From contig NC_087251.1 of the NCBI RefSeq assembly GCF_037042905.1, forward strand, positions 23,684,001-23,748,000: a DNA stretch of 64,000 bases. The letters are read 5' to 3'. Under the pieces are notes generated by a model. The model did not search any database. It was not told the origin of the DNA and worked only from the letters and a program-made list of their open reading frames with translations. The position numbers were made by a program, and so were the translations under genes. Origin of the DNA: Lytechinus pictus. Lineage: Eukaryota. Of the stretch, positions 1 through 64,000 are shown piece after piece (positions within the stretch are counted from its first letter, which is position 1; every line of letters begins with the position of its first letter).

Positions 1-1739
1 TTCACCGCCAAGCACGTACAAGCAGTCATTTACATTTTTTTCTCAAATAAACATAGAGCGAATGCGTATTTTCTGCTATTTTTTCTACATGACCAGCTCA
101 TCTGTCCAGCCACCAATTCATTTTATTTCATCATTTTATCATTGGTATCCATTCGTTCATCCATTCAATCCGTCCATCCTGGGGGGTTATCAGTAGGCCT
201 ATCCATCGGATGATCGGGCGGATGATACAATACACCCATACCCAGGCCCAGCTATCAATCCATCATTCATTCTCTTCACTCGATCTTCAGTCATTTCTCC
301 ATCCAAGGAGATTGCTCCATCCGTCCATAGAATATAGCTTTAGATCTGTCCATTGGTAATAAGGCTACCACCCTCTCTTCTGCCGCCCCCAACTTTCCGG
401 CTCATGGGCTCGCATGAGTGTGTGTGAGCGAGTTGATCTCCTCGAAATTGATACACAAATCATACACCATGGGGCTATAAATAGCTCCATGCTTACACAT
501 TACGTTGGTCTGTTCTCTTCTGCTTCTCCAAGTTTGCGTAGTCTTCTTCACGTACCTTGCTTCCCGGATTCCCCACGCGTTCATTGTAAATACCGTCTTA
601 GGAATGAGACCCAAATACACATTGTATCTTGCCTGTACTCATGTTATTATTTGTACTTTGTGTATATTTTTATGATTGCATGTGACTGTGCTTTTTAAAC
701 AAGCAAATAAAGAAGAATTAATAACTCTGGGTCTATAGCACAGAGTTCGGTCCTGTATATATATATCCCCAGATAAAAATCACACTTTTACTGCTGAGCA
801 ATACTGAACTTCTCATTATTAAAAATCGAGATGCAAGTTTCCTTGCAGGGCTGCAAAATTAATAGCTATTTTGTCACTGTTTTTTGTTGTTGTTGAAATC
901 TTGCCGAGTACGTCATGTCTGCCCCATCCCTCAATTTTCTCTGCTCATCATCTGCTTGTGAATTAAAATTCCAAAACGTGCATCGATACTCGCATACACG
1001 CACTATTCGGTCTATATGTGTAGACTATACTCACGTACTTTGCATGCGATGATAATGTCCTGTGACTGTGATGTGAACCGGTAGCTTGTGTGCAAAGCGT
1101 AAACAAGTCGCTAGCCGGCTGGCATCGGCGCTTTGAGCTTGCACGCACCGTTCAACGTTTGCTTTCTCAGCTACACACGTACGGGGATTTCTAGATACTG
1201 CGCATGCGCGATGACGTATTCATCAATATGCATGACGTCGTAATGAATATGCATTATTCGAACAGTGTTCTAAGATCAATTTATTTTTTAACCCGAGAGG
1301 GCGTCAATAGAAAGGTCCGAAGTATAAACGGTTAACCGATAAATATATAATACATGTTTCACCCCTCAATATCATGAAAATAGAAAAGTTATGCAAGTTT
1401 TTTTTCCGTGATAAAATCGAGCAATAATATAGGTATTTAATTAATGTAATAATTTTGAAATTGATTCATTGCCCTTTTCTGAGAACAACCAATCATACAC
1501 TATACCTTTAAGATTTAAATTTGGTATTTGAAAAGTCCGACAGATTACCTATACTTTTAAAAAAGGAATGACATCCAGAATTCAAGCGCAAAGCGCCAGT
1601 AGATTTATGTTTACGTTAGACCTAGAACAGGGACGTCGAACCTTTATAATCATGAAAAAGATGGTATTTTTATAAATAAAACATGGAAGTCTAATTTTGT
1701 TTTAGTGTTAATATTCAGATCTTCAAACTTGACATTTTC

Positions 1740-2130
1740 CTATCCCCTTCATCATTCTCTCTCTCTCTCCCTTTCCCGCCCCCTCCATTCCCTTTCTCGC
1801 TTTTCCTTTCCCTTCTTTTCTTTCCTTTCTCCCTCCCCTACTGTTTTCTCGCTCTTTCCATTTTTCTTTTCCCCTCCCTTTCCCTATTCTTTCCCCTCTT
1901 CCTTTCCTTTGTTTTCTTTCTATTTTATGGTCTCCTTTTCCCTCTCTCTCCTCTACATTTCCCCCTCCCCTTTTCCTTTCCCTTTCCCTCTCCTTTTTTG
2001 TGCAAACATTAACACGAAAATCTTTCTTCCTACACACACACACACAAACGCCCGCAATCTAACACACGTAATGCAAAACAATCGGGACATTATCATTTTG
2101 TTCATATATATATATATATATATATATGTA
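1740..2130. repeat. CT-rich low-complexity tract followed by (CA)n and (TA)n microsatellites
   Basis: Pyrimidine tract about 1740-1995, (CA)n about 2032-2046, (TA)n about 2104-2130. Explains the spurious ORFs 1705-2202 and 1723-2043. Confidence 0.9.
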
Positions 2131-2391
2131 TATTTTCATCTATTTAAAGCTTTGAAAATTAATAAACAACGATTCCATAGGCAAAATCTCAATGATCATT
2201 AGGAAGGTACTTTACCCATTTTCATTTTATGTCATTGTGATTATTCCATACTAAGGCAACATATTTTGGATATAAAAATATGTGAAGGAAATGTTCCTCT
2301 TCTGTTTTATACTTTAACAGAAAACATTTTGTTCAACCAAATTATGATTTGTATTTCCAAGTTCCATGTAGTATTTTCATTAGAAAATCTC

Positions 2392-2657
2392 TTAAAGGTC
2401 AAGTGCACCCCAGAAAAAAAAATGTTTGAATAAATAGAGAATTATGAAACAAGACTAACGCTGAAAACTTCATCAAAATCGGATGTAAAATAAGAAAGTT
2501 ATGACATATTAAAGTTTCGCTTATTTATCACAAAACAGTTACATGCACAATTCATTGATATCTAAATGAGAGAGTCAATAATGTCACTCACTATTTCTCT
2601 TTTATTGTTCGAATTATACAATATTTCAATTCTCACGACTTTGACCAAATAGGACCC
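2392..2657 (+). mobile_element. Left half of a TTAA-flanked palindromic MITE (Kolobok-type), truncated at the 3' tail of a LINE
   Basis: TTAAAGGTCAAGTGCACCCCAG...CATCAAAATCGGATGTAAAATAAGAAAGTTATGAC matches the left arm of the complete copies at 47116-47705 and 59846-60447. The match stops at ...AATAGGACC, where the LINE tail begins. Confidence 0.8.
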
Positions 2658-3475
2658 TCAAGTTCAAGTTCAAGTTCAAATTTATTCAAACCAATCAAGA
2701 ACAAGAGACATGTCACATAGTTTAACAAAAATGAGAATACATGATAGGTTTGGGACCCCATAGAAGCAGAGCTTGTGAGAGGGGCCCCTTATAAAGTACA
2801 TTACAACAATAATGAGATGAAAAAAATATTTACAATGATAATCTAAAGAGTAAAATAAGAAAATACATTCAAAACACAACACGCACACACACACACACAA
2901 CACACATGGTTTATCAAGAATCAATTTAAGATATTTTGTAATCTTTCAAATAAATATTTTCGACATGAATTTTTAAATATGGGCAGTGTTGGACTGGATC
3001 TAAAGTTTTGTGGTAACTTATTCCATTCTTTTGTACAAACTATCACAAAAGAATTCAAAGCAGTATTTGTTCTTGCAAGTGGCTGGTGGATAAGATTTTT
3101 CTGCCGTGTATTGTACAAATGGACATTTGAGTTAACAACAAATGCATCTTTTAAAAATGAACAGTTTTGAGAGGATTGTGATTTGTACATAAATATCAAG
3201 CAATTGAGGGAGACTAAATCATCAAGAGGCAAAATCTTCAATTGCAGAAATAAAGGAATACTTGGACATCTGTAATTCGAATATGTCATGAGCCTCATAA
3301 CTTTCTTCTGAAGAACTAGCAGTTTGTTTAAATGGTTCCTATATGTATTTCCCCATGCAACATTACAATAATTTAAGTGTGGCATAATAATAGCATTGTA
3401 AAGAGTTACTAAGGTCTGCTGAGGGAGAGAGAAACGTAATTTATAAATGACACCAAGTATATACATGAGATGCAA
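2658..3475 (-). mobile_element. 5'-truncated non-LTR retrotransposon (CR1/L2-group LINE): ORF2 C-terminal region, 3'UTR and tandem-repeat tail
   Basis: ORF 2921-3475 has post-RT motifs typical of CR1/L2-group ORF2 (LYNAIIMPHLNYCNVAWG, LQKKVMRLM, PLFLQLKILPL, HLYNTR, WNKLP..FK). On the minus strand the 3' end is AATAAA followed by (TTGAAC)n at about 2658-2686. Confidence 0.88.
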
Positions 3476-3539
3476 CCTGTTGATTTTTGGTACAATTTCC
3501 TATTATGCGCCGACGACTTGAATCGAGAATGTTCGATAG

Positions 3540-3638
3540 GAAAAATTCGCATTTCGATTTTTGTTTGCGTAATTTCCACCGCAGTATGAAGGATGACTAA
3601 GGACGGACTGAGCGAAGTATCCTGGTTGAGATTTGGAG
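3540..3638 (+). other. Probable first (5' leader) exon of the Kelch membrane-protein gene
   Basis: CpG-richer segment ending in a strong donor GGAG|GTAAGT at 3638/3639. The next good acceptor is TTTCAG|7220. The 5' boundary is approximate. Confidence 0.5.
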
Positions 3639-3850
3639 GTAAGTGATAAAAACACCTTTATCAATAATTTCTAATTCATTTTTAAAATGAACTAAATCAT
3701 ACGATCAAGATTAACATAGTGGAAAAATATTGAAAGATTTGGCGTTTCATAGTCCCTCACATTCGTGTGATGAATGAAAACGTCAAAATGCACTATGAAA
3801 TCACATGCGTTGTGCGAGGTTAGTATACTAACCTCGCATGTTGTGTGAGT

Positions 3851-4000
3851 GGGCACAGACTGGAACCTCAAAAAACAAAAAGTTCTCTCCTTCTACCCCC
3901 GTCTCGATCGGCCATTGTTGTTATGAATTGTAACAAAATGGCCAATCGAGACTGGGGTAGGAGAGAACTTTTCGCTTTTTTGAGGTTCCAGTTTGTGCCC
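3851..4000. mobile_element. 150-bp palindromic MITE-like hairpin
   Basis: GGGCACAGACTGGAACCTCAAAAAA...TTTTTTGAGGTTCCAGTTTGTGCCC; the arms are complementary over essentially the whole length. Confidence 0.8.
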
Positions 4001-4918
4001 AGATGTCAGGAAACTAGCACTCGTTAGACCTTTATCCATATAATCGTGGTAAGTGCATAATTTCTGTTTTCACAATTCATTTGGAGAAATATTTAGACCA
4101 TAAATCACCCTAGTCCCGCGAGTATGGTAAAATACACTGTAAGCCCCTGGGCTCCCGCCCGCTGCGCGGGCGGGAGCTCCCTGGGTTAGATATTTATCTG
4201 AATTATGGCCATGGCATGGGTGCATTACATGCCGCCGTGCACAGGAAAATCGCAGGCACGGCGCATGCAACACTTGCATGGGATTATATATTGTAAATAA
4301 AATAACATTATTCTACGAAACTTACAAGTTACAGTACAGTGATTATGATTGAATCAAATTTCTGCTAATAAAATAATAATATTCCTCGAATAGATGCGAG
4401 CGCTGATTATTCTTCTCGTTGACATGGTTGACAAACTATGGAGCTTACTCGCCGCTTCCAAATTTTTTGTCTAAACTTAAAGAGGGTGCGTGATTTACAT
4501 TCATATCAAAGATACTAGTACAAGGCCAAGGAAAGACTAGGCACTAACATTATTTTACATGTATGATGTAAATCGATGCAAAGCGTTACACGAAGTCGGC
4601 AAAGTGTCTAATCTTTTTATTGTATAGATCTGTACGTTGGTGGAACGTTTGTTGACAAACAAACATAGGCTCGCACTGCTGGCTTCATTCAAGGCACATA
4701 GAATTTTCAATTTTTTTGTTTCAATTGTCATCACTTTGAATGTTTTCCAAAAAGTGTTATCGTCAGCACTAATAATCTAAAAGTAGGTTTTTTAAGTTAT
4801 TGCATTTATTGGTGTCTATATTTTACCAAACGATCATAGGAATTGCGCATACAATGAATTTTGACATAATTATAAAATACCGACAACCTGAATTAAGGTT
4901 GTGAATTGTATTAGCGTA

Positions 4919-5280
4919 GTGGGCGTTGTGGCGGGCGCCTGTAATCCAAGCTATGTGGGGAAGTTACAAATTGATGCAGAGGTTCGTGCCCTGGTCACGT
5001 CTTTCGGATGGTGATGTTAAAGGTCGGTCCCAGACGTAAGTAATCATATGTGATTGATACATGGCTGACAAAACTCAAATAAACACACACACGCCACCAT
5101 CAAGCTTCCTTTTATTCCGTGGAAGAGACATGCGAAGCCACTCTTCAGGCCAAGGTAAGCATTGTGCTCTTTTTTATGTGCTTTATGTGTAAAAAATGAT
5201 TAAAAAATTAAAAACGGAAAGCCACTCACGGGGAAGAGCCCCGGTGAGTAGGGGAACCAGTTTCAGCAAACATTATTCTT
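4919..5280 (+). mobile_element. SINE-like element with a 7SL/SRP-RNA Alu-domain head, a B-box and a Deu/Nin-like core
   Basis: GGGCGTTGTGGCGGGCGCCTGTAATCCAAGCTA resembles the 7SL/Alu 5' end (GGGCGTGGTGGCGGGCGCCTGTAATCCCAGCTA). B-box-like GGTTCGTGCCC at 4981. GTCTTTCGGATGGTGATGTTAAAGGTCGGTCCC resembles the Deu/Nin SINE core. The 3' boundary is uncertain. Confidence 0.6.
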
Positions 5281-5576
5281 GAAGCGATGTTAACCTACTA
5301 CTCAAAAATCCATTGTGTAATCACGTTCGTAGTGCAAGGTTAGTAAAGTAAAGCAGCTGGGGTCTATTAATAAATACCACTGCTCTGTGATTATAATAAT
5401 TGATAGAAATGGGGTTGACAGGCTCACCTTGCAGTGGAAACAGGAATTCTAAGGAGAGTTTCCCAACGTCTGTTCCATCTGAATATGCAAGCCAATAAAG
5501 TCAAATCCACCGCAGCATAGTCGGTGATGTCACAATACAGATTAGGGGAGGGGTAGGGAAATAGCTCGCTACTATA

Positions 5577-5907
5577 ATAGCATACTAACCTCGCAATACA
5601 AAAACAGAATGTTATGGCCTATGGGTCTTGCACTATGCATAGTGGGCCTAATTAATAATAATTGTACATTTGCAAGTCCTATTTGTATATTCTCATTTGC
5701 GTATTACAATACTTGGTGAAATAGTTAACAAGATGTGGAAACAAAATGTATTATTAGACCTGAGTTGTATTACACTTACAGATACAGGAAAATGAGGGAA
5801 TCTTATTTCATTACTAATATTAGACTATATGCGGTATAGTCTATACTGCATCTGCTGGAAAAATACAGTTGTTCCCACTCACACATATTGCGAGGTTAGT
5901 GTGCTAT
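5577..5907. mobile_element. MITE with ATAGCATACTAACCTCGCAATA terminal inverted repeats
   Basis: ATAGCATACTAACCTCGCAATA at 5577 and TATTGCGAGGTTAGTGTGCTAT ending near 5907. The same TIR core recurs as a perfect palindrome at 3813-3838 and again at 5907-5919. Confidence 0.6.
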
Positions 5908-7411
5908 ACTAACCTCGCACACCCAACCATGTTTGGGTCGGGATTTTAATGAAGTCGGCAAACATCGCGTCATAATAGAAGTAATATTTGCTGAAACTTC
6001 TTATAGCTATAATATTTCAATTTAATTTTTAATGGCAATAGCTATACTATTTTAATTTTTTAAATCCATTTTTATATATTAAAAACACAAAAAAGGGCAA
6101 AATTGCTTACCATGGCCTGGAAAGTGGTTTTTATAGACACCAGTATGTAGAATACCTTAAAAAACGTACTTAGTTTTAGATTAATATTGCTTTTTGGAAA
6201 TCATTTGAAGCAATGACAAATTTTTTAAAAACTAGAAAAATTCTAGTTTTCTACGTGACTTGAACGAAGCCGGCGGTGTGAGCCTTTGTTCGTTTGTCAA
6301 CAAACGGTCCACCAAAGTCTATACAATGAAAAAACTGGACATTTTGCAGAACGCTTTGCATTGATTTGCGTGTAAAATAGTTTAAGTGCCTATTGTTTCC
6401 CTGTAGTGTCTTTGATATGAATATAAATCACGCGCCCTCTTAAAAGGCAAAAAATTCAGAATCCGCGAGTGACCTCTAACACCCGTCAACGAGAAGAAAA
6501 AAACTGCTTTGAAATTTCTCCAATTGACGAATGTTTGGGAAAAGTGGCTTCATATTGTTCGGTAAGTCTCGTACCACAATTTGATTTGATTAAAAAATTA
6601 TTAATCTTTGCGCAATTTCGTGCAATCCCATGGAAGTGTTGCATGCGTTGTGCCTGTGATTTTCCTGTGCACGGTGGCATGTAATGATCATATGGATGAG
6701 TTCTTCCTGCAGACAAGTTTCCAGGTCTATCTTGTTGTCTTCCTGGCTTGGATAAATTCCGAAACTGACATAGTTCGTACAGTTTCTGTAAATTACATTA
6801 CAAAAGTGACTTGGTTATTGAAAACTCTTGAAAAGGGTAGGTTTTTAGTTAGGTTTTTGATAACCACTTTCAGTTACAAGAAGCTGCTTTCATTACTAAT
6901 GCAGAATTTTACCTTTCTTTCATGGAGACCTCTATTCCATATTTATATAAAAGCCCTTTGGGAAAAACATCAAAGGAGAAAACCACAAATTCCTGCTAAT
7001 ATTAATAACTTGCACAAAAATTAGTGAGAGAGTTGATTTATTTTTTCAAAAGTCATTACTTTCTGTTCCTTTGTCTTGTTTTTTTAATTTCACAGAAAAA
7101 CTTCAGTTTTGTTCCCCCTTATTTTTCTTCTTTCAAACAACCAAGGTTTGATTCCCCTCAATGAAATGGTTTGATCTCAACTTTCTGTTGTAATTTGTAA
7201 TTTTAATTTTATATTTCAGTCAAGATGACAAGTTCTCATTATTGATCTGCAAAGCAAGGTGCTTATGGCTCATGGAAAGTCCATGTCATTTGGATTATAA
7301 TGATAGCAAGACTTGGAAGAACAAAGGGCCGTTAAGGCTTCATATTTCAAAGGATGAAGCTGATATTAATACTTTATAGAACAATGTGATAATAAAGGAA
7401 AGGAGATCACC

Positions 7412-9385
7412 ATGATTCTGATGACAAGTAAAGAACTGATCATCCAGCTTCAGATATTTCTTGCCTTTATTCTGATAATGGATGTCATCAAGCTGTCGTG
7501 TGGAGTACCTCAGTCTCCAGGTAAGCTTGTCAAAATAAGAAAAGTTAGTTTTGCTGTGTTTGTGGGGATAGAAAATTGCGTGTGTAAATCGAGATTTAGC
7601 AGGGATGAAGACAAGGCTGGTATTTCTTGAGTAAAGAAGCCGCTGGAGAAAACCTCCCAAAGAGTTTGTACACTTGATTCGGCCTGAGGCCAAGGCCTTG
7701 ACTACATCCCTGAAATGTAGTTTTTAAAGGGCAAGTTCACCCCATCAACAAGTTTATTTTTTATCCTTTACTGACTTCAATCTTTGAAACAGAATGAAAC
7801 TACCGGTAAGTCATATGAATATTCATAATATACAAGAGAAAATGTGTATATGGATTCCATAACTTGCATGCCAACAGTGTTATGCACATAGCTGTTTTGT
7901 AAAACCATTCACTGTATGTACTTTGTTTTCTGTAGAGTTAAATAAACAAAAAATGATCTTGAAGAAAAGGGATATACGAGTTACACTTATTAAATTTTTT
8001 GTGTTGAACAGAGAAATTCAGTATGCCCATTTTAAAAAGTTAAAAATTCCTCTCACTCTCTGGTTTTATTTCACCATTTTTGTTTTGTCACAGCTTGGAA
8101 GAAGATCTCCAGTAAAATCTTGCTGACAGGTAGTTATCAGGAAATACTGCTGCCTCACTCAGATGCAGCTGTTTGGCTAGATTCCACTACAGGATGGGTA
8201 TGGCTATTTGGAGGACAAACTGCACAGAATAACAAGACTTCTACTCTTGATCAGCTCTGGAAATTAGATCTTCAAACAATGAACTGGATCCTGATCCACA
8301 AGGATGGAAAGAAATGGCCTTCAAAGAGACATCAGGCAGTTTTGTGTTCGAGAGGAAGAGCCCTTGTTCTTGCTGGGGGGATACTGACATCTGGCTCCTG
8401 GAGCCCGGATGTGTGGAAGTATGACACTGACACAGGGATATGGGAGATTGAAGTTGGGTATGAACATTTGCTAAGTAATGTAACAAGATTCTGGTGCTCT
8501 GGTCAGGACCTGTATGGCTTCGTGCAGGATGAGTCTTATACCACATTGTTACAGTATCACTGGGACCATAAGAGCTGGACAAAGATTCCGACCAGAGTTG
8601 GCACAAAGAAAGCTATGTCAGAACTCGAACCAGACCTAAGGAACATTTCTATCTATCCACTGTGGCCTTCAGAAAGAGGGTTTATAATTCTTTATGCACC
8701 TGCTGATGGTAGTAAGTTCAAATTCAACTCTGATAGATTAGAGCTGATAGGCTCACAATGTATTCTTTGGTTACTTGATAAGGATATTCAATGGACACCA
8801 CTGCTCTCTGACTGCAACACCGATGGTAAATGCCTGACATCATTATCACCTCATGAAAAGACACAGATTCTACATGTTGATGTGCCACCATGCCGTACAC
8901 ATGCTGGTACATGGATTGACAGTGATGGTAATGTATGGATGCATGGCGGTAGGTCTGACACAGAACTACTGCGAGACACATGGATGTATGACCTAAAATC
9001 CAAATCATGGACACAGCTTAAAAGTCCTTGCCTCACAGGAACATGTCAGGAACCTGATGTTTACATAGATCCTATTACTTGGACTTATAATGACACACTC
9101 TTTCTCTTTGATGGTCAACATGTCCAGACATCCTCAAACACGACATCTCTTGCAGGTATCTGGACATTGAACATATCAAACTTTCTGCAACATTCCATGC
9201 TAGCTGTGCCTCCTATTGGTGTATTTCTTATCTCTTTGAGCGTTACCTTCATTGTCTCGTTGGGAACTTGCGTGATCATAATCCTTGTGAAGTGTTCGTC
9301 AACAACAGCTCCAAGGATCAGGCCACCTGTAAGGACTTATGGCAAAGTGCAGTATTCACCTGTCAGCTCTACTGATGGGCCGTAA
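7412..9385 (+). CDS. Type-I transmembrane Kelch-repeat (beta-propeller) protein, about 466 aa, 2 coding exons (7412-7520, 8094-9385)
   Basis: Exon 7412-7520 encodes a signal peptide (MILMTSKELIIQLQIFLAFILIMDVIKLSCG) and ends CCAG|GTAAGC in phase 1. Acceptor CACAG|8094 is in frame with the 421-aa ORF. Kelch motifs: VWLFGG..LWKLD..W, LVLAGG..VWKYD..W, VWMHGG..TWMYD..W, LFLFDG..IWTLN. Six N-glycosylation sequons, a C-terminal TM helix (IGVFLISLSVTFIVSLGTCVIIILV) and a short tail containing YSPV. Confidence 0.85.
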
Positions 9386-9697
9386 AGAAAGAATTATCCT
9401 TGAATTATGATCTTTTGTTGATATGTAAATGAATATGAAATAATGCCTGTGATCATAGCATTCCAACAACTGTTCAATTGAAATTCTCTTTTTTTTCCCT
9501 AAAAAAGTTGAGTTTCTTCATCTGACAGAATGGTTAGGCAGCAAGCATCTCTAGTCTTTCAACAGAAATCAGAATTGAAAATTCATGGATGTGACTTTGA
9601 TTTTGTAACAAATATTCATTGCTCTCAGAAGGAGAAAAATGAAACATTCCACACGAATAATCATTGAACATTACTGTCTATAAAGGATTTGTGTCCA

Positions 9698-9728
<31 letters not shown>

Positions 9729-12700
9729 AAGTGTGAAAATGCAATCATACAGTCTGTAAAAAAAAAAAATCAAAATTGAAGGTTGACCAGGTATAATGCC
9801 TTAATTGATACATTCCATGTCATGATGTCCCATAAAAATGCAATTTTTTTAGTTCTTGTTTCCTTATCCATTCTTTATATTTGATTTGAATGAACTTACT
9901 GCAAAAATGTATGTTTCAAGATAAATGAATATTTGTCATTCTAACATGTTTAAGAATTGTTTTATATTTGGGTTAGGTAGGGTAAATTGATTCATCATCA
10001 ACTCTTGTCTGCAAATGATTGTATAATAATTAGTATCAGTTTACTGTAATATGCTTACCATTTTAACCAAACATTGGTTATAATAATTGCAATATAATCA
10101 TGTATATTCATCATCACAATATTCCTGTTTAGACCAATTTTATGCCAAATTGCCATCATGAAACATTCCTATAGATCCCTGTTCTGGTAACTCACTCTTA
10201 TTCCAGATGCAAAGAAGTGCTTTTATTTGCACTACATCATTGTATTAACAGTTGATGTGAAATGTGTACAATCACCATTCCCTGTTTCTAGCTGCCTTGT
10301 TATTTTCTTTTAATGCCTGCTTTAATTTGACTTTTGACAATGTGCAATCAGAATACTGTATACAATCTAAAGAGGATTAGTAAAACGCTTATTTTATTTT
10401 CATTTTACAATAGTTGTATTTATGAACAAAGAAGCTAGAAGAGTTTTATCATGTAGGCCTATTCTATTGATCTTACGATTGTAGTGCATACATATATGCA
10501 GTAGAAGGTAGAACTGGGTAATGTCTGATTTTTTTTTCATTACATCGTTTCATTTTCATATTTCGCAAAAGATGTCATATGTTGCACATTTTAAGACTAC
10601 AATTAGATTAAATAACAGAAAAAACACAATAAATGTGTAAAAAATGATAGAACTAATTCTAAGAGTTTGGTGCATGCATCAAATTGAATAAGGGTTTCTC
10701 TCCCTTTCTTCACTTCCGATTATCAAAATGTTTTTGATTTTTCATGTTTTTTACTTTCAAATTACCAACAATCATACCAGGTGCTCCATATCTAACTAGG
10801 CAGTCATAATGTAGCCCACCTTTTCCTTTGTAACTGAAACATGCAATGATTCATTTCTTCATAGATGTGCATAAAGAATACTTCCTGTGTACATGTAAAT
10901 TATAAGTAAAAATTACTTTACAAATTCCATGACAAGTCAAACCATGTTTTAAATTCAGCAAGCAGGAACAAACTTGTGTAATTTCATGTAATAATATGCA
11001 ACAGAAAAGATGGGCTTGCCTTGAGGACATTGTTTTATTCACCATTTTTGGAAGCATCATTCAATTTCAATTACAATCCACTGCTTTTTTTTTATATTTT
11101 ATTTCAGATCAAGGTTCCCCAGGGCATCCTTTTTTCAATTTGTTTTTTTCCACTCATGCATGAATGAGGAATCTTCTGAGTTATAGTACACCAGGTGAGA
11201 GAGATTCTAAACTTTACAATGTTAGGTCATTTGTGATCGAGTTATGATAAATCATCATTCTCTTTTTTCTGGTACGCATTTTAAAAGGAACAGGACGAGA
11301 GTCTGTAGTTGATAAGACTCTAAATGCACAATTTTTTTTTCAGGAATCCTTTGTTCGGGTGAGTCTGAAAACAGGTTTCGTCATGCATGCTATTCAACAA
11401 TTTTTTTTATATAACTATGCAATTGGGATTTAATTTTGTATACTGCAATTTTGTTATCTGCTTAGACTTAGCCATTTGAAATATTTGTCTTTGTGTAAAA
11501 TAGTGAAATTTGTTCTTAAAGAGCACAGAACAGTGAATTTGTATTTATAAACTGGTTGTCTCTATGAATAGATTGCTGTATTGATGGAGAAAACTGTTAG
11601 TTGAAACCAGATTTGTGGACTTTATGGACAGGTGATCACTAAAGTAGGATTTTTATCTAAAATTTGAAATACTTGAACTACTTAGAAAAGACTCAAGATC
11701 ATGACCATGCTCCCATTGAACTTTTTCAAAGAGCATTAAAATTTGATAATTACCATGTTCATATTACTTAAACAAGAAATCCAAGATGGAGTTTTATAAA
11801 AGCTATGCATTAGTTTATTCAGCTATGCACGACTTAATGCACAATTGGTGACTCTCTCGTGCTAAATTAGTCAGATTCTCAATCATTTGTATCTTCATCA
11901 GCTTGTTAAAATTGATCTTTTCAAATTAAAATCCTTGTTAAAAACATCTGAATGTAGTTTGTTATTTGTTAAAACTTGATTAGAATTATAGAAAGAGCAC
12001 TCACATTAATTTGATTTCAAAACATGAAATTTTGGGTATCTCAATTAATGGGTCACCAGTTGCAAAAGTCTTGCATAACTTACAAACAGCTTTAGGAAAT
12101 GACTTGGATTTCACCGAGTTTCCATTAATTGCTAACTTATGTTGTAAGTGGTAGGTTTTATGCAACATGGCTTTGAAGTTCCCTAGATGTGTTCATAGTA
12201 AAATCACTTTAATTGAATATTTCATGTTTGTCTCCAATTCTCATTCTTTCCAGTTGCAGACACGATACTAAGTAACAGAAAATGAAGGAAGTATGAAAGG
12301 GAGATGAGAGAAAGAATACAAAAAGAAATTGAAAAACTGAAAGAAATATCACTATATACATGTAAGATATGAGAGGGAAAAAAGCAGGAGAAATAACAGA
12401 TAAAGATGCAGGAATAATAATGGGTAAGAATACATGGCCAGAGGGCAAGGCTGCTGTCCTCTCATCAAATGGTAACTGTGCCATATTTGTGACTTACGAA
12501 TAGATATGTATATTAATTTTTATACAATGCGCAATAGTACGGTGGAAGTTGAACTCTACGGCAAAGTTATCATAGATGCCAAGTTTTGTGCAGCAGTATC
12601 CTTTGTCCATTATACACCCCCTTTTCCTCTCCCTTCTGTCTCACCCTTCCCCTTTCTCTCACCTCTTTATTTCACAGAGCTCTTTGTAAAGTTATTGTCC

Positions 12701-13534
12701 CGTATTCTAAAGTTGGGTTTATCTTGGACCACGGTCTATGTGCTAAAATTATGGGAGCCAAACATTCTATTCATTTTGTATATTTCATTTGTTTACCATT
12801 TTGTTTCCTTTTGCTATCATAATGAAGAAAAATACTTCATTTATCATTACCAGACAATTATTAGCATCCAAGTGTCAAACGAGTTTAATTGTATGTGTAC
12901 TGTTAGCGATTTGTGACCAACCGGCCCTCCATAGTTAAACCATAACTTTACACCCGAGTTCAGAATACAGGCCATTGACTTTATAAACAATTTGATTGCA
13001 ACCATCAAGGTAATTTCTTCATAATTCAGGGGGTCATGATGCATAAAAAATGTTGCATTCATATGCAACTAAAAATATCGAACATAATTCTCAAATATAT
13101 ACACTTCTGATTGGTTAAAGATTTGCATATGAATGTAACTTTCTGTAACAGGCCCCATGATAAAGTACAAATGTTTCAGATGTTTTCAAGCCATAGAAAA
13201 ATTGAAAATGTGAAATTCAGTCAAATTTGTAGATAAAAATGTCAAATTTCCCCATTTCATATACTACTGCCCTGCATCGACAGAAATGCGTCATAACCTG
13301 GGCATATCTTAATCTTTATGTTTTGTATTGACTTTGTAAATTTCTTTCCTTTTTTGTGATTTCAATAAAGTGATATCAAATCAAAACCATTACTAACTTT
13401 TGGTAACTAAACGAACGGCTTTCTGAAATACCCCTGGACTATCTTTCACACATTAATTTCTTGTATCACATAAAAGTCCATAAAACTTCATGTCCACATC
13501 CTGTAGGAAAGTTGTCACAGACCACAATCTCTAT

Positions 13535-13738
13535 GGAGTGTTGCAAGAAACTTGCAATCAATTGAAAATCAATTTAAGGTCCCAAAATCAATTATAAGTC
13601 TGGTAATTAATTGTAAATTACTATTGATCACTGGTCTGCTTCTCGCATCAAGAAGAATAAATTGATTTGTACGATTCAAAATTGACCCATCAGTTGTAAA
13701 TTTGCAATTGATTGCAAACATTTTCTTGCAACAGCCCC
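13535..13738. mobile_element. Small palindromic MITE (Harbinger-like termini)
   Basis: GGAGTGTTGCAAGAAACTTGCAATCAATTG ... CAATTGATTGCAAACATTTTCTTGCAACAGCCC inverted termini. Confidence 0.65.
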
Positions 13739-15510
13739 TTAGACTCTTGTCACAATTAACACTATTCACAGCATTCACCTATACAGGGCTCGTCGCACTT
13801 GTAGCTTTACAAAAGTTGAAGGTATTCACGAACATATTTTTCTAATTTCCTTTTGTTCTTTGTTTTTTTTTAAATAACATTATGTGAAGTTGTCTATAGA
13901 AATCCCAATCTCATTTCAAAGGCATCATCACTGATCAACACATTTTGGAGAAAAGGATCCCTAGTAAATTAACAAAATTTTACAGAATCAATGACAGAGA
14001 TACTGCAATTTCAAGAGTATTTCTTCCAAACAAGACATATCCTGGTCTTTGTGTAGCATAAATACCTGTACTACTTGGGATCTTCCTGAATGTATATCTA
14101 GAGTATTCTCCCAAATATATATCAATGAAACTGCATTTAAGTTGGTCATATTTCATCACACATCCTCACCACAGTCCAAGAGAAATGAAAGTATGAATAG
14201 CATCAAATTTACAGTTCAATTATTTATTAAATCAGGAAAGAGTCTTGTGTCTCCTGAGATAGCATGGTAGATGGTTTGAGATAATCAACAAGTCTACATC
14301 TAACACAACATTCCTTACCATACACTTTGCATATTAAAACTATGTACAAAATTAAGAAACATATTTTAGTAATTGTCCAATGCTTTTCTTCCAATGAAGG
14401 CAAGAATAAGAGTCAAGTAGTATTGACAGCATGAACACAATATATATTTACATATCATTGAATTGGATCGCTTATTCCTCTTACAGAATCATTTGCTTTT
14501 TACCATCCAATTATTCCATGTGTTGTGTCTATCATCAATATATCAATTACCTTTTTTTCAGAAGAGGGGATATCATAAAACATTCAGTTTGAATTATCGC
14601 TTGAATATCTAAAAAGCATGGCCAACAAAGTATGAATACCATATTAATTAAACAAAAAACATCCTACATCATTTAAAAATTGTTATCTTGATAACTGGGT
14701 GAGTCCAGTGAAATAAACTGGATTTGACCGCGGAACAGAGTACTTCTCAGGTAAATCAGTATAAGGTTTTCATATGATTTCAGACTCATGATTTTAATTA
14801 ATTAGGTTTCCAGGGGGGGGGGGGTGGTCAACAATTACAACAAAAGTTGTTTCTTTCTTAAAATGCTAAATCCAAAAATGCGCCTAATGTTGGGTTGAAG
14901 CCTTTAAGGTATTTCCAAAGCAATGTCTATATTTACAAACATGTCCTTGAGCAGGAATGTATCTCTTCACTGTAAAACATAAAATTCATTTCATAATCAT
15001 CAGTAAACATATAATCCGTAAGACAGAACACTTCACTGACATATAAAAAGATTTAGGTGAAATCCAAATAGTAAGCTAATACAAAATCTAACATCTATAA
15101 AACAACAGGTCAAAAATACAAACAAAATTACAATCTTTTCCATTTGATTACTATTTACATACTCCCACATATCAACGATAAGAATCTGTTACCAACTGTA
15201 TTAACTTACCACATTAACATGTTTGTTTTATTTACCTTTTAAGCAGTATTTACATCATATAATCAAAGCTAAAGGTTATTTTATTTTGCTGGGTAGGGAT
15301 CATACAAGGAACAGATATTCATGATCTTACTTAATACCACTGACAGGGTCATCAAATATGCAAGCATTTTAACAATTCAAAAATTAAACAATTCTTGAGG
15401 TCACCATACTCACAAAGAAAGCCTGAACTAATCAAAGAGCCAAGATGTATTGTATTTCGGATAATGATCTCAACATTGTTCTTCAACTTTCTCTTTGCAT
15501 CTGTACAGGC

Positions 15511-18500
15511 CTACTGGCTTGACCCAGATCCTCCATAGTTGCCATAGTTGCTGTAGTACTGGGCGTACTGTTGGGCATACTGAGGGTTCTGCTGGTAGTA
15601 TTGTTGATACTGCTGTTGATAGTTAGCATACTGTTGCTGCGTCTGTTGCTGAGACGGTTGGTTCTGTTGATACCCCTGGTTGTACGAGCTTTGAGTGCCC
15701 TGGGTGTAGCTGCTGGTGTTGCTGCTATTCCCATACCCCGAGGTGTTGCTGTAGTTTGATGAAGAACCATAGCCTTGGTTTGAGCTGTAGTTACTTGATC
15801 CACTACCACTCCCGTAACTTGACTGCTGATTGTAATTTGACTGCTTGTTCTGTTGGTAGTTGGACTGAGAGGAAGAAATAAAAAATTTGAGATTAAAATT
15901 CACCTCAATGAATAAATGCAGAGATTTGGTCAATTTGAAAACCCTACTTTCAAACCTAGTCCATTTTTAGTTCATCTATATTTATAATGAGATCCGACTT
16001 CTTTCAATGCGCATGAATTAAAACATTTCTTTTACAGCCAATTAACTTCATGGTTTTGTGCGACAATTCTCATTCGATATCTTTGAAACTGGAATAACAA
16101 TCTCCATCAATCTGATGCAAGTCAAATTTATCCTTCTTAATAATATTTTGAACAATGTAGTTGAATCATAAAAAGCAAACACCTAAAAGCAGTTTCAAAT
16201 GGAAAATCAGTATTGACCTTAGACAGTCAGCTGCCCCTGGGTAACAATTTCAACTACAGCACTACATTATTATCTTGCTACATAGCTATATCCATAAAAA
16301 CAAGAACAATTTCATACGGCTGTTCCTACAAAATGAATAATTCCCAGGATGTGAGTCAAATACCTGGTTTCCGTATTTGTTGTATGAGCCTTGGTTCTGA
16401 CGATTGCCATAGCTTCCACCACTGCTCTGGTTTCCATACCCACCAGAGCTGGAGTTTCTGTTGTAGTTACTACTGCCACTACCGTAGTTGCTGCTTCCAC
16501 GATTACTGTAGTTGCTGCTACCACCACCGTATCCACCACTGTTGTATCCTCCTCCGCCACGTCCACCACCGTAGCCACCACTTCCGCCACCGCGACCACC
16601 ACCATATCCACTGCCACCACGGTTCCAGCCTGAACAAAATGATATGAAGCAGATAGTAATTATTTCAAATAATTGTTATTTAACATAACAATGAACATGT
16701 TGGGAATTTACTCTGGTTGAATATTCAACCTTGGGAGATGTCAAGAGTTTTTACAAAGTTCTAGCATTTACCAGTATAAGAATTTTTGAGGAAAGAAACT
16801 GAGATCTTATTCTCGATGATTAATGTGCCGAGGAAATTAACAATGCACTGAGCTATCTGTATATATTTACGAAGTAAATGAAAGAATGGTGGCATACCTC
16901 CTTCACGATAGCCTCCTCGGTATCCACCTCCTCCACCATAACCTCCACGACGGTCACCGTGATCATATCCACCAGAACGATAGCCACCACCGCCGCCATA
17001 GCCTCCTCTTCGGTCATCATGACGGCCGTATCCACCACGGTCATATCCTCCTCTGAAGTCTCGACCACCACGACGGTCAAAGCGAGGTTTGAGTCCTCCA
17101 GCGTCCTTGCCTTCTTTGCGGTAGCGCTCTACCAGGGGCTTGCACTCCTCCTCACTCAGCTCAACATACTCCACTTCATCAAAGAGCACACCCTTCTCGG
17201 GGAGCTCAAAGTTGGCTAAATAAATCACAATGTGGGTTAGCATGAAAGAATAAAAATAATTAGCACATGGAAATGTTCCTTCATGAAGCAGTGTGGCCCA
17301 TACTTTACACTTACTCTACAGTTGCCTACATTAAGACTTAACAGGCTAATTCTACAGAGTAAGACGATGGGTGATTACATTTGTTTGAGCCATTGCTGGC
17401 TATTGATCCCTACCTTTCATCTCATTCACAGCATGGTCCGGGACGTCCTTGCCTTCTTCTTTAGTGCGTTTTTCCACTCGCTTCTTAAACTCTTCATCAG
17501 AGGGAACTAATACGATTGCTTTGGTGCTGAAACCCTCAAAAGGGCGCATTTTTCTTCTTCTTGCGGAGGGATACACATTTGTCTGACAGCAGCATTGAAG
17601 TAGGAGAGAATAATAGTGATTATTTCTGATTCCATACTTGGGGCTATTAAAGCCGCATCATTCAATTCTCTGTAATGATAAGTCCATACATGTTACTAAA
17701 ATGGTCATAACAAGAGTTTGAAGTAATATACATACCCCATCTGAAAGAAAGAAGTGGTTAGTTGTGCTTGCCTTGTGCATAAAACTGAAATTTAAAGCCA
17801 ACAGAATCAGAAAATCCAGTGCATCAAATCTTCAAATCTACCTCTGACCCAGAGATGCCATTGGTGATACTAACATAATATATTATGTCTCAGTCCGGCT
17901 ACACTACACAATTCACACATATTGATACCTTTAACATATTGATACCTTTAACATTCTTAAACAGTACACAATAATTCAAGTATCAAAGGAAATCAAAATG
18001 AATGTACTTAAAGTTTTCAAAGAGAAAAAGAGACAAATACACTTCTAATTTAATATGCATGCAAAATTACCCACAGCTGATCCATCAACAAAGATAATGC
18101 CTTTGATATTCAAAGTGACAATGGTTGGTAGTTCTATTACTCTTAGATGACTATCTATTTGAAGAGTTTGAACACCATTGCAATCCAAACCTCTATCCCA
18201 AACCAAATCGTGATTTCGTGCAATAAAGCAAAACATTGAGCGACATATGTATCTCTGGTAAGTCATGAATAAGTTTTCTCCAGAATTACCATTAAATTAA
18301 AATGAAATATTGGGCACTTTGCTACAGATTCCTTTTTATTCAAGTTTTAAAATCTATTTTCATCTATACTGCATTCGCAGCTGACTTTAAAAAAAAAAGA
18401 GCCTAACTTGATCAAATGAAAATGTATTGTTCTCCTTTAGCAAAACTGTTACTAGCCATCATATCACAAAATGATTTAAATCATGACAAGAAATTTCTCC

Positions 18501-21500
18501 CACATTATTTTTTAAACTTCATTCACAAATATGTATGGTATCCTTACTTTTCATTTTCATTTAGTAGGCTAAATGTAGACATATATAGCACCATTCCATT
18601 TTATTGGTCTTTCCTTTTCCAAATACTTGTTACCTCAATTTATATAGTCTAAATTTACCAAATACATCCCCTGATCATCCACAAACTTTGATTTGGTTAA
18701 TGTTATCTCTTTCAAATTTTACCTTTATCATTTTCACGTAGAGCTAAAACAGAATAGAAATAAAGACCTCCATGTGAAATGTAGATGACCTCTTTCTAAC
18801 ATATTGCTTGTTATACAATACTCTGGAAAGCAAATTTTTGCGTAATGAAAAACTGTAGCATCAGAGATAGTCTTTGAAGTATCAGTTCACCCTTTTCACC
18901 TTAAAAATTAGATTCAGCAGTCATGATACAAACACTTGCACATTATCAAAATTCTCTGACTTTTTTTGACCTCCAAAGCAGCAAAGACTCATCGTGCGAT
19001 TCACGCATGGCAAACTTGAGCATGATTTTGCTAACAATATAATAGATTACACAAATTTATTCATTCAAAGAAAATTGTAATGCTGAATATATCTGACTTT
19101 CTCTAACATTTCAAAGATTTTCTTTTGTAATATTCCATGACTTTCTTTTGCTTTGGGAAAATCCCAAACATCCCATGATCTGTGACCCATATCACGCTGG
19201 CACTAACCAATTCTCATAACTGTTGTAGCTCCTGAACATCCTCTGCTTTGCTTCATATCATTTCTCCAATTCAATTCAATTCAATTCAATTCAATTCAAT
19301 TCAATTAGCGTAATTGACATCAAATGGGTCTTCAGAGTTGGTAAAATTTAAGCACATCTTTGTTGTATGAAAAATATCACTTGATCCCCACATATAATTA
19401 TCTAAATCATTATATTACATAAATTACTCCAGATTTTTACAATAGAGGTAAAATTATTCTAAATTGAGGCAATTCTTTAATAGCTACTAACATAATATAT
19501 CAATATCAAACAATTTTCACTGCAAACAGATACCAAATCTACATTCGTAATTGTTGCTGTTAAAGTAAAACCAATGGCAAGCTCATTAAGGCTAACAGAG
19601 GTATGTTTTAGTGATTTGTAATGCAATGAGAATTTCAACTATTTTTGAGTAATAATTCAGAATTATGCAACAAGGCTAGGTGTTCAGCACTACACTGCTT
19701 CTTTCTCCAGTTAGACAACATACCTGGTCAAGAATGTAATTACGGCGCTTTCGGGCTGCAACTTCAAAGAATCGATTCAAACACTTGGTAGCCAAGTCCA
19801 TCAACTTGTCCCAACGACCGGCATAGTTACGCTGACGGCGGAGCCCCATCACCTGCAAATAAATACATTGTTCAAAATACTTACAATTCCATAAATATCT
19901 TTGCCATTAAAATATCTATAATAAAGCTGGCGATTATTGCCTCACATCTGACTTTTCAAAGGTTACATGATTTGCTTTGGTTCAAAATGATAGGTAAAAT
20001 TTAATTTTTTCTTTCCAAGAAATAAAATTTAATTTTATTTGGATTTATCTCAGTATATAACATAAATACCTTTGAGATCCATCATGAGGTGATATAAATT
20101 AAGAATAATAACTTTAGTAGTGGTAACACTTGGGACAGTTGGTTTGACATGTTAACTTACCTTCATCTTATCCATGATGAGATTGGTGCCAAGGATATAG
20201 TATTTCTTGTCAGTCATATCCTTGCAAGCCTGGATGGTCCATGTTGTCTTACCAGAGCCTGGCAGACCAACCATCATCAACAGCTAAACAAACAACAAAA
20301 TGTGAAACATTTATCAACATAATATTCGACAGTCATGTGAAGTTTTAATAATGAATACTGATCTGATAAATCCAAGACTGAGCTCCCAAATGCTATAATG
20401 ACAATGTATTCAAATTCTCTAAAGTATGTTGACAGAACTCAATCCAAATTTCCATATTTTCTGAAAGTTCAGATTTAATTTTCCCTCTGGTTTTGTGCAT
20501 TATGAAGGAAAAATTACGATGCTTGATATCATGTATATTGTACAATAAGAAAAAATTGAAATAAAAATGTGAAATCTGTAACCTCAACAAATGAATGAAT
20601 TATAATAAACCAAAGAATAGACAAGACAAACAAAACAAATGCATTGAGAATTTTTATTCATTCACCACTGCTCTTCGAAGAAAAAAAGCACTACGTAGTC
20701 TCAACAAAAGAAATGAATTCCAAAATTTCACAAACTGATGAAAATGGCATAGAAAAGAGTATTCTCCAAATCTAGAACACACAAATAAACATTCTGTTTT
20801 TAAACAGACATAGCATAATTCGCAAATATATTCCATGAACAAGGTACATGTGAAATCACCGCCACTTGGTAACTTTTATATTCTTTGGTTTTCAACCCAC
20901 ACAGGTTATTCTCGCAAATGATCTTCAACTACTTAGGTGATAGTGAACAGGATCAATATACCAACAACATATATACAACAAAACAAAACAAAATGGAACA
21001 AACTTGGGCTGCAAAGAAAAATAGTCTTACTCTAAAATTGAATTACTATACACTCCAAGGACTATAACATATTAAAAAAATATGGACTACCATACAAAAA
21101 AACCCAACCCCCCCCCCCCCCAAAAAAAAAAAAAAACAATATGGAACAACTTTGGGGCTAAAAGTATTGAATAATCTTACTCTAAATTTGAACTACTAGA
21201 CTACAATATCCTTAGAACATATGGACCACAAAACATAACAAAATATAAACATAGGCTGGAAAAAATTAAAATACTTCTCTAAATTGAATTCTCAGTCTCC
21301 ATCACAGGAACAGAAAGCTCTATCAATATGAATTTCCCTGAAAGTAATGGAATGCCATTCTCCCACAAGCACTTTTATTGTACACAAATCAAATGACAAG
21401 AGTACACCAATTACACGTACCACATAAACAAACCTTTCATAGACATGACATATGATTACGTACACTACACATGAATGTTCTTTTCAAATCTATTGGAAAA

Positions 21501-24500
21501 TAATAAACAAGGATACAAACTAAATATGCATGAATCTAAATGCATGCAAAAAAATTACATTTTCATGATCAGAATGTTAGGAGACAGCAATAACTCCCTA
21601 AAGAGAGGGGAAAAAACCTTTCAAGATTACTTTCTGTTCAATTAAATCTACTACGGGAAGTAACAAGCTTGGGGCATTTTGGCAGAAGGCAGTCTGGCTG
21701 CAAATCTCTGAGTGTGAAAGATTGGTCAAGCAGCTGTCTACACTCCTTCCACACCGTACCCTGATCTGCAGTTGGAACATTGTACAGTTCAAAGATGTGA
21801 TGCTGAATCTCAATCATTCTTGGACATGTTATAGATGGACGGGAACCCTCACTCTTTCTTGGGAACATCTTCCTTGCCAAACGAAGTGCGCATACTTTGT
21901 AGTTGGCACTAGACTTGTAGATTTTCTTAACCTCTGACTTCTGCAACATCATCTTCGAGGGTTTCACCTTTGGCCTGGCTTGAACAAGGCTTCTCTCAAC
22001 TTCACCAGATTTGGACAGAGTAGCGATAGAACTCGTCTTTCCATTCAATGACTTGGACTTTGTAAGCGCATCAGGGATTTGGTCAAGAGGCACAAAGGAT
22101 GGTGTCGGTGAACGAGACATACTTTTACCAGCAGTTTTCCTGTGTGAAATACTTGCTGCTGATCCTGGACATAGCCTGTTCAGCTTCATCTTGGTTACTT
22201 GTAACTTGTTAACAGTCTGTGCCAGATCTTGACATACTCCTCCATTTTCTACATTTTGTAGAAATGTACTTGAAAGTGCATTGTTTAACAAGTTTATGTT
22301 TGTCAGAAGTGATTCTAAAATTCCATATCCTTCTTTCGGTTTAGGACATGATTCTGCATCTGTCTCTTGGAGATGTCCTGATAGGCTAACCTTTGGGTTA
22401 CAAGTATCAAATCCCTGTGGGAGATCATTATGTGTATGCTTCATCGAGCAAGACGAGGTATGATATAGACTGATTAAACGAGTCTCTAGCAACTTCTTCA
22501 AGTTCTTGCTAACAGTGTCATCATTATTCTGGAACAAGTCTTCAGTCATCTACAAAATATACAAGCAAACTTTAAGGGTTAGCTTTTTCATAAAAAAATT
22601 GTTTTTACAACCTTAAAACTATATTGAATCGACCGATAAAATAAGAAACCCCAAATTAAATAGTTCAATGGGGAGGCAAATTAAGAAATGGAAAAAGGAT
22701 AAAGCTAGATAATGACCCAATATGATTTTATTAATGATCAAATTTGAAATAGATTCACATTCTCTGGTCTTGTATGCATCTAAGGTGAAAACCACACACC
22801 TTGTTCTTGTATTCTGGTGAGACAGGACATGGTAGATACTGGACCAGCATCTCAACATCACCTGCACTTCCTGTATATTAAAATTGATAATCAATGTACC
22901 TCAGAAAATATCAAGCATGTGGCTACTAAGTTTTCAGATCGATTTTATACATCACAAAGCATTGACTATTTCGTTACGATTCATTCAATGTTTTGGTAAA
23001 AATATGCTTGAGCCACATGTTATGCAAACAAAAAGTAAAAAGATTATTTGGAAAAAGTGTACATTATGGGACAAAATAGGCTAGGGCATCTGTGATTTAC
23101 TCATTATTTCTTCATTCCAATTTGAAAAAAAAAATAGATATCATCTAACTTCCTTCTTTATCCATCCCCCACAATATTCCTATCCATTTTATTGTAAGTA
23201 CCTGTAATGCAAAATAAATGTGATTCATTGTAAATAAGTGCTAATGCAAGCCCTTACGTAGAACAGACAGCACTTTCCCACGAAGAAGAGATCCTTCCCA
23301 CACAACAGTAACAAATGAATGCTGGATAGTTGATCCTTCCACGATATGACTAGCTGGTATGATACAGGGGCTCCATTCACCAAGAAAACCTACAAGTACT
23401 GCAACATTCTAGAAACGGGAAAGGAAATTGGCTGGCTGGAAGGTGTGATTATCGGTGACCAGTCCATGGGTAAGCTGACGTAGACAGGGATGATAGTGTG
23501 ACGATGGGTGCTGATGAAAGCAAAGGTCTTCAAGGCCAGTCTCGCGTTAGTTGTGTTATTTGGAACCAATGAATGGCTGGTACTAGATTGCACACCCACA
23601 CATTACCACATTACCATACCACAATTACCTGCACTTTTTCACAACTTAACTGCACAATTGTCAGTTGTTACCAGGGACTTTTACTAATGGAAAGGAAACC
23701 GCCAAATCCCTTGCCATAGATAGGGGTTCACAGGAACGAAACAGAATTCAGTGCTTAAGCATTTTTTTTTCATATCATTTTATACGTCGGTGTAGTAATT
23801 TGTGCCAGGTGGATGAGAGGGTGTTATATTGAATCGAGTGCAATTTAGAAATTTAGATGTTGAAAGTGGTGCCGACCACTTAAGTTGACAACAATGATCA
23901 CCATCAAATAGAAAGATATTCACAAGGAGACATGGATGACTTCTAGAACAATTCAAAATTTATTTACGAATGGCAGGTAATAATATACATTGTATAAAGA
24001 ATCTTTTCATGATTATTTCGTTATTCTACATTTACTGGTGTTTACAGCCTTACCTTTTCTTTTTATGCACATGAAACAACCATATTTTTCAACAGACACA
24101 CGACAATAATACATGTTAAACTCAAATTCATGTTAACAAATAATCTATACAACACATTTTGACACAAAGACACCCACAAAGAAAAAACACAAAGCACAAA
24201 TACACTGACATGACATGAAATACAAGTGACTACAATTCTGCATTTTGAGTTTATAAAAAATCAAACTAAATTGTTACAAACAATAACAGGTTCAACTGTG
24301 TATCATGTATACTCAATAACCCATGTCATTACTTGATGTCATGTATTACAATTTTATTACATTTATTCAGATCTTCAGTTAATACACCAATAACATAATT
24401 CATTTAAACTGATCAGGGTCAGCCAAATTTTCTTAGTTTCTGTCTCTCTGAGCATGGACAAATATATTCATGACAATCAGGTTTTACATCTACAATTTAC

Positions 24501-27500
24501 TGAGAGAAATGAGACTGAGGGGCAGTTTCACAGAATTAGACTAAACATCATGCAAAAGCACCAATGAATACACCAGTATTTAACATGTAATCCCCATTAA
24601 AAGGACACAAATCTTTCCAGTCAGCCCAATATGCTGTATTATGAAGACTTACCTCACAATCCTTCTTGGTTGCAGGAGATTTAGGCCCACGTACAGAGTC
24701 TTCAGCAGGTAGCTTGCCAATGAAAGAGAACTCTTCCTTCAATGGAAAATAAGGCTCCTCCTAAATGACGGAAATGATTTAAAATAATACTATTATTCAG
24801 AAATCTTACCTCGAACCAGCAATGATTAAACTTTATTCAGTAAAGAAAAATAATTCACAATCAAAGAAAATAATTACTAAATATAGTCCTCATCCTAAGT
24901 TCAATCATTCAATGTATCGCATACCAGGGATGAAAAAACATGCAACATGCAGGTTCATGTATTTTTTTTGTCCATATGTTTATTCACTTGCTACACAATT
25001 CTCAGATGGAAACACTAGTTCAGTCTCTTCATGTTATGAGTGCTCAATCAGAAGCAGAACTGGCAGTGTGAGTATCATCATAGAAATTGTCCTCTGAAAA
25101 GGTAAGATATGATTATAAAAACAAAAATGTACTTTATCCTACCTTCTGGCCAAAGTTGAGCTCCACTGAGATATTCTTGACCATGACATGAGGGAACAAG
25201 GCTTTGCCTTCTAGGTCTTCTTCAATGGTGAAGGCAACACCAAGGTCATTGCCATTCTTGGTGTATGAGATTGTTGGCTTCTCTCCTTCAAAGTCCTGCA
25301 AATGTAAAATCGAATAGAGTTGAATATTGGCAATACGCCTATGCTTACATTCAATGTCAAAAGTGTCAATGAGAGTCACATTAATGGGTGAACCACATTA
25401 ATGTGGTCTTGTGCAGAATAATCCCATTTTTAATGAGTATATTGTACTAAGTTTCTGAACACTAAATTCTCAGATCATAACACTAGTTCAATCTCTTCAT
25501 GATTTTGTGTGCTCAATCAGAAGCAGAACTGGCAGTGTAAATATCATCACTGAACAACATTTTCCAATGTTATAAATCACAAGACAAACATTTCTAGTTC
25601 TTCAAAACAGTCTCAAATAACAATTTTGTGTCAAAAACAAACAAACAACTTACCACATATGCACCAATAACATCTCCCACACCAAACTTCTCTCCATAGT
25701 TCTCAAACTTGCATTTGACCGATGCCTTTCCTGTTCCTCCATACCCATAAGAAAAGTCTTCCTCTCCTGCAGAAACATTAACAACTAAAGTCAGTTATTT
25801 ATATCAATTATAACTTCTATGCATAACATTCAATGCAAACTTGCTGGTCACCAGTCAATTGAAGTGAGGAAAGTAGGTATGCAGAATGAAATTCTTGGCA
25901 ATTTGTTCACTTAATTTTAACTACAGCTAGTCAGAATATCTTGAGGCAGACCAATAATCTGGGACCCAATACCACCAACGACTGACTTTGAATTGATTGG
26001 AAGTCGTTGGGAAGCCACTTGGGTACCTTTACGCCATAAGATTTGTTTACATCATAATTCTCAGATAGCTACACTAGTTTAGTTTCTTCATGATTGTGAG
26101 TGCTCAATCAGAAGCAGAACTGGCAGTGTGTGTTTCATCACAGAATTGCAAACATTCAACATTCGCATGCAAAAAAGAGCGACATTCTGTCCTGTTGAAG
26201 ATGTCAAAATAAATTTGGATAGAGTAATAATGAAAATGAACTAACCCAACTGAAGAGAAGATGCATCAATGGACCATCCTACACGGACAACATGTTTGTT
26301 GGTCTCTTCAGGAGGTAGATGGCGCACATCAGCTTGGGACTCCAGCTGCAACAGAGATGAATACATACTTTTATATACACACAATGCCTTCATCGTTCTT
26401 AATTCATAGAATATAAATGCTAATTGACCATCCTCAGAAAATAAACACTAGTCCATCCTCTTCATGATTGTGAGTGCTCATTCAGAAGCAGAACTGGCAG
26501 TGTAGATTTCATCACTGAATTTCTAAAACATGCTATCATGCAATCTTCAAATTTAGGACTTTTCAGAAATAATCTATAAAGAAAAAAATTGACAGATTTC
26601 ATATACATTTTAAAAGAGGGTATTATTCTTGCTATGGGAATACATACCTTGCATTCATATCCGATTTTCCCTTTATTCACACCGTGTGTAGCCTTGACTC
26701 CACCCCACATGTATGCGAACCCTTCCATGCTGAGGGGACATGCATTATAGCCATCTTTGCCAATTTTTAGATTCAAGTCAGAAAGGTCTATAGAGAAAAA
26801 AGAAATATATTCATAGAAGAAAAGAATAGTCACAATTTTGTTCCTTATCACATCCCATGTTGTAATTTGACCAAAATTGTTTAATAAAAACATACTACTG
26901 TCATTCAATCAGACCAAATCTGATTTCCAAGTTGCTTGGAAAGTCCCCTTGGTCATATCTAATATGCCATTACATGATTATAAGAATCTGATAAGATCAT
27001 TACATCACAATTCTCAGATAGCTACACTAGTTCAGTTTCTTCATGGTTGTAAGTGCTCAATCAGAAGCAGAACTGGCAGTGTATGTTTCATCACAGAATT
27101 ACAAACGTTAACATGTGAAAAAATAGTGACAAATATTTACGCCAGAATGAAATATGCAGAGTGATGCTAATTCAAATTTACTTGACTAAAAAGATAGATC
27201 ACCATTATCTAACAAGGTCAATGCCCTTCCTAAATGTATGCACGACCCAGAGTTTGAAGCTAGATTACAGGGATGCATCTTTTCTTCATTTAGGTTATCC
27301 ATGAAACAGTTGACTTGTAGCAATAAGTTAATCTGAAAAAATGCCCCTGGTAACCACCTACAAAAGGTGGAAGAACAATAACACTTCACCTATTCCCATG
27401 AATGCATGGAATAAATCAGAAGCAAAACTTAGATTTCACATTCCATAGGATACATACGGTACATGTATTTAGCAGTCATCCAAATCCCAATGAACTTACA

Positions 27501-30500
27501 TTTGCTGAGCACACACTGTGTATCTGGTATATCATCATCTTCTTCCATAACCACAGGAGGGGGTGTTCTGAAGGTAAGAAGGATAAAGTTGGTTGCAATT
27601 GTATATTACACTAAATGCAGTATCTTTGTGAACTCATAACACAAATCATTTTTAGACATTGGTACACATACGCTAAACTTGCTTCCTGCTTTGAAATTCA
27701 TGCATTTTCACTTCCTGCATTGAATGGGGAATTCCCCATTCCATAACATTGTGGATTAAGCAAGCTGGTACTCGTCTGAAATCGAGCAAAAGCAGTTACC
27801 AAAATTTTCAACAAATGATTCTGAAATGCAGACCTTCATTTTTGAGGAGCGCGATCGCGCCGGCGCTCCTACCGCGCTCCTTAAAAAAAATAAGGATAGC
27901 AAAAAATCGCGCTCCTAAAAAAAAAATTTTTTTAATGAAGAAAAAAAATTGCTAAAATTTCACATCTTTAAATCTATGAAATGGTCTTCTTTTTTCCATA
28001 ATTCCTTGAAATTACTTTGATTTAGTTGAAAACTATCAGAAAAATTAAGAATATTCATCTCTTTCCCGACTCTGATTTTAATTTAAACTCGGTAAATATT
28101 TGCAGTCCCATATGTAGATTTTCATGGCAGCACCATGAAAGTCTACATGTGGGACTACAATATTTACTGAGGTAAGTTCAAATCAGAGTCGGGAAAGAGG
28201 TGAATATTCTTCATTTTTCTGATAGTTTTCAACTAAATCAAAGTAATTTCAAGGTATTATGGAAAAAAGAAGGCCATTTCATGGATTTAAAGATGTAAAA
28301 TGTAAAATTTTAGCAATTTTTTTTTTCAATTTTTTTTTTTTTTCAATTTTTTTTTTGCAGTAGCGCATACGACATCTTGTAAACGTATTGACGTGACCCA
28401 GGCCTAGTTTCACCACAGATTAATTAATAGCTAACACAGCTACTGCATATATACAATGTTAAGAAAAATCTACAATTTATCATACATGTATTGTAATGAA
28501 TTGATTTGAGCTCCTCACGGAGAGCGATTCTGAGGAGCTCAATTGAGCTCCTCAGAAAAATAAGGAGAGCGATTTATTGAGCTCCATGAAATTATAAACG
28601 TGAAGGACTGTAAATGATTAGGGAACTATGTATGATGCCAAACTAAGGCCGAATTACATGTTCATCAAAAGAAAAACAAAATCAATTAAAACCTGTAAGT
28701 TAAAGTTTTTTCTAAATTCATTGTAATTAGAATGGTAATTTAAGAGAAAGAGTATCACATCAAATTTCTTTCGAAAAAGATGGAAGATTGCATTTTTGTT
28801 CAAGTCTACTTCTCAGGCACAATACACCCATTTGAGCATGTGGGTACAAAGCCACACTTTTTGGATGGTTTTATGTACATCCTTGTCAAGTACAAGCAGA
28901 ACCAATTGAACTGTTGATATCCCCCCCCCCCCTCCTTTTTTTTTTTACAGTTGAACAATTTAAAATACCCAAATAAAGATAAAAATCAGCCAAATCTGCA
29001 CTTAAAAGTAAATTTTTCATGCAAGAGGCCATCTTGGAATCCCACATCTAACCATCCAATGTCAAACTTCTTTGTTTGGGGGGTGGGTACAACACAAAAA
29101 ATATATAAATATACATATTTTGTTACCATAAATTTAACTGGGATGAAACACAGTAAGATTTTATTTATATTTGTAAATAGAACTTGAAAGAACCAGATGT
29201 TTTTCTTTCACAGCAAACTTCATTTACAGAAACAAAATTTAATTTTGATTGTCCTCAACCCCCCCCCCCCCCCCATCTGAGGATGTAACACCATCCAAAG
29301 TATGTGACTTTGTCCCACATGCTCAAATTGGTGTGTTGTATATCTTTCTTGTAATGATAATGAAAATGTAAAAAATAAAACAATGCCCTATGGCAAAAAT
29401 GAAAATCCACTGAAAAAATTACAAATGTGTAACAGTATAATGCCTCAGAAAGTAACACTAGTTCAGTTTCTTCATAAATTTGAGTGCTCAATCAGAAGCA
29501 GAACTGGCAGTGTAAGAATCATCACAGGACATGTTAAGTAACTTGTTTACAAGTCTTTATTACTCGCACCCACCTTCTCCTGGGAGATCTATCTCTGCCT
29601 CCAAATCGGCGATCACGGTTCCTGTTCTCATAGTCGCGTTTCCTTTCTTTATCCTTGTCACCTTCTTCTTTCTTGTCCCCTATAAATTACAAAAATTCAA
29701 ACATTTATGGTACTTTATTACACTTGACACAAACACAATTGCAAATGTGTAAGAAAATAGAAATCTTGAATACACTTTTTTTGTCATAGAAAAGGAAAAT
29801 GGGAAACATGCTATTCTCAGAGCGTGTATTTTCCTTACCATCCCCAGACTGCTCTTTATTTTCACCTTCCTTCTCTTCTGTTTGTGGTTGGGCTTCTTGC
29901 TCCATGCTTTCTGGTGGCTGTTCAACTTGCCCCTGCTCATCCGTTGCTTCTGGTTCAGCTTCTGTAACTTGAGGCATGGCATCCTCCTCTTGCACCATAG
30001 CTTCTTCTTGTGGTTCTGGCTGGACTTCTGCTTCCGGTTCCTCCATAGCTGGAGGAATTTCCAAGTCTGCCAAGAGTTGGTCATCTCCACCCTCTTCACC
30101 TGAAATGAGAGAAAATGTTCTGGTCAAAATACAAAGTGATTAAAGGTTTTTTGCACTGGTATGATGGGCCCCTTCAACTTTTTACACCTTCTGCTTGCCA
30201 GATGTTTACGCCGCCATCTTGTTTCCTATTGTTCTTCGCCAACGTTACGGTCGCGTGCGTTGCGTAACATTGGCGAAGAACAATAGGAAACAAGATTTTC
30301 ACAATATTTTTCTCATTTTTTTGATGAATTCTTGTTTAAAAATAACGAGAGCGTAGAAATGTCGGAAATGAAGTTTTATCCCATGTAGGCCCTACATGAT
30401 TTAGGGCTAACCTTTTAGGCCTAGATATTTTAGAAGTAGAAATCTCGGGGATGAAAGTTTCAGGTTTTGGGGTCCTTCGTGTAGGTGAATGAGAAGACCT

Positions 30501-31161
30501 GGCTTCATTGAGACTGAGAGTAAGCCTACGTTAGTAAATGATTTTTACTCTCAAGAAGCCGCCTGGCTACTCTGGCCTAGAATTATACTCCATTATTTAT
30601 TTCATAACATGCATCATGCATTGCATGCATCGTTGCAAGCCAAATATCCGAATGAATTTAATGGGAATTATTTAATGTAATTAATGGGAATGTAATTAAT
30701 AATGGGAACTTCAAGTTCAACTTCACTTTATTTTACTTAGTCTTGGATAGGCCTAATTCATAAATTGGAGTGAAGATGGCCTATGATGGACAAGACTTTT
30801 CTTGGCCATGCATGCCTTGGCTTTTTTGGGCTGGCCGAATTCACGAACCTGCTTGCAAGAGATCATCTGCTTCTTGGCTGGTTCCATCCTGATCCCCTGA
30901 AAATCCAAACTCATCGCCAAATCCTTGCTCTGCTTCTGGTAGTGCTTCTTGTGCTAGTTCTACAACATCTTCGTCAAAATTGTCATCTTCGTCTGCTTCC
31001 GCGGGTTCGTTCTCATTCCCCACTTCCTCGGCTTCGGCAAGCAAAGCATTCTCAAGTCGATCAACAAGGACAGCTTTCACTCCCTTTGAATCGAGTCCAC
31101 GCGCTTGCAGTTCCGCGCGAAGCTCCGCGACCTTCAACTTGGATGGTTCAATCTCACTCAT
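15511..31161 (-). CDS. HNRNPUL1: hnRNP U family protein (hnRNP U-like 1 / SAF-A), 15 exons, about 906 aa: SAP - acidic linker - SPRY - P-loop NTPase - RGG - Q/Y/N/S-rich tail
   Basis: GT-AG exons with consistent phases: 31161-30849, 30099-29839, 29679-29574, 27567-27500, 26787-26648, 26345-26246, 25766-25654, 25295-25143, 24760-24653, 20283-20161, 19852-19724, 17582-17414, 17215-16898, 16629-16364, 15864-15511 (2721 nt). SAP motif [28 protein letters not shown]; SPRY motifs [16 protein letters not shown] and VRVGWS; Walker [10 protein letters not shown]; [15 protein letters not shown]...RNYILDQTNVY...KMRPFEGF...[15 protein letters not shown] as in hnRNP UL1. Confidence 0.96.
19268..19306. repeat. 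(AATTC)n pentanucleotide microsatellite
   Basis: About 8 tandem AATTC units in intron 11 of the hnRNP U gene. Confidence 0.9.
21638..23408 (-). CDS. Intron-embedded BEN-domain module (3 exons: 23408-23258, 22870-22800, 22549-21638; 377 aa), probable alternative 3' end of the hnRNP U gene
   Basis: Acceptor TTCCTTTCCCGTTTCTAG|AAT (phase 0) and donor TAC|GTAAGG (phase 1). Acceptor TTTTAATATACAG|GA and donor AAG|GTGTGT (phase 0). Acceptor TATTTTGTAG|ATG opens the 303-aa ORF. The joined frame is open: [52 protein letters not shown].. then ..[34 protein letters not shown] (BEN-like). Minus-strand AATAAA at 21374-21379. Confidence 0.72.
24995..25090 (-). ncRNA. SNORD38: C/D box snoRNA, SNORD38/snR61-like (intron 8 copy)
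   Basis: Minus strand: ACAATT-TCT-ATGATGA (C box)...GCCAGTTCTGCTT-CTGA (guide plus D')...ATGAAGA (C')...CTGA (D)-G-AATTGT terminal stem. The guide is complementary to 28S rRNA AAGCAGAACUGGC. Confidence 0.88.
25467..25554 (-). ncRNA. SNORD38: C/D box snoRNA, SNORD38/snR61-like (intron 7 copy)
   Basis: GTGATGA C box, identical guide GCCAGTTCTGCTT-CTGA, D box CTGA, short TTC/GAA terminal stem. Confidence 0.87.
26056..26147 (-). ncRNA. SNORD38: C/D box snoRNA, SNORD38/snR61-like (intron 6 copy)
   Basis: AATTC-T-GTGATGA...GCCAGTTCTGCTT-CTGA...CTGA-GAATT with terminal stem. Confidence 0.88.
26430..26520 (-). ncRNA. SNORD38: C/D box snoRNA, SNORD38/snR61-like (intron 5 copy)
   Basis: GTGATGA C box, identical guide plus CTGA D' box, CTGA D box, ATTC/GGAT terminal stem with a G-U pair. 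Confidence 0.85.
27009..27100 (-). ncRNA. SNORD38: C/D box snoRNA, SNORD38/snR61-like (intron 4 copy)
   Basis: AATTC-T-GTGATGA...GCCAGTTCTGCTT-CTGA...CTGA-GAATT; closest in sequence to the intron 6 copy. Confidence 0.88.
27829..28610. mobile_element. Non-autonomous DNA transposon containing a long internal palindrome (arms about 27940-28125 and 28132-28325)
   Basis: Termini CAGACCTTCA...TGAAGGACTG. Internal arms of about 190 bp, e.g. CTCTTTCCCGACTCTGATTT / AAATCAGAGTCGGGAAAGAG and TTACTTTGATTTAGTTGAAAACTATCAGAAAAAT / ATTTTTCTGATAGTTTTCAACTAAATCAAAGTAA. Confidence 0.75.
29443..29528 (-). ncRNA. SNORD38: C/D box snoRNA, SNORD38/snR61-like (intron 3 copy)
   Basis: CCT-GTGATGA...GCCAGTTCTGCTT-CTGA...ATGAAGA...CTGA-GG; same architecture as the other five copies. 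Confidence 0.86.
30216..30296 (-). other. 81-nt hairpin with a 34-bp stem in hnRNP U intron 1, overlapping a YY1-type motif
   Basis: ATCTTGTTTCCTATTGTTCTTCGCCAACGTTACG - 13-nt loop - CGTAACATTGGCGAAGAACAATAGGAAACAAGAT; CGCCGCCATCTTG at 30209-30221. Confidence 0.7.
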
Positions 31162-31299
31162 TTTGTCACCTTTGATTTCTCTTAACAGACTCTATGTATG
31201 CAGGTTAAATAACAGAACTATAATATAATAAATTCTAAACCTATGACGACTAAATTAATTTAATTCAAAGTAAAAGGTTGGCAGCACCATACTCCTAGA

Positions 31300-31700
31300 A
31301 CGGAGTCCTTGCACACAAACGCAGAGTTCTGTCGAGAACGCATGCACACGTAACGCCTGATGAACTGTACTAAAGAAATGTCATCTGATTGGATATCTGA
31401 TTTATTTATTTATTGAATCATTTTTCTGAAAAATTGTTTTGATTCATAAAATTTCATAAATATCACTTTATTGAATGATTTTATTGTTACAAGTTGTTAT
31501 TAGATCATTTAAATATCATTTTATACTCTAACAAACATTTTTATTTGATTTATCACAGCACAGTATCGAATTGAAAGCATCCAATCAGCGGTCGTTTTAC
31601 GAAAACCCACTCTATATCATATGGCGTGGCGTGATGACCCACTCTTTATTATGTCGCCGCGTTGAATTCTGGGATCTGGATCGGAGCTAGCAAGCGAAGA
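31300..31700. promoter_or_regulatory. hnRNP U gene promoter region with two oppositely oriented CCAAT boxes
   Basis: CTGATTGG at about 31385-31392 and CCAATCAG at 31581-31588, CpG-enriched flanks, 200-400 bp upstream of the ATG at 31161. Confidence 0.45.
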
Positions 31701-32166
31701 ATGAGCGAATCATACCAGGATAAGTAAATGCAGAGGCCGTGGAAGCGGGGCGGGAAAAAACGCGTGCTCAATGAATTTTGAAACATTATTCTATTTTTTC
31801 TTCATCCCCCCAAAACGTAAAAAAATATGATTGTGATTTTTTTTTAACCGTCCCGCGGCCCCTGATCTCTATATGGACATATCAGTGAAGGGAAAAAACG
31901 CGTGCTCAATAAATTCTGAAACATTATTCTATTTTTTCCTCATCTTTTCCTTTTTATAGTTTTCCAACAACTCCTATGTATTTTTCTGATTCTATTTTTA
32001 TCTCTCTCTCTCTCTTTAAATATATATCCTTGTTTTAATATTTCCATCAATGCTTCTATCAATTCTCATATGTATATTTTGTTTTCTCCTTCCGCTTTCG
32101 TTTTTATGAATTTTTATGTATTTCTATAAGTTTTAATTCTTCTTTCACTCTCTTTTCTATCACGTA

Positions 32167-33348
32167 CAGTGGCGTAACTACGGGGGGGCATGGGGGGGCA
32201 CGTGCCCCCCAATCGGCTGACCAAAAAAAAAAAAAAAAAAAAAAAAAAACGGGGAAAAGGAGAAAAAGAGGGAGAAAGAAAGAGAAACGTATAGTGGGAA
32301 AAAAGACATTATTGTTCATTATAATGTTATATTATTTCATAATAATATGTTATGTTATATTACATAAGAAACATTTTTCATAACTTAATGAAACATAATT
32401 TGCTCAGGGCCTATGTTTTCATTGCTCCTGAAGCTCGCATTGTCTGTTTACCGAGATATATAACCCTGATAAAAAACCTCCCGTTTTCAAGTCAATATAT
32501 ACCAAACTGCCAAATATATTTCCTCGCACTTCGAGTTATTGTTTTATGTACAAGTATGCTTCTTTTTCATGACTAAAGTGATTGCCCCATTTTAAGGTCT
32601 TAATATAAAACATTTCCTGTCCGTGCTTACGTTAGCAGTAGCGGATTGGTGAAATATGTCTGCTCTCAATGAATTCCTAGAATCAGTCCTTAAAATGTTC
32701 CTTTTTCTGATCTGAATATCAAAAAATTTCACCTCGCGCTTCGCGCTCGCACCGTTTGGTTAGTGAACTACGTATGGTCTTCGTGAATTCCTACAAACAA
32801 GCCTTAAAATGCCCCTCTTCAGGTCTGAATTTCCTAAATTTTCAGCTCGCGCTTCGCGCTCGCAAGATTTGATTAGTGAGATGGGTATGTTAATCATGAT
32901 TACAAGTGCTTTATGTGCATATGTTTAGATGTAATTCTAACAAAATCAGCAAGCGCTTATTGGCACTCGCATTAGATGACTATGGTGAGATGTGTATACT
33001 CTTAACGGATTCCTAAAATATAGTCCTTAAAATCTTCCCGTTTGGGGTCAATATTTACAAAAATTTCAGCTCGCGCTTCACGCTCGCATTATTTAGCGAG
33101 ACAGGTACGTATCATGATTACAAAAGAATTTTATAATGTCCTTTTTTAGGTCTGAATATCAAAAATTTTAAGCTCGCGCTTCGCGCTCGCATTATTTGAC
33201 CAGTGAGATACATATCCGTTTAATGGCACTGTCCTTAAAATGTCTCTATTAGGTCAGTATACCTGGCAACTGGGCGCGCTGCGCTCACTAAGTGACTCAA
33301 AATTTTTGCTCGTGCCCCCCCAATGCCGTGACCCACGGTACGCCACTG
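32167..33348 (+). mobile_element. Non-autonomous hAT-type DNA transposon, 8-bp TSD ATCACGTA
   Basis: TIR CAGTGGCGTA...TACGCCACTG; ATCACGTA at 32159-32166 and 33349-33356; internal repeats of AGCTCGCGCTTCGCGCTCGCA. Confidence 0.9.
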
Positions 33349-34148
33349 ATCACGTAAATAAACAAATTAAAAAAAAGTAAACATTTTTATGATATATTGG
33401 TGGCAGAAAGATATGAGCGTCCAGTAAATACGTTTAGACTTATGTTTCTTCTGTAAGGTAATGCAGAAAATGAAACGATCGAACATTCATTTTGGAATTG
33501 TCCATTTACAGATTTTTCATTTTGAACGGAAAAAGTGTAATGGGTGCGTTATCAAAAAATATTCTCTTTTTCATCCTTTTCTAGTTATTGCAAAGAAATC
33601 TATTTATCTTAGATGAAAATCATGTACACCAACAGTTTCTGTGATTGTGTTTATTTGTTAACTAGATCGATCGTATAAAATGGAAACATTTACAGCTATT
33701 CGAAATAACAAAAGGAGTGTCCACGAACGCAGATGGCGAGACATGAATTGATACAGTGGTTATCCATATGCACTTATATGCTACGTAACTGTTATGTAAT
33801 TTCTTATGATGTATCATTTGTACTTGTTCAACTCTATTGAATTGAATGTACCTTGAAGTGACCAATAAAACATCATTTTAATACCAAAAAAAACAGCGGC
33901 ACAAAAAATGAAAGAAAAAAAAAGAGGAGAGAAAAGTGGGCAAGCGGAGGGGAAGAAAAGGGAATAGGTATAATATAAAATAAAATAAGAGGAGGAAGAC
34001 AAGTGAATGAAACGTGAGGGGAAGACCTGGAAAATATAAATTCTTCCATATCATACATTTTTCGCTAGGTCGGTGCTCCCTGGCATTGCCTGTTCATCTT
34101 GCGTAAGAACATTATTATAATGGAGTTTAAAATACTGCACAGTATTAT

Positions 34149-35505
34149 CAGTGGCGTATCTAGGACAAACGGCGCCCGGGGCAAGCGCTAAAATCGCGCC
34201 TCTTGAGTGTATTATACACTCGACCGGTCAGTGCGAGAGTGAATATTTTTTCAATATCAAGACGGAATATTATAAGTTTTTTTATTTTCATGAAAATTGT
34301 GTGTATCTAATTATCGTAAACAATGAATGCGAGCGCTAAGCACGAGCTGAAAAATATTGATATTCAGACCTGAAAAGGGAACATGTAAAAAGACCCTTTT
34401 TAGAAAAGAGATGATAGGTATATCTCTGTAAATAAATCGACCTAATACGAGGGCGAAGCGCGAGCCTATTTTGTAATCATTAACATGATGCATATCTAAA
34501 CATGCTAAACAAGTAATGCGAGCGCGAGCTGAATATGATTGATATCGAGACCGGCAGTCGGGACATTTTAGGGAGAAATAATCTCACGATAACTAAGCAA
34601 TTATATAATGCAAGCAGGATGGGTAAGCTGAAATTTGTAGGAATTCATGAGAAGTATAATATCTGATCGGCGTAATATATATATCTTCAGCGCATTGATT
34701 TCTTTGTGGTGAGTTTCACAATCCGTATGCCCATGAACAGACGTGTTTTTCACGACTGTTTCAGAAACGGATTTTGAATTCGCTTTTTTTTTTGTCACAT
34801 CATGGGCACTGACGAAGAGTGTGACTTTACCTTTCATTTTTGAGAGCTATGCTCCTTTTAAAATCTACGATTTTATTTCTACGGCATTTTCTAAACCATT
34901 TGTGATTATATATATATATATATATGTATATATTTATTTATTTATTTATTTATTTATGTCCTCACCTAAAAAGGGTCGAAGGTCGTTTTAATGAATGTTT
35001 GTAAACTTAATGAAGAGGATTTGTATCTCCCTTTTAGTCAAATCAGCACGTGGTGAAACGCTTTGACAATTGAATCAGAAAATGTGTTTTTCAGAACTGT
35101 TTGTAAGAATAAAATGAAGAATAATGTAACAAAATGCAAACCCGCAAATAGACTAGATGAAAAGTTATGACATTTGCGTTTGAAAAGGAATTTTTTTGTA
35201 AGGAGTATTGGAATTCTTGAAGAGAGTATATATATCACTAATCAAAAGTTGGCACGAATTCATCCCTGGGTAAAGACATGCAAGATTGATTTTCTAAATG
35301 TGTTGGAAACTGCATTACCATGGTAATAGCATGGGACGGGGGTATTAATCACCTTCAGTGGTTTTCCTTTTCTGCGCCTTAATTTATTCCTTTTCTTTTT
35401 CTCTTCATTTTTTGTTTTCCTTTTCTTTATTTGCGCCCCCTGAAAATGGTGCCCGGGGCACGTGCCCCCTTGCCCCCCCCCCCCCCCCCGCTAGATACGT
35501 CAATT
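34149..35505. mobile_element. Older hAT-type non-autonomous element
   Basis: CAGTGGCGTATCTAG...CTAGATACGTCAATT (degenerate TIR), GGCGCCCGGGGCA subterminal repeats, GCGAGCGCGA motifs. The TSD is not clean. Confidence 0.65.
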
Positions 35506-35782
35506 ACAATTTTATAACAGATTAAGCAAACAACAGGTGTAAATTAATAATAAATCACACAACAGCAACATGAGTCGAGTCAGCACATGTACCGAACACG
35601 TAGGGCTGCTATAGTAGAATGACGAAAATATATGACGAAATGATGATTGGCCGAGATGGCAATTGGACCTATTGGTGATTAGACCAAATGGCAATTAAAT
35701 GGCAATTAGAAATGATTGTTAGACGAAATGGGTTTAGACTAAGTGACAGAGGACCAACTGCAGTTAGACCAAATGGAATAGA

Positions 35783-37051
35783 CAGTGGCGTACCGTGGGT
35801 CACGGCATTGGGGGGGGGGGCACCAGCAAAAATTATGAGTCACTTATAGAGCGCGCGAAGCTCGCTCAGTTGCTAGGTATACTGACATAATAGGGACATT
35901 TAAAGGACAGTGTCATTAAACGGATATGTATCTCACTGATCACATAATGCGAGCGCGAAGCGCGAGCTGAAATTTTTGTATATATTGACCCCAAACGGAC
36001 ATTTTAAGGACAATATTTTAGGAATGCATTAATTAAGAGTATACATATCTCACCATAGTCATCTAATGCGAGTACAAAGCGCTTGCTGATATTGTTAGAA
36101 TAATATACATCTAAACACATGAAGCACTTGTAGTCATTGTAATCATAATTAACATACGCATCTCACTAATCAAATATTGCGAGCGCGAAGCGCGAGCTGA
36201 AAATTTAGGAAAGTCAGACCTGAAGAGGGATATTTCAAGGCTTGTTTGTAGGAATTCACGTAGATCATATGTAGTTCACTAACCAAATGATGCGAACGCG
36301 AAGCGCGAGCTGAAATTTTTGTATATATTGACCCAAAAGAGGGATAAGGACTATTTATTTTTTTAAAGGATTCCATTAAGAGTACAGATATCTCACCATA
36401 GTCATCTAATGCGAGTGCCAAGCGAATGCTGATTTTGTTAGAATTCACGTAGACCATGCGTATTTCACTAACCAAATGATGCGAGCGCGAAGCGCAAGCT
36501 GAAATTTTTTACATTCAGATCAGAAAAAGGGACATTTTAAGGACTGATTTTAGAAAATTCATGAAGAACAGACATATCTCACCAATCCACGAATGCGAAC
36601 GTAAGTACGGACAGGAAATGGTTTATATTAAGACCTTAAAATCGGGCAATCACTTTAAGTAGTCATGAAAAAAAAAGTATATGTCACTACATAAAACAAT
36701 AATAATTCGAAGTCTAAGAAAATATATTTGGTGTATATTGACTTGAAAACGGGAGGTTTTAGTACAAGAAGATTATATATATTGTTAAACAGGCAATGCG
36801 AGCACCAGGAAAAATGAAGACTAGGCCCTGTGCAAATTATGTTTCATAAAGTTATAATTTATTTATGTAATATAACATAAGATAATCATAATATAATATA
36901 CCATTATAATTAACAATAATTTCTTCTTTCCCACTACGTTTCTTTCCCTTTCTCCCTCTTTTTCTCCTTTTCCCCGTTTTTTTTTTTTTGGCCAGCCGAT
37001 TGGGGGGGGGGGGGCACGTGCTCCCCATGCCCCCCCGTAGTTACGCCACTG
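35783..37051 (-). mobile_element. Second copy of the 32167-33348 hAT family in inverted orientation, 8-bp TSD GGAATAGA
   Basis: CAGTGGCGTACCGTGGGTCACGGCATTG...CCCCGTAGTTACGCCACTG; GGAATAGA at 35775-35782 and 37052-37059; the body is the reverse complement of the first copy. Confidence 0.9.
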
Positions 37052-37118
37052 GGAATAGATGAAATAAAAGTAGACTAAGTGGATTAGACCATTTGCCTTT
37101 AGACCAGTTGGCTATCGT

Positions 37119-37418
37119 GGAGCGTTGTGGCCTATAAAAGTGGATTAGTCTTCGGACTTTGAAACAGAGGGTCGTGGGTTCGAATCCCAGCCATGGCGTA
37201 ATTTCCTTCGGCAAGAAATTCATCCACATTGTGCTGCACTCGACCCAGGTGAGGTGAATGGGTACCCGGCAGGATTTATTCCTTGAACGCTTTATCGCCT
37301 ATTAATATGGCGGCTTAGTTATCATAATATTATACCAAGTATCAAAGCGCAGTTGAGTATATGCACATAGTAACTGCGCTATATAAATGGACATATTAGT
37401 ATTATTATTATTATTATT
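37119..37418 (+). mobile_element. tRNA-derived SINE with L2-type 3' tail
   Basis: A-box-like TGGCC...GTGG, B-box GGTTCGAATCC (about 37177), core CACTCGACCCAGGTG...AATGGGTACC, tail GCGCTATATAAAT followed by (TAT)n. Confidence 0.85.
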
Positions 37419-37706
37419 GGACTAAATGGTAATAGACGTAATAAAAATGGACAAAGTGGCTATTGGGCCAATTGGCAAAAATGCAATAGACCAAATGGCT
37501 ATTAGACCAATCGATAATAGACGAAATGGTTATTAGACCAACTGGCTATTGGACTAAATGGTAAATGGACGAAATGGTAATGGATAGTGGACCAACTGAT
37601 GGTAGACGAAATGACATTAGACCATTTGGCAGTATATGGCAATAAACCGCCACTGCTGGATGGTAGCGGGGATCGGACGGGGAGGGATGCTGCATGCATA
37701 TACCAT

Positions 37707-37881
37707 ACACAGTAAAAAAAAATAGCACGTTGTTTAAGCCTGTCACTCTAACAACAGGTTGTATAAACTTTTCTGTAATTTACTCTTTAAACAACTTGTT
37801 TAAAAAGTTTCAACAGCTGTTTAAAAAGTTTAAACGGTAGTTGTTAGAGTGACAGGCTTAAACAACTTGCTTAAAATTTTA
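37707..37881. mobile_element. Short palindromic MITE (ACACAGTAAAAA...TTTTTACAGTGT)
   Basis: Inverted termini plus an internal inverted repeat GTTGTTTAAGCCTGTCACTCTAACAAC / GTTGTTAGAGTGACAGGCTTAAACAAC. Confidence 0.75.
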
Positions 37882-38563
37882 AACAGCGTTTTTACAGTGT
37901 ATACAGCACCTCCCAGACCGGGTTGACAAATAGGCAAAACAAATATTAATAATAATAATAAATGGTTATTACTCCCCAAAATAATGAGGGAGATTTGTAA
38001 ACAATAACCCCCCCCTTTTTTGTTGGGGGGGGTGGCTTGTCGGAATTCTTTCTGACGACAAAACTCCAGCAATTGTACCCCAGTGACTGGTCGCCATTAA
38101 TTTCCAACAAACAACAACCCAGTATTAAAAAATCTTTCACAGGGCCCTGAACGGCGTACACACCTGTTCTGATTTGTTCATTTTTTGTTTTTTTTTTCAT
38201 ATGATTTGGGGTAAAGTTTTTTTTTCGATTAAGGAAAAAGTGAAACGAACATTGATTTGGTAGTTGACAGTCATAATTTAGGTGCCAACCGAGATACAAA
38301 TTAAACCAATTATCATAATACACAACAGCTGTGTATAATAGCTGCATGTATACACTTGATTGGGGGTTTGTGCATGTCTTGCAGGGACGGATCCAGCCTT
38401 TGCCAATAGGGAGGGGGGCGGACATTTTCTCAGCCATATTTTCCCCGATCGGCCGCTCGAAGATGATTTTTTGTTTATTTGAAGTGGTAGTCCTAATAGT
38501 CACTTCTTAGCTTTATTCTTATAAATCAACATAAAAAAAATAATATCATAATCCTTATTTATA

Positions 38564-39549
38564 CAGTGCGTATAAAAAAAAGTTTACACTTAGAAAAAAT
38601 CCTGTAAAATTATACATTTGTAATATCCTGAAGATTTTTCCACATTTTAACATTGGTACAGATCCATTTAAGCAAATTACGAACTGTCGAAAAATATTTC
38701 CGCTTGAGTGAGCACCACTTACTTTTGAAAAGTTAGTGAAAAATGATTTGCGCAGAACTTTAAAATTAGTTATGCGAATAAAAGTAGACCTTAATCATGA
38801 ATAACACATTAAATTTAGCTAGTAAAATTGATTTGAAGATATCTTTTACCTTTTTTAACTTGTTTCCTTGCCCAAAACACTTTGAAGAGTGCATTGCGCC
38901 CCAACCTAATCCCCCACACACCCTTAAGGCCATCGTGACGATATTTGCTTTACACTGAGCTGTGATTTACTTGAAATGGCGTAGGCTTGAATTTCATTTT
39001 GTTAATCATTGTAAAGCTTGCAAAAAGTGTGGAGAAACAAGTATTAAATGAAAAATGAAATGTAAACCCACTTTAAATGATAAAAACTTAGTGAAAAAAT
39101 GCTGGAGATGTCTGATATAAACTTTTGTTCAGATTCAGTTATTTCCTCAGATCCAGCTGGCACAAAAAGGGTAAAGGTTGTGCTTACTAAGTGTTGAAAT
39201 TTCAATTTGGGTGGCAAAATTGTTACAAAATGCTTAAATGTATCCCTTTTATTTCAATTACTAAAAGTGCAAGGGAAATGTATGAGAAATATTTCGCAGG
39301 TTAAGTTTGATTTCGCCCTTTCCCCTTGACACAGCGTGAAAATGAGCATGTCTGCGCAAACAGATTTCTGCGAGCTTTACACAAATGGACAGTGTTCACT
39401 CAAGTGTAACATTCTGTCAAAATGTTTACTTTCATTGGATAGATGAGACCCAAACCCAAGAATATTTGTGAAAAAAATACCCACATGTTGTATATTTTTT
39501 TAATTCCCAGGGCTTTTTCAAAGTGTAAACTTTTTTTTGATACGCACTG
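38564..39549. mobile_element. Tc1/mariner-type MITE, about 1 kb
   Basis: TA-CAGTGCGTATAAAAAAAAGTTTACACTT...AAGTGTAAACTTTTTTTTGATACGCACTG TIRs. Confidence 0.8.
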
Positions 39550-39744
39550 CAATGCGAGCGCGAGCTAATTTTTATTTCATTTTATGTATTTTGTGACAAA
39601 ATTTGAACATTCTGGGCAATAGTGAATAAAGAAGCTTTAATCGGAGGTAATAATAATTTGTAAACAAATTTTCGGCATTTTAGCTCCCATGTGTTCAAGA
39701 TCGCATGCTCGATCTGTAATGAAAATCATAAGTCAGAAAAAATT

Positions 39745-40015
39745 GGAACCAGTGCATGGGATTCGAACCTGTCATCTACTGCTTGCCGGGCAGCGACTCA
39801 ACCACCAGGCTATTCTGGTTCACGGCTAAGTAACGATGAACTGGAATTAAAATACCCTCTATCCTCTTCTTCTGACTCATTAATATTTTTTAATTATTTA
39901 TTTTCTGACTCATTAATATGCAAATGCATTTACTATCTATTGTCCCCGGCGGACGGCATTTGCATATTAATGAGTCAGAAAAAAGAGGACAGAGGGTATT
40001 TGTATTCCAGTTCAT
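39745..40015 (-). mobile_element. tRNA-like SINE head (39745-39820) abutting a palindromic hairpin element (39835-40015)
   Basis: Minus strand TAGCCTGGTGG (A box) ... GGTTCGAATCCC (B box). Adjacent inverted repeat ATGAACTGGAAT..ATACCCTCT..CTGACTCATTAATATGCAAATGC / GCATTTGCATATTAATGAGTCAG..AGAGGGTAT..ATTCCAGTTCAT. Confidence 0.6.
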
Positions 40016-40221
40016 TAACAATCAAAATAATGCGAGCGCGAAGCGTGAGCTATACCTAAAGAACGGAAATTCTAAGCACTTTTTGTAATTTAAACAGTGA
40101 AGATTATTGATGCAAGCGCGAAGCGCGAACGGAAAATTTCGAGATTAGACCTAAAAACGAGACACTCTATTCATGTTTTGTAAATCATGAAAAGGATGAG
40201 TATATAATTGGGGATCTTACC

Positions 40222-40810
40222 TTAAAGGGATGGTCCGGGCTGAAAGTATTTATACCTTAATTAATAAAATATAAGTCACTGAGCAAAATGCCGAAAATTT
40301 CATCAAAATCGGATAAAAAAAAACAAAGTTATTAAATTTTAAAGTTAAGCAATATTTTGTGAAAACAATCGTCATGAATATTCATTATGTGGGCTGATGA
40401 TGTCAAATCCCCACTTGTTCTTTTGTATTTTATTATATGAAATTAGGTTTATTCAATTTTTTTTCCTCCAAGAACTAGAAAAATTGGATTGACAACTGAT
40501 TTAGTGCATTAGATATTTATTGCTACAACTTATTTCATTATAAGGGAGATATATTATTCACACAAGTATGAAATAATGAAAAAATATTATTTTATGTATA
40601 TAACATAAGAAAACGGAAAGTGGAGATGTGACATCATCAGCCCAGCTAATGAATATTCATGACGACTGTTTTCACAAAATTGCTAAACTTTAAAATTCAA
40701 TAACTTAATTATTTGTTATCCGACTTTGATGAAATTTTCGGCATTTTGCTCAGAGAATTCTACTCTCTGTATTAAGATATAAATATTTTCAGCCCGGACC
40801 ATCCCTTTAA
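40222..40810. mobile_element. TTAA-flanked palindromic MITE (Kolobok-type); right end duplicated at about 40880-40973
   Basis: TTAAAGGGATGGTCCGGGCTGAAA...TTTCAGCCCGGACCATCCCTTTAA with arms of about 180 bp; second copy of the terminus GGACCATCCCTTTAA ends near 40974. Confidence 0.85.
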
Positions 40811-41439
40811 GAAAATTGATCATTATTCTGTTATATTTTCATTCCAAATTATTCCGATCTATGGCTGTTGGACCATACGAAGTGAATTCTACTCATAGAG
40901 ATATATACTACATCTCTATGATTCTACTCTATGTATTAACATATAAATATTTTCAGCACGGACCATCCCTTTAATAATTTGAGCGCAAAGCGCGAGCATA
41001 AAATGTTTATATATGTTTTGAACTGATATTGAAAAGGTAAAGAATGGAAAATTTTAATCGATTTTTTTAATGGTGAACAAGATAGCTATGTAACTGAACA
41101 TTGATGCGAGCCCCCCCCCCACCCCCTGGATCCGCCTATGTTATAAACATTTTATCTTTCCTTATATTTTTTCTTCTTTACTTTTATATTTTTTACTTAC
41201 ATAGCAAAGCAGAAAGGGAGGTACGCAACTACGCACTGAGAAAACAAATTTCAAAAACAAAAACAAAACAGGACAAAAAAAACCCCAAAACAACACTTTT
41301 ATTTGCTAGTCTTGTGTGAAAACTCACTGGTTGATCAAAGATTTAATCAGAGTCTGTGCATGCAGACTAGTTTGCCGGTACGGTAGCAACACATGCATAT
41401 GATGTATATGTAAACAATCTCTCGATCGGCTAGCTCAAA

Positions 41440-44400
41440 ATGGCACAGGCAGAAGAAAAAGAAAGTGCTGGTAAATATCGTTTACTTTTAGCTTGGTCAT
41501 CTATATTTCTAACATAATGAACTTTGAAAATTATTTTGGGAATTGGTAGAAAGAAAAATGTCGTTACCCACGTATATCTGTAATGAAGTAAATTTAAAAA
41601 CTTGCAATTGATTTCTCGTCGTGTTTGGAAACTGGCATGGCTCAGCTCAGGAGCGAGCCGCTCTCACGTACCGTACCGCCAACTAGCCCGTACCCCTATA
41701 CCCAGCCGCGGCTGGCTGTCCGCTAGGCTTCTTACCACTTTACTGCGGCAGCTGGCAGCCCATGGCTAGCCACCGCACCAAGCAAGGCCAAGGGTAGACC
41801 AAAAGCTTCGGTCTCTGTTATGTTGGTTGTTCCGCTGAACTCCGTTGGCTCCACTCACCAATTACAGAGACCGAAGTTCTAACTCGATCTGTACAGGGAC
41901 TCAATCAATGGCCATATTTGGCATAGGCTATATCATATGTTTATGTATTAAATTCGGATATACCAGGTCCAGGAAAGTGAAGTTGCGCGACAGCCGAAGT
42001 AAGTCACTGTTTTGTGTCCTTTTAAATTTATTTTCCCCGTTTTGGTGCATTTAAGGCCAAACAGAATAATAATCTTTATTTTGGTCCAGTTCTTTTCATA
42101 TTTTATGAAATAAAGACAAAAATCGATGAGCACCATCGGGGGGGATTTTGCATTTTTAACCCCCTAATGGCAGCTGCACGATCGCGAGCCGTCTGTGTAT
42201 GAGGAGAAATTTTAAAAAATGTTTTAAACTCCTCGAAGCAGACAGCTGCCAGCTGTCTATACTGTATACAAATGTATGACTTATATGACGGGTATATGAT
42301 AGCCTGGAATTTCATTCCATATCATTATATACTTAGATCTTTAAAAAAAGTTTTATATGAAAGAACCAAATTCCGATCCATATGTTTATTTGATCGGACA
42401 CCTATAAATAAAAATAAATTTTCCTTAAAAATAGCAAAATCCACAAAAATATTTTTTTCCCATATCACTGTTATCAGTTTGTGCACGGTAACTTGGGGTA
42501 TAGTGCCCCAAAATAGAGCAATGAGAGAAAAATGTGATGACTGGTGCTCCTAAAGTTTAATATTTGAAGAAGTTGATCAAATAGGATTTCAAATTGTTGA
42601 TTTGTTGAATGAATCAAGATGGGGATACCCCTATATACTGTCATTTATTGGGATTGAGCAAACTTGTACATTTAAATAAAGTTACAGGTAGATTTTCGCT
42701 AAGTAATATTTTTAATAACTTTAACACAGAATCACTGCTTGCGGATATTCAGAAGAAAATTACAGATGCATTTGATATCTTCGACCATGAGTCTAATAAG
42801 ACTGTTGATGTTAGGTGAGTAAATGATTAAATATTGATTGAATCGAATATGATAATTGGGTAATGTTTGTAGCTTGTGGGTGGTATAGTTTCCTGTTTTA
42901 GTTTCATATATTTTCTCTTTATGTTGGGCAATCTTTTTGGACTAAATTCTTTCACTAAAGTAAAAAAACCTTTTTTCAAAGTACCATATTTCTCATTGAT
43001 ACATGTATGCTCAGGTGGACCTTGATTTGATGTTTCCTGAAAATTTTGTTTGGCTTTTGGGAATCTTTTTTAAGGTAGGGTAGTTAGTTGTACAAACCAA
43101 TAAGCTTGGAAAGAGTGGTCTGAATTGGAAGCCTTACAGTCCTGACTGGACTTACGTATCAAAGGCCCGAATTCAGAACTTAGAACTTCTTTGCTTGGCT
43201 TTATAATGGCAACCAGTCAGAAATGATTTCTAATAGCTTCTTTTATATTCTTTTAGATTTTTCCCCCTTATTTTTTTTTCCAAGATGTATTTGCAGTGCT
43301 AGACTTGTCCCAAGACCCTCTTTTTTATTCAAGATTTATTCAGGGTCTATGCCTGCAGACAGGAGTAATGATACCTTCCTCTTATTTTTACTATTATTGA
43401 GTTAGGTTGAACAGTAATAGACAGAAGTATTGGCTGAAAGCGTAGGATATATAATAAAGTTGTGCAACCATAAGTGAAAACAGTTTTTTATTAGAAACTA
43501 AGATGTAGAACAGGATACTCATCCTACAATTAATCATGTATGCTAATAATGATATTAATTTTAATTGAGAAACCATATAAATTCACATTCAACTTTCCAA
43601 GTTGCTGTAGTTGTCATATTTACACTTGCGATTATCTTAATTACTGCATGTGATGTTGTTAATGTGATTGTTTTTTTTTTTCTTCATGTGTTACAGGGAG
43701 ATTGGGACCATTATCAGGTCATTAGGTTGCTGTCCTAGTGAAGGTGAACTCCATGATCTTTTGTCTGAGATGGAAGAGGAGGAGCCCACAGGATACATCA
43801 AGTATGATCGTTACAAGCCAATCATGCGAGAAGTTCTCATGGAACGCAAGTAAGTTAAATGAGAGTGGAAGTATAGATGAGATGGATGACAATCTGGGTT
43901 GCAGGTGCATCAGTGCTCTTTATATCCTAACTTTACTCATCATTAAATCAGAATGTAAATTGTTAACTGACTGACATTCTCCTCCTCTTTCTTACTTATT
44001 GTCACTATCTAAACAATTGTATTAATGTCATCATCAAGATCATCAGGTCAGGTGTATCTTGCTATAATCTGAATACATTTATCATTTTTACCCCTAACTG
44101 CTATATCTTTTGATGGAAATTTTTGTATGACAATGTTTTCTAGCAAAAAGAATCAATGTAAAAGATAAACGTTATAAATTGTTTTGATGATGCTCCTTCT
44201 ATAGTGTTTAAAAAGTTCAAGTATTAGAGAGAAAGATAACAGATGGGAATGACAGGGGATGTCATCATGTGTTGGGCAGTGTTTCATTTTCATATTTCGT
44301 CTTATTTTTATTTTTTGAAAATGTTTCTTTGAAGATTCAAGCCATCCCCTGAGGATCAGCTTGTCAAGGCATTTGAAGTACTAGATGTTGAAAAGAAAGG

Positions 44401-45485
44401 CCATCTTACAGTTGAAGAGGTGACAAAACTCATGTCTGAAGAAGGTAATACCACTTTCTTTCATTTCATGCTAAACCTTTGTATAATTGTAATTTGCAAT
44501 GATCATGGCCATACGCAGACATTTTTCGCCGGGGGGGAGGGGCAGCAACTTTTTTGAAAAAAAAAATTGAAAGCAAGGGAGTGAAGTGACAGAACTTGTC
44601 ATCGAGGCGGTTTTGCAATTTGTAAGGTGAAATTGAAGTATTTTGTGCATACGGTACTTTTGGTGAAATTCATGAAAACTTTCAGAAAAAATGTAAGTTT
44701 TCAAAATAATCATAAGATATATTTTATAAAGGTGAAATAACAGAATGTAATTAAGATAGAGTATTTCACTTGTGCACAGTGATTTGAGTAGACCTTTTGA
44801 ACTAAATCATGTTTAAAAAAAATCTGCTTGAAACGTATTGCAGTTTGCTCCCTGTATTTCTTGTGTGTGGAAAAGCTTTTAAAAAAAACGTAGTTTGATA
44901 TGTATACATAGTATGAGCCATTGAAAACAGGACAAAATTTGTTACTAATCGTTGAGGAAATATGGAAAAGAAGTAAAATAAAATATTTTTTAAAAGGTGG
45001 GATGGTAAGAGATAACTTTGACCACTCTTAAGCAAATCTTGAACATTGCTTCTTTGTTTTTATTACTTTATCACTGTATGTTCAATTGAGGATTCTCCAA
45101 GTGTTCAGGGGATTCCACATCAATTGCACCCTTGCCTGGATCCACTACTCTTGAAAGGCAAAAACAATACATCTCCATGATATATTGCCTGTAATTCAAT
45201 TTTGCTTTGTCAAAATCACCTCTTGCTATTGTGTCTATTAAAAGATAATATTCTATTGACTATTTGTGACTAATAAACTTTTTAATATATTTATTCAAAT
45301 ACATGTATTTAAGTAGTATTCCAAGTCCGTATTCAACGTATTGAAAATTTTAATTTGATTTTACAGGAGAGCCATTCACACAAGAAGAACTTGAGGAGAT
45401 GCTTTCAGCTGCTGTGGACCCAGAGAAAGGGGTGGTCCTGTATAAAGATTATGCTTCAATGATGACACTTGATGCAGAAATGTGA
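41440..45485 (+). CDS. EFCAB2: EF-hand calcium-binding domain protein 2 / dynein regulatory complex subunit 8, 5 exons, 165 aa
   Basis: Exons 41440-41470, 42730-42814, 43697-43849, 44335-44444, 45367-45485 (498 nt, phases consistent). Sequence KITDAFDIFDHESNKTVDVREIGTIIRSLGCCPSEGELHDLL.EMEEEEPTGYI...AFEVLD...EEGEPFTQEELEEMLSAAVD matches EFCAB2/DRC8. Confidence 0.95.
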
Positions 45486-47115
45486 TTCCCATCCTTTTTT
45501 TACATTATCACTAAATGAAATGTCAGTGATGAATTTCAGTGATTTTGAACAGTGTCCAAGGAAAATATTGTGTTTTTTATTGCTGCAAAACATTTGAATC
45601 ACCAAACGGAAGACAAATTGTTTCAAGTCTGTCCAAGGTCATATGCACTGAACACAAATAAGTATGTAATGGACTATACAGAGGTGGTTAGTCCGACCGT
45701 TTCAGCTGTTTGTTATTTTTTCAATATTGAGGGCATTTGAAGAGTAATCCTTTGCTGAGAAACATTTCTTGATCCGATATTCTTCCTGAATACCATGATA
45801 AGAAATGCTCACAATGCTATTAATCATCTTTCTTTTCCACAACTGTTATTTCTTTTGAAAAAAAAGATAAATACTTACAGAGTTTTTCACACCAAGTACC
45901 TCAATGCAGTTTAGACCATATTTGTCAACTTTACTTGGCCTTGAAAGTCATTTGTAGCTCTGAATAGGAAGTTGCAAATGTCAAATGAAAAACTGAAAAT
46001 GTTTTCTATTTTAGGATAGAAAATATTAAATGCACATGAGTCAAAACTGAGTTCAAAGATGCCCAGCTTTCAGCAGGCCTGCATAACATATAGTAATAGA
46101 TTCCAAAAACAAGTTTCATGATGAGCAAAATAAATATATGGCTCAGCTTTTCTGCAAAATAAATGTTAATTCAGCTTTGCTGGTCAGAGCTCATCCAATT
46201 AATTATTTGAGGTGAAAAAGAAGGTGACTCAAATGTGCTTTTCACATATTTAAGAGTGGCACAAATACATTGTATTAGTTTTGTTCTGCCATGTGGAATT
46301 TGAAATGACATTGCTATACGGGGCACAGCATGCAGACTATGATGATCATAAAATAGGTCTAAAGAATATTGCTCTTGATTTAAATTACAGTAATTGCAGC
46401 ATCTTTCCAGCTCTATGAGTGAAACTGCAAATGAACATTGGGAGTCATTTTGGCTTCATAGGATTTAAATCTAGTTATACAAACAAATGATCCGTTTTGC
46501 TAAGGAAAATATACATTCTATTGAATCTCCAATGTTATTTTATGTATTAAATGATTATAGTGATATATCATGTATAGTTTATAAGTGTAAATAACTGTAA
46601 ATAAAAGACACACAAAACTGATCAGCATGACTTGAACCAATCTTGTTGAATGTACAGTACTAGTAATTAGAAAAAAAGTTTCAATAAATTTCTATAGGAA
46701 AGATGCACCGGAGTGGATTTAAGCTGTGATCCAAATCTGTGCTGAAATAATGAATAGTCAAAATTAGATGGAATGCCAAGTATGCTGGCAAACTAGACCT
46801 GATGTACTGCAAGAATTGCATCTTTTTACTGTTAGGTTTCAGTTGCACTAAGGTGCAAAACAATGGACTATGCAGATTTTTGTGTACAAACTTATGCTAA
46901 TTTCATTGCATACATTAGGAAAAGTTCAATTATAAATGTTTGCTTTTGGCAACGGGCGTTAAGTTAATTATTGAGTGAAGCCTGATAATACATGAGATCT
47001 GTATAGTCCTATTTTGTACCGTGGTACAATTGAAGCCTCCTTTGTGAATTCTGGTCTAAGAGAGAGTGAAACCAAAAGACAAACAGAAAGGCATGTAAAA
47101 AGTAAGATATTAAGA

Positions 47116-47705
47116 TTAAAGGTCAAGTCCACCTCAGAAAAATGTTGATTTGAATCAACAGAGAAAAGTCAGACAAGTATAATGCTGAAAATTACATCAA
47201 AATCGGATGTAAAATAAGAAAGTAATGACATTTTTAAAGTTTCGCTTATTTTTCACAAAACAGTGATATGCACAACTTGGTGAGTCAGTCGATGATGTCC
47301 ATCACTCACTTTTTCTTGTTTTTTTATTGTTTGAATTATACAATATTTCATTTTTTTTAGATTTGACAGTAAGGACTAACTTGACTGAACCATATAGTAT
47401 TGAACAATGCTTAATTCCACATGTTCAGGGAGGAAGTAATCGTTGTATCCACAGACAATGAGGAAAACAAGAATATTTCATATAATAAAATACAAAAGAA
47501 ATAGTGAGTGGATGACGTCATAGTCTCCTCATTTGCATACCAGTCAGGATGTACATATAACTGTTTTGTGAAATTAAGTGAAACTTTAAAAGTCATAACT
47601 TTTTTATTTTACATCCGATTTTGATGAAATTTTCAGTGTTATGCTTGTTGGATTTTTCTCTTTTTATTCAAATCAACTTTTTGTTGGGGTAGACTTGTCC
47701 TTTAA
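47116..47705. mobile_element. TTAA-flanked palindromic MITE (Kolobok-type), complete copy
   Basis: TTAAAGGTCAAGTCCACCTCAG...TTGGGGTAGACTTGTCCTTTAA; same family as 59846-60447 and 2392-2657. Confidence 0.88.
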
Positions 47706-49068
47706 GAAGATTTTTCATTTTGGTTTCTTGTACCATCTCTTTTCTTTGTAAAATTTCCCTTGACATAAATTCAACCTTGTAGACTCAATTCGCAAATTGA
47801 AAAAAAAAAGTATGGAGTAAGGTCTGTAATAACCATCCTCAGTGTTTTTTTTAGGGGGTGGGTGTGAATTTCTTACATGACAAGGTATCATTTCCGCTCT
47901 CACCCAACATAATGCCGGAATTCCTAGTAACGGATTGTTCAGACATGGTGCAACAAAGCTCAGCAACATTTTGTGTACAGTCATTGTGACATGAGGCGAT
48001 AAACAATCAGTGATTTCAAGTTCAATGTTGACCTTCTAGTGCTAATGTTGGGCCATCTTTATTTAACTGCAAAGCACCAAACTCAAATGAAGCTGGTCCG
48101 GGGGAGGGGGTAATCTTGTGGGGTGTTAAACTATAAATAATACAATTTGGATATTTTTATAAATTCACATTTGGAGTTGGAGCCAAGAAAGGAAATCTGA
48201 TGTGTGGTACCAAAACATAAACCAACACTGAACTTGAAATCATCCAGTGTTGCAGAGGCAGGAGACTTTCTGTCACCTGGCTACAAAAAGCTGTACACTG
48301 ATCAAATTAAGTGCACAAGCATGTAAAAAGTTGAACAGACAAACACATCACATGACATGGCTTTGAAATGAAGCCATTACATAGGAGATTCAGGAGTTCC
48401 TCTAAGCCACAATTTTTTGCCAACTATGGACAATTTTTGAGAGATGTAGGATCTTTTTAATGCATAATGAGGCATTTATCTCGTGTCTGATCACTACATA
48501 TATATTATGTTGATGAGCTTTTGCACCATGCTTTACATGAGGAGAGACATTCAATCAACCAACAGAATAGTAGACTGATAAAAATTTATTAGATATGTAT
48601 GCAATTATAATTCTTTAACATTTGCTCAAGACAATATAAATTATGTACAGCAACTGAAAGTTTATCACTGACAAAGGACATGCTTTCATGATCACCTTTC
48701 AGACAGGCCACTCCTGTGATTTTTTCTTCATATTAACAACTCATTTTATGAGTTATATCATTCATATGCATAAAATAGTTATAATATTATTTATAACAAT
48801 CAAGTTAAGGACGAAGAAGCAATACAGAAAGATTGCATAAATACAATCTTCATTTATTTAGCCTGTATGAGGTAACCATTTTTGTTCACTTCTATTTGTG
48901 CCATTCGGTTCCTAAAATGTTATTACTACTGACAAATGAAATATAAAAGATGGTAGTTACTAAACACTAAAGTTGCAGACTCATCAGCTTTGATAAAAAC
49001 ATTACATCATTCAGGTCTTTGCCCAGTAGCAGGTGATGTCCATCACCCAGAATAGATTCTAGCTTAAA

Positions 49069-49297
49069 GGCCCGTATTCTCAAAAGGTTTCAATTGTACC
49101 ATGGTACAAAACCATGGATTATGCAGATTTATTTCATTAACGCTCTTCATTTTTAGCACACTGCCAAAAGCGCGCATTTAATTGGATTTACCTATTTGTA
49201 CGCGATGAAATAAGCGTAATTATGTAAAAAAAAAAAAAAGTTGCATAGTCCATGGTTTTGTACCATGGTACAATTGAAAGCTCTTGAGAATACAGGC
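49069..49297. mobile_element. Harbinger-like palindromic MITE
   Basis: GGCCCGTATTCTCAAAAGGTTTCAATTGTACCATGGTACAAAACCATGGA...TCCATGGTTTTGTACCATGGTACAATTGAAAGCTCTTGAGAATACAGGC. Confidence 0.78.
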
Positions 49298-50868
49298 TAT
49301 CATGATTATGTTCGGTATATCCTGTTAATCACCTCACATGGTGAAGTCATGATCTCTTTCTTTTGCCTGGTGATGCTCTTTAGTAGCCCAAAGAATATAT
49401 ATGATGGGACAACTTGTTAGCTATGTTCCAGGAATGTTACTTTATTGCAGATATTTCCAGTGCCTTGTTCATAATAACTTGGGTTGGCAAATTACAAATC
49501 CACTGTTTGAGAAAACTCACACATCTCTGAGTATGGACTGTTGAAGTGAAGGGTAGTCAAATTTAGAACAACCTTTAAATCACCAAATGAATCAAAGCTG
49601 AACATGTTAGTTTTGCTAGAATCAAATTCTAAGCCATGATGTTTATATAATCCCTCAAGCATGAAATTGTTTGTTTTGTTTTGCTTCATATAAATGGGTT
49701 GGAAAGAGGCAACCCTTGACAATTTGTAATTAAAACAAAAAGTCTTCACAAGTGGGACCATTTACCTGCAGCATGGGGTTGCATTAGACATCCCTACCCA
49801 CCATACACAAGTACATTAAAAACATTATGATCCATTGAGCCTGTATAGTAATGAAGATTAATGCCAAGTTTTCTTATCATGCATATGGATATTCAGGGGT
49901 TTCTACCTTGTACCTTATCTCATATAAAAAAAACATAAAATAAGACCGTATTGAATTATATGAACATCAAATTATAAAACGATAAATTATTTCAGAAAAT
50001 AACAAAATGTACAATAAAATCATGTATTGCCAACCCATTCTGCTATTGAAGCTCTGTACATTGAAGTCACAATTATGACTTGTTGGTCCTTTTTCAGTGG
50101 AAGGGCACAGAGAAACCCCAACTCCAACCACCACTCAAGCAGGTGATTCTTCCACCAAGACACCCGTAGCAAGCAAAAGACTGGCTCAATGTGTCCTCAG
50201 ATCACATCACCAGGAAAAAGCATAAACTTCCCTGTGACCAGAGGCCACTATTAGGGCTAAAACAGCTTTCTATCTTTGATCATCAACAATAAAAATATTT
50301 TTAAATGGGACAGATCTCTTTTGCCAGGCCAGGAGAAAAAGAGGAGAAATACAGCTAGGGTGGGAGAAATTTAAAATTAGAATTCTAGTAGGAAAAATGG
50401 GCTCAAAGCAGATCTTCTGCTGAAATAGCAAAGTTAGTGTCTTTAGGCACATATTCAATATACAGTACGTCAAAGGTATGACCCTGTATGAATACACTGA
50501 AGTTCATTGAATGAATAAAAACATCACATCTACCTATTTTGATCAACTGCAAATGATATAAAATCCATGTCTTAAAATGCAGTGATGATCTCTTTGGGTT
50601 TGCATTCTTGCTGATTTAATATCATCAACATCTTACAATATATATAACCCAGTATCAAATTTTCATACTTCCCAGCCTCCTTTCACTGCAAATTGATTAA
50701 CATGAAAATCTTGTCATAACAATTTTATAATGAAACGCTGTCCACAGCACATGACCATGTATCATCTTTCTGGTTTTCGTGGCAATTAGATGAATCATAA
50801 TAGAGTTGTGGAAATGGTGTTGACATCTTTGTTATCCTCCATTCTGAATCATGATCAGATTGATAATC

Positions 50869-53800
50869 TCAAAGCTTTGAAAACTCTGGCTTTGATTTTG
50901 CCATGCTTGCCATCACTGCCTTTACAAGGTCTTCACTCTGTAAATGGGCAGAGTTCCAAGTTGCCTAAAAGAAGATGAGAGAATGAAATCCATTATTAGA
51001 AAACAGTTTCTAAGATTGTTTATTGGACTTTATGCTTTTTAAACAAAGGTATTTGAATCAATATTGCATTTGTATTGATGTATTTCTAGAGACATTGTTT
51101 ATTCAATATCTGGCTGCAAATCTAGCTATCAACAATAACTAAAAATTCCTGGATGTAGCTTACAACGTTTGTACACTTGTATGACCCAGCAAATTCCAGT
51201 GGCTTGAAGGTAGAAATATAGCAAGAGGGACAACACAAGTAGTAAGTTTTACAATGATTTCTCCTCAAAATGTAAGAAGAGATTGAGAACACAGTGCGCA
51301 AACGGATGCGGCTAGACCAGCGCTAGCAACGTTAAGTACAAGTAGACTGAAAGTTGTTTGGTCATGTATCATTGAACAAAAAGAATTTCTAGTTCAGTGG
51401 ACAAAGTCACTCCACGTGCTACATTCCAGGAACTTTTTGTTATTTTCGATAGCAAGAATTGAGAAGGATGAGACTGTATTGCATGGTGATACAGAAAATG
51501 TCATGGATTTACAGTTCATCAGTTCTCATTCACTGATTCAAGTGATCATTTCACTTTGCTCTGATTTAAAAATTCTCATTTTGGTTCTTCTAAATTGGCT
51601 AAACATTAGGCTTACAGTGTAAAAACTCCATCCCAAAAGTTTCAAAGTATCATATCTACAGTACAGGAACTATCTTAAAACTTTGGAGATGTAAACCAAA
51701 GTTTGAAAATAATTGGGGCAGTGCGTACAGTGGAGCTAATAACGTTGCGTGCATACATACACACAGCAGAAGGCAGTCAACACAGCCAACATACTTTTGA
51801 ATTTGAGAAAACTGGGCATTTAAGCTGAATGCCTCTTACAGACGGTTCTCAAAATCAGGCTAATAAATTGCTACTTGTGTCTAAATTAGGGATTTTCATC
51901 CTATACTGTGGTCTGTTTCAGGGTTTTTTAGGACAAATACAAGCACTCATACACATGTTTTATCTTTCTTTGATAATTTTTTAAAATCAGCTGCTCACAA
52001 AGTGAATTGATCCCTTTAAAAGGACTTTGGGGTTTGGTTGCCATTTGGTGAGAAACTAAGAGATAAGCTAAAGCAAACAAATATGTGAGAAGACTCAAAT
52101 GGGGAAGGGAAGGGGGTCATAGATTTGTCTTTTATTTACACATGACTTTATGCACAACTTCACACACGTTTGGAACATGTTATTGCTAAATAATATATCA
52201 AATCAAAATTCCTTTCATCCTAATTTTGACAAAATTAGACAAGCAATTGAATTTGAATTCTATTGCTTGTTAACACCAGAATGTTCATGCATATTTCAAT
52301 TTTAGCTGAAGGGAATCAAAATTAGCACCCAAGAAAATGTTCTATTCATTTGCAAAGTCATTTGTAACTGTGCAAATTGCATATTTAGCCCCAGGTTTTA
52401 ATATTCAACACAGACTTACTGCATAGTCAAAGCTATCTGCTACACTATGATCCCTGCTGTAATTCATATGAACTTTAGTACCCTGGATGGCTACTGGACT
52501 CTTACTGGCGATAACTGCAGCTAGCTCCATAGCACCAGCCATCATAGCTTCTTGGTCTGGGTACAGTCGACTATTCATTGCCAAGTCATGGAACAATAAA
52601 TGAGAACAGGATATACTTATAGATTTCTGCATACACCCAGACTTGAAAACAATAAATGCATAAAGATCTTGAACTGCAGCAATGAAGTGTACATGATTTC
52701 TTAATCATAAATACTTTTTTTTTACAAATCAGAATGTAAAAAAAATATATGAAAGGGAAGAACAAGGATCCATTAAAGAACTAAAATTTATGGACAATTC
52801 AATCACATGTGATTATTCACTGGAATAAATCACAAATTCATTTTAAAATCTTTTCTTTCTTGACTCACATATCTCTAATTAGTAAGCAGTAAATATTCAT
52901 CAAATGATTTACTTATGCACTGATATTATTCCCCAAAACACATCAGTAAAATTAAATGAGGCCATGTTTTTAAACATGAAAAGGATCTAACCATTCTCAT
53001 TGATACTAATGTAATTAAACATAAAAAAAGTAAAAAGGTTAGAGATCAATTAACCAATATTCGAAGAAACTGTTCAATTGGAATCAAAAGAGGTAAATAC
53101 ACATGACCATAAAAACCAAGATAAAAATATACCATCAATTATACAATCAAATTAAATTATTCAGCACATGTAATAGTTTAGTCCTGTGCTTCATATCATC
53201 AGTTAAGATGAGTTTGTTTATTCTTGATTCAAGGCACCTTATTATGAGAAAAAATTCAGGGCCATTGGGTTACAGTTCAAATGTCTCACCTGACTAGACC
53301 TATTTCCTTGGCCTCTTTTGAATCAAATTTCCTTGCTGTAAAACAGAGCTCCCTGAGTAGACTGTCATTACCTGTTTTCGGTGGTAACCACTGAAGTACA
53401 CCTACATCAGCAGCTAGACCGAGTTCTGTTTCCTGTGCAAATAAATCAAACAACCCAGATAACAGGTGTATAATCATTTCAGTGATGGCAAGTCATAAGG
53501 AATTAAGCTTATAAAACAATATATTACAATTAGCCAATAGAATCATGGAATCATGACACGCTAGGTAATGATGACATGGGTTTGTTTTTGTAAACAAGTC
53601 TCAGAACCTCATCATTTTGCCTCTTTGTTTGCAAATCTTACAAAATGAATATCAAGTCTGAAGAAATTACAATTTTGTATACCGTATTAGCATATTTAGA
53701 TGAAGTAAAAATTTGCGCCCTTACATGTATATAAAAAAAACAGTCCCTAAATGGCGTAACCCCTGCATCGTCACACTAGCCAAGGATATCCTAAACGATG

Positions 53801-56800
53801 CATTAACCCAAGAAATTGCTCATACAACTTTTAACTTGGTACCCAAACCATAATATTATGACACTTGCGGCTGAGAAAACCCTCATTTTGAGGAAAACGC
53901 CAACAACGACTAAGGGCTCAAAACGGAATCTTTTCACATTTCAAACCTCTGCGCATTCATAGCAGAGGTTTGAGTTACCCTTCTTATTATTAAGTATTAT
54001 TTCGGTTATCCCATTAAGTATTATTTAAGTTTATCTCATTACCCTAATCATCATCGCCATGAATGTAACCACACTGATTGAAGTAAAGCAGCAAGATTAA
54101 TTGGTCAAGACTGTGCTCTTTTCAAATGTCTGTGATTTATACTAGTGTAATTGTAAAAAAAGGTACACAAGCATATTACACAACCCAAACATCTTATTCT
54201 TACAGCAATAGGGCATTGGAAATATGTGACCAAAGAGCTTCATGTGACCAAGCTATTGTAGTCTGTACCATGATAGATTAACAATGCATAAAGAAACAAC
54301 TCAAGGGCATAAAATATGATAAATTTCATAAATATATACGGTAGAGTGAACTTTGGCTTTGTTTACGTTGCTGAAGTAATTAGCAAATAATGATACTGTT
54401 GGTACCTACCTTTATTTGAAACCAGGCATCTTCAGTACAAATCCTGATATCACAACCAGAGATCATACAGAGTCCTCCTCCTAAACATCCTCCTTGAACA
54501 GCTGCAATTACTGGCTTAGGACACTATCAAGTGACAATAAATAATGACCAGTTAGTTGTCTTTCATTTCTGCATCACAGAAAATGTTGAAAGTTGGATCT
54601 AATAATCTTTTGTCATACAGCCTGCTTAAATCAATGAAAACTTATATCATAATATGTGCAGAACAATTCTTGAAAAAATTCTACAGTTCAATTCATGTAT
54701 CTATTATACACAAAGCTTTTACTGATCATTTAATAATATTTTTCTGCATTTCATTCATAATTTCACATTGATTGAATAATTTATCAATAATATGTGTGAA
54801 TATGTACAGTGGAACAATTTATTATATTTTTGGTTGATGTTATGCTGTTTAATGAAAGGTCAACTTAGCAACATGTGTCCGATCCAGTAAACATCACCTT
54901 ACTGAAAAGAAAATCATGATACAGTTCACCAAGATAAATTTCTGCTTATTACCAAATACATCAAGTGTGCACATTCTCATCAGAAGCATAAAGTATGCAC
55001 AAAGCTGTTTACATAAAATGATTATGTAAGATGTTTCAAAATATACCTAATGAAATGTTTCCAAACATTGGCTTGGAAATATTAAACATATACCAACTTT
55101 ACCAAGAACTGTTCATAGCAATAGTGACACCCATGTGGTTTCTTTGGTTAGGGGTGGCAGAAAAATGCTGCCTCGATATCCAAAAAAATATATCCATACC
55201 TTCAAATGACTTTTCAGAGTCTCAGTGTGTGAAATGTTGGCTACATTACCTACATGTGTATGACACTGAGCTAATAAATCATGTATAAAATATGAATGAT
55301 CCCAATTACCCGTAGGCACTATCTATTCCAAGAATTCCTTTAACCAGTTAACATTTAATTGCATACAGATTTTGATTAAATCTTTATTCGTAAGTGCTCA
55401 AGTTTAGTCTTTCATTCACAGCAATTTAATCAGAGGGAAGGTTATTCAAGCCCTCTCCACAGTAAAGATGAAGGCTATTGATGGATGCAGAAGGAATAAA
55501 TCAGAATCCTATGAATACCCTGTACCTGGAAATGGGCAAACCAGTTAAGAGAGAACAAATCTCGAATTGAAAATATAGGTATAATATCTCCCAATCTAAA
55601 ATCTTCCTATGAAAAGTAGGTATTCCATAGGTACCTGTAGGTGTCACATTTTAGTCAATCGAAAATGAATGAGCTTTCATTATTCAACTTAGCAACATTA
55701 GTATCTTTCTTCTATTTCTCCATTTTCCTTCCCTATCTAACCTATTAGAAATTAATCAAAACTGAGAGAGAACATTTGAAAACATGCATGTGGAAACAAC
55801 AATTTTGAGGTTTCTATCACATGACTTCCAGGTATCCAATAATCTCACCTGGGTCAAGAGTGGCATATATTGATCATTATCATGCTCAAAGACATGAGTG
55901 CCTCAGTAGGATTCAAACCCACAGTACCGTAGGATCTTTAATCTAAAGATATATCCAACAGGGTTCCCACAGAAATTTGAAAACAGAATTCCATGACTAA
56001 ATTGCTGCTTTCCAAGACTTCCTGTGATGTCCCCGGAGTTATATAGAATTTGGGATGTCACAAAACTGGGAAAAATTGAAATCATGAACACCAATTATAC
56101 TAGCAGAGTATGATTCCAGAGTATGAGAGCTGCAAGACACGACAAACTGGAAAGCTGCCATAGCAAAGAGGTAAATGCAATTTCATGACTTTTCCATTAC
56201 TTTTCACAAATTTTCCAGGATTTTCCATGACTGTGGGAACCCTGTCCAATATACCCTAACACTACTCATTATTCTTAACATCACGTCAGACTGACCTTCT
56301 CAATCACAAAGAAAGACTCTTGGTATTCCTTGATTTTTAGTCTGATCTTATTAGCAATTCGTGCAACATCAAGCTCACTTGATCCGGGAACAGCACCCTG
56401 CATCAATTCTGCATTATCTTGCAGATCAATACCTGCCAGAAAATATAGAAACCCTTCACAAATATTTCAAGCTTTACTTTATAGTATATCTATTAACTTA
56501 CTGAGCCTGGGCATTTGTCATGGCAACTTGTGCAAAATTTCATGGCAATGTACATTAGTTGGCTGCCATTTAAAGGCCAGTCAGTTTTTCATAACTATCA
56601 CAATAAAGTGATATTTAATATAATTAAAGTATGTTAAATAAGCCTACAATTAAACTATATTTAGTATGATTTCATGGACAGTGAAAGAGCTCCACATCAA
56701 TCGCCATTATAGGTATGTTCAAAACAGAAAAGAGACAAAGTAATGTGTAAATTAGAGTTTGATTTCTTACAAAACTATGTTTACTCTAAAATTTAAGTTT

Positions 56801-59800
56801 TTTTACTTTGTTAATCACTAAAATACAAATAAACAAAAATAATGTACTCAATCTGTTCAAATCTGATCAAAACAGGGAATAAGTCTTTTGCAGTTTTAAA
56901 CAAATTAAGATATTAACAATAGGCCTGTACACATTACACTGAATCCATTGTTATGCTAACTTTTCCTTGTATATGTGAGTGTTCATAATATTGAAAATAA
57001 AGAATATACATGAAGGGCTTGACACCTCAATGAAAGTGTAATAAATATGATCTTAGTCTAACTTATTGTGATTTTTAATCTCTACACAATACAAGAATGT
57101 TTTTCAAAAATATATGAAGAATTGAAGATTAGTATTTTCAAACTTACCAGCAGAAAATGTCTTGCCCGAACCAGTTAGTAGTACTACTCTGCAATCTTGG
57201 TCAGTTGCAATAGTATTAAAACATTCTACCATCTCCCTGAATAAGAAAATAAAATTGAGCAGTGTTATCCTTATGCTGATGTAATTATGAGTCTTTCCGA
57301 ATATACAATAATGTAAAGGTACATGTAAACTACTAAAAGTAAAAACTTCACAAAAGACAAACTTGATGCAGACCAGAGCTCAGTTTGACAGTACTACTAA
57401 TTACAGTAACTTAACCACTTCCATGGAATCCTTGATTTTAACCGGCTGTGGTACATTGTTTGATACCATTATAGCTAAGTCATCATTGATGCCAAAGCTG
57501 AAAAAAAAAAACAGGACATACAGTCCACCCACACATGATATCGAACAAGAAATCTCACTCTAATGCATGACCTGACCATTGTTAATATGCAACTGGGAAC
57601 TCAAAGTGCAATTCTAGTCACAACTGAATCTTTGCGAAACACCCCAAGATCTACATTCACATCTAACGAAGATTTATTCAATTTCATAAATTAAAAATCA
57701 AGCAGTCTTTAAACATCGACCTCATCCATAAGGTCTGAAGCAAGAGTCCAATATTTCACCAGATTGGTAAAATCCTCTGTAAGATTTAGAATTGATGAGA
57801 GATTGTCAAATATCAAAGCATGTTATTTTCTTTAATCTTTTTTTTCTTTTCTTTTATTATATGTTAATATGCCTTCATCTTATCTTCTCATCATTATTAG
57901 ATGAGGTTTCTCCAAGCTACATTTGTCCAGGTTGAAAAACACAAATCTACCAATTCAGTTTCTGCGGCAGATCTCCAAATGAGGAAGAAAACTTTTCACC
58001 AGCGGAATCTTTTTTGGGCCATTCCATGCTAGAAAAATCAGCTATTTTCGCAATATTTTTCAACCTATTCAATTTGTTTTGTGGTAATAATAGAGTACTA
58101 CTGGGTATACATATGAAAAAATGACAACCAAAAAAAATATGCTGTCCATGGGTGAATGAGAGGTGAAAATGTTGCGTGTCGTACGGGACATTTCTGAGTC
58201 CTTTTATGACACACAACATTTTCGCCCTTAATTCAGCCATAATCAAATATTTTTGTTGGTAATCAGTTTTTCACATTACTTCCATCTATAACTTTATTAT
58301 TGACCAAAAATAATTTTTCATTGCTCAAGCAATCAGCTAAGAGACTAGAAATTGTTGACAAAATGTCGCGTACGACACGTATAAAATTGCCTTTTTGGAG
58401 AAACAAGGATATTCTACCATTTTGGTTTATAATAACCTACTAGTACTATGGCTGAGAATAAACTTCAATTTTCTTTGAAAATTAGCAAACACCCCCCCCC
58501 CCCCAAAAAAAAACATTCAATGACGTTGATGCTAACAAAGCTGGTCATATGAAAGCTTACATTTAAACTGATGACGCCAGCTATGAGATTCATGTAGCTT
58601 TAAATATCACAGCAATTCCTCTGGAATAAGTTTTCTAATAGAGTAATAACATTTTGATTTTTAGTAAAGAATTTTCGCTATGCGTATACTATGTATATCA
58701 TTCTTTTTTTTAATCTTGTGAAATGCTATGTGTGAGATGGCTTAAACATCTTCAAATACGGTAACCCTAATCCTAAGATTAATTTAGATGATATCCAAAC
58801 CAATGAAGCTAAGTACGAGATAGCTTACATATCTTATACGAATAACCCTAATCCTAAGATTAATGTAGATTATATCCAAGCCCATGAAGCTAAGTGTGAG
58901 ATAGATTAAACATCTTTTACAAATAACCCTAATCCTAAGATTAATGTAGATGATATCCAAACCAATGAAGTTAAGTGTGAGATAGCTTACATATCTTTTA
59001 CAAATAACCCTAATCCTAGGATTAATATAGACGATATCCAAACCAATGAAGCTAAGTGTGAGATAGCCTAAACATCTTTAATCAATAACCTTAATACTAA
59101 GATTAATGTAGATGATATCCAAACCAATGAAGGCTTCCTAATTAAAGCCTAGACTGAAATAAAAAAAATACTGTTCCATTCTCAAATATTACATGCACAT
59201 GAAATGACAAATTCCATTCATATTAGACACTTCCTTCTGTGACAATTAAATTAAGGAACAATATTGAACTTTGACACCCTCATACAGAGCAAAATCTTTT
59301 TAAAATTTCTGCAGATGCTCTATGAAAACGCTTTAAGATTTTATTAAAAAGCTTACCTCCAAAATGCTCTGTTCATTGCATTACGTTTTTCTGGTCTGTT
59401 CACCTCAACCTTGTATATGAACTCTTGCGGATTAGTCACAGCAAGTGACTCAAAATTATATTTTGACAGCCCTTCGGAAGACATGCTTCTAGCGAGTGTT
59501 CTTCTAAGGCCGATCTTGGCTGAAATGATAATAAAGGAAACAATTTTCAAATGAAGTTTTCAATAACAAAAAATACAGTCAAGTCTACATAAAATTATTA
59601 GCACAAAGTATGAAGGTGAGTTCTATTACCAAAATAGAAACAGGGAATTCTTATACAAATACAATCATATACAGTGCATCTAAAAAAACCATACACTTTT
59701 GAAATGGCTGCCATACAAAAAATATATCACTTGTGGGCAAAATTTCTAAATATATGGAAAGCAAATAGAGTAAACTTTCATTTTCATACAACACCAAAAT

Positions 59801-62718
59801 CCAAAAAGTTTGAAAACTATTCATGCATGAGTGAGCAATTCCCACTTAAAGGTCAAGTTTACCCCAGAAAAAGGATGATTTGAATAAATAGAGAAAAATC
59901 CAACGAGCAAAACGTTAAAAATTTCATCAAAATCGGATGTAAAATAAGTTGACATTTTAAAGTTTCGCTTATTTTTCACAATATAGTTATATGCACATCT
60001 CAGTGACATGTAAATGAGACAGTCAATGATGTCCATCACTCACTATTTCTTTTGTTTTTATTGTTTGAATTATACAATATTTCATTTTTTTACAGATTTG
60101 ACAATAAGGACCAACTTGACTGAACCATAAGTATTAAAACAATGCTAATTCCACATGTTCAGGGAGGAATTAATCTTTGTTTCACTTGACAATGAGAAAA
60201 TTAGAATAGTTTGTATTTCATGTAATGAAATACAAAAGAAATAGTGAGTGGATGACTTCATCAGCCTCCTCATTTGCATACTGACCAGGATGTACACATA
60301 ACTGTTTTGTGAAATTAAGCAAAACTTTAAAATGTCATAACTTTCTTATTTTACATCCGATTTTGATGACATTTTCAGTGTTATGCTTGTTGGAATTTTC
60401 TCTTTTTATTCAAATCAACTAATGGTTGGGGTGGACTTGTCCTTTAAATAAAGGGTATGATAATTAGGCTGGGCAGGAATTAGCCTTCCTATTTCTTTCA
60501 GTTTTTGAGAGGCGATCCTTTGGAACTTGCAAAGTTGAGGGTTTGTGATGAATTAATGATCAATCGTGACCAGTTTGTTGTTTGAGAAAATTTCAAGAGC
60601 TATTATATTGAAATTTAATGCATGACTCCATGATTGAACTTGAATTGTACTTTTTTAGTGCAGCATTTTTACTTTTTCAGGTGGATCTCTGCAGTTTGTC
60701 CATGAGAGTCAGGAGAAAAAGGGTGAGATAGGACTTAAGAAGGTGTAGTAGGTTGATAGGATACAGGTCACCATAACATTTAGCCACCCCTCCCTTCCTC
60801 TCTTACCCCCCCCCCCCCCCCCCCTCCACTTCAACCCCCCTGAGAGACTAAGATTGACTAGGCTGGGTGGGAATTAACCTTCCAATTTTTTAGGTTAGTC
60901 CTTGGAACTTGAAAAGTTAAGGGTGTCATGCTAAATTAATGATCAATTGAGATAAGTTTTGGTTTTTTAAGCAAATTTCATGAGTTACTAAATTGAAATT
61001 TAATGCATGAGTGAACAGGAATCGTAATTATAGTGTACCATTTTAAAGGAGAATGAAACCCTTGAAACCAGCTGAATCCATATCAAAGAGAAAAATCAAA
61101 GAAACATATTGTTGAAAGTTTGAGGAAGATTGAATGAATAATAAGAAAGTTATGAGCATTTGAATATTGAGATCACTAATGCCATGTAGAACCTCCCATT
61201 GGCAATGCGACCAAGATCTGTGATGTCACACACGTACAACTCCCTCATTACTTTAGTAGTATTTCACTTATATTCTCACTTTTATAGAGTCTATCACAAG
61301 GTGAGGTGTTCTCTATATGAGAGGACAAGTACAGAGGTTTCACAAAATTATATCATTGATGAAACGTTTGTCATATGATTAGAATGAGCAAAAAGAGATG
61401 TTTTGGGGTATATTTTCAGTGTCCAAAAGGGGAGAGTTGTTCATCTGTGACATCAAAGATCTTGGTCACATTGCCAATGAGAGGATCTCCATAGCATTAG
61501 TGATCTCGACATTCAAATGCTCATAACTCTTCTATTGCTAGTCCTATTTTACTCAAACTTTTGTTGATCTTATTCTTTGATTTTTCTGCTTTCACAAAAG
61601 CTAACTTGCTCCAAGAGTTTCATTCTCCTTTAACTTTCTCTTGTGGACCTCAGCAGTGTGTTTATGAGAGTTAGAGTAATGTGATGGTACCTGTTGCAAG
61701 TAAAGGGATGAGAAAGGGTAATACATGGTTAAAAAGGGCATTACTCTTCTTTGTGTTCTTTTACAAATTACAAGTCATGTACCACCATCTCCATCCCCTC
61801 TCTCTCTCTCTCTCTTCCTGGATGGTATTCAAAACTTAACTGCCAAGTGACTGTTGTTGATGGGTAATTTTTTTTTTTCATTGAATGATTACTAAGAAAT
61901 TTACAGATTATGATGATTTATGAAATAATTTATTAAAAAAGGTGAATGTTTGATCACATTGGCATTTGATTTACTAATAAATTGTTGATTAAATGATTGA
62001 TAGGTAAAAGTTGATGCCCTAATTTTCAGAATTTATTATTAAATTGACAGTCTGCTCTGGACTTTATGGCTTATTATGCGAACATGTAAATAATGTAATA
62101 GCAATCAGTCTCAATCTCAACAGGAAGGGGGGAGGGGGTGGCTAAATGTTCTGTTGACCCTTGTCCAATCAACCTATTTCACCCACTATCTCACCCCTAA
62201 CCATGCATGCTAACCCCCTATTCTCCTGCGTGACTCCCATGAACCCCATTCTGATTCTGAGAACCATATTACATATATTGATAAGTTAAAATGCGTTAAT
62301 CATGTTAATGCTGCGCTAAAAACTGCAATTCATGTTCACTCGTACTCATGCATTAAATATTTTCTCAAACAACCAAAAATGATCACGACTGACCATTACT
62401 TTATCACAACACATAACACCAAAACCAGATTTCAACACCGTACTAAATTAGCTAGTAAGAGCAGCTACATGTAGCCTCGAAATGTGCCGCCGGTACAAGC
62501 CGGGGGAGCACCGGTCTGCGTGCTCGCTAGATCCAGTTCATGAGTTGGGTCGATCTTACACTCGTATTTTGAATTGATGTTGAACCCCCCACCCGAATGC
62601 TAACACTTAAAATAATCTCACAGATTAATGCCATTTTCTTTCCTTGAAATTTTCAATTAATCTTACTCAAGTTCCCTTTCCTGGCTGTTGACAGGATGAC
62701 TTTGGTGAGAGAATTCAT
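50869..62718 (-). CDS. ECH1: Delta(3,5)-Delta(2,4)-dienoyl-CoA isomerase (crotonase fold), 8 exons, 314 aa, N-terminal presequence and C-terminal PTS1 SKL
   Basis: Exons 62718-62667, 59519-59357, 57236-57148, 56432-56296, 54523-54410, 53432-53290, 52570-52420, 50964-50869 (945 nt, phases consistent). Motifs NRPEKRNAMNRAFWREM, FSAGIDL, CPKPVIAAVQGGCLGGG, CDIR, KETELGLAADVG, KSPVAIQGTK..NYSRDHSV, EFSKL*. Confidence 0.95.
55959..56244. mobile_element. Small MITE with CAGGGTTCCCACAG TIRs
   Basis: CAGGGTTCCCACAG...CTGTGGGAACCCTG flanked by TCCAA on both sides; internal TTTTCCATGAC-like repeats. Confidence 0.75.
58730..59131. repeat. 81-bp tandem repeat, about 5 copies, in ECH1 intron 2
   Basis: TAACCCTAATCCTAAGATTAATGTAGATGATATCCAAACCAATGAAGCTAAGTGTGAGATAG recurs at about 58761, 58843, 58924, 59005 and 59086. 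Confidence 0.92.
59846..60447. mobile_element. TTAA-flanked palindromic MITE (Kolobok-type), complete copy
   Basis: TTAAAGGTCAAGTTTACCCCAG...TTGGGGTGGACTTGTCCTTTAA; colinear with 47116-47705. Confidence 0.88.
61043..61633. mobile_element. TTAA-flanked palindromic MITE (Kolobok-type, another family)
   Basis: TTAAAGGAGAATGAAACCCTTG...CAAGAGTTTCATTCTCCTTTAA with arms of about 190 bp. Confidence 0.85.
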
Positions 62719-64000
62719 GATGATCTCGTGCCGTCCACGGGCGCGGGCGTGGTATAAAAAAGGCGTACCGCTGTGGCTAGCTCGATCACAAAATTTTCCG
62801 GTACCGGTACCGGGCCCGGTATCCGTGTATCATATCGATAGCTAGCTGACGTCGACGTGTCTTGCTATGCTCGGCTAGCTACCGGTACCGACAAGGCCAG
62901 GCGACACAGTCAACATCACTCTAACTGTAACTGTAACTGTAAGATCTAGATCTACTGTAAAATCTGGAAATTGGTAATGTCCAATACGTATAAATATTTA
63001 TGTAGGCCTCATTTTTTCTTGCATAGTTATAACGTTAAACATTTCGTTTTCAGATTCCAATTCCACCGAGCTGAGAGTGAGACTGAGATCGAGAGAAGGC
63101 TGAACTGCTGAAGCATGAAGGCAGCTGAACAGTCAACATGAACAACAGTCCCACGAGCTTACTTTAGTGCGGTTTCATGATATCAGCTTTCGTTTATAAA
63201 CTTAGCTTTACTCTTTAGTTTATATTATAGTCGCGCCAGTCAATCTTTCAGTTTCTTATTATTATTACCGGATGTACTGGAAAAATGCAGAAAGCTGCAG
63301 CCAAGTTTCCAGGTCTAGCTTTCGTCCAAGCTTAATCTTCTTCCACAACTTAATCAGTTTAATTTATATTTTTCCTCAAGAAATCAGACAAGATACATAA
63401 AATACTTTATAGACAGTGAATAAACAACTATAAATATGATGGTGTGCCCTTGCCCCGGGGACCTCGACACGTCTTTCACAGTACACTGTGTTCGGGCTGC
63501 CGCAGTAAGGTGGGCCCCAAGTCTGCGCACCTAACAGTAACAATTTGAGTTGAGATTTAACATGAATTTCTTCTTATTTCACAAAATCTTTCAGTTAAAA
63601 TAATAAAAACTTAAAATAATGTTCCTTATCATGCTTATATTATTGAGAGTAAGTGTACCAAATTTCTCATTAAAAAATGAAAGAAAATATAGGATTTTCT
63701 TGAAAAAACCTCTGGCAGTCATTTTCAGATTGAAAAAAAAATGATACTCCATGTCTGCGCACTCATTCACTTTGCACACGATTCTGGGATTTTGATGAGA
63801 AAGGCTGCATTTTGAGGCCGTCACATGAAATGCCCTGAATTTATTATTTTTCCACCATTTTGAGTCGGATTTTTCAATGAATACCTGTCTATGTATTGCA
63901 TGTTTAAAGTCTCGTTGCGTATCTTCTTTTACTAGAATCGCGCAGACAAGGGGGACTGCGCAGACTTGGGGGAACTTGCCATAATTGTTCATCAAACAAA

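Follow-up and report, generated by a model that had tools for sequence, protein, structure and literature searches.

Hosts that carry multiple isoforms of a snoRNA, one per intron, include certain Drosophila genes and the vertebrate GAS5/SNHG-type genes. In humans, SNORD38A and SNORD38B (U38A/B; RF00212, clan CL00051) are intronic box C/D snoRNAs transcribed in the sense of a single host gene, and their D′-adjacent guide, CCAGUUCUGC..., addresses the A of GC[A]G in LSU rRNA. This human SNORD38 target is 28S-A1858, and the human copies are hosted by RPS8 (PMC6466398). In yeast, the relative snR61 belongs to a set of 13 snoRNAs that show conserved extra base-pairing next to the target, located mainly in the D′–C′ linker or in a second guide region (PMC3116282, van Nues et al. 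2011).

Analysis of a 64,000-nt stretch of the Lytechinus pictus genome (the window) indicated that introns 3–8 of an hnRNP U-like gene very probably harbour six paralogous, functional genes for box C/D snoRNAs that belong to the SNORD38/snR61 family, with a predicted 28S methylation target and an array inherited from the echinoderm-hemichordate ancestor (Table 1). The locus shares with human SNORD38A/B the box C/D architecture, the D′-adjacent guide, the target A, the intronic location in host sense and the presence of more than one paralog within one host gene. It differs in carrying six copies in an hnRNP U-like gene rather than two in RPS8, and each urchin RNA is longer than human SNORD38, with some 9 nt inserted into the D′–C′ linker. 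The Drosophila and GAS5/SNHG-type clusters are similar in having near-identical isoforms in consecutive introns that arose by intragenic duplication; the urchin host, in contrast, is a protein-coding chromatin/RNA-binding gene whose multi-copy association is common to two phyla. Searches of the literature found no description of SNORD38-type copies in an hnRNP U-like host.

All six units of the preliminary description, which had placed one in each of introns 3–8 in host sense, were recovered on the minus strand by the genome search and the exon model. Its statement that the host differs from human RPS8 was borne out by the SAP, SPRY and AAA_33 domains of the encoded hnRNP U-like protein. A GT-AG model of exons 1–8 yielded an open frame of 418 codons, and exon 8 matched the NCBI L. 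pictus protein; the exon model and the protein match together therefore place exactly one unit per intron, sense to the host. Exons 1–8 are common to both protein isoforms, as needed for the earlier argument that either isoform would release the RNAs.

Table 1. Features of the snoRNA array and its host gene, in window positions.
Feature	Positions	Strand	Location or content	Guide antisense	RF00476 (bits)	R1 (bits)	Basis
snoRNA copy 1	29442..29530	-	intron 3	29496-29508	30.6	115	boxes, alignment, exon model
snoRNA copy 2	27011..27099	-	intron 4	27065-27077	35.1	123.5	
snoRNA copy 3	26431..26520	-	intron 5	26486-26498	29.2	110	exon model
snoRNA copy 4	26058..26146	-	intron 6	26112-26124	36.8	122.7	
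snoRNA copy 5	25467..25555	-	intron 7	25521-25533	33.0	117.7	
snoRNA copy 6	24999..25086	-	intron 8	25052-25064	38.0 (best of six)	112.6	sequence read directly
Copy 6, C box	25075-25081	-					
Copy 6, D′ box	25048-25051	-					
Copy 6, accessory element	25040-25046	-	UGAGCAC				
Host coding exon 1	30849..31161	-	start codon, SAP domain				Pfam SAP E = 7e-14; exon model
Host exon 2	29839..30099	-	acidic region				GT-AG model, open frame
Host exon 3	29574..29679	-					exon model
Host exon 4	27500..27567	-					exon model
Host exon 5	26648..26787	-	SPRY start				exon model
Host exon 6	26246..26345	-					exon model
Host exon 7	25654..25766	-					exon model
Host exon 8	25143..25295	-	SPRY end, 51 codons, residues 368-418				Pfam SPRY; 100% match to NCBI L. 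pictus protein
Host exon 9	24653..24760	-	residues 419-454; closes intron 8				exon model

The units are 80–90 nt long (about 81 nt box to box) and are apparently unannotated. Searching the 812-Mb genome by 101-nt BLAST and with the covariance model R1 returned these six copies only, at 110–123 bits, whereas the next match scored 31 bits; chance is thereby excluded. A similar sequence repeated over a short distance could also suggest that the unit comes from a transposon or dispersed repeat and resembles a C/D snoRNA by accident. This origin is hardly conceivable and was refuted by the genome-wide searches: the dispersal that the preliminary description had named as contrary evidence was absent, the six copies being confined to one gene and one strand with one per intron; their flanks are dissimilar save for one pair, and orthologous copies exist in other classes and another phylum. 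Copies 2 and 4 are 96% identical, and their 5′ flanks are also alike (72%).

The purifying selection claimed earlier was supported by comparing the six copies with their surroundings. The cores are 82–96% identical, whereas the 60-nt flanks are 45–65% identical, the level of random intronic sequence (54 ± 5), and this difference points to selection on the units. The C, D′, C′ and D boxes and the terminal stem were present in all six copies, in agreement with the preliminary description. The C box near the 5′ end (RUGAUGA) reads GUGAUGA in five copies and AUGAUGA in one, while CUGA as D′, AUGAAGA as C′ and CUGA as D near the 3′ end are invariant. A stem of 3–8 bp (3–7 bp in the six L. pictus copies) joins C and D in every copy with varying sequence (for example, AUUC/GAAU and CC/GG; in hemichordates, ACAGAA/UUCUGU and UUGGUAA/UUACCAA). 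The 13-nt guide had been described as the invariant part; its invariance held, and its extent proved too small, since the six copies share a 22-nt block, ACACUGCCAGUUCUGCUUCUGA, together with UGAGCAC, AUGAAGA, ACUAGUGU and UCUGAG. The ACUAGUGU element, upstream of box D, most likely pairs with ACACU, which precedes the guide on its 5′ side. A role for it as a further methylation guide was rejected: the spacer of 5–6 nt that leads from it to box D differs among copies in both sequence and length, leaving position 5 unconserved, and it is without a Watson-Crick complement across the whole rDNA unit.

The Infernal/Rfam search proposed in the preliminary description upheld the SNORD38/snR61 identity, as all six units matched RF00476 (snR61/Z1/Z11), which shares clan CL00051 with SNORD38. 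The matches were full-length, with E = 0.003–0.17 in a search over 4.9 kb and 4227 families, and the guide and D′ box, CAGUUCUGCUUCUGA, are identical to the consensus of this yeast snR61 and plant Z1/Z11 family, with which the urchin RNAs also share the C′ UGAAGA. RF00476 was the best Rfam family for every copy. Scores ranged from 29.2 to 38.0 bits and none of the L. pictus copies reached the gathering score of 45; the alignments traced this shortfall mainly to the linker insert and a divergent second half. The vertebrate SNORD38 model RF00212 gave no match genome-wide among 64 candidates scored. Rfam gathering thresholds overlook real echinoid snoRNAs.

Scores under gathering might also be read as a mark of decay, with the units being snoRNA pseudogenes or retrocopies that are neither expressed nor assembled and the 28S site being unmodified or served by another guide. 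The sea urchin Diadema antillarum does contain one clearly decayed copy, in which the C, D′ and D boxes are destroyed, indicating that copies can die in place. For the L. pictus units, we consider such an explanation very improbable, because every box, the full guide and the terminal stem are kept in 6/6 copies amid randomized flanks, these elements do not vary among 26 copies drawn from five species, and BLAST and the covariance model detected no other candidate guide for the 28S site in the genome. Spacing also counts against functional snoRNA genes. Vertebrate intronic snoRNAs have an optimum roughly 70 nt from the 3′ splice site, and 5/6 urchin copies lie far from it, at 171–1874 nt; the remaining measurements near splice sites are an exon 3 donor ~43 nt upstream of the 5′ end of copy 1 and an acceptor 85 nt downstream of the 3′ end of copy 3.

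To define the target of these candidate guides, we located the rDNA through 5.8S and compared it with the guide. The preliminary description had given AAGCAGAACUGGC as the complement present in 28S. The sequence itself was not there: the pattern recovered 52 rDNA copies, every one of which has AAGCAGGACUGGC; the pairing site was confirmed, with the guide GCCAGUUCUGCUU, followed by CUGA, forming 13 bp with AAGCAGGACUGGC (12 Watson-Crick pairs and one G·U). Thus, the 28S literally lacks AAGCAGAACUGGC, an absence that had been named in advance as evidence against the assignment, yet the duplex holds with one G·U wobble. A 17-mer extending AAGCAGAACUGGC had no match in the genome, and the 12 non-snoRNA matches of the 13-mer all lay outside rDNA and were dismissed as chance matches. 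In the 16.4-kb rDNA unit, the only complementary site was the homologous 28S site. A longer duplex reaching into ACACU was rejected, since the rRNA continues GCUG and creates a mismatch.

The D′+5 rule still indicated the A of GC[A]G named earlier despite the change in 28S, the homologous A lying opposite guide nucleotide five, counted upstream from D′. Within GC[A]GG, this A occupies position 1146 of the Rfam LSU model and position 1740 of the L. pictus rDNA sequence used. It is homologous to human 28S-A1858, and its methylation is predicted from the pairing. The Rfam LSU alignment placed the target on the 3′ side of a hairpin, whose pairing is kept in L. pictus because the A-to-G change is matched by a compensatory U-to-C change on the opposite strand. 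The G·U wobble falls two positions 3′ of the target and may lower guide efficiency. The locus is a natural test case for the tolerance of a G·U pair next to a methylation target.

The linker insert that separates the urchin RNAs from human SNORD38 appeared to have a pairing partner of its own. This echinoid-specific sequence between D′ and C′, UUGAGCACUC, is complementary to 28S GAGUGCUCAG, which lies just 5′ of the target hairpin and 16 nt upstream of where the guide pairs, and the linker element is conserved in Diadema. Its pairing with the upstream 28S region, computed in L. pictus alone, had a dG of −18.7 kcal/mol, a value reached by 2/2000 shuffles and in 4/1635 overlapping rDNA windows, about as many as contain this site. 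The arrangement resembles the extra base-pairing of yeast snR61, as judged from the 28S of one species, and the insert probably docks onto 28S as a putative accessory element. The RF00476 consensus carries UACCAAA in the second guide region, a motif found in crinoid copies and absent in echinoids, which carry UGAGCAC in the D′–C′ linker instead. If accessory pairing is real, the 28S of Diadema should contain GUGCUCA 5′ of the hairpin and that of Antedon UUUGGUAA; the locus would provide a test case for whether accessory pairing elements co-evolve with variable rRNA flanks.

We infer processing, snoRNP assembly, methylation, RNA release and six-fold dosage as follows. Once its intron has been spliced out and debranched, each RNA would be freed by exonucleolytic trimming, which would halt at a snoRNP formed on the terminal stem and the C/D kink-turn. 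The D′-adjacent 13-nt guide would then pair with 28S AAGCAGGACUGGC, and fibrillarin would next 2′-O-methylate the A that faces guide nucleotide five, again counted upstream from D′, while the linker insert UUGAGCACUC, docked on 28S GAGUGCUCAG, might help to open the target hairpin. The six units are members of a known snoRNA kind, a solid but fairly ordinary assignment with their guide function predicted from sequence, and the general view of how such systems work is unchanged. They add six guide-RNA genes and a specific predicted 28S methylation site to a model sea urchin genome.

Comparison of host and copy number in relatives revealed sense-strand copies in the orthologous gene of four other species: Diadema (4 intact copies besides the decayed one, 87–104 bits), the crinoid Antedon mediterranea (5 copies, of which four score 47.3 bits and so pass the RF00476 gathering score of 45), and the hemichordates Glandiceps talaboti (6 copies) and Saccoglossus kowalevskii (5 copies). 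The multi-copy state is thus not a sea-urchin novelty and is common to the crinoid and two hemichordates. The five species span more than 500 Myr. A SNORD38-like copy was absent from the putatively orthologous gene of Asterias amurensis, Acropora digitifera and Lingula anatina; look-ups of the hnRNP U-like orthologue came back blank in S. purpuratus, Owenia and Pomacea, as did some look-ups in Asterias and Glandiceps.

Retention of the array in one host gene across Ambulacraria, with intron 8 always occupied, could also reflect a primary role in cis, in which the intronic snoRNPs or their precursors regulate host splicing or isoform choice and rRNA guiding is secondary; intronic snoRNAs are able to affect host splicing (PMC10324135). 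Conservation between the phyla covers the boxes and the rRNA guide and does not extend to any sequence complementary to the host introns; the occupied introns vary by species, and the Asterias orthologue is without copies. A primary role in cis is accordingly very improbable, and guide-RNA genes maintained for 28S methylation remain the preferred interpretation. With the human family residing in RPS8, the locus offers a clean example of a snoRNA–host association and multiplicity conserved over two phyla.

The copies grouped by species, which points to copy turnover or gene conversion. The one-per-intron array would already have existed in the ancestor that echinoderms and hemichordates share, its copies having since been turned over or homogenized within lineages. 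A fuller history is offered tentatively, with somewhat more doubt than belief: the hnRNP U-like gene may have carried a multi-copy SNORD38-family array since before the echinoderm/hemichordate split, with gene conversion or turnover through duplication keeping the copies alike within a lineage; the accessory docking element, which in yeast and the crinoid is of the UACCAAA type and sits in the second guide region, may have shifted to the new D′–C′ insert in echinoids; and a compensated pair may have changed the 28S hairpin in L. pictus, leaving a tolerated G·U. Across the 26 copies of the five species, the C box, CCAGUUCUGC, the UGA of D′ and the D box were invariant, with D′ reading AUGA in hemichordates. 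Intron 8 was occupied in all five species, while the other occupied introns differed among them.

The host gene lies on the minus strand, where its exons encode SAP, SPRY and AAA_33 domains. A GT-AG model of exons 1–8 gave an open frame of 418 codons, and exon 8 was 100% identical to residues 368–418 of an 832-aa protein named by NCBI 'heterogeneous nuclear ribonucleoprotein U-like isoform X3 [Lytechinus pictus]'. These exons are shared by the 980-aa isoform X1, and introns 3–8 must be spliced in both listed isoforms. This exon model bore out the preliminary description, which had placed one SNORD38/snR61-like box C/D snoRNA in each of introns 3–8, sense to the hnRNP U gene. The snoRNA 3′ ends lie 1874, 223, 85, 291, 171 and 238 nt upstream of the acceptors of introns 3–8, respectively. 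Intron 3 also contains a long near-perfect inverted repeat, which accounts for much of its 2-kb length and gave several weak miRNA-model matches on both strands; its appearance suggests an insertion of the foldback or MITE type.

The box C-to-box D span of the six units is ~81 nt, and their alignment has a mean column identity of 79%. Six blocks, UGAUGA, ACACUGCCAGUUCUGCUUCUGA, UGAGCAC, AUGAAGA, ACUAGUGU and UCUGAG, were invariant and the segments between them variable; a short terminal stem is found in every copy, its sequence differing from one to the next. Scanning the whole window with Rfam at gathering thresholds returned no match. Under permissive settings, the 4.9-kb region gave full-length matches of all six units to snR61/Z1/Z11 (RF00476), a member of clan CL00051, which also holds SNORD38. 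This substantiated the family assignment, though the scores of 29.2–38.0 bits (E-values 0.003–0.17) stayed below the gathering score of 45. The printed alignments showed a guide and D′ box identical to the RF00476 consensus and, relative to that consensus, an 8–9-nt insert ('gagcacuc') between D′ and C′. The units are orthologues of SNORD38/snR61, and are presumably expressed, processed, assembled into snoRNPs and active in methylation. The human SNORD38 copies are hosted by RPS8 and target 28S-A1858 (PMC6466398), whereas the L. pictus orthologues sit in an hnRNP U-like host, for which we found no description of SNORD38-type snoRNAs in the literature. Their arrangement resembles the familiar one-per-intron clusters of snoRNA isoforms.

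The reading of the units as a repeat was ruled out by their genomic count and their flanks. BLAST of the 812-Mb genome returned only these six copies, and a covariance model built from them scored them at 110–123 bits and everything else at ≤31 bits. The 60-mer flanks were 45–65% identical, in line with random intronic sequence (54 ± 5), and the cores 82–96% identical, a pattern pointing to old duplicates under purifying selection. The exception was the pair from introns 4 and 6, whose 5′ flanks are 72% and cores 96% identical, suggesting one more recent duplication or conversion among them. Five weak same-strand matches of our C/D model within a ~19-kb stretch of C10, two weak SNORD60-like Rfam matches among them (~30 bits; gathering score, 42), probably represent another multi-copy C/D snoRNA cluster of this genome.

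The rRNA target was revised in part. The exact 28S sequence expected in the preliminary description was absent from L. pictus rDNA, which was located via 5.8S and then retrieved: the 17-mer with A had no match in the genome, and the non-snoRNA genome matches of the 13-mer were due to chance, none being in rDNA. The L. pictus 28S reads AAGCAGGACUGGC at the site, and the 17-mer with G was present in each of the 52 rDNA copies that the pattern search recovered. Because the 28S carries this G variant instead of the expected A, the guide GCCAGUUCUGCUU pairs over 13 positions with one G·U, at the seventh nucleotide from D′. Guide duplexes can generally tolerate G·U pairs away from the target pair. 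What stood was the target itself: counting upstream from D′, guide nucleotide five lies opposite the A of GC[A]G, the position that corresponds by sequence context to human 28S-A1858, and the 16.4-kb rDNA unit contains no other complement of the guide. When the 28S was aligned to Rfam's LSU model for eukaryotes, the site fell on the 3′ strand of a conserved hairpin, in which L. pictus has a C-G pair where the consensus has U-A. This change is compensated, so the G is real biology rather than an assembly error, and it left an otherwise universal guide with a G·U pair.

Orthologous genes of other species were obtained via protein look-up, and their exons were mapped by the conserved SPRY exon series.

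Coordinates and contents of the snoRNA arrays and associated features
Feature	Species	Coordinates	Strand	Introns	Contents
SNORD38-type array	Lytechinus pictus	within window 24800-29700 (region read)	minus	3-8	6 copies
SNORD38-type array	Diadema antillarum (sea urchin)			5, 8, 9, 10	4 intact sense copies (87-104 bits, own model), 1 decayed without boxes
SNORD38-type array	Antedon mediterranea (crinoid)			2, 4, 7, 8, 9	5 nearly identical copies, 4 above the Rfam gathering score (47.3 bits)
SNORD38-type array	Glandiceps talaboti (hemichordate)			5, 6, 7, 8, 10, 11	6 copies, 62-66 nt
SNORD38-type array	Saccoglossus kowalevskii (hemichordate)			two N-terminal, 6, 8, 10	5 copies, 62-66 nt
Decayed copy	D. 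antillarum	L041:17184-17288		9	guide partly kept; C, D′ and D boxes destroyed
Copies with UUGGUAA/UUACCAA stem	S. kowalevskii	L045:2068-2157, 17254-17343			
U54-like snoRNAs (RF01277)	Lingula anatina	L047:7683-7745, 8180-8245, 14137-14199			best 54.8 bits (gathering 35)
Inverted repeat	L. pictus	window 27960-28300		3	arms roughly 27965-28130 and 28135-28300
C10 group	L. pictus	G000:C10:32337561-32356550			own-model matches
C10 group, intervals on L048	L. pictus	L048:4135-4208, 8409-8482	minus		
Target hairpin	L. pictus	L029:1713-1760			28S rRNA

Intron 8 was occupied in 5/5 species, and in a tree the copies grouped by species, with weak resolution among echinoid copies; identity was 86–99% within species versus 35–62% between classes. 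Together these results trace the array to the ancestor of Ambulacraria, its copies having turned over or been homogenised lineage by lineage. Recent amplification in sea urchins was rejected, the array being present also in a crinoid and two hemichordates. The C box, CCAGUUCUGC, the UGA of D′ and the D box were invariant in 26/26 copies. No SNORD38-type copy was found in the 17.9-kb hnRNP U-like locus of the starfish Asterias amurensis, where the exon structure is orthologous and the annotated protein lacks a SAP domain; loss, relocation or an incomplete gene model may account for this. Nor was any found in the orthologous genes of the coral Acropora digitifera and the brachiopod Lingula anatina, the latter carrying U54-like snoRNAs instead.

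The linker-insert UGAGCAC, extended to UUGAGCACUC in most L. pictus copies, is complementary to 28S GAGUGCUCAG. This rRNA stretch lies immediately 5′ of the hairpin, with 16 nt separating its end from the guide site downstream, and the two duplexes are collinear in orientation. The pairing has an energy of −18.7 kcal/mol, a value reached by 2 of 2000 shuffled linkers and, among 1635 overlapping windows taken from the rDNA unit, by 4, about as many as contain the GAGUGCUCAG site. Yeast snR61 is one of 13 yeast snoRNAs with conserved 'extra base-pairing'; the elements involved sit mainly in the second guide region or the D′-C′ linker, and those of snR61 were suggested to help open structure at the target (Van Nues et al., PMC3116282). 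Given this placement and the 28S complementarity, we slightly favor the echinoid insert as a predicted extra base-pairing element of the snR61 type. Diadema copies carry the same UGAGCAC and ACUAGUGU elements. Antedon copies have no linker insert; their second guide region contains UUACCAAA, as does the Rfam snR61 consensus, and this element is complementary to UUUGGUAA, a conserved part of the hairpin. This predicted relocation of the accessory pairing is modestly interesting, as are the presumably tolerated G·U in the guide duplex and the array's conservation in two phyla.

A guide role for ACUAGUGU was rejected: the 5–6 nt up to box D are variable, and rDNA contains no complement of the block. 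The AGUGU core of ACUAGUGU could pair with the invariant ACACU that lies 5′ of the guide. The same two places hold a different complementary pair, AUAUCAC/GUGAUAU, in Glandiceps, and CAC/GUG plus flanking pairs in Saccoglossus. Sequences that differ between lineages yet stay complementary support a putative internal helix between the ACUAGUGU region and the stretch 5′ of the guide.

The decayed Diadema copy sits between intact copies (16687 and 17661) whose flanks are similar too, which suggests a local tandem duplication of ~1 kb. In the two Saccoglossus copies sharing the UUGGUAA/UUACCAA terminal stem, the 3′ strand is identical to the accessory element found in the crinoid and in yeast snR61, and the 5′ strand mimics the 28S hairpin sequence; this likeness may be a coincidence, since other Saccoglossus copies have different stems. 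In Lingula, U54-like copies occupy the introns flanking the 51–52-codon SPRY exon, which are introns 7 and 8 and hold SNORD38-type copies in ambulacrarians; the third lies in a downstream partial tandem duplicate of the gene.
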